From a virus: a stretch of 64,000 nt of DNA. Shown in pieces: positions 1 through 64,000 of the stretch (the first letter of the stretch is position 1; the number at the start of each line of letters is the position of its first letter). The DNA lies in IMG/VR virus record IMGVR_UViG_3300017917_004266, positions 1 through 64,000 of that record, one strand, 5' to 3'. Below the pieces are notes generated by a model. The model was not told the DNA's origin. It did not search any database and saw nothing but the letters and a program-made list of their open reading frames with translations. Made by a program: the position numbers and the translations under genes.

Positions 1-1059
1 GATTATGGTAATAATTGGATTCTTAAAAATACTCTAACTTCTTTTAGAAGAATTGCGATAAATAGTAATGGTAAATATCAAACCGCAATCATTGATGGTG
101 GACAAATCTACACTTCTAAAACAGATGAATTAATAGATGGAAATCTTTATGCAGATAACTTAGTTTATAATACTGGTATTCAAAATATTTCTGGAGCAAA
201 AACATTTCTTGATTCTGGAATATTCTCTCTTTCTGGAGCATCACCTTTATCTTTACCTACAAATCCACTTGCAATAGTTGGTAGTGGAAATACTTATATA
301 CAAGTAAATATTCAAAATAGAGCAACTGGTACAACTGCTACAGCAGATTTAGTTATTACAGCAAATAATGGGACAGATACTTCTAATTATATTAATCTTG
401 GAATTAATAATTCTGGTTATTCTGATCCAGCATTTAGTAATGGTAGTGGATTAGATGGGTATTTAATTGTTAATGGTGGAAGTTTGGATATTGCGACTAC
501 TCCTACTAACTCAGCAATAGAATTTCACGTAGGCGGAACAACCGCAGATAAATTAATAGCAAGAATAGATAATTCTGGAATAAATATAACAAGTGGCACA
601 TATAGAGTTAATAATACAGGAGTTCTTTTAAGTGGACAAAATAGTTTTTTAATTACTTTATATAATACTAGTGATACTCAAGCGTCTGGACATAATTATT
701 TTGGAAATATAGCGGCAGCATTCAGCCAAACAGCAGGTGGAGTTAATAGAAGATTTCCTATATTAGAATCTTGTATAGTAAAAAAAGCTACTTGGACTCA
801 ATTTAATCAAACAGTTGGAAATCCAAGCCAAAATTCTACAGGATATTTTATTAATACTACAACAAATATAACTGGAATAATAAGTACAACCATTAATACT
901 CAAAATACAAATACTCCAACGCATTATATAGTAGATTTTTCTCCACCGATAACTATATCAACTGGTGATTATATCGTTTGTTCTTTATTTGGTCCAGGTT
1001 ATGCTACTACGTACCCAGCTACAGTTAGAAATACTGTAAATTTATATTGCTATAATTAA
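1..1059 (+). CDS. Tail/virion fibre protein, 5' partial
   Basis: Frame 1 is open from base 1 (DYGNNWILKN...), so the 484 start in the ORF track is internal. Contains an Asp-box-like DYGNNW, the fibre motif NTGIQNISGAKTF and VNNTGVLLSG, both shared with the 8700 fibre. Confidence 0.7.
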   Translation, partial: DYGNNWILKNTLTSFRRIAINSNGKYQTAIIDGGQIYTSKTDELIDGNLYADNLVYNTGIQNISGAKTFLDSGIFSLSGASPLSLPTNPLAIVGSGNTYIQVNIQNRATGTTATADLVITANNGTDTSNYINLGINNSGYSDPAFSNGSGLDGYLIVNGGSLDIATTPTNSAIEFHVGGTTADKLIARIDNSGINITSGTYRVNNTGVLLSGQNSFLITLYNTSDTQASGHNYFGNIAAAFSQTAGGVNRRFPILESCIVKKATWTQFNQTVGNPSQNSTGYFINTTTNITGIISTTINTQNTNTPTHYIVDFSPPITISTGDYIVCSLFGPGYATTYPATVRNTVNLYCYN

Positions 1060-1062
1060 TAT

Positions 1063-1091
1063 TAGATTTTAAATATTTTTTCTTTTATAAT
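1063..1091 (+). promoter_or_regulatory. sigma70-like promoter (TAGATT-17-TATAAT)
   Basis: Near-consensus -35/-10 with 17-nt spacer upstream of the holin-like gene. Confidence 0.45.
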
Positions 1092-1093
1092 AT

Positions 1094-1102
1094 AGTGTAA
1101 TA
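1094..1102 (+). promoter_or_regulatory. Putative late promoter motif AGTGTAATA
   Basis: One of ~11 GTGTAA copies located just upstream of + strand gene starts. Confidence 0.6.
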
Positions 1103-1106
1103 TAGT

Positions 1107-1391
1107 ATGAAAATTATGCTATCTAAAATATTTGGCCCTAATTGGAGATCTAGTTCATCTGGAATAACTACAGTAATAGCAGTTGCGACAGGTATAGCAA
1201 TTCATTCAGATCCATCTCTTGTAGCATTTCTTCCAGATGGTTTAGAAGTTTATATTTTAGGAATTTCAAAATTAATTGCAGTTGTAAGTGGAATTATTTT
1301 TGCACTAACAGTAAAAGATGCATCGGTTACTGGAGGATCAGTTCCTCAAACAACCGAAGCAAAAGACAGAACAAATGGAGAAAATATATGA
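1107..1391 (+). CDS. Putative holin (2 TM segments)
   Basis: 94 aa, two hydrophobic segments, charged C-terminus, heads the lysis cluster. Confidence 0.55.
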   Translation: MKIMLSKIFGPNWRSSSSGITTVIAVATGIAIHSDPSLVAFLPDGLEVYILGISKLIAVVSGIIFALTVKDASVTGGSVPQTTEAKDRTNGENI

Positions 1392-1837
1392 ATAAATTAC
1401 AATTAGCCGCAGTTGCTCTTTTGAGCGTATTTCTTGGTGCTTGTGCAACAACTCCAACTGGTCAAGTTGATCCAGCAACAAGCGTTTCAAATGCATTACC
1501 TTATGTTAAACCAGCAGTTGTATTAGCTTGTACAGTTGTTCTTGATCAGGCCCTTTCTCCAGCAGATCGCGTAGAAAAAGCGAAAATGATTAATCATGTT
1601 GCAGCAATTGTAGAAGGATTAACGGTTGGTAATGCTCCAACTCCAGATCAACTTCAAAAAGCATTAACTGATTATCTTCCAGAAGAAAAAACTCATTGGG
1701 TAAATTATGTTAGTGTTATCAAAGATATTTACGCTCAACAATTCGCTCGTATTGACGGAAATACCGCTCTTGCAATTAAGGTACTTAACGCTATTGCATC
1801 TGGATGTAAAGATGCTACAGCAAGTTACGTAGAGTAA
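1388..1837 (+). CDS. Lipoprotein
   Basis: Signal peptide II with lipobox LGA-C; GGAGA SD. Confidence 0.65.
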   Translation: MNKLQLAAVALLSVFLGACATTPTGQVDPATSVSNALPYVKPAVVLACTVVLDQALSPADRVEKAKMINHVAAIVEGLTVGNAPTPDQLQKALTDYLPEEKTHWVNYVSVIKDIYAQQFARIDGNTALAIKVLNAIASGCKDATASYVE

Positions 1838-1839
1838 TC

Positions 1840-2040
1840 ATGCCAACTGGAATACTCCAAGCTTTACTTTCAGCAGTATCTGGAATATTCGCAGCAATCA
1901 ATAACGTATTTGGCGCTAAGAATACAAAAGAAATGAAAGAGCGTCAAGAAGCTCAAAAAGAAGTAGAGTATCAAAGCGACATAGAAAAAGAAATCAAGGA
2001 GAAAGATCTTGAAAAGATTCGTAAACGTATTGGCTCTTAA
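1840..2040 (+). CDS. Putative i-spanin-like membrane protein
   Basis: N-terminal hydrophobic helix plus charged coiled coil; overlaps the next lipoprotein gene, as in Rz/Rz1 pairs. Confidence 0.4.
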   Translation: MPTGILQALLSAVSGIFAAINNVFGAKNTKEMKERQEAQKEVEYQSDIEKEIKEKDLEKIRKRIGS

Positions 2041-2425
2041 TTTTTTTCTCGTTAGTTGCGCAACAATAACTCCAAATAAAATAGAAGATAGTACGGCTTC
2101 TTATGATGCATCTACTCCTTCTCAATATAATCAAGATAATGGCGGACTTATAGCTCTTCTTGATAATGGAGCAGTAATTACATCTCAAGCAAAAAACCGC
2201 TATAATAAATTAATTGAAATGTATAAAGTAAAATTTAAAAAAGAAAAAGCTATTGAACTTATCGAGAATGCTGGAATACAACCATATAAAGATCGCTATG
2301 GAAATAATCTTTTTTTAATTGATAATGAACATCTTGTTTATTTTGGAGTTTTAAATAGTTGGTTAAAAGAAAAAGTTTCTGCAGATAATATAATTGATAA
2401 AACAATAGATAAAATAAATAACTAA
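2009..2425 (+). CDS. Lipoprotein, putative o-spanin
   Basis: Lipobox LVS-C after a basic/hydrophobic leader; overlaps 1840..2040. Confidence 0.5.
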   Translation: MKRFVNVLALNFFLVSCATITPNKIEDSTASYDASTPSQYNQDNGGLIALLDNGAVITSQAKNRYNKLIEMYKVKFKKEKAIELIENAGIQPYKDRYGNNLFLIDNEHLVYFGVLNSWLKEKVSADNIIDKTIDKINN

Positions 2426-2430
2426 ATAAA

Positions 2431-3192
2431 ATGGGAAGTTTAACTTTAAATAGAAAAAGAATATTTTCATTTCCAATAGGATCATCTTATGGTAGCGCTG
2501 TTTATTTGAAATTTTTAGATGCACCATCAAGAATTATTTCAGATGTTCTTGATCCAGAAATACTTGTAAATCAAAATTTAAGTGGAACATTAAATATTTA
2601 TGAGGGAGGAATAAATGGTCCATTAGTGACTATTCAGTATGATATTTTTGATTTTTATAATTCATCAGGAAGTACTGTAATTACTAATACATATTCTATA
2701 CCTCAAAATTCAATAATAGTTTTTTTAAATGACTCTGCATTTCCTGGTACAGTTTTATTAAAAAATGCAGCTGGACAATACGCTGGTTATTTTGAAAATT
2801 ATTATCAAGGTAAAACTTCTATTAATAAACAAAATTTAAGTACATTATATCCCAGCAATACATTTGCTGGAGGCACTAAATTTTATCCAAATAATAAATA
2901 CATATATAAATCTATAACTTCTAATACCTTAGCTAATGTATTTAATTTTAATGAATTAACTATATTTACAGATATATTAGAAATAATAAATGGAAATACT
3001 TCATATTCATTTTATGCAGGATACACAAATTGGTTAGCTAATGATTATACTACAAACGCAAATAATTTTGTGATTCCATACAATTCAATTATTTCATTTA
3101 ATACAAATACATATAAATCTTTATCTGTAAATGGTGGAGCAATTATACAAAAATATAATAGTGGAAAAATAAATTTAAATAAAAATGCTTAA
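2431..3192 (+). CDS. Hypothetical, probable virion accessory protein
   Basis: Two internal copies of an N-x-(Y/F)-x-IP-x-NS-II motif, also present in ORF 41687. Confidence 0.4.
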   Translation: MGSLTLNRKRIFSFPIGSSYGSAVYLKFLDAPSRIISDVLDPEILVNQNLSGTLNIYEGGINGPLVTIQYDIFDFYNSSGSTVITNTYSIPQNSIIVFLNDSAFPGTVLLKNAAGQYAGYFENYYQGKTSINKQNLSTLYPSNTFAGGTKFYPNNKYIYKSITSNTLANVFNFNELTIFTDILEIINGNTSYSFYAGYTNWLANDYTTNANNFVIPYNSIISFNTNTYKSLSVNGGAIIQKYNSGKINLNKNA

Positions 3193-3811
3193 TAATAAAT
3201 CACTTAATCTTATATTAGAATTTGAAGTTGGTGGAGGAGAAAATTATTATAATAAATTTTTAAAAAATCCAACTTGGCCAGGAGAGCAAAGTGGAGTTAC
3301 TATTGGTGTTGGTTATGATCTTGGATATGTTAATAAAACAGAATTTACAAATGACTGGAAAGAATTAAATCAAAAAGATTTTGATAGATTATATAAAGTA
3401 GTTGGAATAAAAGGAATCGCAGCAAAAGATCTTATTAGAGGATTAAAAGATATAACTATTCCTTGGGATCTTGCATTAAAAGTATTTAATAATAAAACAG
3501 TAACTAAATTTTATAATTTAACGCGCGAAACTTTTCCTAATTTTGATAATCTTCCAGAAGACGCAAAAGGCGGATTAGTTAGTCTTATCTTTAATAGAGG
3601 TAATAGTTTAGAAGGTGATCGCCGCCGTGAAATGAAATTAATACGAGATGGTATGAAATTAGTATCTATTTTTGATCAAAAAGCACTTACTTTTATAGCT
3701 AATCAAATAAGAAGTATGAAAAGAATATGGATTGGTGGAAGTATAGAAAAAGGTATGAGTAGGCGTAGAGATGCAGAAGCGAAATTAATTGAAGAATCAT
3801 TAAATGTGTAA
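3185..3811 (+). CDS. Endolysin (lysozyme/pesticin-C-like muramidase)
   Basis: Motifs FEVGG, SGVTIGVGYDLG, LVSLIFNRG and RRRDAEAKL, typical of phage GH24/pesticin-like muramidases. Confidence 0.8.
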   Translation: MLNNKSLNLILEFEVGGGENYYNKFLKNPTWPGEQSGVTIGVGYDLGYVNKTEFTNDWKELNQKDFDRLYKVVGIKGIAAKDLIRGLKDITIPWDLALKVFNNKTVTKFYNLTRETFPNFDNLPEDAKGGLVSLIFNRGNSLEGDRRREMKLIRDGMKLVSIFDQKALTFIANQIRSMKRIWIGGSIEKGMSRRRDAEAKLIEESLNV

Positions 3812-3813
3812 TA
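3806..3813 (+). promoter_or_regulatory. Putative late promoter motif GTGTAATA
   Basis: 6 nt upstream of the ATG at 3820. Confidence 0.55.
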
Positions 3814-3819
3814 ATTATT

Positions 3820-3969
3820 ATGAAAAAATTAATATTAATATTACCTTTATTTTTATTAATTAGTTGTTCTGAACAAAAATATGATAGTCGTGAATTTCCT
3901 ACAAAATATTCAGATTCGGCTACAATGGGTTCAGCTGATGATGTTACTAAAGAATTATACAAAAAATAA
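3820..3969 (+). CDS. Small lipoprotein (49 aa), not in ORF track
   Basis: MKKLILILPLFLLISCSEQKYDSREFPTKYSDSATMGSADDVTKELYKK*; clear lipobox LIS-C; preceded by the GTGTAATA motif. Confidence 0.75.
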   Translation: MKKLILILPLFLLISCSEQKYDSREFPTKYSDSATMGSADDVTKELYKK

Positions 3970-3998
3970 TTAAAATTAATTAAAATTAATTGAATTAT

Positions 3999-4006
3999 GT
4001 GTAATA
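3999..4006 (+). promoter_or_regulatory. Putative late promoter motif GTGTAATA
   Basis: Intergenic, upstream of 4031. Confidence 0.55.
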
Positions 4007-4030
4007 TTAAATAATAATATTATTTAATAT

Positions 4031-4615
4031 ATGACTTACGATCCAGAAAAATATGGCTTTGAATTAAATGCCAAAAGAAAAGGTCCTAAATCAGCAGCTC
4101 AAACTCCATCAAAATTATCAGAAAAACGTAAAGGTTCATCTAAAAATAAACCTGGAAGTGCAGGAAAAGATGGAGGAGCAATAGAATTTTCTAAAAAAGT
4201 TATAGAGGCCCTTAAAAATAAAGTTAAAGAACATAATTCAAAATATAGTAAAAAAGTAACACTAGGTCAATTAAAGAAAGTATATCGTCGTGGTGCTGGA
4301 GCATTTTCTTCTTCTCATCGTCCTGGTAAAACTCGTGGTCAATGGGCTATAGCCAGAGTAAATATGTTTCTTAGAATGATTGCAGGTAAACCAGTTAAAG
4401 ATGCTTATCGTAAAGCTGATAGTGATATTGCAAAAGCAAAAACAGAAATTATTATAGAAGCATCAATTGATCCTTCAGACGAAGATTTTAACCAAGCAGA
4501 TTTAGATATTGAAAAATATGATTTAAAAAATTTTGATTTTAGTTCATCAGAAGAACTATATCTCGATGATGAAGAAGATGGTGTAATATTTGGTTACGGA
4601 AGATTTGAAATATGA
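4031..4615 (+). CDS. DUF5824-like head-associated protein
   Basis: LKKVYRRGAGAFSSSHRPGKTRGQWAIARVNMFL resembles the DUF5824 signature; basic N-terminus, acidic C-terminus. Confidence 0.55.
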   Translation: MTYDPEKYGFELNAKRKGPKSAAQTPSKLSEKRKGSSKNKPGSAGKDGGAIEFSKKVIEALKNKVKEHNSKYSKKVTLGQLKKVYRRGAGAFSSSHRPGKTRGQWAIARVNMFLRMIAGKPVKDAYRKADSDIAKAKTEIIIEASIDPSDEDFNQADLDIEKYDLKNFDFSSSEELYLDDEEDGVIFGYGRFEI

Positions 4616-6177
4616 AAAATAAACATAAATACTCAACAATATTTTCTAATTTAAAAATTAGACCAGTAGTTAGTGAAGAAAAAGATAAATATTTATCTGT
4701 TGCTTCTTTAAATAAATTAAAAAAATTTTTACCAGATATTAATACAGAAGATAATGTTGATTTATTACCAGTAGCTTTTGATGCTTGCGTTGTTAATCGT
4801 GTTAATAAAAATGGAGATGTAATTGATGGTGAAACAGCGGCTAGAGTAGCTAAATTATTTGTTAATAAACCTATCAATATTGAACATAATCGTAATAATG
4901 TTATAGGATGTATTGTTTCTTATAATTTTAGTGAATTCGGCACAAATGAAAGTCTTGCAGAAACAGATATTAAAAGTATGAAAAAACCATTTAATATTAC
5001 CCTTGGTGGTGTTATTTGGAAAGTAGTAAATCGCGATTTAGCAGAACAAATTGAAGAAAGTAATGATCCAACAAGTGAAAATTATATGGCAATATCTGCT
5101 TCTTGGGAACTTGGTTTTAATGAATATAATGTTATAGTATTAGATGAAAATGAAAAAAATATAGAAAATGGACAAATTATTAGTGATGCAAATGAAATTG
5201 AAAAATTAGAACCAAATCTTAGAGGATTTGGCGGTAGTGGTAAAATAGCTAATAATAAATATATTTATCGTCAAGTTTTAGGTAAAGTTGCTTCTTTAGG
5301 AGTAGGATTTACGTTAAATCCAGCTGCCGATGTAAAAGGCATAGCTACTCCTGATCAAGAACCAGCTAAAATTGAACTAAAAACAAATAAAAGTTCAGAA
5401 GAAGAACCTAAAATAGAGGAAGTAGAAGCTGGTATCACAGAACAAATATCAGAAAATAATATTTCCCAAGAAGATAATTTAAATGTAAAAAAAGAGAGGA
5501 TATATATGAAAATAACCAAAATTGAAGACATTACTGATAGTCTGCTAAAAGAAGCAACCGCTAGTTCGGTAGTTGATTTTATTGCAGAAGAAATTAAAAA
5601 AGTAAGCGATAAATTTGTAGCTGAAAAAGCAGAAAAAGAAACTGCTGTTAAAGCCGCTACAGAAAAAGCTGAAGCTGCTATAGCTGAACAAGAAACTCTT
5701 AAAAAACAATTAGCTGAAGTAAATGAAAAATTATCAGCTATTCAAGCCGAACAAGAAGCTAAAGCAAAAGAAGATACTTTCAATATGCGTATGGCTGCAC
5801 TCGATAGTGAATATGACCTTGAAGATGAAGATCGTAAAATTATTGCTAAACAATTAAAAGATCTTAGCGAGGAAGCCTTCGTAGAATATAAAAATTCCCT
5901 TGCTGTTCTTATGAAAGAGAAAAGCAAAGCCTTTAAAAAGGCTAAAGAGGAAAAGATGCAAAAAGAAGAAGCTGGAAAATCAGTTAAAGCTGAAGTTTTA
6001 GCTTCCGAAGCCGCTGCATCAGAAGAAAAAACAACTGATGAAGTTGTTAACCAAGCCGTTGACAACGGAACAAAGGCTTCTACAGAAATTCCAAATTCTG
6101 CCCCAGCTGCAGAGCCAACCGTACAAGAAAAGTACGCTAAAGCTTTCAGTTTAGAAGGATTTGAATTTACAAAATAA
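4612..6177 (+). CDS. Prohead protease fused to scaffold
   Basis: N-terminal motifs NKNGD, KPINIEH, SASWE and LNPAA of phage maturation proteases; acidic coiled-coil C-terminal half; directly upstream of capsid genes. Confidence 0.75.
   Translation: MKNKHKYSTIFSNLKIRPVVSEEKDKYLSVASLNKLKKFLPDINTEDNVDLLPVAFDACVVNRVNKNGDVIDGETAARVAKLFVNKPINIEHNRNNVIGCIVSYNFSEFGTNESLAETDIKSMKKPFNITLGGVIWKVVNRDLAEQIEESNDPTSENYMAISASWELGFNEYNVIVLDENEKNIENGQIISDANEIEKLEPNLRGFGGSGKIANNKYIYRQVLGKVASLGVGFTLNPAADVKGIATPDQEPAKIELKTNKSSEEEPKIEEVEAGITEQISENNISQEDNLNVKKERIYMKITKIEDITDSLLKEATASSVVDFIAEEIKKVSDKFVAEKAEKETAVKAATEKAEAAIAEQETLKKQLAEVNEKLSAIQAEQEAKAKEDTFNMRMAALDSEYDLEDEDRKIIAKQLKDLSEEAFVEYKNSLAVLMKEKSKAFKKAKEEKMQKEEAGKSVKAEVLASEAAASEEKTTDEVVNQAVDNGTKASTEIPNSAPAAEPTVQEKYAKAFSLEGFEFTK
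5506..6177 (+). CDS. Nested in-frame scaffold protein (internal start)
   Basis: GAGAGGA-tatat-ATG at 5506, in frame with 4612 (Met299), at the start of the coiled-coil region. Confidence 0.55.
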   Translation: MKITKIEDITDSLLKEATASSVVDFIAEEIKKVSDKFVAEKAEKETAVKAATEKAEAAIAEQETLKKQLAEVNEKLSAIQAEQEAKAKEDTFNMRMAALDSEYDLEDEDRKIIAKQLKDLSEEAFVEYKNSLAVLMKEKSKAFKKAKEEKMQKEEAGKSVKAEVLASEAAASEEKTTDEVVNQAVDNGTKASTEIPNSAPAAEPTVQEKYAKAFSLEGFEFTK

Positions 6178-6192
6178 TTAAGGAGAAAATAT

Positions 6193-6738
6193 ATGGCACA
6201 CAATCTAAGACCATTACAACAATATAACGAGCATGATGTTATCAATTTCTTTGCTTATAGCGGAGATAGTACTCTTGTTCGTAAAGGCGCTGCGGTTAAA
6301 ATCCAAGGTGCTGGCTTCAAAGCCGATTCTACAAATCCAGTAGAAATGCTAGGTGCTCCAGGCGCCTCTTATACCAATACAGTATCACAACGTTATGGCA
6401 CAGTACCAAAAGTAGCTGCCGCCGTATCTGGAGATAAAGTACTTGGTCTAACTCTACTAGATATTCGTGAGACTGATGAAAATGGTGAAAAACTAATTTA
6501 CAATCCACGTAAAGCTGCTGAAATGAATGTCGTTATCAGCGGTCAAACCGTACCAGTTCTAACTCGTGGCGTAGTTCTTTATAGTGGACTAGCTGCTGGT
6601 TCAGCTGGAGACAACGTTTATCTACATGCTACCACAGCTGGTGATTTGTCAACAACAAACACTGGTGGTACAAAAGTAGGAAAACTTCTTGGTGATCGCG
6701 ACGCTAATGGCGTTGCTCTCCTCAAGATCGAACTATAA
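6193..6738 (+). CDS. Head decoration / capsid cement protein
   Basis: Between scaffold and MCP; Gly-rich beta protein; strong SD AAGGAGA; codon usage like the MCP. Confidence 0.6.
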   Translation: MAHNLRPLQQYNEHDVINFFAYSGDSTLVRKGAAVKIQGAGFKADSTNPVEMLGAPGASYTNTVSQRYGTVPKVAAAVSGDKVLGLTLLDIRETDENGEKLIYNPRKAAEMNVVISGQTVPVLTRGVVLYSGLAAGSAGDNVYLHATTAGDLSTTNTGGTKVGKLLGDRDANGVALLKIEL

Positions 6739-6761
6739 TTTCAGTAAAGGAGAAATTTAAC

Positions 6762-7844
6762 ATGAAATTAAAACTCAAAAATACACCAGAACAAGTTGAG
6801 CTAATCAAAGCTATGGGCAGCAGAGATGCTAACGTAGCTAGAGAAGCCACACAAGCATTTGCAGCATTTATCGGCCCAGTCGTTAGCAAAGTTCTAATGC
6901 AAGCTGGTACTGCTAGTGCAGTTTATAGTGATCTTCCTTATGATGAAGATGATAATCCTTCAATTCCTCTCGACCTATGGGTTGGTGAAGGTGAAGGCTA
7001 TACCACAGTATGGAGTCAAAACGTAGCAGGTGGTCTTCCAACTTCTAACGTTGAAGGCTTCTCTGAAATGAAAGTTGCAACCTATCGTTTAGATAGCGCA
7101 GTTTCTATGCTAAAAAGATATGTCCGTCGTGGCCGTCTTGATGTAGTTAGCAAAGCAGTAGAACGTATGACAAATGAAGTTCTTGTAAAACAAGAACGTA
7201 ACGCTTGGGCAGTCGTTCTAAAAGCTTTAGCTGAAGCTACAAGCAATGGCGCTGACCATATCGAAAGAATTACTGGTGGAGCATTAACTCTAGGTGGTTT
7301 GAATTCTTTAATTACTTTAGTAAAAAGAATCAATACATCTTATGCCGCTGGTACAACTGATAGTTCTTATGGTCTAACCGATCTATTCGTAAGTCCAGAG
7401 ATTAAAGGTGATATCCGTGCATTTGCTTACAATCAAGTAACAAATACAAGCACAGATCTTCCAGCTGGTGTTCGTGAAGAAATTTATCGCAACGCTGGCG
7501 CTCAAGAGATCTATGGTATCTCTATCCATGAACTAGTTGAACTAGGTGTTGGCAAAAAATACAATACTCTATTCAATAGTTTCTTTGGTGGTACAAATGG
7601 TGGTACACCAGACTTTGATGAAGGTACAAGTGGCGATGAAATCCTAGTTGGTTTAGATCTAACTAAAGATGCATTTGTCCGTCCAGTAGCTCGTAATAGT
7701 GAAACTGGTGGCACATTCACCGCTCTTCCAGATGATCAATTCGTAACTCGCCAAGATAAAGTTGGCTTTTACGGTTCTCTAGAAGAGGGTCGTGTATGTC
7801 TCGATGGTCGTGCAGTAGCAGGACTAATCGTAGCCGCTTCCTAA
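6762..7844 (+). CDS. Major capsid protein (HK97-type)
   Basis: 360 aa, canonical position, SD AAGGAGA, C-terminal GFYGSLEEGRVCLDGRAV, followed by a strong terminator. Confidence 0.8.
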   Translation: MKLKLKNTPEQVELIKAMGSRDANVAREATQAFAAFIGPVVSKVLMQAGTASAVYSDLPYDEDDNPSIPLDLWVGEGEGYTTVWSQNVAGGLPTSNVEGFSEMKVATYRLDSAVSMLKRYVRRGRLDVVSKAVERMTNEVLVKQERNAWAVVLKALAEATSNGADHIERITGGALTLGGLNSLITLVKRINTSYAAGTTDSSYGLTDLFVSPEIKGDIRAFAYNQVTNTSTDLPAGVREEIYRNAGAQEIYGISIHELVELGVGKKYNTLFNSFFGGTNGGTPDFDEGTSGDEILVGLDLTKDAFVRPVARNSETGGTFTALPDDQFVTRQDKVGFYGSLEEGRVCLDGRAVAGLIVAAS

Positions 7845-7864
7845 TATTTAAATATTAGAAAATT

Positions 7865-7905
7865 GAAAAGCCCAAGGGTTAATCCCCTTGGGTTTTTCTT
7901 TTTTT
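7865..7905 (+). terminator. Intrinsic terminator after MCP
   Basis: AAAAGCCCAAGGG-ttaatc-CCCTTGGGTTTTT stem followed by a long T tract; perfect 18-bp palindrome CTAATATTTAAATATTAG at 7841-7858 just upstream. Confidence 0.9.
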
Positions 7906-7907
7906 AT

Positions 7908-7936
7908 TAGACATCTCATATTTAATAATATATAAT
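7908..7936 (+). promoter_or_regulatory. sigma70-like promoter (TAGACA-17-TATAAT)
   Basis: Near-consensus, immediately after the terminator, upstream of ORF 7954. Confidence 0.6.
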
Positions 7937-7953
7937 AATATAAGGAGAATATT

Positions 7954-8310
7954 ATGCCACGTAAATCAAATAAAGAAGCAAAAGGTAATAAATTAGATAA
8001 TTTAAGTCAAACTCATGGTAAAGTAGAAAATCCAGTTACATTAGAACAAGTATGGGGCGATGATGGATTGACAAAATATGGCACACTTGATACTGAAAAA
8101 TATCTTGAATATGTAAATAGTTTAAATAAAAGTGATTTGCAAAAACACGCTGTTAAAATTGGCCTTGTTCCAATTGATGATAGAACAAATTTAATTGCTA
8201 GATTAAAAAAAGAATTTATTAAACATACAGCTAAATATTCAACAAAAACTCTTGCTCCAAAAAAAGATATTTCTAAAAAAGCAAAAGATATTTTAGCAGA
8301 AGGTCGCTAA
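7954..8310 (+). CDS. Hypothetical basic protein
   Basis: SD AAGGAGA; 118 aa, Lys-rich. Confidence 0.6.
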   Translation: MPRKSNKEAKGNKLDNLSQTHGKVENPVTLEQVWGDDGLTKYGTLDTEKYLEYVNSLNKSDLQKHAVKIGLVPIDDRTNLIARLKKEFIKHTAKYSTKTLAPKKDISKKAKDILAEGR

Positions 8311-8336
8311 TTTTATTTCGATAAAATAACTGTTCC

Positions 8337-8344
8337 GTGTAATA
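8337..8344 (+). promoter_or_regulatory. Putative late promoter motif GTGTAATA
   Basis: 6 nt before ATG 8351. Confidence 0.55.
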
Positions 8345-8350
8345 TTTTAC

Positions 8351-8695
8351 ATGGCAACATCATATAATATAACTGGATATCAAGGCGATAATTTTCAATT
8401 AACATTAAATGTAAAAGATAGTAATGGCTCTCCAATTAATTTGAATGGCTATCAAGTTAGAGGTCAAGTTAGGGCTAGTTATGGATCTGATGAAATTTTA
8501 TTAGATTTAAATCCAACTATAGTTAGTAATACTTCTGGCACAATTGCAATAAATATTAATTCTTATATTTCAGAAGATATCCCAGTTTCAGAGCATGTTT
8601 ATGATATTGAAAGATATCCATCTGGAATAGAAACTGGAAATAGTATTAAATTGATGCGAGGAAAATTTGTAATTTTACCAGAAGTAACGAGATAA
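8351..8695 (+). CDS. Fibre-attachment / BppU-N-like virion protein
   Basis: QGDNFQLTLNVKD..PINLNGY..RGQVR and YDIE...RGKFVILPEVTR, a common small phage beta-sandwich found before fibre genes. Confidence 0.55.
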   Translation: MATSYNITGYQGDNFQLTLNVKDSNGSPINLNGYQVRGQVRASYGSDEILLDLNPTIVSNTSGTIAININSYISEDIPVSEHVYDIERYPSGIETGNSIKLMRGKFVILPEVTR

Positions 8696-8699
8696 ATTT

Positions 8700-11387
8700 A
8701 TGGCAGATTTTAATGTAGATGTTAATTTGCCTAGTACGATTAGCGTGGATGTAACATCACCAACTCAAGCTTTAGCTACTAATATTTCAATTCCTGGACC
8801 TCAAGGACCAAGAGGAGAAAAAGGTAATCCAACAAGCATTAATAATTTAATAGCAGAAAATATAATAATAACTGGCACAGATGGTAATATAATAACAACT
8901 AGTGGGGTTAATACAATTTTTATTTCTGGCAATAGTGGATATTTTCAGTCAGCAGTAAATACATTAACAACTAATTTAAATAGTACTGGTTCATCTTTAA
9001 ATAATTCAATAAATAATTTAAGTGGATTGTTTACTGTATATACTGGAAATTTAGATAATACTTATGCTACAGATGCTCAATTAAATTCAACTGGTTCAAA
9101 TTTAAATAATAAAATAACTTCATTGAGTGGAACATTAACCTCTACATATGCAACAATATCAAATCTAGCCGCGACAGGCTCCACTTTAACTTCTAATATA
9201 AATTCTCTTAACTCTGCTTTTACTGGATTTACTGGAAATCTTGATGCAACATATGCAACAGACACTCAACTTGCTAATACTGGTTCAATATTAAATACAA
9301 AAATAGATAATTTAAGTGGTTATGTAAATTCTCAAAATTTGTCAATTTCTAATAACTTAGTTTCTACTGGATCAACTCTTCAAAGTAATATAAATACAGT
9401 TTCATCTAATTTAATTCTTACAGGAAATTCTTTAAATTCAAATATATCTTCATTGAGTGGTACTTTGGTAAATAATTATTATCTTAAATCAAATCCTAGT
9501 GGTTTTATAACGGGAATTAATCTTTCTAATTATGTAACAAAAACAGATGGTCAATTTAACAATCGTCCAATAGTTAATGGTACTGGCATTTTGCTAAGTG
9601 GAGAAGCTTATTCTTTAAATAATCCATCTGGATTCATAACTGGAGTAGACCTTACATCTTATGTTACGATAAGTGAAACTGGTAATTTTTATTCAAATTC
9701 TAATCCAAGTGGATTTATTACATCTTCAAATGTAGCTTTAACTTATGCTACGATTAACAATCTTAGTTCTACTGGTAATACTTTACAAACTCAAATTAAT
9801 AATCTTGGAAATACATACGCAACAACAACAAATCTCATATCAACTGGATCAACTTTAAATAGTAGTATCAATTCTTTAAGTGGCGTATTAACATCTAACT
9901 ACGCAACTATTAATAACTTAACGAATACTGGTAGCACATTACAAAATAATATAAATTCACTTAGTGGCAGTTCAGTTTTACTTTATGGAGATCAAAGTAT
10001 TGGTGGAACGAAAACTTTTAGAGATAAAGTTTATATTAATAGTCTTTATGTTACTGGCACAGAAACAATTTTAAATACAACAAACAATAATATAGCAAGT
10101 CCATATTTACTTTTAAATCTAACTGGTGGATTAACTGACGGAGGAATTTTCTTTGTTACTGGAAGTGGATTAACTGGGATAAATGATACTGGAGTTATAT
10201 TTGGTTTTGATAATGTAACAAAAACTTGGCATTTTGGTCAAGGTACAAGATTAACAGACATTTCTACTCTTGATGAAGTAATGGGTTATCACGATCTTAC
10301 TGGTTATAGTGGTTATGCTAATAATATTTTTAGTACAATAACAAATTTAGCAAATACAGGATCTACATTACAAACTAATATAAATACAATTTCATCAAAT
10401 TTAATAAATACTGGAAGCGTATTAGATGGAAAAATAAGTTCACTTAGCGGTACTTTAACTTCTACATATGCCACAATAAATAATCTTGCTTCGACTGGAT
10501 TGACTTTACAAACAAATATAAATAACCTCAGTGGTTATATAAATTCTTCAAGTAGTAATATAGTATTTACTACTGGAAATCAAAATATATCTGGAACTAA
10601 AACTTTTATTAATAATCTAGAAATTCAAGGCACAGGAATCTTTAATGCAATAGACCTTAGCAATATTAGTGACTTTCAATTCTCAGGAACAAATATAAAT
10701 TTAATAGATAGTAATATTTATGTATCTGGTAATGGAACTATTTACATTTCTGGAAATCCTGTATTAACAGGAGTTAATTTATCTAATTACGCAACCATTA
10801 CTAATCTTGCTTCGACTGGAAGTACGTTAGAAGACAAGATAGGTTCGCTAAGTGGTGCGCTAACGAATAATTATGTCACAAAATCTAATGGACAATTTAA
10901 TAATCGTCCAACAGTAAATGGTACGGGAGTATTACTTAGTGGTGAAGCTGCTGGAGGTTCTGTAACTTTACCAAGCGGAATACTTTATACTTCTGGAACA
11001 CAAACTATTAGTGGATCTAAAACTTTTACAAGCACGGGCATATTTAATTCTGGAATTGATTTAAATAATTCTAATTTAATTAATGTTACTCCAGAAATAA
11101 TTAATGTTTCATCTAATTTTAATATTTCTGGAAATTATAGTAGTAGAATGATTATGGCGAATTCAGCAGCCGAAATTACAGGAACAATAGTTAGCGGAAA
11201 TCCTTTAGGGTTTAATACAACAATTATACAAATTGGTTCAGGGCAAATTTTAATTACTGGATTAGGAAATGGAATAATTATAAATGAATACGCAAGTCAA
11301 TATAGAACAGCAGGAAGATTTGCTGCAATATCTATTCTTCATACTGGAAACAATGGTTATATAATGTACGGAAATACAGGGCCATGA
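8700..11387 (+). CDS. Long fibre protein with coiled-coil repeats
   Basis: Short collagen-like GPQGPRGEKG, about 8 YAT-x-x-(N/Q)L-x-x-TG-x-x-L repeats, 3 Q-x-I-x-G-x-KTF motifs, duplicated GQFNNRPxVNGTGxLLSGEA. Confidence 0.75.
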   Translation: MADFNVDVNLPSTISVDVTSPTQALATNISIPGPQGPRGEKGNPTSINNLIAENIIITGTDGNIITTSGVNTIFISGNSGYFQSAVNTLTTNLNSTGSSLNNSINNLSGLFTVYTGNLDNTYATDAQLNSTGSNLNNKITSLSGTLTSTYATISNLAATGSTLTSNINSLNSAFTGFTGNLDATYATDTQLANTGSILNTKIDNLSGYVNSQNLSISNNLVSTGSTLQSNINTVSSNLILTGNSLNSNISSLSGTLVNNYYLKSNPSGFITGINLSNYVTKTDGQFNNRPIVNGTGILLSGEAYSLNNPSGFITGVDLTSYVTISETGNFYSNSNPSGFITSSNVALTYATINNLSSTGNTLQTQINNLGNTYATTTNLISTGSTLNSSINSLSGVLTSNYATINNLTNTGSTLQNNINSLSGSSVLLYGDQSIGGTKTFRDKVYINSLYVTGTETILNTTNNNIASPYLLLNLTGGLTDGGIFFVTGSGLTGINDTGVIFGFDNVTKTWHFGQGTRLTDISTLDEVMGYHDLTGYSGYANNIFSTITNLANTGSTLQTNINTISSNLINTGSVLDGKISSLSGTLTSTYATINNLASTGLTLQTNINNLSGYINSSSSNIVFTTGNQNISGTKTFINNLEIQGTGIFNAIDLSNISDFQFSGTNINLIDSNIYVSGNGTIYISGNPVLTGVNLSNYATITNLASTGSTLEDKIGSLSGALTNNYVTKSNGQFNNRPTVNGTGVLLSGEAAGGSVTLPSGILYTSGTQTISGSKTFTSTGIFNSGIDLNNSNLINVTPEIINVSSNFNISGNYSSRMIMANSAAEITGTIVSGNPLGFNTTIIQIGSGQILITGLGNGIIINEYASQYRTAGRFAAISILHTGNNGYIMYGNTGP

Positions 11388-12337
11388 TAGCATCTCAAGC
11401 AGGTATTATTAGTTCTCGAAGAAAAAAAATAAATCCAACGGAATTTAATAATTTTAGATATACTAAAGTAGAATATAATAATCCAGTATATTTTACGCAA
11501 AGTCCACCTGGAGCCAAATATAATTTTACTGCAAGACATATTTATAATTATAATAAAAATACCAATTCTTTTACTTTTTTGGGAGTACAAAAAGCTCAAA
11601 GTTTAAAAAGAATCAAAAGTTATATATCTGAATTTAATTTTTACGGATCAACTCCTAGTAGTTTAGATGGAGTTTATACAAGAGATAATATAAATAGCGC
11701 ATATTTCTGGAAAGATGGAATTCCAAACTCAACACAATTTATTCAAAATAATGGAGGTACAGATTGGGATTTTATAGATAACAATAATATTTTTGCACAA
11801 TTTCATGCAGGTACAAACCAAGCTTTTGGTATAGATAATATCGCAGAAGGATATGAATTAAATTATCCTAATATAGGTTATGCTGAAGGTGTAGTATTAG
11901 ATAATTCAACTCTTAATAGCATTAATCAAAATAGATTATATAATAATACTAATCCAGATATTGACAGAGAACAATTTGTTCCAGATGTTAATTTTAATAT
12001 CAATACATGTAATATTTTTGATAAAAAAAATCTTGCTAATAATCAAAAAGTTTTTATTGATGTAAGATGGATAATGTTTGCAGATGGAAAAAGAGTAAAT
12101 GAAATTTATGAATATTATGATCCAGATGAAGAACAATGGATTAGAGTTATTTGGTGGTTAGATAGTACTGGAGGAGGTCTTATGATGAATGATAAAAAAG
12201 GTCATATTTACCGCGCAGGAGTTATTATAAAAGATAATATTATAGATAATATGATTTATTTTAATGATCTTGCTGCAAATAATAGCATAATTCGATCAAT
12301 GCAACAAAAACATAGTTTTGTTCAAGTTGGAATTTAA
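11384..12337 (+). CDS. Hypothetical, probable fibre-associated protein
   Basis: ATGA-coupled to the fibre gene; Asn-rich. Confidence 0.5.
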   Translation: MIASQAGIISSRRKKINPTEFNNFRYTKVEYNNPVYFTQSPPGAKYNFTARHIYNYNKNTNSFTFLGVQKAQSLKRIKSYISEFNFYGSTPSSLDGVYTRDNINSAYFWKDGIPNSTQFIQNNGGTDWDFIDNNNIFAQFHAGTNQAFGIDNIAEGYELNYPNIGYAEGVVLDNSTLNSINQNRLYNNTNPDIDREQFVPDVNFNINTCNIFDKKNLANNQKVFIDVRWIMFADGKRVNEIYEYYDPDEEQWIRVIWWLDSTGGGLMMNDKKGHIYRAGVIIKDNIIDNMIYFNDLAANNSIIRSMQQKHSFVQVGI

Positions 12338-12343
12338 GGAGGT

Positions 12344-12565
12344 ATTTTATAAGTTAAAAATAAAAATTTGCCTGTGTTTGGGTGAACTCGGTGAAGTCTT
12401 AACAGATAATGCTGATGATAATACCGAGCCAAGTTAAGGGCCATCCCTTAAAAGGTGTAGAGACTACTGGAGAGAAAATGGATTCTCTTAATAACCAGCA
12501 AGAGCGCCCAATAGCTAAATGCTAAAGATATAGTCCAACCCTTTAAGAAATTAATGGAAAAGTTG
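12344..12565 (+). ncRNA. Group I intron/ribozyme (subgroup IA-like, no ORF), intergenic
   Basis: P3 TTGGGTG(12378-84)/CGCCCAA(12505-11); P4 CTCGGT/ACCGAG; P6a TTAAGGG/CCCTTAA; R = GGTGTAGAGACTA; P7.1 CTGG/CCAG with AGAGAA/TTCTCT; P8 TAGC/GCTA; S = AAGATATAGTCC; P9 TTAA-GAAA-TTAA; P9.0 AAC/GTT then G. P1 AGGT/GCCT with U.G at 12343/12370. Splice sites are inferred. Confidence 0.85.
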
Positions 12566-12634
12566 GCTGCCTGTGCGGCATCGGTAAAACAACTTAAATA
12601 TTTATATTGATATAGTGTATAAACTATATTATAT

Positions 12635-12643
12635 AGTGTAATA
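12635..12643 (+). promoter_or_regulatory. Putative late promoter motif AGTGTAATA
   Basis: 8 nt before ATG 12652; partial tandem copy ATATAGTGTA at 12610-12619. Confidence 0.6.
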
Positions 12644-12651
12644 ATTATTAT

Positions 12652-13293
12652 ATGACAATAAAAATAGTAGATATAGCAGATGAATTATATCGCGAATTAG
12701 GAGAACCAAGCGATATTAGTATACCTAGTATAGCTTTTTGGCTAAGAACTAATTTAGGTAAATTAAATATTCATCTTAATAAAAAATACTCTATAAATAC
12801 TCTAGATTTAGAAATAGATGCTATTAGTCCAGATTCATTTACCATAGCAGAAAAAACAATTTTTAAAAAACTTTATAACATACATTATTATGATAGACAA
12901 ATTATTAAATTAATAGGAAAATCTAATGCTTTAAATTTAATCAATCAAGATACTTCTACTAGTGGAGAAAATATTACAACTGGATCAGCTAATTCTGATA
13001 CTATTGAAATTTCAGAAAATGGATTTTCATATAGAAAAACAAATAGCGAAAGTACAAGTCAAATTTATAAAAGAGCAACAGATGCGATTAAAGCTAATAC
13101 TCAATTTGTAAGACAATTAGGTTTAAATTTTGTTGAATTAAAAAAAGCAGAGGTAGAAGAATTGAATCATTTAACTAATGATTACAACTTAAATGAAGTG
13201 CATCCAGTCCAAATTGTTGGAGATGATGTCTATGAAGAAGGAAATAGACCTTATAATTACAATTCTTATATTAGAAACTTAGAGAATTTATAA
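12652..13293 (+). CDS. Putative head-tail adaptor
   Basis: First gene of the neck block; helical; assignment mainly by synteny. Confidence 0.45.
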   Translation: MTIKIVDIADELYRELGEPSDISIPSIAFWLRTNLGKLNIHLNKKYSINTLDLEIDAISPDSFTIAEKTIFKKLYNIHYYDRQIIKLIGKSNALNLINQDTSTSGENITTGSANSDTIEISENGFSYRKTNSESTSQIYKRATDAIKANTQFVRQLGLNFVELKKAEVEELNHLTNDYNLNEVHPVQIVGDDVYEEGNRPYNYNSYIRNLENL

Positions 13294-13294
13294 T

Positions 13295-13738
13295 ATGGCA
13301 TCGCTGATACTTAGTACAGAAAAAGCCGCATATCACCAAGCAATAAATGATCATTTTGATACATTTAAAAGACTAATTACTGTTCATAAGACTCCAGCAA
13401 AAAAAATAATTATTTCTACATCAAATCCACAAATGATAGGATATCAAAATGACTCTGTAGAAGGACAAATTGAATATACTCCAGAAAGTCAAAATTTTTA
13501 TGCTATTATAAAATATGAAAATAATAATACTCCAGATTTAGTAGAACAAATACAGATTAAAACAACAAATCCGATTGTATCAATTAAAGTAAAAAGTGAT
13601 GCAAGAAATTATATATTAAATGGTTCTATAGAAAAAATAACTTTCGATAATAAATCTTTTAATGTAATAACTGCAGATATTATTAAAAATTATCAAGGGC
13701 TTGAATATTATTATTTCTATTTAGAAGAAACAAAATAA
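13295..13738 (+). CDS. Putative head closure/stopper protein
   Basis: Size, synteny, beta-rich C-terminus. Confidence 0.45.
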   Translation: MASLILSTEKAAYHQAINDHFDTFKRLITVHKTPAKKIIISTSNPQMIGYQNDSVEGQIEYTPESQNFYAIIKYENNNTPDLVEQIQIKTTNPIVSIKVKSDARNYILNGSIEKITFDNKSFNVITADIIKNYQGLEYYYFYLEETK

Positions 13739-13739
13739 A

Positions 13740-14330
13740 ATGAGTAGAATAAATTATTCTGCTATTAGAAATAAAGTAAAAAATTCAACAAAATTTGAAT
13801 TAACAATAGATAAAAAAATAAAAAATAATTTTGAAGAAATAAAAAATGATTTTATTCAGGATTTTAATAATCATCCAGTAACAGAGGAAATAGAGCAAGG
13901 ACCAAATGCTTCTAATGATTCTGGAACATTAAATGGAGTAGGAAATCTCTTTAGTTATATTGGCTTTGAACAAGGATCAAATCCAATTCAAGTTGTCAAA
14001 AGTTTTATAGAAAATTCTTTTAAATTAAACAGATTAAAATCTAAAAGCACTGGTGATAAAATTAGGATTAATTATAAAATATCTTATCCTACAGATAAAG
14101 ATCTTGATGGAATTACAAGAATGCCTTGGGAAAAAGGTAATAGTTGGCTTATAGGTATTGAAAAAGGAATTTCTGGTTTTAGCAATTATATGTATAAAAG
14201 ATTTGATAAAGGACGATCTAAAATGGGTTTAGAAAGTGAAAATAAAGTTAGAGGTGGCACATTTAAACCTGTTAAATATATGTCGCAAATAGTAAGCGAT
14301 TTTTTAAAAAGTGTAAAGAATATTAAGTGA
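13740..14330 (+). CDS. Putative neck/tail completion protein
   Basis: Basic; SWLIGIEKG and FKPVKYM motifs resemble neck proteins; synteny. Confidence 0.45.
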   Translation: MSRINYSAIRNKVKNSTKFELTIDKKIKNNFEEIKNDFIQDFNNHPVTEEIEQGPNASNDSGTLNGVGNLFSYIGFEQGSNPIQVVKSFIENSFKLNRLKSKSTGDKIRINYKISYPTDKDLDGITRMPWEKGNSWLIGIEKGISGFSNYMYKRFDKGRSKMGLESENKVRGGTFKPVKYMSQIVSDFLKSVKNIK

Positions 14331-15178
14331 AAAGCCAATTTGATAATTTAGTTACATCTAGCATGCTTTTATTTATTGATAATAAATTATGCTCAGTTGG
14401 TGAGGCTTATACAAATTATAGTGGATTATTATATCCAATTAATAATACATATTATTCATATGTAACATATGCTCTTCCATTTAGACAGATTATAGCTGAT
14501 AGTTCTATATCTGGAGCAAATATAATGTCAGGACTGTATATAAATGGATCATTTACTCCTATTAATAGTAGTAATTTAAAAGGAATTAATCATTATCGTG
14601 GACAAGCTTATTTTAATGGTAGTCCTGCTGGAACTGTTAGTGGTTATTATTCCGTTAAAGATTTTAATATATATTTAACAAATAAACCAGAAGAAGAAAT
14701 CTTATTTGAAACACAATATAAAGTAAGACCAAAAGTAGTTCAAAATTTAGATGGTTTAGCTGATAATACAGAAACAATACCTTCTATATTTATTAAATAT
14801 AATGGAGGAACAAATGAGCCTTTCGCTTTTGGTGGCGTAAAAGACTCTATCTTAAATATAAGGGCTATCGTAATAGCAGATAATCTATTTAATCTAGATG
14901 CCGTATGCTCAATATTAAGAGATACCAGCAATAATTTTATATATAATATTACTTCTAGTGAGCTTGGTATGGATAATTTAGGTAATTTTACAGCAGGTTA
15001 TTATAACTATAATAATATAGTAAATAATAAGCTAAATAGCACAGATAAGCTATATATTGATGAAGTTAGGGTAAGTAAAGTATCAAATTTAGGATTTAAT
15101 GGTACTAATTTTAAAAATGTATTATATCCAGCTTTCGTTGATTTTACTCTTAAAAAAGTTAGGAGTAATTTAAATTAA
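14327..15178 (+). CDS. Putative tail terminator protein
   Basis: Immediately before the tail tube; PSIFI...EPFAFGG segment. Confidence 0.45.
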   Translation: MKSQFDNLVTSSMLLFIDNKLCSVGEAYTNYSGLLYPINNTYYSYVTYALPFRQIIADSSISGANIMSGLYINGSFTPINSSNLKGINHYRGQAYFNGSPAGTVSGYYSVKDFNIYLTNKPEEEILFETQYKVRPKVVQNLDGLADNTETIPSIFIKYNGGTNEPFAFGGVKDSILNIRAIVIADNLFNLDAVCSILRDTSNNFIYNITSSELGMDNLGNFTAGYYNYNNIVNNKLNSTDKLYIDEVRVSKVSNLGFNGTNFKNVLYPAFVDFTLKKVRSNLN

Positions 15179-15237
15179 TAAGTTCTCAAGGACTTTAATT
15201 TAATGTAATTTAATATGAATTTATAGGAGAAAAATAT

Positions 15238-16053
15238 ATGGGAAATATAACATACTATCCAGCACAAAAATTAATGATAACAGGTGCAGAGATTAATTTA
15301 GTCCAAAGCGCCGATGTAGATTTTAGTATTAGCCGTCAAGATGTTTATGAATTTGGTAATTTATATGCAGTAGATAATATTCAAGTTGAACCACCTACTG
15401 CTACTTTAAATTTTTCTTATGCTCTAGCTACTGGTATTAATAATCATATTCTTCTTGGACTTAATGATTTAGATAGCGTATTAGGTGATTCAGCAGGTAA
15501 ACAATATACATTAACAGGCGCAGGCCTTCTAACTATTCCAAGTGGTGTTATTAGTTCATATGCTGTTGAAGGTTCTCTTGGTAATGTTCCAACAGTTACA
15601 GTAAGTGTACAAGCTCTTGACGCAACATATAGCGCTGGTAATCCAACTTATCCAGCTGGTTCACTTAATGAAGTTAATGTTATTCGTCCAGATCAAATTA
15701 CAGTTACCCTCGCTGGGACAAACTATGAATGTAGATCTTTCTCATATACACTAGATATTCCTCGTGAATATGTTAATAAACTAGGACAATTAACTCCTAT
15801 CGCTAATAGGCTTACTGGTCCTCCCAAGGTAACAGTAGAAGCCGAAATCATTTTAAGAGATAACGCAAATCCAAAATTCGCAAATGATTCTTCAAACAAT
15901 GTAAATATTGCTTGCGGTTCATTAAACTTTGCAGTTTCTGGAGCTAAGATATCTAACTTTACTTCTAATACGTCATTAGATGAGATTCAAATTGCATCTA
16001 TTACATTAGAAGCACCAGTTAAATCAGCTTCTCAAATTACAATCTCTGCTTAA
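15238..16053 (+). CDS. Major tail tube protein (two-domain)
   Basis: SD AGGAGA; duplicated motif VQSADVDFSISRQDVYEFG...PP / CRSFSYTLDIPREYVNKLG...PP; precedes chaperones and TMP. Confidence 0.7.
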   Translation: MGNITYYPAQKLMITGAEINLVQSADVDFSISRQDVYEFGNLYAVDNIQVEPPTATLNFSYALATGINNHILLGLNDLDSVLGDSAGKQYTLTGAGLLTIPSGVISSYAVEGSLGNVPTVTVSVQALDATYSAGNPTYPAGSLNEVNVIRPDQITVTLAGTNYECRSFSYTLDIPREYVNKLGQLTPIANRLTGPPKVTVEAEIILRDNANPKFANDSSNNVNIACGSLNFAVSGAKISNFTSNTSLDEIQIASITLEAPVKSASQITISA

Positions 16054-16077
16054 GGTTTTAATATTATTATAATAAAC

Positions 16078-16106
16078 TAGACTTTCCGTTTAGTTTATTA
16101 TATAAT
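16078..16106 (+). promoter_or_regulatory. sigma70-like promoter (TAGACT-17-TATAAT) within an inverted repeat
   Basis: ATAATAAACTA...TAGTTTATTAT inverted repeat (~16069-16101) overlaps the -35 and spacer. Confidence 0.55.
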
Positions 16107-16128
16107 ATTTTATAAAGGTTAAAGGTGT

Positions 16129-16344
16129 ATGTCAAAGGAAAGAGATTATTTATCGTTTCAAATACGCAGAAAAATAACTAATTTATTTAAAAATTTTTTT
16201 ATTATTTTAGAAGATATATCTAAAGATAACCCATCTATTTCACAAGAGAAATATAATCAACTCAGAAAAAGGGTTTTAGATTATGGAAATGATACCATAA
16301 GAGAATTAGAAGAAGATTTAAAACAATTTAAAATTAATTTATGA
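16129..16344 (+). CDS. Hypothetical protein
   Basis: 71 aa, helical, preceded by a tandem AAGG SD. Confidence 0.55.
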   Translation: MSKERDYLSFQIRRKITNLFKNFFIILEDISKDNPSISQEKYNQLRKRVLDYGNDTIRELEEDLKQFKINL

Positions 16345-16604
16345 GAAAAAGAATTTTTAATTTTCCAGCTCAATCTATAATTGAGGCAAATTTGAATTTA
16401 CAAACAGTTCAAAGAAGTCTTTCTCAAGAATATAAAATATATACTCCAAAATTAGAAACTTTAACTAGTAATAAATTTATATCTATGTATAAAACTTGGG
16501 ATGAAAAAACAAAAGAAAATTTTGTTAAAACTATAGCTGGCAAACTTAATTTTAAAAAAGTTAAATATTTTTTTGATGAAAAAATAGGAGAAATAAATGA
16601 GTAA
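16341..16604 (+). CDS. Hypothetical protein
   Basis: Coupled ORF. Confidence 0.5.
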   Translation: MRKRIFNFPAQSIIEANLNLQTVQRSLSQEYKIYTPKLETLTSNKFISMYKTWDEKTKENFVKTIAGKLNFKKVKYFFDEKIGEINE

Positions 16605-17358
16605 ATATATATATAATTTTACAGAAAATCAAACTGTTGAAATTGAAAAAGTTGAAGAATCAACTAATGAAAATAATGAATTAGTTAAAACAATTAAAAA
16701 AATAAAAGAAGAAAAACCTTTAGAATTTGCAATTAAAAAACCAACAAGAGCTATGTTAGATGATGCTGAACTTTTTTATGGAGTTAAATTAGCAGAAGGA
16801 ATTAAAGCTGGAATGTTAACTAGAACTCTTATGGTAAAAAAATATGATAAAGACGGTGGAATATTTACAGAAGGAGAAGTAGAGAAGATCAAACTCCTTT
16901 TAGAAGAACTTGCTAATGTTCAATTAAAATATCAGCTTTATCTAGATAAAGAAGAAAAAAAAGAAGATTTAACAGAAGAAGAAAAGAAAGAAAAATTAAA
17001 TTTAGAAAATCAAGTAAATACTCTTAGATTAGAGTTAATTGAACTAGAGAATACTAAAAATAATATTTTCGAACAAACTGCGGAAAACAGAGCTAAAAAT
17101 AAAGTTATGATGTGGTGGGTTCTTTTTCTATCATATAAGAAAGATGGAGAAAATTTTATCCCATTATTTGGAGAAGGCACTTACGAGCAAAGACTTAAGA
17201 AGTATGACGAAATTGAAGAAAGCGATGATGAGTTTTTAAAGAAAGTATTAGTTAAATTTGCTTATTTTATCAGTTTCTGGTATTCTGGTAAAGCTGTAAA
17301 ATCTGAAGATTTTAAAGTTATTGAAGATTACTTAAAGGAACAAGGTAATCAAGATTGA
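16597..17358 (+). CDS. Putative tail assembly chaperone
   Basis: Acidic coiled coil, lies between tube and TMP. Confidence 0.5.
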   Translation: MSKYIYNFTENQTVEIEKVEESTNENNELVKTIKKIKEEKPLEFAIKKPTRAMLDDAELFYGVKLAEGIKAGMLTRTLMVKKYDKDGGIFTEGEVEKIKLLLEELANVQLKYQLYLDKEEKKEDLTEEEKKEKLNLENQVNTLRLELIELENTKNNIFEQTAENRAKNKVMMWWVLFLSYKKDGENFIPLFGEGTYEQRLKKYDEIEESDDEFLKKVLVKFAYFISFWYSGKAVKSEDFKVIEDYLKEQGNQD

Positions 17359-18341
17359 TTAATATTGCAGATAGAAAATTAAAACTCATATTTTTTGAAA
17401 TTTGTAATCGTTATTCGAAAATATTAGATAAAGATGGCCCTATTTATGTAAAACATTATGGGGAATTTGACTCTGGTGAATTTGAAGAATATTTTTTCGA
17501 ATATTATGATAAAGCAAGAAAAAATGGTTTGCCAACATATGCTGAAAAAGAAAAATTATTAATATCAGAAAATTATTGGACAGAGGAGCAGGAAAAAGAA
17601 TTAAAATATAAAACAGAAAAACTAGAAAAATTAGAGAAAATTCATAGTGGTTTATTTTTAAAATCTCATATTGATAAATCAAAAAAAGAAATTAAAGACC
17701 TTAAAAAGGAAGTCTTAAATCTTTCTAATGATAAAAAAGAACTAATTGGAATATATGCCGAATCTTATGCACAAAATAAAGTTGATTTTATTTATATTTT
17801 AAATTCATTTTATAAAGATAAAAATCTTAAAGTTAAATTATTAGATATAGAAAATTATGATATTGATGAAAATATATATTATAAATATATATTATTACAT
17901 AACAAAGCTTTAGAAAAGTTTAATATAGATAATATTAAACATTTATCTTTATCTGAACCTTTTCAAAATATGATTAATGGATCTGATGCAAATTGCTATT
18001 ATTTATTTAATAAACCAATTTGTAATTTAAGTTATTATCAAATGAGTATATTTAGCTATGGTAAGTTTTTTCATACTGTTTTAGGATTACCAGAAGCTAA
18101 AAAATTAGATTCTGAAACAAAGAAGAATCCAGATAAATTAATAGAATGGTATAATGCTTTTATTAACTTTAAAAATAAAAATCCAAATTCTAGTGGAAAA
18201 GGTATGAATTTTGTTATGGGCGCAAATAAAGAAGATATGGAATATTTAAAACAAGAAACAAAAAGTGATGTTAATGAAATGGCTAAAGCAAAAGGAGGAG
18301 CTTTGGGTATAGCAGATTTAGCAAAATTATCAAAAATATAA
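17355..18341 (+). CDS. Putative second tail assembly chaperone
   Basis: TTG start overlapping the upstream TGA; directly before the TMP. Confidence 0.45.
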   Translation: MINIADRKLKLIFFEICNRYSKILDKDGPIYVKHYGEFDSGEFEEYFFEYYDKARKNGLPTYAEKEKLLISENYWTEEQEKELKYKTEKLEKLEKIHSGLFLKSHIDKSKKEIKDLKKEVLNLSNDKKELIGIYAESYAQNKVDFIYILNSFYKDKNLKVKLLDIENYDIDENIYYKYILLHNKALEKFNIDNIKHLSLSEPFQNMINGSDANCYYLFNKPICNLSYYQMSIFSYGKFFHTVLGLPEAKKLDSETKKNPDKLIEWYNAFINFKNKNPNSSGKGMNFVMGANKEDMEYLKQETKSDVNEMAKAKGGALGIADLAKLSKI

Positions 18342-18349
18342 GTGTAATA
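18341..18349 (+). promoter_or_regulatory. Putative late promoter motif AGTGTAATA
   Basis: Upstream of the TMP. Confidence 0.6.
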
Positions 18350-18373
18350 ATATCATAGGAAAAGGTTAAAGGA

Positions 18374-21300
18374 ATGAGTGATATTATTTTATCAGTAGAT
18401 GGAGATTTAAAACCATTAGAGTCTAAACTTAATAAAATTTCTTCTAGAAATATAAGTTTAAATCTAAAAGATAGTTTATCTCAACCATTAGGCAGAATTA
18501 CTGGTAAAGTATCTGAATTTGAAAAATCATTAGAAGCATCTAATGCGCGAGTTTTAGCATTCGGAGCATCAGCTGGAAGCGTATATGCAGTTCAAAGAGC
18601 TTTTTCTGAAATAGTAAAATCAACAATTGAAGTAGAAAAAAGTCTTACAGATATTAATGTAGTTTTAAATGCCTCGACAAAAGATCTTGGAAAATTCGGA
18701 AAAGAATTATTTAGCATTGCTAAAAATACAGGCCAAGGATTTGATGAAGTAGCTAAAGCAGCAACAGAATTTGCTCGTCAAGGTCTTGGTATTGAAGAAA
18801 CCTTAAAAAGAACAAATGACGCTTTAATATTAAGTCGTCTTTCTGGTTTAGATGCGGCAAGAAGTGTAGAAACATTAACTGCAGCAGTAAATTCATTTGC
18901 TAGAGCTGGATTAACTTCTAGCCAAATTATTAATAAATTAGCAAATGTTGATGCAGCTTTTGCAGTTAGTACTGGAGATCTTGCAGAAGCCATTAGTCGA
19001 GTTGGCAGTACAGCTCAAGATGTTGGAGTTGATTTTGATCAATTAATAGCAATCGTTACAGCAGCTCAACAAACTACAGCGAGAGGTGGTGCTGTAATTG
19101 GTAACTCATTTAAAACAATTTTTACACGTTTACAAAGAACAGATACTTTAGATGAATTAGAAGCTGTAGGAATTGCTGTTAGAGATTTACAAGGTAATAC
19201 TTTACCTGCAATACAAATTTTAAAAAATCTTTCAGATGTATTTTATCAATTAAATGATGCTCAAAGAGCTTCTGTAGCAGAAACAGTTGGTGGCGTATTT
19301 CAAATTAATATTTTAAGAGCAGCTCTATCTGATTTAACTAAACAATATAGTGTATATGATTCAGCTTTAAGTACGGCTAGAAGTTCTACAGATCAAGCAA
19401 TCCAAAGAAATCAAGCTCTAAATCAAACATTATCAGCTTTAACAAATAAAACTTTTGTAAATTTGAAAGAAGCCGCAGCAAAAATTGGAGAAATAACACT
19501 CGCTCCAACTATTAAAACTGGTTTAGGTGGAATAAATGCAATATTAGGAGAATTTAATAAACCAGAAGAAGCTCAGGGAATTGGAACTAAAATCGCTACT
19601 GGGCTTCTTAAAGGAATAGGAAGTTATATTAGTGGACCAGGTCTTGCTATTATTGGCGCAGCATTTATTAAAATTTTTGGTGGATTAACAAAATTTAGCG
19701 CAGAAGCTTTAAAGAGTTTAATTGGAATTGGAACTCAAGCTGATAAAATTGCAGCTGCACAAGAAAGAGTCAATGCAATTATTGCTCAAAATCCAGCACT
19801 TATACAAGCTGTAATTTCTAAAGAGACATCATTACTTCAAGTTGAAAATCAAATTTTAAAAATTATAGAACAACAAAATGCCGCAAGAGCAGTTGGAGCA
19901 ACTATATCTGCTAGAGTTGCGCCTTTAGCAGCTAATGTTCCAACACCAAAAATTAAAACAAAGTTTGGTGGTTACATACCAAATTTTGTATCTCCAACAA
20001 TGCAAGAAAAAATGGGAGCATATGCTGGTGGTTATACTCCTGGTTCAGTTAAAAAAATGGGAGATATGTATTATAATACAGCAGAAAGTATCGCACAATT
20101 TCCAGGAGCAGATGGTCCAGCTATTATGCCACCACAAAATAGTCTCGCTGGAGAAAACTATAGAAATGCATTTAAAAAACAAGTAGGTTTTGATCCATAT
20201 GCTTATCGCGGATATGTTCCTAATTTTGCAGATAAAGAAAGAAAAAAATATACAAAAATTGTTGATACAGGAAGACAAAATAAAGTTGGAATGATTTTTC
20301 CATATAAAACTAATAAAGCTGTAGACGCTTTTGGTTATGCTAAATATGGAGATTATAAAATTAAAATAGGATTTCCAATGTCTGGATATAATCCAGCAAA
20401 TATTAAAAAACCAGCAGACGTAGATTTGATAAAACAACTTGGAGATAAAATCGTAACATTTACAAATGATTTTGCTAAAAAATTATTTCAGGGCGGTGGA
20501 CAAATGCCACAAATTACAAATATTAGTCAATTATCGAATGCTGGATCATTTGGTAGTATTGCTGGGGCAATATTTGAATCTGCTGTAGGTCTTGCCACAA
20601 GTAACCTTAATGAAGGTAGAGATCAAAATGCTCCAATAGATTTTGCTGCACCAAATGATAAGTTAAGAGCATTATTTAATAATTTATCAGCTAGCGCATT
20701 TGAAGCAAAAGTAAATCCAAGACCAGATCAAAGAGATAGTGTAGCCCAAAAAATATTAAATTTAGGATATGTAGGAGGAAAAACAAAAGAAATCCTAGGA
20801 GAAAGTTATGCTAAAGATTTAAAAGATAGACAATTAAAAGAAAAAGAACTTGCTGCAAGAAAAGCTGCAGAACAAGGAATACAACTAGGAAGAGGACAAA
20901 AAATAAGTTCAGCAAAAAGAACTAAATCTTTTGGTTATATACCAAATTTTGCTGCATTACAAGACGCCATCATCCGCGAACAAGCTGCTGGAGTTAATCC
21001 TAATTTAATTCGAGTTGGAACAAGCTCTAGTTTAGTTTCAAGAGATAATCCATTTGGACTTGGAGTATATAATACAAAAGATGAACCAGGTGGATTACAG
21101 CAAGGAATAAATCGTTATAGTGGAGTAATACCAAATTTTGCTGGTGGAAATAAAATTACAGATGTAACATCTATGGTTGAGTCTGCAAAAAAAGCATCAG
21201 AAGCATTAAATAAAACAGCAAATTCTAGCAAAAATTTATCCGATAAAGTAAACGATAATCAAGGTAAACTTGTCGCACTTGGAGTTGGTTTATCTCTTTT

Positions 21301-23581
21301 GCAAGGCCAATTAAGTCAATTTGGTGATGCTAATAATAAATTTATTCAAGGTTTAAATCAAATGACTTCAGCGGCTGCAACGGTTTCAACAGCATTTGGA
21401 ACTTTCGGTGGTGGAAAAAAAGGATTAGCAGCGGCTGGAGGTATGTTAGCAATACAAGGAGTAGCTGGATTGTCTGGAAATGCAGATAAAACATTTAATA
21501 CTCAAATGCAAAATTTAAGTAAAGCTATGGAAACTTCAAAAGAAAGTTCTTCAAAACTTGAAGCAGTAATCAGCGGATTAACTCCAACTTTAAATGATTA
21601 TGCAAATGAATTAGAAAAAACAGATCCAGATCCAGAAGCAATTGCTAAATTTAAAAAATCTATTTTAACAGGAATATCTGATTTAGCACCAGAATTACAA
21701 GATCAAATTAGAGAAAAATTAGGATCTGCGAAAGATATTATGGGTACTTTATCTACAGAACAACGCAAAGGAGCATTAACTCAATCACAAATTGGATTAC
21801 AACAATTAGTGGGATCAGAACAAGGACAAGCTAGAGCAAATATGGGTATAAAAGGTCAATTTGGTAAAATATTAGCTGGAACAGGAATACCAGGATTAGC
21901 TAACTTTGGTCAAGGATTAATGAATAAAGAAATGAAACCAACATTTCAAAATAAAGAATCTATTTCAGCGGCCGCAGGAGCTGCTCTTTTACCAGTATCT
22001 CAAAGTTCTGAAGATTTACTTAAAGTTGCAGATGCGCTTGCAGCAAATTCAACGTCTGCGGAAGGTACATTTCAAGCATTAGAAGAATTATACAAAGCAT
22101 CAGGACAAAGCACAGAAGGTTTACTCGCATTGAAGGCTGAATTATCTAAAAATCCAGAAGCTACTAAAAAAGTTATTGAAGAAATGAAAAAGTTGACTCA
22201 AACCCAACTTCAAAATGCTGCCGCAGCTGGTAAAGCCGCTGTACCTGTAGCCCCAGGATATAGAGGCGCTGGAAAATTATATGGACCAGGAATGGTAGCA
22301 GAACAATACCAAGCACAGCCAATTGATGATTTAAATTCAACTCTAAGTAGACTTGCGATGATTAGTGGAAAAGGTCCAGCCGCAGATATGTTAAGAAATA
22401 AAATTGGTGGAAGAGCAGCTATACAACAAGCAGAAGCTGGTATGCCAGTTAGCGAACAATATAAAGAAATGGGAGCAAAATTCTATGCTGGAAGAATAAA
22501 AGAACAAGAAGCAAGATTAGCAGAACTTCAAGGTATGACAGGAGATGTTGAAGGACAGAAAAAAACGCAAGCAATTATAGATAAAACAAATTATGATAAA
22601 ATGGGCACACAAGTAATTAGTGAAAATATTGCTGAAGCTGGAAAAGATAAACCTCAAAGAGAAAAAATGGGAGAGAATGTTCCAGAATTAACTGCAGAAC
22701 AGAAAAAAACTCAAGAAGCAGCTGCTGCATCGGCAGAGGCTGCTAAAAATTTAGAAAATGCTTCAGCTATACAAAATACAAACTTATCTGTTCCAAATAT
22801 ACCACCTCAAACACCAGAATTAGATATGTTTAATACAGCACTTACTGCCGCAGGAGGATTAGCTGGTCCATTTTTAGGAACTCTTGGTGGAAATTTATTT
22901 GGAAAAGGAACATCTGCAGTTGGAAGAGGCGCTGGAACAGCAATTAATACAGTCGCTAGAGCAACTCCATTAATTGGGGGAGCATTAACAACATCATTGG
23001 GTTCAATGGGAGTTGCTGGATTAGCTGGCTCAACTGCACTTGCCGCAGGAGTAGGTTATGGAACTTATAAAGGCAGTGAAAAGCTTGGAGAATATTTTGA
23101 TCCTGGAGCAGAAAAACGTACTTCTATGCTAGAATCAATTCCTGGAGCTAAAAAAGGTCTTAGTTGGTGGTCTCAAAATGCACCCGAATTTTTAGGCGGA
23201 GGTGGAGCTAGTGCTCTTACTGAAGAAGAACAAAAAGCGCAAGATGAAGCTCTTAATAAACTAAAAAACAAAAAATTAACACAACAACAAGTTCAAAATG
23301 CTCCAAAAGTAGAAGCGCCAGCTGGACAAATTGAAGAAGCATCAAAAACAGCTGAAACAAAAAAACAAGAACAACCATCGCAAGTAAATAATAATATTTC
23401 TGTTGCTCCAAGTATTAATATAGCTCAACAAGCAGCTACAGATAAAGCAGAATTACAAAAGATGATTGAAGCAGAAGTAAAGAAATTTGGCGAAGCAATA
23501 GTTAAGATTGCAGAGAATAAGGCGAAAGCAAGGGAAAAGGGCGTTGTTAATCCACCTCAAAACTTGAATATAACAGCGTAA
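18374..23581 (+). CDS. Tape measure protein (TP901-family core)
   Basis: EVAKAATEFARQG...IINKLANVDAAFAVSTGDLAEAI...GGAVIGNSFKTIFTRL; 1735 aa, Ala/Gly/Gln-rich helical. Confidence 0.9.
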   Translation: MSDIILSVDGDLKPLESKLNKISSRNISLNLKDSLSQPLGRITGKVSEFEKSLEASNARVLAFGASAGSVYAVQRAFSEIVKSTIEVEKSLTDINVVLNASTKDLGKFGKELFSIAKNTGQGFDEVAKAATEFARQGLGIEETLKRTNDALILSRLSGLDAARSVETLTAAVNSFARAGLTSSQIINKLANVDAAFAVSTGDLAEAISRVGSTAQDVGVDFDQLIAIVTAAQQTTARGGAVIGNSFKTIFTRLQRTDTLDELEAVGIAVRDLQGNTLPAIQILKNLSDVFYQLNDAQRASVAETVGGVFQINILRAALSDLTKQYSVYDSALSTARSSTDQAIQRNQALNQTLSALTNKTFVNLKEAAAKIGEITLAPTIKTGLGGINAILGEFNKPEEAQGIGTKIATGLLKGIGSYISGPGLAIIGAAFIKIFGGLTKFSAEALKSLIGIGTQADKIAAAQERVNAIIAQNPALIQAVISKETSLLQVENQILKIIEQQNAARAVGATISARVAPLAANVPTPKIKTKFGGYIPNFVSPTMQEKMGAYAGGYTPGSVKKMGDMYYNTAESIAQFPGADGPAIMPPQNSLAGENYRNAFKKQVGFDPYAYRGYVPNFADKERKKYTKIVDTGRQNKVGMIFPYKTNKAVDAFGYAKYGDYKIKIGFPMSGYNPANIKKPADVDLIKQLGDKIVTFTNDFAKKLFQGGGQMPQITNISQLSNAGSFGSIAGAIFESAVGLATSNLNEGRDQNAPIDFAAPNDKLRALFNNLSASAFEAKVNPRPDQRDSVAQKILNLGYVGGKTKEILGESYAKDLKDRQLKEKELAARKAAEQGIQLGRGQKISSAKRTKSFGYIPNFAALQDAIIREQAAGVNPNLIRVGTSSSLVSRDNPFGLGVYNTKDEPGGLQQGINRYSGVIPNFAGGNKITDVTSMVESAKKASEALNKTANSSKNLSDKVNDNQGKLVALGVGLSLLQGQLSQFGDANNKFIQGLNQMTSAAATVSTAFGTFGGGKKGLAAAGGMLAIQGVAGLSGNADKTFNTQMQNLSKAMETSKESSSKLEAVISGLTPTLNDYANELEKTDPDPEAIAKFKKSILTGISDLAPELQDQIREKLGSAKDIMGTLSTEQRKGALTQSQIGLQQLVGSEQGQARANMGIKGQFGKILAGTGIPGLANFGQGLMNKEMKPTFQNKESISAAAGAALLPVSQSSEDLLKVADALAANSTSAEGTFQALEELYKASGQSTEGLLALKAELSKNPEATKKVIEEMKKLTQTQLQNAAAAGKAAVPVAPGYRGAGKLYGPGMVAEQYQAQPIDDLNSTLSRLAMISGKGPAADMLRNKIGGRAAIQQAEAGMPVSEQYKEMGAKFYAGRIKEQEARLAELQGMTGDVEGQKKTQAIIDKTNYDKMGTQVISENIAEAGKDKPQREKMGENVPELTAEQKKTQEAAAASAEAAKNLENASAIQNTNLSVPNIPPQTPELDMFNTALTAAGGLAGPFLGTLGGNLFGKGTSAVGRGAGTAINTVARATPLIGGALTTSLGSMGVAGLAGSTALAAGVGYGTYKGSEKLGEYFDPGAEKRTSMLESIPGAKKGLSWWSQNAPEFLGGGGASALTEEEQKAQDEALNKLKNKKLTQQQVQNAPKVEAPAGQIEEASKTAETKKQEQPSQVNNNISVAPSINIAQQAATDKAELQKMIEAEVKKFGEAIVKIAENKAKAREKGVVNPPQNLNITA

Positions 23582-23587
23582 TAAAAT

Positions 23588-25267
23588 ATGGCAAATCCAA
23601 CATTTAACATATCTTTAAATTATCCAGAAGTTACTAGCGCCACAAAAAGAATAGAAAAAAGTCAATCTAATATTCTTTTAAAAATAGTTCAAGAAATAAC
23701 TGTAAAAGGAAAACTATTAGAATTAAACAACCAAAGTGGATATTCCCAAATTTGGGCACAAATTGACGCTATACAAGATAATAAAGAAGCAAAAAATTGT
23801 ACTCTTAATTTTGCTGGATTAATATCTTATTCTGGAGCAAAGATAACAGATATTAGTTTTGAAAATAGTGGAAATCAAGATGTTCAAACTAAAGATTTCT
23901 CAATTAGCTTTGAAATATATGAAGCAGTAAGTTCTTCATTATTAACTTCATATGGAGTTAGTTTATCAGATTTAAAAGATATTTCTGATATTAAAATATC
24001 TCAAGTTAAAGAAGAAAATTTAGAAGGAAAAACTTTAACGACTTCTATTGGTATAACTTTTGGAGAAAATGCTAATACTTACAATTTAGTTCGCGCGCAA
24101 TCAATTGCAAAAGTTATATTAAGTTCTACAAATCTTTTATCAGTAACAGCTTCAAGGACTACAGTTTCTAACGTATATGATGAAGCTAGTGGAACATATA
24201 ATTTTATTGAAATAAAAAATGAATTTAGAGGATCAAGCGCTGGATTTTCAGTTTTAAGATCAAATAATTATAATATACAAAATAATGGTTCGATAGTTGT
24301 TTCTGAAAATGGACAAATAAAAATCAATAAAAATAATGATTTTTCAATTACAGAATTATATAATAAAGCAATATCTGAAGCTGGAGGAGCTAAAATTAGA
24401 TGTCAGCAATTTATTGGAACATATTACACATTAAGTTATGGATCTTTACCAGCAGGATATAAAAATTCTTTTGAAGAATCATCAAAGCAAATTACAGTTG
24501 ATGAAGCTTCTGGAACAGCGCAATACAATGTTTCTATAACTAATGAACCAGAATATTTAGGGAATGTAAGAGTAGAGATAATAGATACAATTGAAGACTT
24601 AAAAAAAGAATCTTCAAAAAGAAAAATTATTAGAGGAACAATAACTGGCATAAAACTTCCACCAGATAAGGATATTAATCCTAGTATAAATAAAAAACTA
24701 GCAGCAGCAAAAAGTTATTTTGATAGCAATTATAAAGAATTATTTGCTCAAGCTAAAAACTTTGCTGTAATGTCTCCTAAGATAGGAAATTATAAAACAT
24801 ATATAACTAATGGAGATATAACTTATAATATAAGTGAAGGTAGTATAAATTTTAGTATAACATATGAAGATCGCCCAGAATATAACGTAAGTGATTCTAG
24901 TATAATTTTAGGTAAAGCGCAATTAACAAATCAATCTCCAGTTCATTTAGCCAATCAATTTATAGTTATAGGTGGAATTTCAAAAGGAGAAGAACTCATT
25001 CAATCAAGCACTCAATCTAGACCTGTTGAAATGGACTTAAGGGTAGAAGCTTTATTTAAAAGATCTTCAGATATAAAATCATATATTAATTCATTTAATA
25101 CTTTAATAAAAAATAACTATAGTGATGGAATAATAAAATCTATAAGTATATCAGCAAATTTAATTGCACGAACTTTTCAGGGTAGTGCTTCATGGTTAAA
25201 TTTTGGAGGTTATAGAGATAGATTTGATACTAGTTTAAGTGTAACGCCAAAATCAATAAGTTTATGA
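23588..25267 (+). CDS. Tail tip / distal tail protein
   Basis: Follows the TMP; repeated DEASGT-type beta modules. Confidence 0.5.
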   Translation: MANPTFNISLNYPEVTSATKRIEKSQSNILLKIVQEITVKGKLLELNNQSGYSQIWAQIDAIQDNKEAKNCTLNFAGLISYSGAKITDISFENSGNQDVQTKDFSISFEIYEAVSSSLLTSYGVSLSDLKDISDIKISQVKEENLEGKTLTTSIGITFGENANTYNLVRAQSIAKVILSSTNLLSVTASRTTVSNVYDEASGTYNFIEIKNEFRGSSAGFSVLRSNNYNIQNNGSIVVSENGQIKINKNNDFSITELYNKAISEAGGAKIRCQQFIGTYYTLSYGSLPAGYKNSFEESSKQITVDEASGTAQYNVSITNEPEYLGNVRVEIIDTIEDLKKESSKRKIIRGTITGIKLPPDKDINPSINKKLAAAKSYFDSNYKELFAQAKNFAVMSPKIGNYKTYITNGDITYNISEGSINFSITYEDRPEYNVSDSSIILGKAQLTNQSPVHLANQFIVIGGISKGEELIQSSTQSRPVEMDLRVEALFKRSSDIKSYINSFNTLIKNNYSDGIIKSISISANLIARTFQGSASWLNFGGYRDRFDTSLSVTPKSISL

Positions 25268-26811
25268 GTAATATATCCTTACCTTATTCCGCTTTAAGTC
25301 CATCACTATTAGAGGGATCATCTTTAAATAATAAAAAAATTACAGCTTTTGCTACAAAAAGAATAGAACCTATTTTTGATGGAGTAAAACATTATGCAAA
25401 TAAAGTTATATTTTCAATAGAAGGAGAATATTTACCACAGGGTATAGGAGGATCTATACCAGATAAATTATCCCCAATTGACATTAAAACATTTTTAGAT
25501 AGTTTTACAAGTTTAACAAATACAAATTGTACATTAACAAATATTAATTTACAAGAATCAAATTGGGTTGGACATGTACCATATACAGTTGATTGCGAAT
25601 GTTATGCTTTTGTAGATGATAATTTAAATAAAACAATTAGCGCTAAAAATGAAATAAATGTAAATGAAAATATTGATGGGACAATATCAATTGGTAGAAA
25701 TATAAATGTTAGTGCGGTATCTGTAAATAATTCTGATGCAGTTCAAAGTGCGAAAATATTTGCTCAATTATTAAGTGGCCAAACAACTAATTGGCAATTA
25801 AATTTTTCTTCAAGTAATAAATCTCAAACTTTTTCAAATATAATATTAAATAACTCTTCAGAAACTGCTGATATTTTTAATGGAACATATTCTATACAAC
25901 AAAATTTTACAGCTAATCTATTAACTAAAGATTTATCAAAAAAAGGTATAATAAAAAATTCAGCAGAAATTCAATCTGGTATAGATGGGATTGCTACAAT
26001 AAATATAAAATCTACTGTAATAGGTGGAATAAATACTACAGAAAATGATTTAAAAAATATTGGGAAAACAAATACTAACTTTTCTGTTCCAAGTAATTTT
26101 TCAGTATTGTCTAATACGAGTAGTTATGATGATATCAATAAAACCTTGGAAATAAATACAACTTATTCCAACGATAAAACAATTACATCTAATGGTAATA
26201 AAGTATCGAATAGTTTAAGTTTAAATTATGATTTTTTAAATCAAAATTTTACTGCAAATTTTAATTCTGAAGTAAAACCAGCAGTTATAGTCAAAAATGC
26301 ACCAAATGTAAAAGGTGATCTTTCTAAAAATATATCTTCTATTCTTAAAAGTTATGATCCAACTATTAGTTCTTTTATATTAGAATCATCTTCAGAGGGG
26401 ACAGGAATTGTAACTCAATTAGCAAATTATACAGAATCTTATATATCATCTCCAAGCATAATTGGTGGACAAAATGGTATAGAATTCTATGATATTTCAT
26501 TAAATGTTGATTATCAACCAGGATATCCACAAAATACATTTGCTCCAATATTAAGTGGAAGAGGTAAATATTACCTAGAGAATTTAGATCTTGTAAATAA
26601 TGGAACTTTGAATATTTCAGTAAATGGAAAATACAATTTTAATCCACCACAAAAAGCATTTTTTGAAAATATGATTGGAAGTGGTAATTTAGTAAATTTA
26701 GGAAAAACTTTAATATTAAAAGATGAGTTAGGTATTGATAAGAATGGCCGTTCATTTACATATACTCAAGAAAAAGTAGGAAATGATTTAGCATTTGGTA
26801 ATTTAACATGA
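25264..26811 (+). CDS. Tail tip protein, possible paralogue of 23588
   Basis: Similar beta-strand modules (NENIDGTISI, DIFNGTYSI). Confidence 0.45.
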   Translation: MSNISLPYSALSPSLLEGSSLNNKKITAFATKRIEPIFDGVKHYANKVIFSIEGEYLPQGIGGSIPDKLSPIDIKTFLDSFTSLTNTNCTLTNINLQESNWVGHVPYTVDCECYAFVDDNLNKTISAKNEINVNENIDGTISIGRNINVSAVSVNNSDAVQSAKIFAQLLSGQTTNWQLNFSSSNKSQTFSNIILNNSSETADIFNGTYSIQQNFTANLLTKDLSKKGIIKNSAEIQSGIDGIATINIKSTVIGGINTTENDLKNIGKTNTNFSVPSNFSVLSNTSSYDDINKTLEINTTYSNDKTITSNGNKVSNSLSLNYDFLNQNFTANFNSEVKPAVIVKNAPNVKGDLSKNISSILKSYDPTISSFILESSSEGTGIVTQLANYTESYISSPSIIGGQNGIEFYDISLNVDYQPGYPQNTFAPILSGRGKYYLENLDLVNNGTLNISVNGKYNFNPPQKAFFENMIGSGNLVNLGKTLILKDELGIDKNGRSFTYTQEKVGNDLAFGNLT

Positions 26812-29800
26812 AGAACGATACAAAATATTTTTTAAATGAATTAAGTGTAAGAACTGGAAATTATATTCTACATTATTTCTTTGATCCACTTAATTTTAGT
26901 GGTAATAATTATATTTATAATAATAGTCCATATGTAAATTATACTGGATTTTATAGTGGGCAAAATTTAATAAATAATTTAAATTCTAAAACTGGTTATC
27001 TTTATTTTAGTGGAAATAGTAGAATAGATATATCTTTAAAAGATTTTAATACAGAACAATTTACTTTTATTTATTCTTATGAAAAAACTAATAATAGTCC
27101 TTGCGTTTTATTTTCTAATTTAAATACTGGTTCTAATGGCAAATACTATGGTTTTAATGTTTGCGTAAGTAATTATAATAATATTTTAATAGAATATTAT
27201 GATCCTAACAATGAATTAAAGTATTTAACTACAAATTATAATTTAGATACTAAAGGAATATTTTCTATTAGAGGATATGCAAATAATATATTTATTAGTT
27301 ATTACAATGCAGCATATGATGATTTTTATACAGAAACATTCCAAATTGATAATAATTCAATACCAAATGTAACTGGATCTATAGTTTTGGGTAGTGGTAA
27401 ATTTTCTAATTTTCCAAACTATAGTGGATATTTAAAAGACTTTATATTAATAGATCAAAATATAACAGATTTCCAATTAAATAATGTTATTAATCAGTTT
27501 GTTTATAATTTAGATCATTATTATACATTTTCTTTTGCTAATCAAGCTTATGAATATACAAATTATCCAGATAATATAACTCATATTTTTAATAGTTATT
27601 CTGGTATAACAGGATGTTTCAGTAACCAATTCTTAGATCAAACTGGAGTTATTTCTGGAAGCATAACTGGAAGTAATTATAGTTTAGATCTTACTGGAAA
27701 TAGTGGAGTTTCTACTCAATTAGATACTTCTAAATTTTTATCATTAAAAAATAAAATTAAAAAAACACAAATATTTCACGTTGGTCAAATTTTTTCTAAA
27801 ACATCAATAGTTTTATTAAATGATGGTACAATAACTGGTTGGGGATATAATAATTTTGGTCAATTATATGGAGCTCAGTCTTATGTTGGAGATTGGACAG
27901 GTTCACCAGTTGGACAATTAACTGACATTGAAGATATTGCATGTAAAAATTATAGTTGTTTAGCTTTAAAAAATGATGGAACTGTTACTGGTTGGGGTTT
28001 GAATTATCAGGGTGCAATTTATGGAACAACCGAATATAATTATCCATTTTCTGATATTTTTACTGGAAATTATAATGATACTCCACTTGGTCAATTAACA
28101 GATATTAATCAAATTGATTTAGGTTTATATTTTTCTGTTTTTCTTAAAAATGATGGAACAATTATTAGTTGGGGAGATAATACTTATGGACAAGTAGCAG
28201 GAATTAATGATAGATTTTTAGGGTATCCTCTTAAAATAAATATAACTGGCATATATCAAGATTATATATATTTATCTGGTTTAACTTTAGACTATACAGG
28301 ACAATTTAATTCGAAACCTGCTTATAAATATATCAATGATTTTGAAAATTTTGGTCTTTCCCTTTATAACAATACAACTGGCTGGATATTAGACTATAGT
28401 GGTTTATCTGATATTATTAATCTAACTGGAAATACATATGCACCACCAATAATTGATAATTTAAATATTCCATATCAAATAGTCGTTGAGAATAGTATAG
28501 ATACAGGAATTAATGTTTTATATACTTATAATTCTACTTCTGGATATATTAATAATACAAATAATTGGAGAATATTTAGAAGTGGAACTAATTGGATTGC
28601 TTATTCTGGAATTACTGGATATCAAAATACTGGAGGAAACGCTTCGGTATTACCATTAACTAATTGGTCTGGTGTTGAAGAAAATGAATTTTATGGCGAT
28701 ATTACAATAAAACCTAAATATGTTCAATTAGATTATGTATATAATAGTGATCTTAATAATAAATATACTGGTATTTTTGAAGAAACTATAGTCGCGCAAT
28801 TAACGGGAATCAAAAAAATATCAGTAGGAAATACTCATGTTTATGCACTAAAAAATGACGGAACTATTACTGGTTGGGGAAATAATCAATTTTATCAAAT
28901 TGATCCTTATAATATATCTACAATATGGAGCGGAAATTGGAATAATAATAAATTAAATTTACTAACTGGAGTATCTGATATAGAAGCTGGTTTGACTGCT
29001 GGACTAGTATTATTTAATGATAGTACAATAAGTGGTTGGGGAAATACTGGAGCTTATTCAAATAGTGGAAATTATTTAACTGGAGTAAAACAAATAGGAG
29101 CAGGTGGAAACTTTTTAAATGCTTTATTGCAAAATGAAGTATTAACAGGCTGGGGGATAACTACAGGATTTTATCCAAAAATTGCTAGTGGAGTCAAGCA
29201 ATATAATAGTTCTCAATTTGGAACATATTATGAATATATAACTGGTCAAGAAATCAAAAATCTAGTCTCTGGTAACGCGCATTTTATATACAACATAGAA
29301 GTAGAAAGACCAACTATAATAACAGAAATAACTACTGTTATCGTAAGCCAAATCTCTGGCTTTGAGAATCAAGTGCTATTTTCTGGAGTAACTGGATATA
29401 ATACTGGATGGTATAAAAATATTCCTCAATTTTGCGGGACAGGATTTCCAATGCATCTTGTATCTGGAATTATAGGAGTTATAACTGGAAATGTATTAAC
29501 TGGAATAGATATAACTACTTCATCATCTAGTTCTCAAAAAATAGTTTTAAATAATGAAACTTATCAAACTGGATTTTCTTCTGGAATTTATGATGCATCA
29601 AAGACTGGAAATTATATTTATGAATTTTCTTATATAAACAACGGATCTCAAGTTAATCTTTTTGATATCATTTATCTTGATTCTGGATTTTATAGTTCTC
29701 AATCAAAAAATATTTTTAATCGAGCCAATGGATATATTGCAAATAAAACTACCAATTTAAATTATACAAAAAATTATACTTTGCAAAAAAATCTAGATTA

Positions 29801-30488
29801 TTTGAATTCTTTAGGAGTTGATTTGCTTTTACTTAATCAATTAATAGATAATAATGATATTTTAGAAATATATTTATTTAAAATTAATAGTGGTTTAGAT
29901 ATTAATTTAAATAATTCATTATTATTAAGTAAAGCTTCTAAAAATTTTAGATTTGCAAATACTGGAGCAAATTACTCTGTAAATCTTAATGGCATTGCAC
30001 AAATTAGTGGTTTAGATTATTTACTTACTGGTACATTAGGGTCGCCAATAGCTTTATATGATATTTTTGATAATGTAGAAGGAGATTTCATAAAAACTGG
30101 CGAAGCAATATTCACTTATACTGGTGAAACAGGAAGAAGTTTAAATAATAAAGATTTCTTATATTTGAATGGCCAAAAACTAATAAGTGGTTATCATTAT
30201 AACTTTAATTCATCGAATATTAACTATAATACTGGAAATATACCTGTCACAGGTATAATTCATGCTTTCAATGTATTAATAGAGTATGATAGATATACAG
30301 GTTCAATGTATACTTTTGATTTACCTAGATTTAGTAAAAATAGTGAATTAATATGGCTTAATGGAGTTAAATTAAAATCTGATAGTTATTATGAAGTATC
30401 TGAAAATGATCAATTTTATAATCCAACTTTCTATGACAAAACAGATGTAATTATATATAATAATACGGATAATTATTTCAATGAGTAA
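26808..30488 (+). CDS. Baseplate/tail protein with LamG-like N-domain, RCC1-like repeats and C-terminal LNG repeats
   Basis: Repeats L(K/L)NDGT(I/V)TGWG.N..G; YSGYLKDFILID; VNLNG/LYLNG/IWLNG. Confidence 0.65.
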   Translation: MKNDTKYFLNELSVRTGNYILHYFFDPLNFSGNNYIYNNSPYVNYTGFYSGQNLINNLNSKTGYLYFSGNSRIDISLKDFNTEQFTFIYSYEKTNNSPCVLFSNLNTGSNGKYYGFNVCVSNYNNILIEYYDPNNELKYLTTNYNLDTKGIFSIRGYANNIFISYYNAAYDDFYTETFQIDNNSIPNVTGSIVLGSGKFSNFPNYSGYLKDFILIDQNITDFQLNNVINQFVYNLDHYYTFSFANQAYEYTNYPDNITHIFNSYSGITGCFSNQFLDQTGVISGSITGSNYSLDLTGNSGVSTQLDTSKFLSLKNKIKKTQIFHVGQIFSKTSIVLLNDGTITGWGYNNFGQLYGAQSYVGDWTGSPVGQLTDIEDIACKNYSCLALKNDGTVTGWGLNYQGAIYGTTEYNYPFSDIFTGNYNDTPLGQLTDINQIDLGLYFSVFLKNDGTIISWGDNTYGQVAGINDRFLGYPLKINITGIYQDYIYLSGLTLDYTGQFNSKPAYKYINDFENFGLSLYNNTTGWILDYSGLSDIINLTGNTYAPPIIDNLNIPYQIVVENSIDTGINVLYTYNSTSGYINNTNNWRIFRSGTNWIAYSGITGYQNTGGNASVLPLTNWSGVEENEFYGDITIKPKYVQLDYVYNSDLNNKYTGIFEETIVAQLTGIKKISVGNTHVYALKNDGTITGWGNNQFYQIDPYNISTIWSGNWNNNKLNLLTGVSDIEAGLTAGLVLFNDSTISGWGNTGAYSNSGNYLTGVKQIGAGGNFLNALLQNEVLTGWGITTGFYPKIASGVKQYNSSQFGTYYEYITGQEIKNLVSGNAHFIYNIEVERPTIITEITTVIVSQISGFENQVLFSGVTGYNTGWYKNIPQFCGTGFPMHLVSGIIGVITGNVLTGIDITTSSSSSQKIVLNNETYQTGFSSGIYDASKTGNYIYEFSYINNGSQVNLFDIIYLDSGFYSSQSKNIFNRANGYIANKTTNLNYTKNYTLQKNLDYLNSLGVDLLLLNQLIDNNDILEIYLFKINSGLDINLNNSLLLSKASKNFRFANTGANYSVNLNGIAQISGLDYLLTGTLGSPIALYDIFDNVEGDFIKTGEAIFTYTGETGRSLNNKDFLYLNGQKLISGYHYNFNSSNINYNTGNIPVTGIIHAFNVLIEYDRYTGSMYTFDLPRFSKNSELIWLNGVKLKSDSYYEVSENDQFYNPTFYDKTDVIIYNNTDNYFNE

Positions 30489-33400
30489 AATTAAAGTAGA
30501 AGCTATAACATTAAACGGCTCTAATGAATATATGGGAGGAAAAATTTATTATTGTAATTTTTCTCCTAATTTTAGTGAAAAACCAACGGAATTACAAATT
30601 AATGTAATTAATGAAAATGGTAATTATCAAACTCCTACGATAAATTATAATTCTCCAGTTAAGGTTAAAATAGGTTCACTTGATCTTGGAGATATGTATC
30701 CTTATAAATATAAAAATAGATATTCTTCTCAAGGAAATATATTAGAAATATCATTAATTGATCCAAGTTTTGTGCTAGATAAAATTTTTATTGGGCTAAA
30801 TGGAAAACATGGATGGATAAATAAATTTGCTAAAAGTATGCAAGATATGTCTAAAAAAACATTTAGTGAATATTTAGATTCTATCAATTCTTCTTCTTCT
30901 TCTTCTTCGGCTTCTTCATCTTCAAACGATAAAGGGTCAGATGTATTTGAAAAATTAACAGATAATTTTTGGCTTATAGGTAGACAATTTCATCCATGTG
31001 ATGAAAACAAAGACAATATTATAGATTTTGATGAAGCTTTTAATGTAGACCCATGTGATCCATGCCCATCTTGTCCAGAGGATAAATATGAAAATCGTTG
31101 TCAAGAACTTGCTTATACTACAATATTTGAAATTGGATATTCATTTAAAGATCTTGCTTCTGCATTTCAAGCTTTTAAGCCAAGGCAAGGCAGTACAGAA
31201 ATAAATATAGAAATACCAGCTGGAATATCTGGAAATAAAGATAAATATGAAAAATTTTATAGAGATTTTTTTGGACCTTTAAGAGAAGTTTTAACATCTT
31301 GGGCTAATGAATTTGGATTAAATTGGTTTTATGATATAAAAAATAAAACAGTTAGATTTATTGATATTTCAACAAAAGAGATTCAAGTTCCAGTTAATAC
31401 TATTCTAAGTTACTATAAAAATGATAAATTAATTTCTTATGAACACGAAGTCTCTTCAGAAAAAACTGTTCAAAGAGGAGCAATTTCTTGGTATGAAAGA
31501 GGTGGTGAAAGAAAAAGTTTTGATTGTTCAAAAGCCACTACTACAATTCTTTCAGCTTTATATGGAGCAGATTATTTAGGAAATAGAGGAAGAACTCTTT
31601 TAAATGGTAAAGAAGTAAATTCAAATTGTGACGTTGTTGGGTCTATTTTAAGAGGTTATAATCCATTACTTAGAGATTTATTTTGGCTTAGAACGATGTA
31701 TGGTATGAGATCATCAAAAGATATGATTCAATATATTTCAGATTTTAGTGTTACAGCAAACTCTAGTTCAAGTTCTTCTAGTGGTGATGAAGAAGAATAT
31801 GTTCTTGCAAATAATAAAGTAATACCTGAATATGGTGATATGCAAATATTAGCAGTTATAGATTGTAACTTATCAAAATCAGAAAAAGAAAAAACAATAT
31901 TTCAAAAGATAGCAAATCTTAATTATTCAGATCTTATTCTTCAAATGAATGAATTAGATGCAATTAAATTAGTAAATAATAGTGGATTTTTTGTTGTAGC
32001 ATATATTGATGAAATTGCTCTTGAAAAAAGATATGAAATGGAAGACGAGCTTTTTGACTTTTTAGGAAAATTTTATGCTAGAGAAAATTTATTCAGATTA
32101 TGTGGTTTAACTGGTAATGAAGAGTTTGTTAAAAATAATACAAATATAGAATCTGCAGATGGAAGTGCTCAAATTTATTCCAAAAGAGATGGAATAGGAA
32201 GTCATCCATTAAGTAAGTATAAATTTTATAAAAGTGGATATCTTGGTTGTATAGTAAATGATGGAAATGTTTCAAAGATTAATCCTGCAACACCAGGTAA
32301 AAAACTTCCATCAAGTACTCAAGGATTTGGATTAACATTAAGTAGAATAAATAATCAAGATGTTGTTAGCTCGTCAGATACTCCTCAAGATTATGTAAAT
32401 GCTGCGGGTGGTGCGGGATCATTATTTTCTAATAAAAAATCAAATGAAACTATACCAAGATTTGAACAAACAGCCATCATTTTAGATCGTGAACCAAAAT
32501 GGGTACCAGAACCACAAACTTTTCAAGAAAACTTTAATCAAAAAATCTCTGATAAATATGGAGAATTAGAATGGAAATTATTTGGATCAAATGGCATTCC
32601 TCCAAATTCAACTTGGATGACATCTGCTTATGGTGGTAATACTGGATTTATTAAAGATGGAACTGCTGGAAAAATTAAAGTATTTATTGTACAAACTGGA
32701 GGTTTCAAAGTAACACCTAGTTCGCCACAACAATTTGAATCAACTGTAGAACATCCAACAGATAAAACTGCAAACCAAACAAAGAAAATGCTAAGAAGAG
32801 TTGGCGGTAAATATTCTTCAGAAACAGCCATAGGTTTATTAAATAATAAATGTCATAAAATTACAATAGAAGATGGAAAAGAACTGCCAATAATATATAC
32901 TCCGCCACATACACTTGTGCCAAAAGCAACAAAAAATTTAATAGAAAAAGATGTACTAAAACAAACTGAAAGTAGAGGTGATAAAGCTACTTCATGTGAT
33001 ACTGCACTAAAATCAGAAAAATTCAGAGTCCCAGCTTATAGGGTTTATGTATCTCAATCATTTAATCAAAGTGTTACATTACCCAAAATTCAAACTGGCG
33101 TTTATACAGATATGTCTTGCGCGCAAGGCGTAAGAAGTCTAGATGTAGTTTATACAAAATTTACAAATGATGATTTTAAATCATTTACTGGTTCTAATGG
33201 ATATGGTTGTATACCAAATATGAAATATCTTAATGATTTACATGTTGCTTATACAGGAAATGTATTTTCTAATATTGATCCAGATGATAGTCTAAGTTTA
33301 GAAATTAAAGGATTACCTAGAATATCAGATTATCAAAGTGAAATTTTAAATGGACTTGAAAATATAAGTATTCAAATTACTGACCAAGGTGTTAATACAA

Positions 33401-33498
33401 ATTTACAGTATGGAACTAAATTAGTAAAAGGAATTTCTCCTGATTTATTAAAATTTCAAAACTCTAGAAGATTTGACAGACAAGCTAAAGGCGTATAA
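30481..33498 (+). CDS. Putative tail hub/Tal-like protein
   Basis: GPLREVLTSWANEFGLNWFYD and GLENISIQITDQGVNTNLQYGT resemble hub proteins; two poly-Ser tracts. Confidence 0.5.
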   Translation: MSKIKVEAITLNGSNEYMGGKIYYCNFSPNFSEKPTELQINVINENGNYQTPTINYNSPVKVKIGSLDLGDMYPYKYKNRYSSQGNILEISLIDPSFVLDKIFIGLNGKHGWINKFAKSMQDMSKKTFSEYLDSINSSSSSSSASSSSNDKGSDVFEKLTDNFWLIGRQFHPCDENKDNIIDFDEAFNVDPCDPCPSCPEDKYENRCQELAYTTIFEIGYSFKDLASAFQAFKPRQGSTEINIEIPAGISGNKDKYEKFYRDFFGPLREVLTSWANEFGLNWFYDIKNKTVRFIDISTKEIQVPVNTILSYYKNDKLISYEHEVSSEKTVQRGAISWYERGGERKSFDCSKATTTILSALYGADYLGNRGRTLLNGKEVNSNCDVVGSILRGYNPLLRDLFWLRTMYGMRSSKDMIQYISDFSVTANSSSSSSSGDEEEYVLANNKVIPEYGDMQILAVIDCNLSKSEKEKTIFQKIANLNYSDLILQMNELDAIKLVNNSGFFVVAYIDEIALEKRYEMEDELFDFLGKFYARENLFRLCGLTGNEEFVKNNTNIESADGSAQIYSKRDGIGSHPLSKYKFYKSGYLGCIVNDGNVSKINPATPGKKLPSSTQGFGLTLSRINNQDVVSSSDTPQDYVNAAGGAGSLFSNKKSNETIPRFEQTAIILDREPKWVPEPQTFQENFNQKISDKYGELEWKLFGSNGIPPNSTWMTSAYGGNTGFIKDGTAGKIKVFIVQTGGFKVTPSSPQQFESTVEHPTDKTANQTKKMLRRVGGKYSSETAIGLLNNKCHKITIEDGKELPIIYTPPHTLVPKATKNLIEKDVLKQTESRGDKATSCDTALKSEKFRVPAYRVYVSQSFNQSVTLPKIQTGVYTDMSCAQGVRSLDVVYTKFTNDDFKSFTGSNGYGCIPNMKYLNDLHVAYTGNVFSNIDPDDSLSLEIKGLPRISDYQSEILNGLENISIQITDQGVNTNLQYGTKLVKGISPDLLKFQNSRRFDRQAKGV

Positions 33499-33500
33499 AA

Positions 33501-35597
33501 ATGATAACAAATAATTTTTTATATAGAAATTTTCTAAATCAAACTGGAGATTTTAATACTAGTTGGTTAATTTCTATTGATAATACAACTGGATCTGGAA
33601 AATTTGGTATAAGTGGAACAGGAAATATTTATGGTTATACAATTAAAAGCGGAGAAATATATGATCCATATAATAATTTACTAGGGTCATATACATCAAA
33701 TAAATCTTTTTCATTAAAAAATGATATAATAAATTCTAAAGATACATTATACTATAATAATAACCCAAAATATTTTTTTAAAACTGGAAATTTTTTTAAT
33801 GGACATAATTATAATTACTTCTTCGTTGATCCTACTGGATTAAATTTAGATTTTGATTTTATTATCAAAGGGGAAGCCACAACCTTACAAATATCTGGAT
33901 TAAATATAAGATCTAAAAATGATAATACAAATGAAATAATAAATTATGTAACTGGAAGAATTGTCAATAATAAACCAGAATTAAATGTTAAAATTTTTGA
34001 TGGATTTATAAGTAGTAATCCACAGTTTACATTATCTGGATTACCATTATCATTTTATGATACTGGATATTTTTATATAATAACAGATTCTGGAACAACA
34101 CAATTTAATAATAGAAATTTTACATTACCAATTACATTTAATACAAATTATGGACAAATATCTTTTGATTTTAATCTTATAAATCAATATATACCATTGC
34201 AATTTTCTAGCCTTATAGTAACTCCAAGCGGGAGTGTAAATATTTTTGACAATCAAGTTTTAGCATTCAGTGTCCAATATGGAACTAATAGTGGTTCATA
34301 TTTAGATATAGAATTAAATTATATAAGTGGTTCTACTGGATTTTTTAGTGGAAATATACCTTCCACAGGATATGTTACAGATACAATTTCTGGTATTATA
34401 ACTGGCTCTGGCTATCTAGAAAAAATATTAAATGCTCAAGTTCTTTTAACTGGATATAGCCCTTACAAAGAAATTAATGACTCTGGTTATGTTACTGGTT
34501 TAAAAATAAATAAATTTATATATGCTACTGGAGATGTAAATTTAAATTATTCTATTTCTGGTACTGGCTTAGGAACTGGATACGTTTATTTAACAATACC
34601 ATCTAGCGGAGAAATAACTGTAACAGTTTCTGGCGCGGTTCCATATATCGGTGGAGGACCTTTATTTTATAAAACTGGTGGATTTATTTCAACTGGATCT
34701 AGTGTTGATATAAATAATAATCCTATAGAAATTACTGGATTTTCTAGTAATGTAACTAATTTTGTTACAGCTTTTTATACTGGAATAATAACTGGAGTAT
34801 ATTTAACAACTGGTCAATATTCAAATAAACTATTTACTGGTCTTCATACTGGATCATTAGCTGGAAAAGAAGTTATTGGTAAACCATATTATCAATTAGC
34901 TACTGGATTTGGAACAGGAATAAGTAAAACTGGAATTGTAGATGCAGATTTTTTTAGATTTTTTGAAGGAGGAAATTACTTCTTTACAAAAAATATAACT
35001 GGTATATCTGGTTTTTTTGCACTTAGTGATTCAAATAGAGTTATAACTGGTTTATCTGGAATATTAACTTGTAAACAAAGTTTAGAAAATTTTAATTATT
35101 CTGGAGTATCAAAAATTACTGGAATAAATAATTTTAATATATATATTGATGAGTGTGATGAAGAAACTATAATGTTTTATTTCTTAGCTACTGGCCGCGC
35201 TTCAGAAGGATTTAAATTATATACTTCTTTAGATAATAAAATTATAGAAGAAAAAAATATTCCTAAATTTATTATAGTCGCAACTACTGGAAATGAAACA
35301 GAATTAGCATATCTAGAGAATTTACAAAATTTAACTGGAAATTCTTATGGTACTGGAATAAGAACTAGGATATCTCATTTAGGAAATACTATAAGTGGTA
35401 GTGGATATTTTAGTGGATTATTTTCGGAAGGTGCTTGCGAAAATAATGGAATATGGGAACATAATTTTGTAAATTATACAATTACTACAGGAAATTTTTA
35501 TACAAATAATTATATTAATAAATTTTCAAGTAAGATATTATCTTCAGAAGAAAATATAATTGAAGATTTTAATTATATTAAATTTAATATATTATGA
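33501..35597 (+). CDS. TG/SG-rich virion protein
   Basis: About 55 TG/SG dipeptides in 698 aa (hand count). Confidence 0.55.
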   Translation: MITNNFLYRNFLNQTGDFNTSWLISIDNTTGSGKFGISGTGNIYGYTIKSGEIYDPYNNLLGSYTSNKSFSLKNDIINSKDTLYYNNNPKYFFKTGNFFNGHNYNYFFVDPTGLNLDFDFIIKGEATTLQISGLNIRSKNDNTNEIINYVTGRIVNNKPELNVKIFDGFISSNPQFTLSGLPLSFYDTGYFYIITDSGTTQFNNRNFTLPITFNTNYGQISFDFNLINQYIPLQFSSLIVTPSGSVNIFDNQVLAFSVQYGTNSGSYLDIELNYISGSTGFFSGNIPSTGYVTDTISGIITGSGYLEKILNAQVLLTGYSPYKEINDSGYVTGLKINKFIYATGDVNLNYSISGTGLGTGYVYLTIPSSGEITVTVSGAVPYIGGGPLFYKTGGFISTGSSVDINNNPIEITGFSSNVTNFVTAFYTGIITGVYLTTGQYSNKLFTGLHTGSLAGKEVIGKPYYQLATGFGTGISKTGIVDADFFRFFEGGNYFFTKNITGISGFFALSDSNRVITGLSGILTCKQSLENFNYSGVSKITGINNFNIYIDECDEETIMFYFLATGRASEGFKLYTSLDNKIIEEKNIPKFIIVATTGNETELAYLENLQNLTGNSYGTGIRTRISHLGNTISGSGYFSGLFSEGACENNGIWEHNFVNYTITTGNFYTNNYINKFSSKILSSEENIIEDFNYIKFNIL

Positions 35598-35603
35598 TTA
35601 GGT

Positions 35604-35610
35604 AGTGTAA
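35604..35610 (+). promoter_or_regulatory. Putative late promoter motif AGTGTAA
   Basis: Intergenic, upstream of 35633. Confidence 0.55.
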
Positions 35611-35632
35611 AATATATAAAGGAAAAAGGAAA

Positions 35633-38392
35633 ATGGAATTACCAATATATTTTAATCAAAGGTTTTCTAGGGGCGCAGGGACAAGTGAACAATTTGGTTA
35701 TAGCACATCAATAAATGATGCTGGAAATATTATATCAGTTGGAACATATGGAGGTTCTGGAGTTTACGTATATAAAAGTGGACAAAATGGATCTTGGTAT
35801 TTAGTAGATAAACTTACTGGTCAAAAAAGTTCAGATTTAGAAATAGGAAAATTTGGATATGATTTAAAATTAAATGGTTTAGGAAATATTCTTGCTGTTA
35901 GTGCTCCTTTTCGTGATGGTGAAGATTTTTCACCTTATAATGGTAGAGTATTTATTTATACTGGTATAAATAATAGTTGGATTTTAAATGATCAATTAAA
36001 TGGTATTCCTGGATTTGCTCAATATTTTGGTCACAGTTTAGATGTAAATTATTTAGGAGATACAATTGCAGTTAGTTCGCGCGGACAAGGAGTATCTGGA
36101 CAAGTATATATTTATACAAATTATGAAGATAATTGGCAATTAAGTCGTATTTTAACTGGTAAAAGTAATTCATTTAGTTATCCAAATAGCGTATCTTTAA
36201 ATAAGTCTGGAAATTTAATTGCTTTTGGTTCAGCATACGAAAATCAAAATTCTGGAAAAGTTTATATATTAGATTGGAAAATACCATATCAAATTAATTT
36301 AAATAATTTTGAATTAACTGATAATTCAGAAGATATAAATGGAATATATACATATCAAAGTATTGTGCCCTTTTCATATGCGGCTACATCTGGATATAAA
36401 CATAATTCTTTGGATAGTTGGATTTATTTTTCTCCAACTAATAATAGATGGGAATTAGAAGCTAATGATTCTCCTGAATTTTATAATGATAGTTCAGATA
36501 TAAATATTTTACCTTTTACTGGATGGAAAATTGGACTTGCACAAGGGGCACCAGATGAATTAACTACTGGAATTATAAATTATATACCAAAACAAATTAC
36601 TGGAGGTAATACTGCAAGATTATTTGGTATAAACTTAGATCTCAATAATGATGGAGATAAAATCTTAATTGGATCTTGGTATTCTGATCTAGGTTCTGGA
36701 GCAGCATATTTATTTACAGGAAATAATTCAAATTGGATACTTTCTAAAAAATTTACAGGAGATAATAATGATAATAATTTATATTCAGATCAAAGATTTG
36801 GATATAAAGTAGATTTGAATGGAGATGGAAATATAGCTTTAATTAGCGAAAGTAAAGATTTTAATGGAAATGGTCCTTCTGCTGGAGCAGTATATGTTTT
36901 TAGTAATAATGGTACTTGGGGACTTAATAAAAAAATAACTGGAGATTATGATATTGATTTTGGTGATAATTTTGGTTTTAGTTTTGCATTAAATGATTCT
37001 GGAAATATTGCAATTATAGGATCAATTGGTGATGGAAATAATTATAAAGGTGCAGCATATTTATATTCAAATGCAAATATTCAATATTCTAATTTTGCTG
37101 GCGAAACAGAAGTAATTTATAATGCAACACCAATAGAATTAAAATGCGATATAATAACAGGAAATTTTTCAATAAATCTAGATGGTCAAGATAATTTTAC
37201 TCCACTTTATAATACAAAACATAAATTTATTATTTATAAAAGTGGTATCAATTATACGACTGGATATTTACCTATATATGAGAGTGAATATTCAAATTAC
37301 AATAATCAAAATATAATTAAATATTCGGGAAGCTTTGACAAAGGTAATTATCAAATTAAAATAAAAAGCATTTATAATGATACAAATATTTCATTTCCTA
37401 ATTTATGTAATAATGGTATACAGGTTGCAAATATTATAGATGTAAGTTATAGTAATAAATCTGGATTAGCTTTATTTAAAAATTGTTCTTCTACTTTATA
37501 TAAAGATTTCTTAAACAATAATTCTAATTTAAATGAAGTTGCGAACATATATATAACTGACCGTTTAGATATAACTGGTTTTGATTTTATTAATGATTAT
37601 AAAACTTATGTTGATTATATAAAAACTTTGGAACCCGTAGAAAAAGAAAAAGAGGGTATTTCATTAAATAGTGGAATTGATCATGCGGTATCTAGGCTTA
37701 ATTGGAAAAATAAAATAAAAATAATAAATATAGTAACAAATAATATTCCATACATTGAATCTGATGCAGATGATTGCGAAGTAGCATTGAATAATGATTA
37801 TTTCACAAACCCAATAGAAATAAAATATTCTGATCTTTTAAATAAAATGATAAGTTATTCAAATACTCAAAATATTTCATTTAATTTTATATATTTAGAT
37901 AAAGAATTAAATCTTAATTTAGATAAGAAAAATTGTTTATATGATGAAAAAGATATAAAAATTTTATATGAAAAAGCTGCTCAATTAGGAAAAGGTTCAT
38001 TTGGAAATAATAATTTATCTCAAGTTATAAATTCACAATTAAATTTATCAAATAATTTAAAAAGAATGAGATTTTGCGAAAGTTCATCTAGTTCTAGTTC
38101 TAGTGCCATAGATCAAATATTTTTAGAATATACATATGGAATAAATTCTCCGCAAGTTATGCCATTAAATGCTTATGGAGGTAAATATACTGGTTTAAAA
38201 AACGATATAATAATAAGTGGGGCAACTGCTCCTATTTTAGTAGATATAGTATATAGAAAAATTTCTGGTGAGAATATTGGTATATATGATGGAGTTTATA
38301 CAAATTTAACTGGTAATTGGCAGATAGAGTATTTTGTTTCTGATGCAGATCAAAAATTTGCTACAAAAGATAGAAAGGTTTATATTATATAA
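35633..38392 (+). CDS. FG-GAP-like beta-propeller protein with vWA-like domain
   Basis: Repeats FG.S...N..G....VSAP....G.V(Y/F)IY; DVSYS (DxSxS) and RLNWKNKIKIINIVTNNIPY; poly-Ser linker. Confidence 0.65.
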   Translation: MELPIYFNQRFSRGAGTSEQFGYSTSINDAGNIISVGTYGGSGVYVYKSGQNGSWYLVDKLTGQKSSDLEIGKFGYDLKLNGLGNILAVSAPFRDGEDFSPYNGRVFIYTGINNSWILNDQLNGIPGFAQYFGHSLDVNYLGDTIAVSSRGQGVSGQVYIYTNYEDNWQLSRILTGKSNSFSYPNSVSLNKSGNLIAFGSAYENQNSGKVYILDWKIPYQINLNNFELTDNSEDINGIYTYQSIVPFSYAATSGYKHNSLDSWIYFSPTNNRWELEANDSPEFYNDSSDINILPFTGWKIGLAQGAPDELTTGIINYIPKQITGGNTARLFGINLDLNNDGDKILIGSWYSDLGSGAAYLFTGNNSNWILSKKFTGDNNDNNLYSDQRFGYKVDLNGDGNIALISESKDFNGNGPSAGAVYVFSNNGTWGLNKKITGDYDIDFGDNFGFSFALNDSGNIAIIGSIGDGNNYKGAAYLYSNANIQYSNFAGETEVIYNATPIELKCDIITGNFSINLDGQDNFTPLYNTKHKFIIYKSGINYTTGYLPIYESEYSNYNNQNIIKYSGSFDKGNYQIKIKSIYNDTNISFPNLCNNGIQVANIIDVSYSNKSGLALFKNCSSTLYKDFLNNNSNLNEVANIYITDRLDITGFDFINDYKTYVDYIKTLEPVEKEKEGISLNSGIDHAVSRLNWKNKIKIINIVTNNIPYIESDADDCEVALNNDYFTNPIEIKYSDLLNKMISYSNTQNISFNFIYLDKELNLNLDKKNCLYDEKDIKILYEKAAQLGKGSFGNNNLSQVINSQLNLSNNLKRMRFCESSSSSSSSAIDQIFLEYTYGINSPQVMPLNAYGGKYTGLKNDIIISGATAPILVDIVYRKISGENIGIYDGVYTNLTGNWQIEYFVSDADQKFATKDRKVYII

Positions 38393-38394
38393 TT

Positions 38395-39903
38395 ATGAAA
38401 ATAAATACAATTCCATTTCCACGAGAAGAGATGTTCGGCGGTAATAATTTCGGTCAAGGAATTGCTATCAACAGTGGAGATTTGTGTTTAGTTGGAGCTC
38501 CTGGATATTATGATGGTGGTGGAGTTTTTATTTATCGTAAATACGATTCAGAATGGGGATGGAATAAAATTCAAGATATATATTCTGATAACCCAAATTA
38601 TGGTGATTTTTTTGGATATTCTGTTTCTATAAATGATAAAGGAGATGTCATAGCAATTGGTGCCCCAAATGCATCTTTAGGAGATGGCGAAGTTCATATC
38701 TATACTGGAAATAAATCTAAATGGAATAATGTTTGTAAAATAAGCGGTAATCTTTCTGGCAATGAGCATTTTGGTTTTGATTTAAAATTAAATTTAAGTG
38801 GAAATAGATTAATAGTTGGTACAATATCATCATCAAATACTGGCAAAGCTTATTTATATTCTGGTAGCGGAAATAATTGGAATTTAATAACTGGTTTTTA
38901 CGAAGTAGATGGTTATAATAATTCTGCAACCGCATATGGCAATAAAGTCTCAATTAGTAATAATGCAGTTGTTATTGGTTCAAAACTTAACTCTAATAAA
39001 GGCGCTGTATTTATTTATACAGGAAATAATAATATTTGGAAAAAACATCAAATAATTTCTGGTTTAAATTCTGATTCTTTTTTTGGTGATAATTTATATA
39101 TTAATAATACTGGAAGTTGTATATTAATTAGTGCTCCAAATGATATATCTAATTCTGGCGTAGTATATTTGTATGAAAAAATAGGAAATTATTGGCAGAA
39201 TACATATTCTATAACAGGCGAATGGAAAGATACTGGTGAATTACCTCATCTTGGCCGATCTTTATATATAAATGAAAGCGGTAATTTTATATTTACTTCC
39301 GATGATACAAATTATGGTACAATTTATAATTATAAAAAAGACACAAATTGGTATAAAAATTTAGTTATTAAAAATCAAAAAACATTTAATGGAGATAAAT
39401 TTGGGGGAAATTTTACTGTTACTAAAGATTCTAGCAAACTTTTGATAGGTGTTCCTAATTTTATATATACTCAAGGTCAAGCTTATATATATTCCGAGCC
39501 TTGGAGCAATTTTAAAGAATATTATGGAGTAAATCAAATTGAAACAGAATCTAATTGTATTTGTAATCAATTATTAAATTGTGGCAATTGTTGTGGTGTT
39601 ACTCCTTCATTTACTATAAATACAGGATATTTTAATAATTTAAATCAATTTGCAATAAATATAAATATTTTAATAAAAAATAATAATTGTAATTCAATTC
39701 TAGACACATATAATTTATATTCTAATGGTAATAAAATATATACAGATATATATCAAACTGGACCTTTTCAACAATATAATAAAATATTAGATTTAAAAAA
39801 TATTAGTTTTCTCAACAATAATTTAATAAATTTAGAATTAAAAGTTTATAATTTAGGTAATATTTATCTATACGAAACTGGTATTAATATTAACAATTAT
39901 TAA
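38395..39903 (+). CDS. FG-GAP-like beta-propeller protein
   Basis: About 7 repeats such as FFGYSVSINDKGDVIAIGAP. Confidence 0.7.
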   Translation: MKINTIPFPREEMFGGNNFGQGIAINSGDLCLVGAPGYYDGGGVFIYRKYDSEWGWNKIQDIYSDNPNYGDFFGYSVSINDKGDVIAIGAPNASLGDGEVHIYTGNKSKWNNVCKISGNLSGNEHFGFDLKLNLSGNRLIVGTISSSNTGKAYLYSGSGNNWNLITGFYEVDGYNNSATAYGNKVSISNNAVVIGSKLNSNKGAVFIYTGNNNIWKKHQIISGLNSDSFFGDNLYINNTGSCILISAPNDISNSGVVYLYEKIGNYWQNTYSITGEWKDTGELPHLGRSLYINESGNFIFTSDDTNYGTIYNYKKDTNWYKNLVIKNQKTFNGDKFGGNFTVTKDSSKLLIGVPNFIYTQGQAYIYSEPWSNFKEYYGVNQIETESNCICNQLLNCGNCCGVTPSFTINTGYFNNLNQFAININILIKNNNCNSILDTYNLYSNGNKIYTDIYQTGPFQQYNKILDLKNISFLNNNLINLELKVYNLGNIYLYETGININNY

Positions 39904-39908
39904 TAATT

Positions 39909-39936
39909 TAGACTTTTTTCATATATATGATATAAT
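39909..39936 (+). promoter_or_regulatory. sigma70-like promoter (TAGACT-16-TATAAT), leaderless
   Basis: ATG lies 7 nt after the -10. Confidence 0.5.
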
Positions 39937-39943
39937 TTAATAT

Positions 39944-40378
39944 ATGGAAAATAATACAATCTTTCATCAATATTTTACACAAGTAGTATTTTGGCTTATA
40001 ACAAATGATATAATATTTACAAAAGCTTTCAAAGAGTTCGCTCCACAAGTAGCAGACAAAATAGAAACTTTTTCTAAAAACCCAAATTGTTCTTGTCGTG
40101 GAGCAATAGGAGATTATATTAATTCAAGTGAAAGTAATTATAGCAATACAAAAAGATTTGTATTAGATTTTCTTCAAAAAAATCCTCAAGTTAAAATAGA
40201 TTTAGAAAAAATAGAAAAAGATAATAAAACTGTTGATGCAAGAGGCCAAGTTTTTAGAATAGCTAAAAATGACAAAGCATTTCAAGATTTTTATAGATAT
40301 ATGATTGAAAATAGATTTCAATATCGCCATTTTTCTATTGTACCAGATGGCGAAAGTTGGGTTATATTTTTCCTTTAA
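39944..40378 (+). CDS. Hypothetical protein (NPNCSC motif)
   Basis: Non-virion composition, own promoter. Confidence 0.55.
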   Translation: MENNTIFHQYFTQVVFWLITNDIIFTKAFKEFAPQVADKIETFSKNPNCSCRGAIGDYINSSESNYSNTKRFVLDFLQKNPQVKIDLEKIEKDNKTVDARGQVFRIAKNDKAFQDFYRYMIENRFQYRHFSIVPDGESWVIFFL

Positions 40379-40393
40379 AACTAATATTAATTT

Positions 40394-40427
40394 AGTGTAA
40401 ATTATACTGGAATTTATATAATTCCAG
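40394..40427 (+). promoter_or_regulatory. Late promoter motif AGTGTAA plus leader hairpin
   Basis: AGTGTAA at 40394, then CTGGAAT-ttatata-ATTCCAG. Confidence 0.5.
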
Positions 40428-40447
40428 AAAAAGGAAAAAGGTGAATT

Positions 40448-41659
40448 ATGTCTACAGGTTATTTTGAGTTTAATGAAACTTATTGTCATGATTTACCAAC
40501 CTTAATTACTGGAATAACATATCAAATACCAACTGGTAAAGATGACAAAATCCTGATTGATATTAATAGTATTATTAGTGGATTTTATCGTAAGCTAGAT
40601 AGTACAAGAAATCCAAATATAATAAATATTTCAAATTTACCTAATAATACTTATTATAATGCTCAAACAAAATATTTCCAAGGATATTTACAAGATGATG
40701 GAGTTTATAGCTTGCATGTACATTTACTTGAATCTGGCGTTCTTTGCGATAAAGTAATCAAATTAAATTGTTATAATCCTAATAAAAAATACATATATAA
40801 AGTAAACTATCCTAGCAATATAGGATTTATTAAATATAACCCTTTAGAAAGACTTGGAATAATTAATTTTCATGACTCAGATGCTAGAAAATATTTTTCT
40901 AAAACAAAAATATCTAATGTGGAAATTCAAGATAAAATAAGTGATTTTATTGGAGGACTAAAGAGTTTAAATATTTGGGATAAACTTGAAAATATTTGGA
41001 TATTTAGATCAGAATATAATCTTGCTAGTGGAGCCAGTGGTTTTATTGATTTAAAAAATCCTAATTTTAGTGGATATATTTCTTCACCAACTTATCAAGT
41101 AAATCATACATCAAGTGGTTATAAATTTGTTAATAATAATTCAAAATTTAATCTTTCTAGTAATATTAAATTTACTGGAGCAAATATAAGTATGTTTAGC
41201 GTTCTTGAAAGCAATAAAACTGCCGTACCTCATTTACCATATAGTACTTTATTAGCCCCAGAAAGTTATCAACAGAGTGGATTTAGATTTGGAATATTTA
41301 ATACTTTAAATTATAGGAAATGGTTTACTTTATGGAATAGTGAGAGCATTCCGTCTAATGGTTTTGAAGTTAAAACAAATGCAGCAGGTCAAAGTTCAGA
41401 ATATTCTTTCTTATCTGCTGGTATACAGAATAGCGGTACAGGATTTATACAAATTAATAGTGAATCACCAGATACATCAGCTAAATCATACAAAGAATAT
41501 GGCTATGGAATTAATACATTTCCATATGTCGCTGGTGGTACAAATGTAATACCAAATCGTATAGTATTTTTTGCTATTTCAAAACAAAATATCCTTAATA
41601 ATCATTCTGGATTGATGAATTTAGTAAAAAACACAATTTGTGCTGATCTTAATTTATAG
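40448..41659 (+). CDS. Virion protein (Ig-like N-part, lectin-like C-part)
   Basis: ISNLPNNTYYN..TKYFQG Ig-like segment; ISDFIGGLKSLNIWDKL motif common in phage tail proteins. Confidence 0.45.
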   Translation: MSTGYFEFNETYCHDLPTLITGITYQIPTGKDDKILIDINSIISGFYRKLDSTRNPNIINISNLPNNTYYNAQTKYFQGYLQDDGVYSLHVHLLESGVLCDKVIKLNCYNPNKKYIYKVNYPSNIGFIKYNPLERLGIINFHDSDARKYFSKTKISNVEIQDKISDFIGGLKSLNIWDKLENIWIFRSEYNLASGASGFIDLKNPNFSGYISSPTYQVNHTSSGYKFVNNNSKFNLSSNIKFTGANISMFSVLESNKTAVPHLPYSTLLAPESYQQSGFRFGIFNTLNYRKWFTLWNSESIPSNGFEVKTNAAGQSSEYSFLSAGIQNSGTGFIQINSESPDTSAKSYKEYGYGINTFPYVAGGTNVIPNRIVFFAISKQNILNNHSGLMNLVKNTICADLNL

Positions 41660-41665
41660 TGTAAT
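41658..41665 (+). promoter_or_regulatory. Putative late promoter motif AGTGTAAT
   Basis: Upstream of 41687. Confidence 0.55.
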
Positions 41666-41686
41666 TTATCAATAGGAATAAGGAAA

Positions 41687-43063
41687 ATGGCAGATAAAAG
41701 TTATAATGTAAGTGTTGGGTATAAAAATATATCTAATATATATAATGATCTTGGATCTAGTTTGACTGGATTAAAAACAGTTAATGGAAATTCTACATTT
41801 TATTTATTTAAATCATCACCAATTAATAAAATTGGTTATGTATTTGATCCAAATCAATTTCCAGCTTTTAGTTATGAATCAATAACCATATTTTATCAAG
41901 GTACAACTGGAGGAAATTCTAGTGGAATTATGATGGATAATAATACATGGATAAAAGATGATTTCTCAACAAATGTAGATAATTATCCAATACCAGAAAA
42001 TTCTCTTATATATCCTCAAATAGGTAATCCATCTACAATTAAAGTTGGAGATGGAGTAATAATAAAAGATCATCATTGTTACTATTTAAATGAAATAGAA
42101 GCATCTGGTCTTTATTTTGAAAAAGGAAAAACATATCAATTTGTTCAAACAGGAATTTCAAACAGCGGCAATCCATTAAATATCTATGTTGATGAATATG
42201 GTAACAAAAAATTAGAAAAATATGTATCAATTAGTGGTACAGCTGGAGTTGACAGATACGTTACTGTTTCTATACCAAAATCTTATAAAGAAACAAATAC
42301 TCTTTATTATGGAAATGAAAGTGGAGATTTTTTTGGCGCGCCAATTAAATTAATATCAACAGATTATTATTTAAAACATAATATAAAACTTTTATGTTTT
42401 GGAGCAGTACATGATGGCGTTAAATATTATCTCCCAGATAGTATCTTAGATCAGAAATTTTTATTTACACAATCTTCATTAAATTATACATTATTAAAAT
42501 CAGGAATTTATCCTATAGTTTCTAATCATGAAAATAATCAATATTCTACTTCTACATTATATAGAAGAAAAGACACGCTAGATATAAACTTAGTTAAGTC
42601 TACGGGATATAACGGTACTATAATGGATAGAGACTTTGTTATAAATTATTTTGGCAATAAATTAAAATATACAAGAAATCCAATTGAAGCTTATGATTGG
42701 CCAGATCTTGGATGGTTATATTTTTTATTGGAGTATTTTACATTTGGTTGTTCTGGTCAATTAGATGCTTTTGAAATTGATCCAAAAAAATACTATCAAT
42801 ATGGATATCAACTTTCTGGATGTGAACAATGTATTGAAAAAATTGTTTTAACTACTGGAGAGGGTAATATTTATAGCGGTAAAATAGATATTTATTATAA
42901 TCCATTAAAATTAATTAATAATAGTTTTAGTAATCAATTTTTAAATGTAACAAGCGGTGATATAAGAACAGAAGATTTTATCTCCTTTGATAATGTTCCA
43001 AATGTAAAATATACAAAAACTTTTTATCAAGATACTACTTATAGCATTCCAAGGAAAATATAA
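41687..43063 (+). CDS. Virion protein with degenerate cupredoxin-like domain
   Basis: LYFEKGKTYQFVQTGISNSGNPL...TLYYGNESG pattern. Confidence 0.45.
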   Translation: MADKSYNVSVGYKNISNIYNDLGSSLTGLKTVNGNSTFYLFKSSPINKIGYVFDPNQFPAFSYESITIFYQGTTGGNSSGIMMDNNTWIKDDFSTNVDNYPIPENSLIYPQIGNPSTIKVGDGVIIKDHHCYYLNEIEASGLYFEKGKTYQFVQTGISNSGNPLNIYVDEYGNKKLEKYVSISGTAGVDRYVTVSIPKSYKETNTLYYGNESGDFFGAPIKLISTDYYLKHNIKLLCFGAVHDGVKYYLPDSILDQKFLFTQSSLNYTLLKSGIYPIVSNHENNQYSTSTLYRRKDTLDINLVKSTGYNGTIMDRDFVINYFGNKLKYTRNPIEAYDWPDLGWLYFLLEYFTFGCSGQLDAFEIDPKKYYQYGYQLSGCEQCIEKIVLTTGEGNIYSGKIDIYYNPLKLINNSFSNQFLNVTSGDIRTEDFISFDNVPNVKYTKTFYQDTTYSIPRKI

Positions 43064-43066
43064 TTT

Positions 43067-46000
43067 ATGTCTTCTTCTTTTATTAATTTGAAAGTAACTG
43101 GATGGGGATGGGAAGGATACAATATAGCAACAGGAGGGAATTTATTAACTGGAGTAATTGATATTAGCGCAGGTTATTACCATAATTTAGCTATTTTAAG
43201 TGGTGGAATAGTAACTGGTTGGGGACAAAGTCAAGGAGGAGAACTTGACTGTGTAGGTTTAACTGGAGTTAGTGGAATTAGCGCTGGTCTAGGATATAGT
43301 TTAATACTTTTTAATAATAAAACAATAACTGGATGTGGTAGAAATTCTTATGGAATAGCCACTGGAGGATCTGAATTAACTGGAGTTAAAAAAGTAATTG
43401 CAGGAAAATATAATAGTTTAGCACTTTTAGAAAATGGAATAGCAACAGGATGGGGATCTTTAACATGGGGAATTACAACTGGAGGAAATGACTTAACTGG
43501 AATTAAAGATTTATACTTAAGCAAACCAGCGCCAAATACTGGACAACATTGGGTTATAGCATTATTAAATGATAATACAATAACTGGTTGGGGATTCAAT
43601 GATGGCCATCAAAATATATATGGTGGAAATAACCTAACAGGAATAACTAACATAGCAATAGGATATGCTCATACAATTGCTCTTTTAGAAAATGGTACAA
43701 TAACTGGTTGGGGATATGATTCTGGTGGAGGAGAGTCTATTGGCAATAGATCTAATATTAAGCAAATAGAAGCTGGATATCAAAGTAATTTAGCTCTTTT
43801 AAATGATGGAACAGTTACTGGATGGGGAAATTCTGGATCAAATTATATAGATTGGAATGTAACTTCAGAATTAATTAATGTTCAAAAAATTAGTTATGGT
43901 TACATACATGGTTTAGCATTATTACCACTATCTTCATCTTCATCTTCATCTTCATCTTCATCTTCATTTAATTTAAATAATATTTTTGAATCTAATACTG
44001 GATTATTTTTATTTGATAATATTCAAATCCAAAATAAAAAGATAAGACCATCTTTTGATACTGGAGTTTATAATTATAAAACTGGACAAATTAATATAAA
44101 TAAATATATACAAAAATATATTAATCTTCCAGTATCTGGACTAAATTATAATAAACTTGCTGGATATAGGGTTTTAAATGATATATCTTTTATACCATTA
44201 AAAAATTATGTTGGTCATATTTATACTGGTTTATATTCTGGAAAAGAACCAGCAGAATATGAGACTGGTTTATATGGAATTCCAAAAGTAACAACAAATA
44301 TAATATATGACAAAATAAATAGAATTGATTACCAAGCGTCAAAATATAAATATAATGTAAATGATAAATATAATCAACAGTTTTTACCAAAAACAGGCGA
44401 ACCACATATTTTACTATTAGACTTAAATCTTTATGGATTTGAAGAAGATAAAATAGAAGATTGTGATATTGAAATGAACGCCGTAATTTTAAAAACAGGT
44501 TTCTTCAAAGATATACCTAAAAATCCTAGTATTTTAAACTTAAATATTATAGATAATATAAAACCAGTAGGTATTGTAGATCATATATATCAATATATGG
44601 CTCAAAAAAGAGTATTACAAAATTTTGAAACAAATAATTTTATTAATTACGATAGTTCTTATTATAGTAATCAATCTTTAGAATTAAACAATGAATATAA
44701 ATATATAAAGAATGAAATTACAATAAACCCACCAATACTTTCTACTCAAAAAAATATTGGATTACCATGTTTATTTCAATATAAACCCATAAATAATAAT
44801 ATAAAATATAATATTGGAAAATATAAATTTTTAGTTTATGATAAATCAAATAATTATCTACAAAGTGGCAATTATATAACTGGAACACAAACTGGATTTC
44901 TATACTTTTTAAGTCCAGGAACTTATATTACAATTATTTCTGGTAATGAAAGTGATTTTGTTTATTCAAATAATTCTCTAAATGAAAAGAATGAAAATAT
45001 TAATTTACTTTCCATGGATGTAAATTTTGTAACTGGAGAAAAATTAAAAGAAATCTATATTGAAAATCAAGATAAAATTTGGGCAAGTTACTTTCTTGGG
45101 TCAACAGAACTTATATCTGGTTCTGGATTTAATAGTTTAAATAGCGATTCTCCTGTAGCTTTTGCAATTGATTTTGAAAGAAATTTAAGCGGACAAGTAA
45201 ATAGTCCATTTTTATTCTATAGAGAAATAACTGGTAATTATACAAATCTTTGCGCACCAAAAATTATCGTAATAACACCAAAAGCTCAAGCTTGTACTAC
45301 TGCATTTTGTACAATTTGCCAAGATGCTGCTCAAAAATATAAAAAAGGAGAAACTTATATTGATGTTCCAAAAAAATATTTACCTTTAACTATTTATGGT
45401 CAATATTTAAATTTTTATGAATCTCTAAGTGATTCTATCTATAGAGTTGCAATAGATGAAAATTTAACAAATTTATGTTGTTATTGTAAAGAAGTTGGAT
45501 GTAGAGATTTATCTACTAAAATTAATATAAATTTAAATCTTCCTAAAGATGCAGTAAGTGGTGACGCAATATATTCTGGAGTATTTTTCTTAGATGATTC
45601 AAATCCATTGACTGTCCAAACAAAATATAATTACTATTATTATTCTGGACAAATTGCATTTAATAGTTTTTATGAAGGAGATAAAATAATATTTAAACAA
45701 TATCCTTTTGATTTTGATAGGGTATATAATACGTTATACGGAGAAAGACCTTATATTCCAGAATATAAAACAGAATTCATATATTCTAATACAAGTGTAG
45801 GAAATAATTATTTTAGTGGTAAAACAGATTTAATTAATAAAATAAATCTAAAATTCGCATCATCAGGTTTATATTCTTGGAAACCATTAAAATATAATAA
45901 AACTCCACAATTTGAATATGGACCATTATTAACTGGAATAGACGCTGGAATTGATATAAGTGGAAATGATATTATTAATATAATTTCATTAAGAAGTGGT

Positions 46001-46561
46001 AAATTTGGGAGTCATGATATAAAATTAGATTTACAACCAAGATTACAAATTTATAATTATCTTGTACCTAAAATAATAACATTACAAGTTTCTGACGATA
46101 ATATAAATTGGACAGGAATAGTAACATCTCAAAATAGACAACCAGTTAATACATATCTTAAAAATCCAAATGCTATAGTTGGAGATATTTTATATGATCA
46201 AATAGAAAATACAAAATATACCGTCACAAAGAACATACCAATTTCATCTGAAATAGAAAATAAACAAGAAGAAGAAAAAGAAGAATCTTTAGAAGATTTA
46301 TTAAATAGATTAAAAAGTGGAAATTTACAAATGTCTGGTCAAATTATTTGTTTGAAAGATCCAAATGGAAGTGGACAGGTTTGTGGAACTGGTTTTATTG
46401 ATTATCAATTACTTAATTTTTCTTGTAGACTTAGTGGTAGCGGAGAACAACCAGAAGAAACTGGCAAACCAAAACTTGAAACAGAGAAAAAAGAATTGGG
46501 ATCATCATTAACAGAAGATATAGATAGATTTAGAATAGGATTTTATGATTATTTATCATAA
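43067..46561 (+). CDS. Virion protein: RCC1-like propeller, poly-Ser linker, TG-rich region
   Basis: About 7 repeats ALLE(N/D)GT(I/V)TGWG; S12 linker; F5/8-like PKIITLQVSDDNINW. Confidence 0.65.
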   Translation: MSSSFINLKVTGWGWEGYNIATGGNLLTGVIDISAGYYHNLAILSGGIVTGWGQSQGGELDCVGLTGVSGISAGLGYSLILFNNKTITGCGRNSYGIATGGSELTGVKKVIAGKYNSLALLENGIATGWGSLTWGITTGGNDLTGIKDLYLSKPAPNTGQHWVIALLNDNTITGWGFNDGHQNIYGGNNLTGITNIAIGYAHTIALLENGTITGWGYDSGGGESIGNRSNIKQIEAGYQSNLALLNDGTVTGWGNSGSNYIDWNVTSELINVQKISYGYIHGLALLPLSSSSSSSSSSSSFNLNNIFESNTGLFLFDNIQIQNKKIRPSFDTGVYNYKTGQININKYIQKYINLPVSGLNYNKLAGYRVLNDISFIPLKNYVGHIYTGLYSGKEPAEYETGLYGIPKVTTNIIYDKINRIDYQASKYKYNVNDKYNQQFLPKTGEPHILLLDLNLYGFEEDKIEDCDIEMNAVILKTGFFKDIPKNPSILNLNIIDNIKPVGIVDHIYQYMAQKRVLQNFETNNFINYDSSYYSNQSLELNNEYKYIKNEITINPPILSTQKNIGLPCLFQYKPINNNIKYNIGKYKFLVYDKSNNYLQSGNYITGTQTGFLYFLSPGTYITIISGNESDFVYSNNSLNEKNENINLLSMDVNFVTGEKLKEIYIENQDKIWASYFLGSTELISGSGFNSLNSDSPVAFAIDFERNLSGQVNSPFLFYREITGNYTNLCAPKIIVITPKAQACTTAFCTICQDAAQKYKKGETYIDVPKKYLPLTIYGQYLNFYESLSDSIYRVAIDENLTNLCCYCKEVGCRDLSTKININLNLPKDAVSGDAIYSGVFFLDDSNPLTVQTKYNYYYYSGQIAFNSFYEGDKIIFKQYPFDFDRVYNTLYGERPYIPEYKTEFIYSNTSVGNNYFSGKTDLINKINLKFASSGLYSWKPLKYNKTPQFEYGPLLTGIDAGIDISGNDIINIISLRSGKFGSHDIKLDLQPRLQIYNYLVPKIITLQVSDDNINWTGIVTSQNRQPVNTYLKNPNAIVGDILYDQIENTKYTVTKNIPISSEIENKQEEEKEESLEDLLNRLKSGNLQMSGQIICLKDPNGSGQVCGTGFIDYQLLNFSCRLSGSGEQPEETGKPKLETEKKELGSSLTEDIDRFRIGFYDYLS
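43931..43966 (+). repeat. (TCTTCA)6 microsatellite encoding Ser12
   Basis: Perfect hexamer tandem repeat. Confidence 0.9.
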
Positions 46562-46606
46562 TATAAAATATTTAAATTCTATATATAAATATATATAATA
46601 TATAAT

Positions 46607-48139
46607 ATGAGTGCAATAGTAGATGATATTTTATTTGTAAAAAATGACTCATTTGCTTCATATGTCAATCATTATCTTGAATATCAAGTAAAAAGTTTTG
46701 GTGATTTTATAGATTCAAATGCTTATTTAAGTCATCCTACACTTGGATTTACAAAAGATAATCGTATCACAGGATATATACCTCAAACTGGGTGGCATCC
46801 ACAATATATATATTTTTATGATCGTGAAAGTAGAGCATCTGCAGCTAATATAATTATATACATATATCCTTCTCCAAGAGAAATAAAATGCGAAGATTAT
46901 TTTTTATCTAGCATACCATTAATATCTAATTGTGGAATAAATTCTCATTCAATTTCAGTTTTAATAGATAGTTTAACTTGTTATAAATGTGTATCAAATG
47001 ATACAACAGATCAAACTTGTGAAATAAATGGTTATTTTAGTTTTCCTCCAGATTGTCCACCAAATTCGTTTTTATCTACGGTATATATAGGGGTTGGTAA
47101 ACCATGTTATGAGTGTACTATTGGTTCTTCCTCGTCATCAGCATCATCATCGTCTTCATCTCCAGGTGTACCACCAGGAGGTGGTCCAGGAGCTGGCGCA
47201 GGTGGAGGACCAGGCCAAGATGATCCTGGATGGCCACCAGGAAGACCTCCAAGTAGTTCTTCATCTTCTTCGTCTTCATCTTCTTCCTCATCTTCTAGTA
47301 GTTCTTCTTCCTCGTCGTCATCTTCTTCGAGTAGTTATTCTTCTTCGTCATCTTCTTGTATTGATTGTAGTAGTAGTAGTTCTTCTAGTAGCAGTGGACC
47401 TAGATATGGTGGTGGACCTGGTGGACCTAGTGGACCTGGTAAAAAAGGACCAGGATATGGTCCTAGACCTAGACCAAAGAAACCATGTGAATGTCCAGCT
47501 GGATACCAACAATCTCCTTGCCCAAATGATACTTGTGAAGATAGTGTATTTAATACAGGTAGTATAGTAGACTGTGAATCTGGAAGTATTAGATGTGTAG
47601 TTTGTCGTCCAACTACTACACGCGCAGCAAGATGTGCAGCTTGTGATACTAGTGATCCACCTCGCTTTAATGCTTGTAAAAAACAAGAAGATCTACCAGG
47701 TTGTTCTTGGGGAAATTATTGTGAAGGAAGTTGGGCTGGCTGTACTGTATATCATGGTGGAGATCCAATTGAACCTCCATGTAAACGCTGGGTAGAAGAT
47801 CCTTCTAAATGTCCAAAAGAATGTCCTCCTGCTCCAGAAGGGCCTTTACCACAATGTACAAAATGGGTATGTGAAAGTTATACATGTGAATGTACTCGTT
47901 ATGAAGGAGATAGCGCTTCAAATGTTGGAAAAAGAGTTGTAATGCGACCAGTACCTCCAGAAGAGTGTTCTTCTTCATCTTCTAGTGCGCCAAGTGCTGT
48001 AGTTAATCTATCTTTATTAAATAAATTATTAGATATTCAATTAGATGATAAAAATAATCAAAATTATTTAGATTTAAATAATTTAACTGATGAAAAGATT
48101 CAAGAAGTAATTAATGAAATTAAAAATATTAATCAATAA
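46607..48139 (+). CDS. Ser/Gly/Pro- and Cys-rich low-complexity protein
   Basis: Very long poly-Ser, GGPG repeats, many CxxC/CxC motifs; locally higher GC. Confidence 0.65.
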   Translation: MSAIVDDILFVKNDSFASYVNHYLEYQVKSFGDFIDSNAYLSHPTLGFTKDNRITGYIPQTGWHPQYIYFYDRESRASAANIIIYIYPSPREIKCEDYFLSSIPLISNCGINSHSISVLIDSLTCYKCVSNDTTDQTCEINGYFSFPPDCPPNSFLSTVYIGVGKPCYECTIGSSSSSASSSSSSPGVPPGGGPGAGAGGGPGQDDPGWPPGRPPSSSSSSSSSSSSSSSSSSSSSSSSSSSSYSSSSSSCIDCSSSSSSSSSGPRYGGGPGGPSGPGKKGPGYGPRPRPKKPCECPAGYQQSPCPNDTCEDSVFNTGSIVDCESGSIRCVVCRPTTTRAARCAACDTSDPPRFNACKKQEDLPGCSWGNYCEGSWAGCTVYHGGDPIEPPCKRWVEDPSKCPKECPPAPEGPLPQCTKWVCESYTCECTRYEGDSASNVGKRVVMRPVPPEECSSSSSSAPSAVVNLSLLNKLLDIQLDDKNNQNYLDLNNLTDEKIQEVINEIKNINQ

Positions 48140-48969
48140 TGGAATATTCTCATACTTTTTTACCAATATCAAATAATCAAAAATATTTAATACCTCAAGT
48201 TTTATCTTTTCTTTGTTTAAAAAAACAAAAATTAAAAATTAATCTCTATTCTACAAATGAACATATAAATATATGTAAAAAAATAGGATTAAATTATGAT
48301 AATTTTTATGAAATAAAAAATAATGAATTTTATGATTATTATTGGAGTTATTCTAAAATGGAAGTTTTAAAAAATAAAAAGAATCAAATAATTATAGATC
48401 TTGATACATTTCTGTTAAAAGATATATCTAAAAATACTGATCACGCAGATTTAATTTTTCAAGACATAGAAATACTAAATGATTGTCCTTGGTATTTAGA
48501 TCTAATTAATATTTTTAAAGAAAGTGTCCCATCTAAAGTTATACCTGAGTGGGATTTTTTAATAAAAAAATTTTATTCAAAAAATAAATTAAAAATTAAT
48601 TTAGGAGATGAATGCGCTTATAATTGCGCGATCTTAAGTTTTAAAAATCCAATTATAGGAGAAGATTACGCAAATAAATCTATATTAATATATCATTTTT
48701 TAAGAAAAAAATATGATATAGAATATTTAAAAAATATAAAATCTTTCCATTGTTTACCTATAATTCCAGAACAATTATTTCTTAAATTTTATGCAGAGTA
48801 TCATAATCTAAATTGTATTAATACTATTAATAATATAAAAACCAAAAATAATTTCTATTGTCATCTTGGCGTATATAAAAATGATAAAAATACTAAAGAT
48901 ATAATATTAAAAAATATCAAAAATATAGATGAAAATATATATGAAAATTTAATTAAATATATAGTGTAA
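48139..48969 (+). CDS. Putative GT-A glycosyltransferase (DUF6734-like)
   Basis: WSYSK, IIIDLDTFL (DxD), YNCAI, PEQ, YCHLG; TAATG-coupled to 46607. Confidence 0.55.
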   Translation: MEYSHTFLPISNNQKYLIPQVLSFLCLKKQKLKINLYSTNEHINICKKIGLNYDNFYEIKNNEFYDYYWSYSKMEVLKNKKNQIIIDLDTFLLKDISKNTDHADLIFQDIEILNDCPWYLDLINIFKESVPSKVIPEWDFLIKKFYSKNKLKINLGDECAYNCAILSFKNPIIGEDYANKSILIYHFLRKKYDIEYLKNIKSFHCLPIIPEQLFLKFYAEYHNLNCINTINNIKTKNNFYCHLGVYKNDKNTKDIILKNIKNIDENIYENLIKYIV

Positions 48970-48971
48970 TA
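48963..48971 (+). promoter_or_regulatory. Putative late promoter motif AGTGTAATA
   Basis: Upstream of 48993. Confidence 0.6.
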
Positions 48972-48992
48972 CTATTAAAGGTATAAGGCAAA

Positions 48993-50660
48993 ATGGCTAA
49001 ATATGCAAGAATATTCATGACTGGATTTAGAAGTGCTCCTGTTGATCCAGAAGTATTAAAAACTTTAGCTAATAGAAATATTTCTTATAAATCTTTTCCA
49101 TTGAATAAAATAAAAATTCGTAATATTAGTTTATTTTCTAAATATGATATTAATTTAAATGATCAGAATATAATTCTATCTGGTATAGGTTCAATATATG
49201 ATTCTACATATTCTGGAGATTTATATGCAAAAATAACTGGTATCGGAGAATTTGTAGACACAGTAACAACAAATATTTCTGGACTTGGAATAGCCGAAGG
49301 TTATCATACAGGAATATTTAGCGGAGATCAAACTTTTTATGATAGAAAAAATAGACAAGTTTATCCAGTTAATGAAAATATAAACATTGAATCATCTCCT
49401 AATGTAAAGTATATCATTTCTGGATCTGGTTTAATTACTGGAAATAATTTAAATCCTGCTGATTTTACGTTAGTAGATTATACTGGATTTATAAATTCTC
49501 CAATTATTTACAGATCTAAAACTTATACTGGAGTATATAGTGGAACAGTTACATTAAGAGATAATTTTTATGATCCATCAACATTTGTTGTTTCATTTTT
49601 TAAAAATTATGATTATTTATTTACAGGAAGTAGTGGATGGTTTACATATTTTAATACAGTAAATAATACATCTACATCTATTAATGAACAGCCAGGAATA
49701 TATGTATTAAATAAAATTATGAATAATGGAACTGGTTTTACAATTTCAACTCAAAAAATTATTGCTAGTGGAAATATACCTAATGTTAAGCTTGGAAGAA
49801 AAAATTTAACTGGGTATGGAATACTAACTGGAAAATTAACTGGAAAAGTGCTAGAAATAGATAGCGGAGTATATGTATTTAATCAAATCATAACTGGTAA
49901 TGTTTTATCTGCAAAACAAGGAATAGCCACAGGATTTATTAATTCATTTAATTATTTAAATTTTAATAGTCCAGAAGAGTTTGATTTTATAAATATAAAT
50001 GATCCAAATAAAGACATAATAACTAGATTTACTTATGCAACTGGATCTTTATTTAATCCTCCATTATATTTTGATTCATTGAATACTTTAAATAATATTA
50101 TCAATTCTGGTACTGGATCATATGGAATAACATCTGAGATATTAGGAGGAAAATTAAAAATAACCTCATCTACTTCTGGACAAAGTGGCAATTCAATATC
50201 AGTTACATCATTTGGAAGTGCAACTGCTCCATATTTTGATGTTCCTAACTTTTTACAAAGTGGAGTTACTTATTATGAACCATTAACTCCAACTGGTATA
50301 TTTAGCGGTAATGTATATTCTATAGTATTTGCAACGGGTCTTTTCACAACTGGATATTCTGATTTTGTTACTGGAAACTTAACTGGAATTTTAGGTTTGA
50401 AAAGATTTGAGGACGTATGGAATCTTTATGTATCAGATAATAATATATCTTATCTTTTTGTAAATACATTTACTGGTTTTACTTCTTCTACTGGAGTTAA
50501 ATATACAACTAATTTTATTGATGATCCTACTATCAATTTATATAATATTAAAGTTCAATATATAAATCCAAATGATGCTTTATTTGATGATTCTGCAGAA
50601 TTAAAAATAAAATTAAATAATAGTGGATCTGTTAACATAATATTAACTGGAGCACAATAA
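48993..50660 (+). CDS. TG/SG-rich virion protein
   Basis: Dense TG/SG; shares a segment type with 43067 (YF....L.N.IN). Confidence 0.55.
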   Translation: MAKYARIFMTGFRSAPVDPEVLKTLANRNISYKSFPLNKIKIRNISLFSKYDINLNDQNIILSGIGSIYDSTYSGDLYAKITGIGEFVDTVTTNISGLGIAEGYHTGIFSGDQTFYDRKNRQVYPVNENINIESSPNVKYIISGSGLITGNNLNPADFTLVDYTGFINSPIIYRSKTYTGVYSGTVTLRDNFYDPSTFVVSFFKNYDYLFTGSSGWFTYFNTVNNTSTSINEQPGIYVLNKIMNNGTGFTISTQKIIASGNIPNVKLGRKNLTGYGILTGKLTGKVLEIDSGVYVFNQIITGNVLSAKQGIATGFINSFNYLNFNSPEEFDFININDPNKDIITRFTYATGSLFNPPLYFDSLNTLNNIINSGTGSYGITSEILGGKLKITSSTSGQSGNSISVTSFGSATAPYFDVPNFLQSGVTYYEPLTPTGIFSGNVYSIVFATGLFTTGYSDFVTGNLTGILGLKRFEDVWNLYVSDNNISYLFVNTFTGFTSSTGVKYTTNFIDDPTINLYNIKVQYINPNDALFDDSAELKIKLNNSGSVNIILTGAQ

Positions 50661-51319
50661 TGCAAGTATTTAAAGGTATAACTACTCGTCAAGCTAATAA
50701 CTATATTCCATTTGAAGTAACAACTATTAGGGAAAATGATAAAACTTATGCTATAGTTGAACCAAAATCTGTTATATATAGATCTTTTAATTTAAAAGAT
50801 ATGATGATCTGGAGTGGTTTTTTAGATAATAATACTAGATCTTTGATACAAAGTACAGAAGGAAATATAAATGGACATACAATAAATAATTTAGGAGTAA
50901 AATTAGAATTACAAGCATCTAAAAATAATCATATTATTTATTTAAGAGTTGGTGTTGGTCCAAATTTATATGCAACTGGAGCAGAAATTTTAGTTTCTGA
51001 TATAAGTAATCCTTGGAGTGGTTATCCAGAACCATTTGAATATGTTCCAGGTTTAGAATTTGATGGACAGGGTAATTTAAAAGGAAGTGTAGTTTATAGA
51101 AGACAAACTGCAGCAATTTTTCCAATTGCTTATTTAACTCAAGATACTAGTCAGAATGGCAAAGCTATTTTAGTTGGAAAAGATCAAAATTATAAATTAA
51201 TTCAAGTTATAGATTATAATATAATGATGACTACATTTAATTATGATGGTAATCCTGTATCTTATGGGATTCCTTTTATGAACCCATTTTTCTATTATAG
51301 TAGTAGTTCAACTAGTTAA
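50660..51319 (+). CDS. Hypothetical virion protein
   Basis: Coupled ORF ending YSSSSTS. Confidence 0.5.
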   Translation: MQVFKGITTRQANNYIPFEVTTIRENDKTYAIVEPKSVIYRSFNLKDMMIWSGFLDNNTRSLIQSTEGNINGHTINNLGVKLELQASKNNHIIYLRVGVGPNLYATGAEILVSDISNPWSGYPEPFEYVPGLEFDGQGNLKGSVVYRRQTAAIFPIAYLTQDTSQNGKAILVGKDQNYKLIQVIDYNIMMTTFNYDGNPVSYGIPFMNPFFYYSSSSTS

Positions 51320-51322
51320 AAT

Positions 51323-52639
51323 ATGAGCAATTTAGTTTCAGCAAATTGGAATTTAACTTATGGAATGGATAATCCAAAGAATGTTTTAAATAAAACAAGT
51401 CATTTTGGAGTAATGCCAATAAATCAACATTATTTATTTTTTAAAAATGGCGCGACTTCTGTAATGCAAAATGATACAAATATTTCTCCAGAATTAAAAC
51501 AGGCTTTAGAAAGAGAAAATATAGCAAGAGCTAAAAGATATTATGGAAATGGGACAGAAAGACCAGCAGGGTTTACAGAGCAAGCTATGGCTGATTTATA
51601 TTATAATAGTTATGGTTTAAATTTTAGAGTTGGAAGTCAAGGAATGCCAATTGATCCATTAACGGTATCTTTACTTACTGGAGGTCAAACAAGTTTACTT
51701 GGTCTTCTTGCCTCTCAAACTATAGCTGCCCAATTGCAGATTGCAGCTATAGAATTATTTTATTCTTCAACAATATTTCAAATGCCAAAAATTGGATATA
51801 CAGATTATTATACCTATAAAAGTAGCGCAAATCAAAAAAATGTAATTTTATCTTCTATAGTGAATAGAAAATATCCAAATTTTAATAAAAATATAAATAA
51901 ATTAGAAAAAGATCAATTAGTTAATCTTTCAAGTCAAGAAGGCTTTAAAAAAATAACTGGAGGATCTAGTTATGATACAATTTTAAGTAAATATCAATTT
52001 AACGGAGGTTGTGGATTTCTAACAAGTATATTTAGAGATATAAACAGTACAAATTTACAAAAATTTATAGAAAATATAAAAAGTAATTCAGAAATAAAAT
52101 ATAGTCAATTAAATAAATTAAAAAGTAAATTTCAAGGAAATTCTATAGCGTTATCACAAGCCACAGAAAATTCAATTTTAAATGAGATGAAAGGAAAAAT
52201 AAATGGAATGAGAAATATTTCTATATATATAGATTTTTCTGATTATACAACTGTTAAAATTAGTTCTAGTGCAAAAAGTTATGCTAATTCTCAAAAAGAA
52301 AAATCAATTTTTGGCCCATATATTTGCAGATCAAAAAAAGCTTTTTTATATTATCCAAAAATAATTATAATTCATCCAAAATATAGTACTTTAGCTCGTT
52401 ATTCAAATAATATTGAATGGAGTGGAGGAATTAATATATTTGGAAGTTATCCAACAATTTATCCAACAGGTTCTTTAAGTGATCTTGGATCATTTGAATT
52501 ATTAGCTAGAATAGCCTCGTTTGGAATACCACCAACAATAGATGGAGTATGTACTTATATTACAAAAGATGAAGCTTTTAGTTTAGGGGCCGCATATTCA
52601 GAAAATATACAAAGTTATAATTCTAAACCTATTTGCTAA
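51323..52639 (+). CDS. Hypothetical protein
   Basis: Last + strand gene; its 3' end overlaps the convergent 52629 gene. Confidence 0.5.
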   Translation: MSNLVSANWNLTYGMDNPKNVLNKTSHFGVMPINQHYLFFKNGATSVMQNDTNISPELKQALERENIARAKRYYGNGTERPAGFTEQAMADLYYNSYGLNFRVGSQGMPIDPLTVSLLTGGQTSLLGLLASQTIAAQLQIAAIELFYSSTIFQMPKIGYTDYYTYKSSANQKNVILSSIVNRKYPNFNKNINKLEKDQLVNLSSQEGFKKITGGSSYDTILSKYQFNGGCGFLTSIFRDINSTNLQKFIENIKSNSEIKYSQLNKLKSKFQGNSIALSQATENSILNEMKGKINGMRNISIYIDFSDYTTVKISSSAKSYANSQKEKSIFGPYICRSKKAFLYYPKIIIIHPKYSTLARYSNNIEWSGGINIFGSYPTIYPTGSLSDLGSFELLARIASFGIPPTIDGVCTYITKDEAFSLGAAYSENIQSYNSKPIC

Positions 52640-53408
52640 TCTTTTTTAGCCTATCAATAAGTTCAAAAATCTTTGCTTTAGGTATGTCATTAATATGATT
52701 TAAATTTTCTGCATTATCAAATTTTTCTTTTATTAATTTATTTTTTAGAATATCAAAAGATATATTTTTGTCCTTCATAACCTTTTCTAAAAGAATGTGT
52801 GGAGATGTTGGATTATCTTGATTTTGAATACCTTCATCTAAAAGCTTCGCATCTCCTAATTCTTCTTGAGATACAATATTAATTTTTAAAAAATTACGAA
52901 CACATCTTACAAATGCTCTATTTTCAGCAATCGCAGCTAAAAAAAATCTAGCAAAAGATTTTGTATTATTAATTGTTGCGTCTGCAAGAGCTTCAAATTC
53001 AACTACTCTACCATTTGTCTCATAATTAGGAATCCATTTAATTTTACATGATGTAGCAAAATAGTTTTCAGAGGCAGCAACTACTTTATATTCAACGCTA
53101 GTATAGCCACGAATCTGTGCAAGCTCTTTAATACCACCAAGTAAAATTAATAAATCTTTATCTTCAAGTTTTGATACGTCTGTTTCTTGGGTTTTTTGTC
53201 TATTTGGAACAAGATATTCTGTTTTTACCATCTTGCGCCAATTAATTGTTCCATCGTCATTGAATATATATTTAACACCTTCATCTTCAATTAAGCCATA
53301 TTTATTTCTAGTTGAAACTTTTGGAGGTTTATTAAAAGGCTCAACTTCTAATACTTCTTCAAGAAATTTAATATTTGGTTGAATAACTGTAGATTCTGTA
53401 TTTTCCAT
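52629..53408 (-). CDS. Rad52/Sak-like single-strand annealing protein
   Basis: GGIKELAQIRG...ALADA...AIAENRAFVRCVRNFLKI resembles the AETRA..RA(L/V)R motif of Rad52-like annealases. Confidence 0.6.
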   Translation of the reverse strand: MENTESTVIQPNIKFLEEVLEVEPFNKPPKVSTRNKYGLIEDEGVKYIFNDDGTINWRKMVKTEYLVPNRQKTQETDVSKLEDKDLLILLGGIKELAQIRGYTSVEYKVVAASENYFATSCKIKWIPNYETNGRVVEFEALADATINNTKSFARFFLAAIAENRAFVRCVRNFLKINIVSQEELGDAKLLDEGIQNQDNPTSPHILLEKVMKDKNISFDILKNKLIKEKFDNAENLNHINDIPKAKIFELIDRLKKISK

Positions 53409-53415
53409 ATTATAT

Positions 53416-53444
53416 AGTATAATATACTTTATTTATTAAGTCAA
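53416..53444 (-). promoter_or_regulatory. sigma70-like promoter (TTGACT-17-TATACT), leaderless
   Basis: ATG lies 7 nt downstream of the -10. Confidence 0.6.
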
Positions 53445-54614
53445 GTCTATACTAAAAATATAAAACTTTTCTGGATTTTCATTAATAATATTTATATTAT
53501 ATAATTCTTGTATATTTTCATTAATAGAATTTATTGGTTTATTATCAAAAAAAGCCTTTTCGCTTAAATAAACGCTTCCATTACTTAAAATATAGTTATT
53601 TGATTTATAAAATAATTTATTAACATTTTTATTTATTAAATCCTCTATTTTTTTATGTTTTAAGCTAATATTTGATATTATTCCATAATCCATAAAATCA
53701 ATTTTATATTTATTTAAATTTTCTTTAGGTAAGTATGAGTACATTTGATATTTTATATTTTCATTTTTTAATTGTTTAATAAAATCTAAAATTGAATTAT
53801 CTTCAATAAAAACATTTATCCCTATAATATGAGGTTTATGTTCTCTTAATATATTAATATCAATAGCCTGATTGGTAGCAATAATACAAGGCATAATTTT
53901 TAATTGATTTCTTAGATTATTTTCATTGAATAATAAGTCCATTCTATATATACAATGATTAATTCTCTGGCTTCTTTGAACTACATGATTTGGAACAATA
54001 TGAAATAATTTATTATTAAATAACTTTCCAAGATATATAGTATTAATAAGATTTATATTATTTTTTATATTTAAAAGTTTTAAAATACTTTGTGATATTT
54101 TTTCTGGTTTTATACTATTAATACTTTTTGGATCTTCTTGGGCAGAATAACTTGGTTTAGTGTCTCGTTCTGGTTCAAGCAAAATCATATCTTTCTCTTC
54201 TGTCCAATATGGTTTAACATTTTCTATATTATTATTACTATATAATGCTACTATTTTTTTATTAAATCCAGATGCTATATGTGCGCCAAAACTATCTGCG
54301 CCAACATGCAAAATAGAATTTTTAATAATATAAGCAGCTTGACGAATATTAGTTTGCCCAACTAAATTATAAGTATTTTCTAAAATTTTTTCTTTTTCTC
54401 CACCAATTTGAACTATTTGAATATCATTTTCTTTTAAATGTGGTAAAATTAGATTGATAACTTCTTGCCAATAATCATAATCTTTAGCTGGATATTTACT
54501 GAATGGTTGAAAAGATATATATCTTTCAAAAGGTAATGGAAAGAACGATTCTAAAATAAATGGTTTATTTATTTTAAGACCGCAGGAAGTTGCGTATGAT
54601 TCTACTAGGTGCAT
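53436..54614 (-). CDS. GT9 (heptosyltransferase-like) C-terminal half plus extra domain
   Basis: QIVQIGG, NLVGQTNIRQAAYII, HVGADSFGAHIA, KIVALY. Confidence 0.75.
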   Translation of the reverse strand: MHLVESYATSCGLKINKPFILESFFPLPFERYISFQPFSKYPAKDYDYWQEVINLILPHLKENDIQIVQIGGEKEKILENTYNLVGQTNIRQAAYIIKNSILHVGADSFGAHIASGFNKKIVALYSNNNIENVKPYWTEEKDMILLEPERDTKPSYSAQEDPKSINSIKPEKISQSILKLLNIKNNINLINTIYLGKLFNNKLFHIVPNHVVQRSQRINHCIYRMDLLFNENNLRNQLKIMPCIIATNQAIDINILREHKPHIIGINVFIEDNSILDFIKQLKNENIKYQMYSYLPKENLNKYKIDFMDYGIISNISLKHKKIEDLINKNVNKLFYKSNNYILSNGSVYLSEKAFFDNKPINSINENIQELYNINIINENPEKFYIFSIDLT

Positions 54615-54617
54615 ATA

Positions 54618-55259
54618 TTAATGAAAATTTTCTCCATATTTAGGTAAAAATGCATGTTTTATTTCTATATTTGGTTCTACTATTATTCTATGTCCAAATG
54701 CACGAACTTTCTCAAAAAAAGCTACATGATCCAATCTTTTATCATTAATATCATATTTTATTTTTTTATATAAATGAGCTGGAATAATAAAACAAGTTCC
54801 TACTGAATTAACTTCTGTTCTAATATCTCCATTAGATTTATTATATGGTGGTTTAAAATCAAATTTTATTCCTTGAGAATCAATAAAACCATCAATATCA
54901 TAGAATCTTTTCCAAGGCCACCAATCATTATTTTCTATATAAACATATGGCGCAACTACTTCTGTAGTAGAAATTGATAATAATTTTTCTATAATATCAA
55001 AAGGATATTCTACTATATCTACATCCATCCAAAAAACATGAGTATATTCATCCGTTAAATTATCTTCTATAATTTTATTTCTTAATTTTACTAATTTTGC
55101 ATATCTGTGTTCATTGCCTTCAATATATCCATCATATATAGCTCTCTTTTTATTTTTAAATGTTAAGTTATTAAATATATTATCTGCATTTTGTTTCCAA
55201 AAAAACCAAGCTCCTTTTGGAGATATTAATTGTGGTATAAGAACTTTAGCTTCATTCAT
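54618..55259 (-). CDS. GT-A glycosyltransferase (Anp1/GT62-like)
   Basis: LRNKII, HVFWMDVDIVEYP (DxD), FYDIDGF, VNSVGTCFII. Confidence 0.65.
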   Translation of the reverse strand: MNEAKVLIPQLISPKGAWFFWKQNADNIFNNLTFKNKKRAIYDGYIEGNEHRYAKLVKLRNKIIEDNLTDEYTHVFWMDVDIVEYPFDIIEKLLSISTTEVVAPYVYIENNDWWPWKRFYDIDGFIDSQGIKFDFKPPYNKSNGDIRTEVNSVGTCFIIPAHLYKKIKYDINDKRLDHVAFFEKVRAFGHRIIVEPNIEIKHAFLPKYGENFH

Positions 55260-57168
55260 CTTTTAAATCAAAAGCTATTTTATCTTTACCATTATGTTGA
55301 TAATTAAATAGTCTCTGAGTTCCTATGTGTGGAAGAAAAGCTATTTCAAAATAACCATTGTGACTTCCTGCCCCTTCTAACCATAAAAGTTGGTCCATCT
55401 GCGGTACATATTGTATTACTTTATCTACATATGGATTTCCATCTAATATAGAAAAGTATTGAGGATTCGTTGCAACAAAAAGTTTTTTATTTGGATATTG
55501 TTTTTTAATTGATGAAAATAAACTCGTAGACATATATATGTCACCTATAGACTCTGGCATTACATATAAAATTCTATCCTTTGGATCGCCTTGCCCTATC
55601 ACTTCTTCAAATGTAACTTGTTTATTTTTTTGATTTTCTTGTGCAGCAATTTGTCTGAAATATTTTTCAATATCTTGACGTTTAATACCCTTTGAAATTT
55701 CATTCATCCAATATTTGTGTCCATCATCATTATCATCTACATGATGCATTTTTAATAAATTATGATACATATAAGTTAACCATTCGGAATCATCTTTTAT
55801 TTCTGGTATTTTATGGAATGGATCTCTATCTTCTTCTTTTGTAGAAAAATCATAAGATGTGAATGGTGCAGAATCAATAAATTCTTCTATATATTTACCT
55901 ATAACTTCTACAGAAAAATTATTTATTGTCCATTCTCTGGCTATTTTACCAATCTCTTTTCTTTTTTGAGGAGACATATTATAAATTTTATTTAATTGTT
56001 TTGCTATTGAATTTGGTTTTGTAGAAGCTTTAATAAATTCTGTTCCATGCTCTCTATACTCTGACCATTCTAATGGAAACGAACCAGAGCCTTCTTCACA
56101 CATTTCTTCTCCACAACTATAATTTGTTACTAAAGTAATTAGTTCAGTAAGTTTAGCTTCTTGGATTGGTATTTCTTGTCCACCGCTTGTAAAAGGATGA
56201 CAATAAACATCCATTAAATTATAAACTTCATTTAGTTGTTCTTCTGTTACTCCTAATGAAACATTAGTTGTTATTTGTGATTTTTGTGTGTTACAAAATT
56301 TGCAGTCTACATCTTGACCATGGAATGGTTTAATTTCATAATTACCACAATTTTTACATATATATGTAGTTAAAATTTCTTTAAAATCAATATTATATTC
56401 TTTTGCTAAACGATGAATATTCCATCCTTCTGACCAGTGCGTATGAAGTAAAAGATATGTATTTTTAATTTGAGGATTACTTCTTTTCCATAAAGCATAT
56501 CCTTCTAAAAGATTAGGTACACTTTTTCTTAATTGATTTCTAAACACAAATCCAATTATAAAAGCATCAAGAGGTATATTATATTTCTTTCTAAGATTTT
56601 GTCTTTGTTCATTTTCTAATCTATAAAAACTTTTAGTTTCTATTGGTCCATGCACTGTTTTTACGTGATTATGTCCAATATCATTCAAAGCCTTTGTCGC
56701 GAAATTACTCCATATCCAATAATTTTTAATCTTAGAAGCTTTTTCAACTGCAGTTGGAAGGATTGGCAAAGAGTCTAATGTTGTCCAAAGAACCGAAGTT
56801 ATTTTATTGAACCATTTTTTATCAATAGCAAAATCTATCCCCCAAATATCTTGTACTGCAATATAGACATCTGGTTTTTCTTCTTGTATTATTTTATCCA
56901 AATAGTGTGCTCCATAACTGGCTAGTCTAGCGACATTTGGATCTTTATTTAATTCTTGAAATTCTTGTTGATTATTTGGTAATGATCCTACACTTTTCCA
57001 TGGTGTACGTTCAAATTCTGGATGAGCATATGTTAATCCACAAGAATAATGAGTTATATCATATTTGCCAGTTTTATATAAATAGCTTAATAAGGCTTTT
57101 GCTGCCCTACCAAACCCAGTTTTAGCTAAACTAAAGTCAGATTGATATACTAACTTCTTTCTTCTCAT
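55252..57168 (-). CDS. GT4 glycosyltransferase with C-terminal GT9 N-half
   Basis: TGFGR, RNQLRKSVPNLLEGY, YNLMDVYCHPFTSGGQEIPIQEA; C-terminal ILYVMPESIGDIYMSTSLFSSIKKQYP...LDGNPYVDKVI. Confidence 0.8.
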   Translation of the reverse strand: MRRKKLVYQSDFSLAKTGFGRAAKALLSYLYKTGKYDITHYSCGLTYAHPEFERTPWKSVGSLPNNQQEFQELNKDPNVARLASYGAHYLDKIIQEEKPDVYIAVQDIWGIDFAIDKKWFNKITSVLWTTLDSLPILPTAVEKASKIKNYWIWSNFATKALNDIGHNHVKTVHGPIETKSFYRLENEQRQNLRKKYNIPLDAFIIGFVFRNQLRKSVPNLLEGYALWKRSNPQIKNTYLLLHTHWSEGWNIHRLAKEYNIDFKEILTTYICKNCGNYEIKPFHGQDVDCKFCNTQKSQITTNVSLGVTEEQLNEVYNLMDVYCHPFTSGGQEIPIQEAKLTELITLVTNYSCGEEMCEEGSGSFPLEWSEYREHGTEFIKASTKPNSIAKQLNKIYNMSPQKRKEIGKIAREWTINNFSVEVIGKYIEEFIDSAPFTSYDFSTKEEDRDPFHKIPEIKDDSEWLTYMYHNLLKMHHVDDNDDGHKYWMNEISKGIKRQDIEKYFRQIAAQENQKNKQVTFEEVIGQGDPKDRILYVMPESIGDIYMSTSLFSSIKKQYPNKKLFVATNPQYFSILDGNPYVDKVIQYVPQMDQLLWLEGAGSHNGYFEIAFLPHIGTQRLFNYQHNGKDKIAFDLKDE

Positions 57169-57172
57169 TAAG

Positions 57173-57718
57173 CTACCAAAGTTCGCTATCTTCTTGATTT
57201 TCTGATGCTACTTTTTCTACATTTTCCTTTTTAGCATTTTTTAGTTTCTTAATCATTTCTACCCTAAGTGAATCAAATACTGAGTCTAGAGCATAAGATA
57301 AAAATTGTTTTAAAAGCCTAGCTTCATTAAAATAAAATCCAATTACATAAGATTGTTTATTTTCACTATTTTGTTTGTCTGTTTTAGATACCATATATGA
57401 AAAACCAACATGTTTTTCGTCTTTAATATATGGGCTGAATTTAATTTGTGTAGTCTGCTTTTCTGAAGTATGGTATGCAGAGAATTCTGTTCCTCTTTCA
57501 ATAGCGTCCAAAATGCCAGCGGCTTCTGTTAACGAAAATTTAATTTTTACGCTTTTTGCTGGATTATTTTGATTTTCTGCAAAAGAGCCTATCCTTTTTA
57601 CATCATTCCATGATGCCTGTTTAATTAGTGAACTCCAAATAGAAGAGTCTTTTTCATTTACGCTAAAGCTACAAGCTGTACCTGTATTTTTACTGTTTGG
57701 TTTATAAAATGATATCAT
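57173..57718 (-). CDS. Putative ssDNA-binding protein (Whirly-like)
   Basis: FYKPNSKNTGTACSF start, KIKFSLTEAAGIL, acidic aromatic-ended tail ENQEDSELW; next to dnaE. Confidence 0.45.
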   Translation of the reverse strand: MISFYKPNSKNTGTACSFSVNEKDSSIWSSLIKQASWNDVKRIGSFAENQNNPAKSVKIKFSLTEAAGILDAIERGTEFSAYHTSEKQTTQIKFSPYIKDEKHVGFSYMVSKTDKQNSENKQSYVIGFYFNEARLLKQFLSYALDSVFDSLRVEMIKKLKNAKKENVEKVASENQEDSELW

Positions 57719-57724
57719 ATTAAG

Positions 57725-57753
57725 ATAATATCTTATGTTTATTTAAATGTCAA
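57725..57753 (-). promoter_or_regulatory. sigma70-like promoter (TTGACA-17-TATTAT), leaderless
   Basis: Perfect -35; ATG 6 nt after the -10. Confidence 0.65.
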
Positions 57754-60314
57754 GTTTTTATATTTTTGACTTCACTTAATTTCATATAAATATCATGATC
57801 TTGTATTGCTGCTATATCTGCAAATACACAATCATCTCTTTTTATAGCTTTAAATATAACAATATTTCCTTCTTCAAAGTTTTTATTTTTATTTAATATT
57901 TTATTATTATCAATTTTATCATTAAACATTAATACTGTTAATGTTCCAGTTTCATCTGATACTTTTAATCTTACATATTTTGTTTTCTTTTCATTTTTAG
58001 CTGTTCCAGAATATGCTTCATCTACTTGGGCTACAAAAGAAATTTTTGTATTAATAGGAATATCATTAATATCGTTAATTGATATTAAATTATCTTTTTT
58101 ATCTATAAATATATCTTTTAAAGTCTTTTCGTATGTATAGCCTAGAAGTTTCTTTTCGTAATACCAATTAGCAAAACTTTCACTTTTGCTATTTTGGTTA
58201 TATATTTTTAAATAAGGTTCATATTTCGTTTTGATTGTTTCTAATCTAGAATCTTTAATAATAATTTTATTCTTTTCATCTGTAAATTTATTAAGATGCT
58301 TAATGATTCTAATTAAATCTTCATCAAATTTTGAAGCGAAAGAAATAACGTACTTCTTTTCTTTTGTGGTTAAAATATTCCATAATTGAGCTTCTAGAAC
58401 TATTTTGCTTCTACTTTGTTTAAAGCCACTTAAAGCCCCAGCTTGTATAAGCGAGCATAAAATGCCAATATTAAGATCTGCTTCTTCTGCGGCTTGAAAT
58501 ATTTCAAATTTATTAGAATATTTATTTCTAAAACTATTTAATTTTTCAATTGATTTATCACTAATTCCTTTTACAGAAAGTAATCCAAATCTAATATTAT
58601 CTTCTTCAATAGAAAAATCCATTTCAGATTTAATTATATGAGGTTTTAATAATTGAATATTAAAATATGCCATTTCTTTTTGAATTTTAGAAATTTCACC
58701 AATTGGATCTGGTTCGTGTCGAGTCATTTTTAATAATGATAAAAAGAATTGTTTTGGATGATTAAATTTAAGATAAATTGTACATGCTGCCAATGCAGCA
58801 TAAGCTAGAGAATGAGATTTATTAAATGAATAATTTGCTGAATCTTCTAAAATTTTCCATAAAATTTCTCCAACTTCTTTTGGTAATTTATTTTGTTTAC
58901 ATTTATTTTCAATTTTCTTTTTCCAATCTTTAATTTCATCTACTTTCTTTTTACCAACAATTCTTCTTAAAATTTCTGCTTCATCTAATGTAAAACCAAT
59001 TTTATGCGCCATTCTCATTAATTGTTCTTGATAAAGAGCTACTCCACCAGTTTGTTTTAAAATATCATCAAAAAATGGATGTATGCCTTCATATTCTTGA
59101 AAATTTGTATATTTAGCGTATTTATCAACAAATTGTAAAGCCCCAGGTCTAGCTAAAGCTAATACTCCACTAAGTTCTTCTAGATTTTTTGGTTTTACTT
59201 TTTGACAAACTTTAAAATTTGTATCTGCTTCAATTTGAAAAAGTCCATGCGGAGACTTTAAATCTTGTAGATTCCTATATATAGACTCATGATTTAAATC
59301 AATATCTGTAATTTTAATTCCAATATTTTTACAAACATCATCTACTACAGATACGCTTCTTAATCCAAGAATATCTAATTTAATATTAAATAAAGAAACC
59401 CAACTCATATCAAAACTTGAAACGGCTTCTTTATCACTAGATAATTCTGTTGGGCATGCTTCATTAAGATTATCATGAGATAAAAGAACTCCAGATGGAT
59501 GTACTCCTTTATTTTTAATTAAATTTCTTAATTTTAAGGCTATTTGATATATTTCTTTATTTTCTTCACACCATTCTTTAAATTTACTTACTTCTTCATA
59601 TGCAGTAGAAATATCTTTTACTTGACCAAAAATTTTAGGAATTAAAGATGATATTTCTGTCATTTCTTGATCTGTTTTTTCTCCAATTATCTTTCCACAT
59701 TCTTTAATAAGAAGTTTACCACTAAGAGTATTAAGAGTTAATATTTTACTAGTCTTACCTAAAAATTTATTTTCTAAATAATTTAATACTTTACCACGAT
59801 TATAATAACAAATATCAAGATCAACGTCGCACATTAAACTGCCATCTAAATATGTTATTCCATCAACAACTTGCTTTTTAGCTCGAATCTTGGATATAAA
59901 TCTTTCAAAATAAAGATCATATTTAACAGGATCTATTCTTGTTACTCCAATAAGATATAATATTAGTGAACCTGCGGCAGAACCTCTTCCTAAACCTACT
60001 GGAATATTATTTTCATTACAATAATTGATAACATCCCAAACTAATAAAATATAATCAATAAATCCCAATTCTTTTAAAGTTTCAAGTTCATATTTAGCTC
60101 TTTCAATATATTTTTTATATTCAGTAGAATCTTTATTAATATTTAAATCTTTAAAACCTTTTAATGCTAAAGCTCTTAAAAAATCATAATTTAGTGAGTC
60201 TTCGCTAATTCCTACTTGATGTTTGTACTTATTATCTATTTTAAATTCTGGTAATCTAACGCCATGAAGTGGTAAATCTAAATTTTTAAATTGTAATTCA
60301 AAGTCTTTAATCAT
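57750..60314 (-). CDS. dnaE: DNA polymerase III alpha, catalytic part (no PHP)
   Basis: GRGSAAGSL, DVDLD, HPSGV, KLDILGL, GLFQ, YQEQLM, YSFNKSH, C-terminal OB fold. Confidence 0.95.
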   Translation of the reverse strand: MIKDFELQFKNLDLPLHGVRLPEFKIDNKYKHQVGISEDSLNYDFLRALALKGFKDLNINKDSTEYKKYIERAKYELETLKELGFIDYILLVWDVINYCNENNIPVGLGRGSAAGSLILYLIGVTRIDPVKYDLYFERFISKIRAKKQVVDGITYLDGSLMCDVDLDICYYNRGKVLNYLENKFLGKTSKILTLNTLSGKLLIKECGKIIGEKTDQEMTEISSLIPKIFGQVKDISTAYEEVSKFKEWCEENKEIYQIALKLRNLIKNKGVHPSGVLLSHDNLNEACPTELSSDKEAVSSFDMSWVSLFNIKLDILGLRSVSVVDDVCKNIGIKITDIDLNHESIYRNLQDLKSPHGLFQIEADTNFKVCQKVKPKNLEELSGVLALARPGALQFVDKYAKYTNFQEYEGIHPFFDDILKQTGGVALYQEQLMRMAHKIGFTLDEAEILRRIVGKKKVDEIKDWKKKIENKCKQNKLPKEVGEILWKILEDSANYSFNKSHSLAYAALAACTIYLKFNHPKQFFLSLLKMTRHEPDPIGEISKIQKEMAYFNIQLLKPHIIKSEMDFSIEEDNIRFGLLSVKGISDKSIEKLNSFRNKYSNKFEIFQAAEEADLNIGILCSLIQAGALSGFKQSRSKIVLEAQLWNILTTKEKKYVISFASKFDEDLIRIIKHLNKFTDEKNKIIIKDSRLETIKTKYEPYLKIYNQNSKSESFANWYYEKKLLGYTYEKTLKDIFIDKKDNLISINDINDIPINTKISFVAQVDEAYSGTAKNEKKTKYVRLKVSDETGTLTVLMFNDKIDNNKILNKNKNFEEGNIVIFKAIKRDDCVFADIAAIQDHDIYMKLSEVKNIKT

Positions 60315-60522
60315 TTCCTAATTCCTCATCCAATTTATCTATTTTTTCACTAAATTGATTTAATCCACTAATTAATATTTTCATAGAATTTTTATCTTTT
60401 AAAGAATAAAATACATCTGCTTTACCTGTTTTTTTACCTTTTTGAACAGTTATTAAAAGATATTCAATATTTGAATCATCTAATTTTTGTAACATATCAT
60501 ATATATCATCTAAAGATGCCAT
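60307..60522 (-). CDS. Hypothetical protein
   Basis: 71 aa, coupled within the replication operon. Confidence 0.55.
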   Translation of the reverse strand: MASLDDIYDMLQKLDDSNIEYLLITVQKGKKTGKADVFYSLKDKNSMKILISGLNQFSEKIDKLDEELGND

Positions 60523-60523
60523 A

Positions 60524-61162
60524 TTAAATCTCCACTTGCCATTTTAATTTATTCCATACTTTTAAATTTAAGTCAAGATCATTAATAGCATCATGCAATT
60601 TATCATAATCATGTTCAATACCATTTTCCTTGCCAAGGAAACTTAATGAACTTTTAACATCTTTTCTTTTAGTATGATATATTTTATATTGATATTCTAA
60701 TAAATTTTCAGTTGTTTTATATGGTGTTCCATATTTAATTCCTCTAGCTATACAATTTGTATCAATAATCTTATTTAAAATATGATCCCAATGGCAGCCC
60801 ATGTGTTCGTATAATTCTTTAATTAAATATATATCAAAACCTAATATATTATGACCAATAATATAATCGGCATGATCTAACCAATCTTTTATCGTTGGAA
60901 ATGCATCTTTTATTTTAAGTCCTTCTTTTTCTACTTTTTTATGATCGTATCTAGTAATTCTTGCTGCGTCTTGGCTTATTTTTAAATCTGTATCCCAATG
61001 TATATAATAGTTTTTACTGTCAACTTTAAAATCCCCTTTAGCTTTTATCATTCCTATTTGCCAAGGAAGATTATGGCAAAAATTTAAACATAAATTAAAT
61101 GTCTCCATATCTATAAAGATATAGGTTTTATTCTTGTTGTATCTTAAAAGATGTTCGTCCAT
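60524..61162 (-). CDS. DEDDh 3'-5' exonuclease (epsilon-like)
   Basis: IDMET, GHNILGFD, LHDAIND. Confidence 0.85.
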   Translation of the reverse strand: MDEHLLRYNKNKTYIFIDMETFNLCLNFCHNLPWQIGMIKAKGDFKVDSKNYYIHWDTDLKISQDAARITRYDHKKVEKEGLKIKDAFPTIKDWLDHADYIIGHNILGFDIYLIKELYEHMGCHWDHILNKIIDTNCIARGIKYGTPYKTTENLLEYQYKIYHTKRKDVKSSLSFLGKENGIEHDYDKLHDAINDLDLNLKVWNKLKWQVEI

Positions 61163-61163
61163 A

Positions 61164-61637
61164 TTAATCTAAAAATGGGTCTTTAATTGGTTTTATAAAA
61201 TTATTTAATCCTCTTATTTTATAATGCCAATTTAAATATTCTACTGGAGATAAATGATACCATCCACTAGGATTCGTAAGATTATACATTGAAAATTCAG
61301 AAAGATCTTGAAGAAATGCAACAATATGTGCTTCGACTTGTAATCTGTTAGCTACTTTCCTGATTCTTCTTGCTTGAGTATCTCTAATTTCAAACCTATG
61401 AATAATTGCATCAAAATAAGATGTTGGTGGCCTATACTGTCTATCAATCCTTGTTAATTCTAATACGGCAACAGGATCTTCTTCTCCATTTTTGTATCCC
61501 CATTCAATTTGATCAATATCTGATGCGTACAATTTAGGTTGATCATAAATCCATTTTTTATAATCTCTTAGTCTATCTTCTCGATCTGTTCTTTGAATAG
61601 CTTTTGTACCATTTATTGTTAATTTTTTAATAAGCAT
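61164..61637 (-). CDS. PD-(D/E)xK-like protein
   Basis: SDIDQIEW...PVAVLELT; the Lys of ExK is absent. Confidence 0.4.
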   Translation of the reverse strand: MLIKKLTINGTKAIQRTDREDRLRDYKKWIYDQPKLYASDIDQIEWGYKNGEEDPVAVLELTRIDRQYRPPTSYFDAIIHRFEIRDTQARRIRKVANRLQVEAHIVAFLQDLSEFSMYNLTNPSGWYHLSPVEYLNWHYKIRGLNNFIKPIKDPFLD

Positions 61638-61638
61638 A

Positions 61639-62388
61639 TCATCCTCCTAGTGCTTCAAAACAAAATTGATTGCTCGTCATATGATTTAATTCTGGTTTAT
61701 TTAATGTTGTTCTATTATTTATGCATCTGAATGTCAAATAAGATTTAAAATCTTTTTTTGATTTATAATAAATACTTTTTGTATTAATTATTTTTAAATT
61801 ATTCGCTTCAGTATAATTTTTTATTTTATTTTTAATTATAAAGTCAAATGGTAAATGATTATGTTCTATGAACATTATTGGTTTTGTAAAATCAAAATTA
61901 GGTACACATATAAAATTTTTTAAAGTATTATTGAATATAAAAGAATCATAAAATGGAATAGCTAGAATTAGATCTTCTTCAGACCATAAACTATTAAGAT
62001 TTTTATAATCTATTCTTGGTTCGTAATAAAATCCCTTTTTTGCTGCTAATGAAAATATATTTATAAGTTTTTTATAACCATTATTTGTTTTAAAAAATAT
62101 AATAATTTTTGATGTTTTTATTCTGGATTCTTCAGTTTTATCTTCAATATTATCATTAATTGATAATCTTAATCCGTATCGTAAATTTATATTATGATTT
62201 TTACAATTTGTATATGCCTGTAAAAATGACGACATATTATCTTCTACTAAATACAGATTTTTAATATTATTTTTAATTGCAATATCAATAATTGAATCTG
62301 GATCATCTTCTTTGACTTCTTCATCTTCTAAAGTCAAAATTGATCTACCTATGCTAAAATGAGATTTAAATAAAGGTATAGTTTCCAT
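61639..62388 (-). CDS. Stand-alone PHP domain of DnaE
   Basis: FKSHFSIGRSIL, LYLVEDNMSSFLQAY, GYKKLINIFSLA..GFYYEPRIDY match the DnaE N-terminus. Confidence 0.8.
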   Translation of the reverse strand: METIPLFKSHFSIGRSILTLEDEEVKEDDPDSIIDIAIKNNIKNLYLVEDNMSSFLQAYTNCKNHNINLRYGLRLSINDNIEDKTEESRIKTSKIIIFFKTNNGYKKLINIFSLAAKKGFYYEPRIDYKNLNSLWSEEDLILAIPFYDSFIFNNTLKNFICVPNFDFTKPIMFIEHNHLPFDFIIKNKIKNYTEANNLKIINTKSIYYKSKKDFKSYLTFRCINNRTTLNKPELNHMTSNQFCFEALGG

Positions 62389-62398
62389 TTATAAATAA

Positions 62399-62427
62399 AT
62401 ATTAGTATAAATATATAAGTATGTCAA
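62399..62427 (-). promoter_or_regulatory. sigma70-like promoter (TTGACA-17-TAATAT)
   Basis: Upstream of the PHP gene. Confidence 0.55.
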
Positions 62428-63377
62428 CCTAGAAAATCATCTGTAGAATCATTCTTTTTTAAAGTATTAAATTTTGGGCATCCATCATAATTTCTTTTTT
62501 CAATTTTAAATCCTTTAATATCTTTAAATTTACCATCTAAACTCGTTTCTATAATTTCATTTTTTTCATTTAATTTTACATAATATTCATATGCATCTCT
62601 ATATGGACACCTCCAATTTCCTATTCCACACATCCATTTATTTTTATCATTATCTATTGCAAAATTAGATTTTGCTGAATTTTGATCAAATTTATTAATA
62701 TAGTCATTAATATGTTCAAGATAATATTCAAATCCTTTAATTTGTTCATCTGTAAATTCAAGTTCTTGTATTGGTTGTTTTGGAAATCTTAAAAATAAAA
62801 ATCTTACAATAGGTTTAAGCTTAGGCCATAATTTTTTACTTGCAAGACTATACATCATGGCTTGAATATTAGCTTCTAAATCATCTCCTCTAAATTTAGC
62901 TTTGGAGCTTTTGTAGTCAATTATAACCATTTTATTTTTTGATTTAATAGGCTTATCAATAAAACCCTTAATATGATATTTAGGCTCGTCATTCTTAATC
63001 TCAAAAGCATATTCTGGAGATATGATTTTGCCATCTTTTTCTCCAAAAAAATCATGTTTTAATCCAACCATTATCATTTGGTCTAAAATTTCAAAATTTG
63101 ATTCATCTAAACCAACCCTTACTTTTAATTTTTTAACTAATCTTGTAATAGCTTTACTTCCTTTTATTGAATTTTTTTTAATAATTTTATTATAATGAGA
63201 TTTATGTTTTGAATTCAAAAGAAGTTCAAAAATAGTATGACAAATTGTGCCTCTTAATGCTCCATCGTTTTGCGTTTGAGGCACTTTTGTATGGTAATTA
63301 TTCCAATAAACCCATGAACAAGTTTCAAGAGTTTTAATTCTAGATGCAGATAATATTTTTAAAGATTTTTTTTCCAT
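62424..63377 (-). CDS. Cas4/RecB-like PD-(D/E)xK exonuclease
   Basis: LSASRIKTLETC, RGTICH, GFID, IIDYKSS, QAMMY, C-terminal cysteines. Confidence 0.8.
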   Translation of the reverse strand: MEKKSLKILSASRIKTLETCSWVYWNNYHTKVPQTQNDGALRGTICHTIFELLLNSKHKSHYNKIIKKNSIKGSKAITRLVKKLKVRVGLDESNFEILDQMIMVGLKHDFFGEKDGKIISPEYAFEIKNDEPKYHIKGFIDKPIKSKNKMVIIDYKSSKAKFRGDDLEANIQAMMYSLASKKLWPKLKPIVRFLFLRFPKQPIQELEFTDEQIKGFEYYLEHINDYINKFDQNSAKSNFAIDNDKNKWMCGIGNWRCPYRDAYEYYVKLNEKNEIIETSLDGKFKDIKGFKIEKRNYDGCPKFNTLKKNDSTDDFLG

Positions 63378-64000
63378 TGTAAAATTTCTTCTGAATTCAT
63401 TTCTCCAAAATCTTTTTTGCTTGGCAAACTAATACAAAGTTGTTTTGGATCAAAATATCTTAATAGTTTATTATAAGCTTTTTTTGCTGCATTATTTCCT
63501 GCATTATTATTATTTTCATCGTTATTAAATGATATATGAATTTTATTTGGATCTATTTTTAATAAAATATTTAATATTGATATACTAATTTCTAATCCAA
63601 AAGTAACTATTGTATTTTTTATTCCATTTTGATATAAAGATAAACAATCTCCTATACTTTCAATTAAAAGAATTTCTTTGCTTTTTTTAATATCTTCAAT
63701 ATTTAAAAATGTTGGATAACACCAAGAATTCTTATCCCCAAGATGCTTCCATTTAATTTTACTTTTATTGGTGATATCTCTTCCAGAAAAACCAACTATT
63801 TCATTTCTGCTATCAAATATTGGGAAAACATATCTTTCTTTCATCTTACCAGCAGAAGCTATTCCGCCTTGAAATAGTTCGATTGTTTCCTTCTGCACTC
63901 CTCTATTTATCCAATAATCATGTGTTTTAGATAATTTAAGCAAAAGATCTTTATCAAAAATTTTTTTATTTTCTATTTTTGGTTTTTCTACTTTTGGTGT
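63359..64000 (-). CDS. dnaG: DNA primase (TOPRIM), 5' partial
   Basis: RYVFPIFD...VGFSGR, LIESIGD, KDFGEM; the frame stays open to the window edge. Confidence 0.85.
   Translation of the reverse strand, partial: TPKVEKPKIENKKIFDKDLLLKLSKTHDYWINRGVQKETIELFQGGIASAGKMKERYVFPIFDSRNEIVGFSGRDITNKSKIKWKHLGDKNSWCYPTFLNIEDIKKSKEILLIESIGDCLSLYQNGIKNTIVTFGLEISISILNILLKIDPNKIHISFNNDENNNNAGNNAAKKAYNKLLRYFDPKQLCISLPSKKDFGEMNSEEILQWKKNL

What the first reader, a model, noticed from the sequence alone, without database searches (positions are those of the whole stretch)
12330..12600. Stand-alone, ORF-less group I ribozyme that interrupts no gene
Seen: the only GC-richer intergenic stretch holds a complete group I core (P3, P4, P6, P7 with G-binding site GAGACTA/TAGTCC, P7.1/7.1a, P8, P9 with GAAA loop, P9.0 AAC/GTT plus G) in ~220 nt, with no P2 and no homing endonuclease. 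The best local P1 (AGGT 12340-43 paired with GCCT 12370-73, extended by TTTTAT/ATAAAA) puts the 5' splice site 6 nt after the stop of ORF 11384. Known: phage group I introns normally interrupt conserved CDSs (nrd, thy, pol, terminase, lysin) or tRNA/tmRNA. Inference: intact pairing without a host gene suggests a function, such as processing the late mRNA or making a small RNA or circle. With omega-G at 12565 the ligated exons form GGUGCUGC-cugu-GCGGCAUC, an 8-bp hairpin across the junction (5 bp unspliced), inside an outer AAGUUG/CAACUU helix. The exons may therefore be an unrecognised structured RNA.
Basis: partly seen in the sequence, partly recalled or inferred. Interest (0 to 1): 0.9.

Follow-up and report, generated by a model that had tools for sequence, protein, structure and literature searches.

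The report
Guide-first group I ribozyme between phage genes
A real, strongly conserved self-splicing-type RNA enzyme sits between two phage structural genes and interrupts neither. Its guide sequence pairs with a site downstream of the enzyme, so it most likely cuts the late messenger RNA, and may release a 20-base RNA ring, instead of joining two exons.

Summary
The group I core at 12367-12565 is real: RF00028 scores 64.6 bits against a cut-off of 50. It is found only when a short stretch is scanned. It holds no ORF of 60 aa or more and interrupts no gene.

It is absent from most relatives, so the proposed exon ligation and 8-bp junction hairpin are not supported.

In 24 distinct related phage elements the guide just 5' of P3 (UUUGCC 12367-72, wobble G12370) pairs with a downstream site (GGU|AAA, 12583-88). 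The U.G wobble is invariant. The flanking pairs covary: +1/-1 is A-U, C-G or G-C in 24 of 24.

The 3' splice site (12565|12566) therefore lies before the 5'-type site (12585|12586). This is a permuted, "guide-first" layout. I predict G-dependent cleavage at 12585|12586, and possibly back-splicing of a 20-nt circle.

In one sub-family the cut falls 0-12 nt before the next gene's AUG.

No RNA data could be obtained, so catalysis is inferred. Two earlier follow-up notes of this scan describe the same layout on other genomes; this window adds a minimal subtype.

The parts
12367..12372 (+). Guide (internal guide sequence) UUUGCC; G12370 is the wobble G. It lies 8 nt before P3, with no P1 hairpin and no P2 in between.
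   Evidence: Pairs with 12583-88. Covaries with the downstream site across 24 members. Duplex with the extension is -9.1 kcal/mol.
12378..12557 (+). Catalytic core: P3 12378-84/12505-11, P4-P6 domain about 12387-12456, P7 12460-66/12531-36 (bulged A12461), P7.1 12467-98, P8 12513-23, J7/9 AAC 12537-39, P9 12540-57 (GAAA loop).
   Evidence: RF00028 64.6 bits. 92-100% identical among W-type relatives while flanking coding DNA is 62-81%. P6a covaries.
12562..12565 (+). P9.0 3' strand GUU (pairs with AAC 12537-39) plus omega-G12565. Predicted 3' splice site is 12565|12566.
   Evidence: The rule 'J7/9 complement followed by G' picks one G in 19 of the 23 members the script reached. Covariation: AAC/GUU, GAC/GUC, GA/UC, GAU/AU, ACG/GU.
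12560..12565 (+). Helix X, 5' strand AAGUUG. It overlaps the P9.0 strand and omega-G.
   Evidence: Pairs with 12590-95. Present in the local MFE fold. An equivalent helix 2-5 nt after the substrate is found in 17 of 20 members, with compensatory changes (AAGUUG/CAACUU, AUGUUG/UGACAU, ACGUCG/UGGCGU, AAAAGUC/GGCUUUU, AUGUGC/GCACAU).
12566..12585 (+). Linker between the two splice-type sites (20 nt). It is the predicted circle if the second step occurs.
   Evidence: Bounded by omega-G12565 and U12585. The equivalent linker is about 40-80 nt with GNRA-loop hairpins in B-type relatives.
12566..12579 (+). Inner hairpin GCUGC-CUGU-GCGGC. The stem is hypervariable and the loop conserved.
   Evidence: Three of 5 pairs change on both sides. 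Pair 215-224 shows 5 pair types in 9 sequences. 95.5% of cells are paired.
12568..12575 (+). Copy of the guide (UGCCUGUG, identical to 12369-76). It can pair with the substrate GGUA as a decoy.
   Evidence: The MFE of the isolated 3' domain uses UGCC/GGUA (-10.3 vs -9.3 kcal/mol for the hairpin fold). The substrate is predicted paired with probability 0.85. GCC is kept in 7 of 9 W-type sequences.
12583..12588 (+). Substrate strand GGU|AAA. Predicted cleavage between U12585 and A12586.
   Evidence: U.G invariant in 24/24. The +1/-1 pair is canonical in 24/24 with three types. The -4/+3 pair is canonical in 18/24 with three types. It lies at a fixed place, 47-51 nt after P7', in all W-type, L020 and two immuto-type members (L002, L013).
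12590..12595 (+). Helix X, 3' strand CAACUU. It contains AAC and so mimics J7/9.
12340..12343 (+). Not part of the conserved element.
   Evidence: Not conserved in L001, L027, L004, L017, L018 or L030.
12629..12642 (+). GTGTAAT promoter-like motif 10 nt before the ATG of ORF 12652.
   Evidence: The motif recurs on the coding strand 6-25 nt before many ORF starts. In L004 and L005 a copy sits 10-13 nt before the guide.

Best explanation
This is a group I ribozyme with its splice-site elements in reversed order ('guide-first').

Layout:
- The RNA enters the element at the guide (UUUGCC, G12370), which runs straight into P3.
- The intact core follows and ends with P9.0 and omega-G12565.
- Next comes a 20-nt linker (hairpin 12566-79).
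- Only then comes the strand that pairs with the guide (GGU|AAA, 12583-88), forming a P1 helix with a U12585.G12370 wobble.

Predicted reaction:
1. Free guanosine or GTP bound in P7 attacks after U12585. This cuts the late polycistronic RNA between ORF 11384 and ORF 12652 and leaves the G on the downstream piece.
2. Helix X/X' (12560-65 with 12590-95) hides omega-G and the P9.0 strand until that cut releases X'.
3. P9.0 then forms, omega-G docks, and U12585 may attack 12565|12566. This would close the 20-nt linker into a circle and leave the upstream mRNA ending in the folded ribozyme.

What is shown: the core, the layout, and covariation of P1, P9.0, X/X' and the hairpin. What is inferred: catalysis, the order of steps, the circle and the biological role.

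Likely role: self-processing of the structural-gene transcript. In B-type relatives the cut creates a near-leaderless 5' end for the next virion gene. In this window it more likely sets the 3' end of the upstream message, because ORF 12652 has its own promoter-like motif.
For: 1. Core. RF00028 scores 64.6 bits here and 76.9 bits in Flavobacterium phage immuto. The core is 92-100% identical among nine W-type relatives whose flanking coding DNA is 62-81% identical.

2. Guide with downstream substrate, 24 distinct members.
- The U.G wobble is invariant.
- Guide/substrate types are UUUGCC(U/A)/(A/U)GGU|AAA, UUGCCAC/GUGGU|AG, GGUCC/GGAU|C, GGCCC/GGGU|C, AUGCCC/GGGU|A and CGCCC/GGGU|G.
- The unforced +1/-1 pair is canonical in 24/24 (A-U 13, C-G 10, G-C 1).
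- None of 2000 partner shuffles reaches the observed pairing.

3. The site keeps its place. It lies 2-5 nt before X' in 17 of 20 members. In B-type it lies 0-12 nt before the ATG of a phrog_5838 virion protein.

4. No upstream P1. There is none in six of nine W-type members. The B-type GG codons vary freely.

5. Standard introns pulled out by the same DNA pattern (in tRNA genes, psbA and other coding sequences) keep a P2 hairpin right before P3. This family does not.

6. P9.0 plus omega-G covary. The inner hairpin covaries.

7. In L004 and L005 the GTGTAAT promoter-like motif sits 10-13 nt before the guide, so no 5' exon would be transcribed with it.

8. All 8 loci recovered through the B-type upstream protein carry the ribozyme. 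That is not the sporadic pattern of a mobile intron.

9. Engineered RNAs with this layout do circularise: 'self-targeting and splicing' constructs (PMC10457212; abstract). Permuted group II ribozymes make circles predicted at 15-86 nt (PMC8637638).
Against: - There is no experimental or transcript evidence.
- P1 is short (6 bp here). For each single sequence it is not better than shuffles (p 0.04-0.9). The case rests on position and covariation.
- The site was chosen using a 3-nt match to the guide, so pairs -2 and -3 are met by construction.
- Within the W-type the three central P1 pairs never vary.
- Nearest-neighbour folding predicts the substrate is mostly sequestered by the local guide copy.
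- No P10-type pairing for the second step was found.
- A 20-nt circle containing a 5-bp hairpin may be strained.
- Near-identity of the core, including its loops, among divergent phages could reflect recent lateral spread rather than selection for this function.
Confidence: 0.55

Rival explanations
1. It is an ordinary self-splicing group I intron in an untranslated spacer. The 5' splice site is after U12343 and the 3' splice site after G12565. Splicing joins non-coding flanks, perhaps bringing AAGGAGGU next to a GUG minigene.
For: AGGUA/UGCCU can pair and is extended by UUUUAU/AUAAAA (-6.3 kcal/mol). Omega-G12565 is well supported.
Against: The upstream pairing is missing in L001, L027, L004, L017, L018 and L030 and in half of the B-type members. 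The family lacks the P1-P2 region that standard relatives have.
Confidence: 0.1
2. The downstream guide complement is a regulatory mimic, not the substrate. It, or the local guide copy, holds the ribozyme in an off state. Or it provides an off-pathway GTP attack site, as I recall from memory for the C. difficile c-di-GMP-dependent ribozyme, while the productive reaction (3'-splice-site hydrolysis, or action on another RNA in trans) lies elsewhere.
For: Two mutually exclusive pairings exist: X/X' against P9.0, and the guide against the guide copy for GGU. In L023 the start-codon region repeats the guide (AUGCCCUA).
Against: No alternative substrate is conserved. A guide of 4-6 nt is too short for a specific trans target. 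No aptamer or other Rfam family lies next to the element.
Confidence: 0.15
3. It is a catalytically dead relic of an intron. It is kept as a stable RNA fold (for example a 3'-end protector or a protein-binding site), or it is simply hitch-hiking.
For: It has no homing endonuclease and no exons. P8 is only 3 bp. A structured 3' UTR could be useful without catalysis.
Against: All catalytic-core features are kept: the P7 G-site with its bulged A, J8/7, and omega-G with covarying P9.0. So is a guide/substrate pair with an invariant U.G wobble, which only matters for chemistry.
Confidence: 0.1

Closest known systems
Phage group I introns with P7.1/P7.2 (T4 td, nrdB and nrdD type; Rfam RF00028)
   Same: Same catalytic core and P7.1 insertion, GAAA L9, and P9.0 plus omega-G. 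Close sequence relatives of this core are true introns in tRNA genes, psbA (Synechococcus phage S-SRM01) and other coding sequences.
   Different: There is no P1 hairpin or P2 before P3, no interrupted gene and no homing endonuclease. The guide's partner lies 3' of omega-G.
Engineered 'self-targeting and splicing' and cis-splicing circRNA constructs (PMC10457212, PMC11417360) and permuted intron-exon designs
   Same: Same order: guide, ribozyme, omega-G, insert, then a target U paired to the guide. In those constructs G attack at the target, followed by attack on the omega-G junction, gives a circle.
   Different: Those are man-made Tetrahymena or Anabaena derivatives with long inserts. This one is natural, has a 20-nt insert, and has an X/X' helix competing with P9.0.
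ND5-717 back-splicing group I intron of corallimorpharian mitochondria (PMC6545197)
   Same: A natural group I ribozyme acting on a permuted precursor through a circular exon intermediate.
   Different: There the permutation comes from where the transcript of a circular genome begins (a break in P8), and real ND5 exons are joined. Here the DNA itself encodes the reversed order and no gene is restored.
Circularly permuted group II ribozymes (PMC8637638)
   Same: Splice sites in reverse order, separated by a short, poorly conserved linker that is released as a 15-86 nt circle. The role is unknown.
   Different: A different ribozyme class and chemistry (branching). They are bacterial and plasmid-borne, not placed in phage structural operons.
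Lariat-capping (GIR1) ribozyme
   Same: A group I-derived ribozyme that cuts 3' of its own core to make the 5' end of a downstream mRNA (function as summarised in PMC8637638).
   Different: GIR1 has lost P1, uses branching next to omega-G and has a remodelled core. There is no GIR1 match here; only RF00028 matched.
C. difficile c-di-GMP-II allosteric group I ribozyme (PMC9481103; details of the alternative GTP site are from my own memory of Lee et al. 2010, which is not held in the library)
   Same: A bacterial group I ribozyme in a non-coding leader that controls a downstream gene rather than repairing one. It also has a second G-attack site near the start codon.
   Different: It keeps a normal upstream 5' splice site and an aptamer. 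Neither is present here.

Membership tests
Group I catalytic RNA (Rfam RF00028) | Covariance-model score at or above the gathering cut-off over the full model | tested here: met
   64.6 bits against 50, model positions 1-253. Missed by the default filters on the 64-kb scan.
Group I catalytic RNA (Rfam RF00028) | P3-P8/P7 pseudoknot core with a G-binding P7 (bulged A) and J8/7 | tested here: met
   P3 12378-84/12505-11 and P7 GAGACUA/UAGUCC are read in the sequence and aligned by cmscan. They are invariant in 9 relatives.
Group I catalytic RNA (Rfam RF00028) | Omega-G preceded by P9.0 | tested here: met
   AAC 12537-39 / GUU 12562-64 plus G12565. The rule picks a unique candidate in 19 of 23 members, with compensatory changes.
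Self-splicing group I intron (canonical) | P1: the 5' exon end, upstream of the core, pairs with the guide through a U.G wobble | tested here: not met
   The upstream pairing is present only in this sequence and a few others. It is absent in six of nine W-type members and is not constrained in B-type.
Self-splicing group I intron (canonical) | Interrupts a gene whose exons are restored by ligation | tested here: not met
   ORF 11384 has its own stop and ORF 12652 its own start. The 3' flank is non-coding, with an indel and stem covariation. The same holds in all relatives.
Self-splicing group I intron (canonical) | G-dependent transesterification | not testable with these tools
   Needs in vitro transcription or RNA reads.
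Permuted / back-splicing group I ribozyme | A guide-substrate P1 with a U.G wobble lies 3' of omega-G, so the splice sites are in reverse order | tested here: met
   G12370.U12585 with flanking pairs. Covariation in 24 members. Fixed position relative to X'.
Permuted / back-splicing group I ribozyme | A circular product made from the segment between the sites | not testable with these tools
   The predicted 20-nt circle is 12566-12585. No RNA data.
Lariat-capping ribozyme (GIR1) | Match to the GIR1 model; loss of P1 with a DP2-DP2.1-P10 junction | tested here: not met
   The E-value scan up to 10 lists only RF00028 as significant. A P1-type helix is present.
c-di-GMP-II riboswitch-ribozyme | An adjacent c-di-GMP-II aptamer | tested here: not met
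   No riboswitch family matched in 12200-12700 at E up to 10.

The most novel reading that the evidence does not exclude
These phages encode a natural back-splicing group I ribozyme as a fixed part of their structural operon.
- An X/X' helix hides omega-G until G-dependent cleavage at the downstream P1 releases it.
- P9.0 then forms and the 20-nt (here) to about 80-nt linker is closed into a circular RNA.
- The message is thereby split into an upstream mRNA capped at its 3' end by the ribozyme fold and a downstream mRNA that starts with the added G. In B-type relatives that start lies 0-12 nt before the AUG.
- The ribozyme would then be a promoter-independent generator of near-leaderless mRNAs in phages that otherwise appear to make leaderless transcripts from GTGTAAT promoters.
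Probability: 0.35. Interest if true: 0.9.

Novelty: new variant of a known kind. Interest (0 to 1): 0.8.

Why it matters
Group I ribozymes are known in bacteria and phages almost only as introns that repair the gene they interrupt. A conserved, DNA-encoded version with reversed splice sites would show three things:
- that the fold has been recruited for mRNA processing;
- that it is a group I counterpart to the circularly permuted group II ribozymes;
- that the engineered 'self-targeting' circRNA designs have a natural equivalent.

It also gives a directly testable case of ribozyme-made mRNA ends, including near-leaderless starts, in phage late gene expression. A cultured relative is available: Flavobacterium phage vB_FspM_immuto with host Flavobacterium sp. 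LMO8.

On the practical side, such elements are annotated as small hypothetical proteins and are missed by default Rfam filters in AT-rich genomes.

Tried and rejected
Searches that found nothing or could not run:
- The whole-window Rfam gathering scan found nothing. So did a 6.9-kb E-value scan of L001. Both are filter misses, not absence.
- The genome contigs pattern scan found no cellular copies.
The narrower A3 and A4 worked.
- PHROGs and Pfam give nothing for ORF 11384, ORF 12652 or their neighbours. The exception is BppL_N in ORF 8700.
- No homology was detected between the immuto-type/L020/L026 upstream proteins and the W/B upstream protein. 'Always after the same gene' therefore holds only for W- and B-types (hhalign 96.5%).

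Readings considered and rejected:
- A coding 3' exon. The three frames after 12565 give 6-14 codons. W and L001 differ by an indel and by paired stem changes.
It depends on the unsupported upstream splice site.
- G12562 as omega-G, by analogy with 'AAUG|U' in standard relatives. I gave this up in favour of G12565 once the P9.0 covariation was tabulated.
- An intrinsic terminator after the ribozyme. There is none on the + strand, though immuto-type relatives have one after X'.

Limits of what was tried:
- Per-sequence significance of P1 against shuffles is weak.
- MAFFT puts X' of the L017 type one column out of register, so X/X' was counted by script, not by the pair-count tool.
- The papers by Lee et al. 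2010 and Chen et al. 2011 are not held.
Full report
**Observation**

The stretch 12330-12600 holds a genuine group I core. Scanning 12200-12700 against Rfam gives RF00028 at 12310-12557 on the + strand. The score is 64.6 bits (gathering 50), E is 3.4e-16, and the whole model is matched. The search of the window's own 93-kb virus record finds the same single hit.

The default whole-window scan returned nothing. A 6.9-kb scan of a near-identical relative also failed. The speed filters lose this AT-rich RNA, so absence of a hit would have been misleading.

GC rises to 0.36-0.40 here against about 0.25 around it.
- P3: 12378-84 with 12505-11
- P7: GAGACUA 12460-66 with UAGUCC 12531-36
- P7.1: 12467-98
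- a short P8: 12513-23
- P9: 12540-57, with a GAAA loop
- J7/9 AAC 12537-39 facing GUU 12562-64, followed by G12565

Only 36-39 aa ORFs overlap the element. ORF 11384 (317 aa) stops at 12335-37 and ORF 12652 starts 87 nt after G12565.

**Relatives**

A DNA pattern from P7/P7.1 was run against viral contigs and metagenome contigs. A shorter pattern was also run. Protein-guided searches with the upstream gene followed. Together these gave 24 distinct elements with the same layout:
- "W-type": the window, L001, L027, L004, L005, L017/30, L018, L029
- L020
- "immuto-type": cultured Flavobacterium phage vB_FspM_immuto (L002, RF00028 76.9 bits), L013, and perhaps L026
- "B-type": L006, L008, L009, L014, L023, L025, L028, L035, L043-45

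Two further B-type members, L078 and L090, turned up later. They bring the total to 26 but are not in the 24-member pair table.

The same patterns also pulled out ordinary introns in tRNA genes, in psbA of Synechococcus phage S-SRM01 and in other coding sequences. These serve as controls.

None was found in 185,579 bacterial and archaeal genomes.

In W- and B-types the element follows a homologous gene (hhalign probability 96.5%, E 8e-10; alignment). All eight loci recovered through the B-type upstream protein carry the ribozyme. It therefore looks like a fixed feature rather than a sporadic mobile intron.

Among W-types the core is 92-100% identical, while the flanking coding DNA is 62-81% identical.

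AGGU 12340-43 can pair with GCCU 12370-73. However, six of nine W-type relatives have no upstream U.G-centred pairing at all within 130 nt.

In B-types the equivalent GGAGGU is a Gly-Gly codon pair. It reads GGU, GGA or GGG with no change in the guide.

The 3' flank is not coding either. W and L001 differ there by an indel and by paired stem changes. The proposed exon ligation, the 8-bp junction hairpin and the 'SD plus minigene' idea therefore have no support.

**What the guide pairs with**

The nucleotides just 5' of P3 are complementary to a site downstream of the core in every member. No P1 hairpin or P2 intervenes, unlike the control introns, which have a GNRA-capped P2 at that position.

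| Members | Guide | Downstream site |
|---|---|---|
| Window | UUUGCC 12367-72 | GGU\|AAA 12583-88 (U12585.G12370 wobble) |
| Other W-type | UUUGCC(U/A) | (A/U)GGU\|AA |
| L020 | UUGCCAC | GUGGU\|AG |
| immuto-type | GGUCC(U/A) | (A/U)GGAU\|C |
| Most B-type | GGCCC | GGGU\|C |
| L023, L043, L044 | AUGCCC | GGGU\|A |
| L045 | CGCCC | GGGU\|G |

In the table of 24 members the wobble is invariant. The +1/-1 pair, which was not used to choose the site, is canonical in 24/24 with three pair types. The -4/+3 pair is canonical in 18/24 with three types. None of 2000 shuffles of partners reaches the observed pairing.

There are caveats. Pairs -2 and -3 are satisfied by the way the site was chosen. 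Each helix alone is too short to be significant. Within W-types the central pairs never vary. The argument therefore rests on covariation between subtypes and on position:
- The site lies 47-51 nt after P7' in all W-type, L020 and two immuto-type members (L002, L013).
- It lies 2-5 nt before a conserved helix strand X' in 17 of 20 members.
- In B-types it lies 0-12 nt before the ATG of a large virion protein of phrog_5838, for example GGGU|CAAUGG and GGGU|AUGCCC.

**The 3' splice-site elements are kept**

I applied the rule 'two or three bases complementary to J7/9, followed by G'. It picks a single G in 19 of the 23 members the script reached, with compensatory changes: AAC/GUU, GAC/GUC, GA/UC, GAU/AU, ACG/GU.

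The 3'-type site (12565|12566) therefore precedes the 5'-type site (12585|12586). The two are separated by 20 nt. This linker contains a 5-bp hairpin (12566-79, loop CUGU) whose stem is hypervariable with compensatory changes. Three of five pairs change on both sides, and one pair shows five types in nine sequences. In B-types the linker is about 40-80 nt with one to three hairpins, several of them GNRA-capped.

**Helix X/X'**

The strand AAGUUG (12560-65) contains the P9.0 strand and omega-G. It pairs with CAACUU (12590-95), four bases after the predicted cut. The helix is in the local MFE fold and recurs with compensatory changes across the family.

X' contains AAC and so mimics J7/9. This makes X/X' and P9.0 mutually exclusive.

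My inference is that X/X' keeps omega-G out of the G-site for the first step. The first cut then frees X', which allows P9.0 to form and omega-G to dock for a second step.

**Mechanism proposed**

1. Guanosine or GTP attacks after U12585. This splits the late transcript and leaves the G on the downstream RNA.
2. Possibly, U12585 then attacks 12565|12566 and closes the 20-nt linker into a circle. The upstream mRNA is left ending in the ribozyme fold.

The layout is exactly that of engineered 'self-targeting and splicing' circRNA constructs (PMC10457212, from its abstract). It parallels the natural circularly permuted group II ribozymes, whose circles are predicted at 15-86 nt (PMC8637638). The one natural back-splicing group I intron reported, coral ND5-717 (PMC6545197), differs in two ways: its permutation arises from the transcript, and it joins real exons.

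**Role**

In B-types the cut would produce an mRNA that begins with the added G plus 0-12 nt before the AUG.

This fits a feature of these genomes. The motif GTGTAAT recurs on the coding strand before ORF starts, often only 6-10 nt before the ATG. That suggests promoter-driven leaderless messages, though the motif's function is inferred, not shown. In L004 and L005 the same motif sits 10-13 nt before the guide, so the ribozyme would begin its own transcript with no 5' exon at all.

In this window the cut is 66 nt before ORF 12652, which has its own GTGTAAT motif. No terminator follows the ribozyme. Here the likeliest role is to set the 3' end of the ORF 11384 message and to uncouple it from what follows.

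**Open points**

- The linker carries a copy of the guide (UGCCUGUG 12568-75, identical to 12369-76). This copy can pair with the substrate. Nearest-neighbour energies slightly favour this decoy fold (-10.3 vs -9.3 kcal/mol) and predict the substrate paired with probability 0.85 in the isolated domain. It may be a switch or an accident.
- No P10-type pairing was found.
- Near-identity of the core, including its loops, among phages with saturated flanks may indicate recent lateral spread.
- No RNA data were obtainable, so catalysis is inferred.

**Earlier notes of this scan**

Two follow-up notes on other genomes (e1-5318501, e1-5318461) read B-type elements in the same way. They are not independent evidence. 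I re-derived the layout here on my own set of sequences, and took from one of them only the lead to the coral paper.

**Verdict**

The best reading is a guide-first (permuted) group I ribozyme that processes the structural-gene transcript. My confidence is 0.55 for guide-directed cleavage and about 0.35 for the circle.

Noticed in passing
window 1095, 3806, 8337, 12636, 18342, 35605, 40395, 41659, 48964 (+ strand); L004, L005, L001, L017: GTGTAA(T), usually preceded by an AT-rich run, recurs on the coding strand before ORF starts. Distances fall into two classes: 6-10 nt to the ATG, or about 21-25 nt with an AGGAAAA-type stretch in between. It looks like a phage promoter that would give leaderless or very short-leader mRNAs.
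   Followed up: partly
L057 and L061 (viral contigs 3300032317_000216 and 3300010334_006999): A related core (same P7/P7.1) has a different closure. The roughly 20 nt just 5' of P3 pair perfectly with a stretch about 115 nt after P7'. The two helices differ between the loci by compensatory changes, and no U.G wobble is seen. This may be another non-intron layout.
   Followed up: no
L009 and L078 (both on IMGVR_UViG_3300007214_000017, 148.8 kb): One phage contig carries two guide-first ribozymes. Each follows a paralogue of the upstream gene and precedes a paralogous virion gene. L078 has a very compact linker with a single GCC-GUUA-GGC hairpin.
   Followed up: partly
L002 2496-2630 (MW353175.1 145086-145220, immuto26A_226): The 44-aa 'hypothetical protein' annotated in Flavobacterium phage immuto lies wholly inside the ribozyme core (RF00028 76.9 bits). 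It is probably a spurious gene call.
   Followed up: partly
window 12566-12579 and the same columns of alignment A1: The linker hairpin stem has five different sequences in nine relatives whose ribozyme cores are 92-100% identical. The loop CUGU and the top G-C/C-G pairs stay fixed. The reason for this local hypervariability is unknown.
   Followed up: partly
window 12336-12341; L001 3959-3964; L017-type about 45 nt before P3: An AAGGA/AAAGGA block is kept 30-45 nt upstream of the guide in W, L001 and L017-type relatives, just after the upstream stop codon. It is absent in L004 and L005, where the GTGTAAT motif takes that place. In the window it extends to a perfect AAGGAGGU with no start codon behind it.
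   Followed up: no
window 8700-11387: The 895-aa ORF upstream of ORF 11384 has a BppL_N (lower baseplate protein N-terminal) match at residues 622-636 (E 2.6e-10). The ribozyme therefore sits in the baseplate / receptor-binding part of the structural module, as in phage immuto, where it lies two genes after a tail fibre gene.
   Followed up: no
window-wide Rfam scan; L001: Infernal's default filters lost a 64.6-bit RF00028 match in the 64-kb gathering scan and in a 6.9-kb E-value scan. It appears only when about 500 nt are searched or through the genome search. AT-rich phage ribozymes are likely under-reported.
   Followed up: yes
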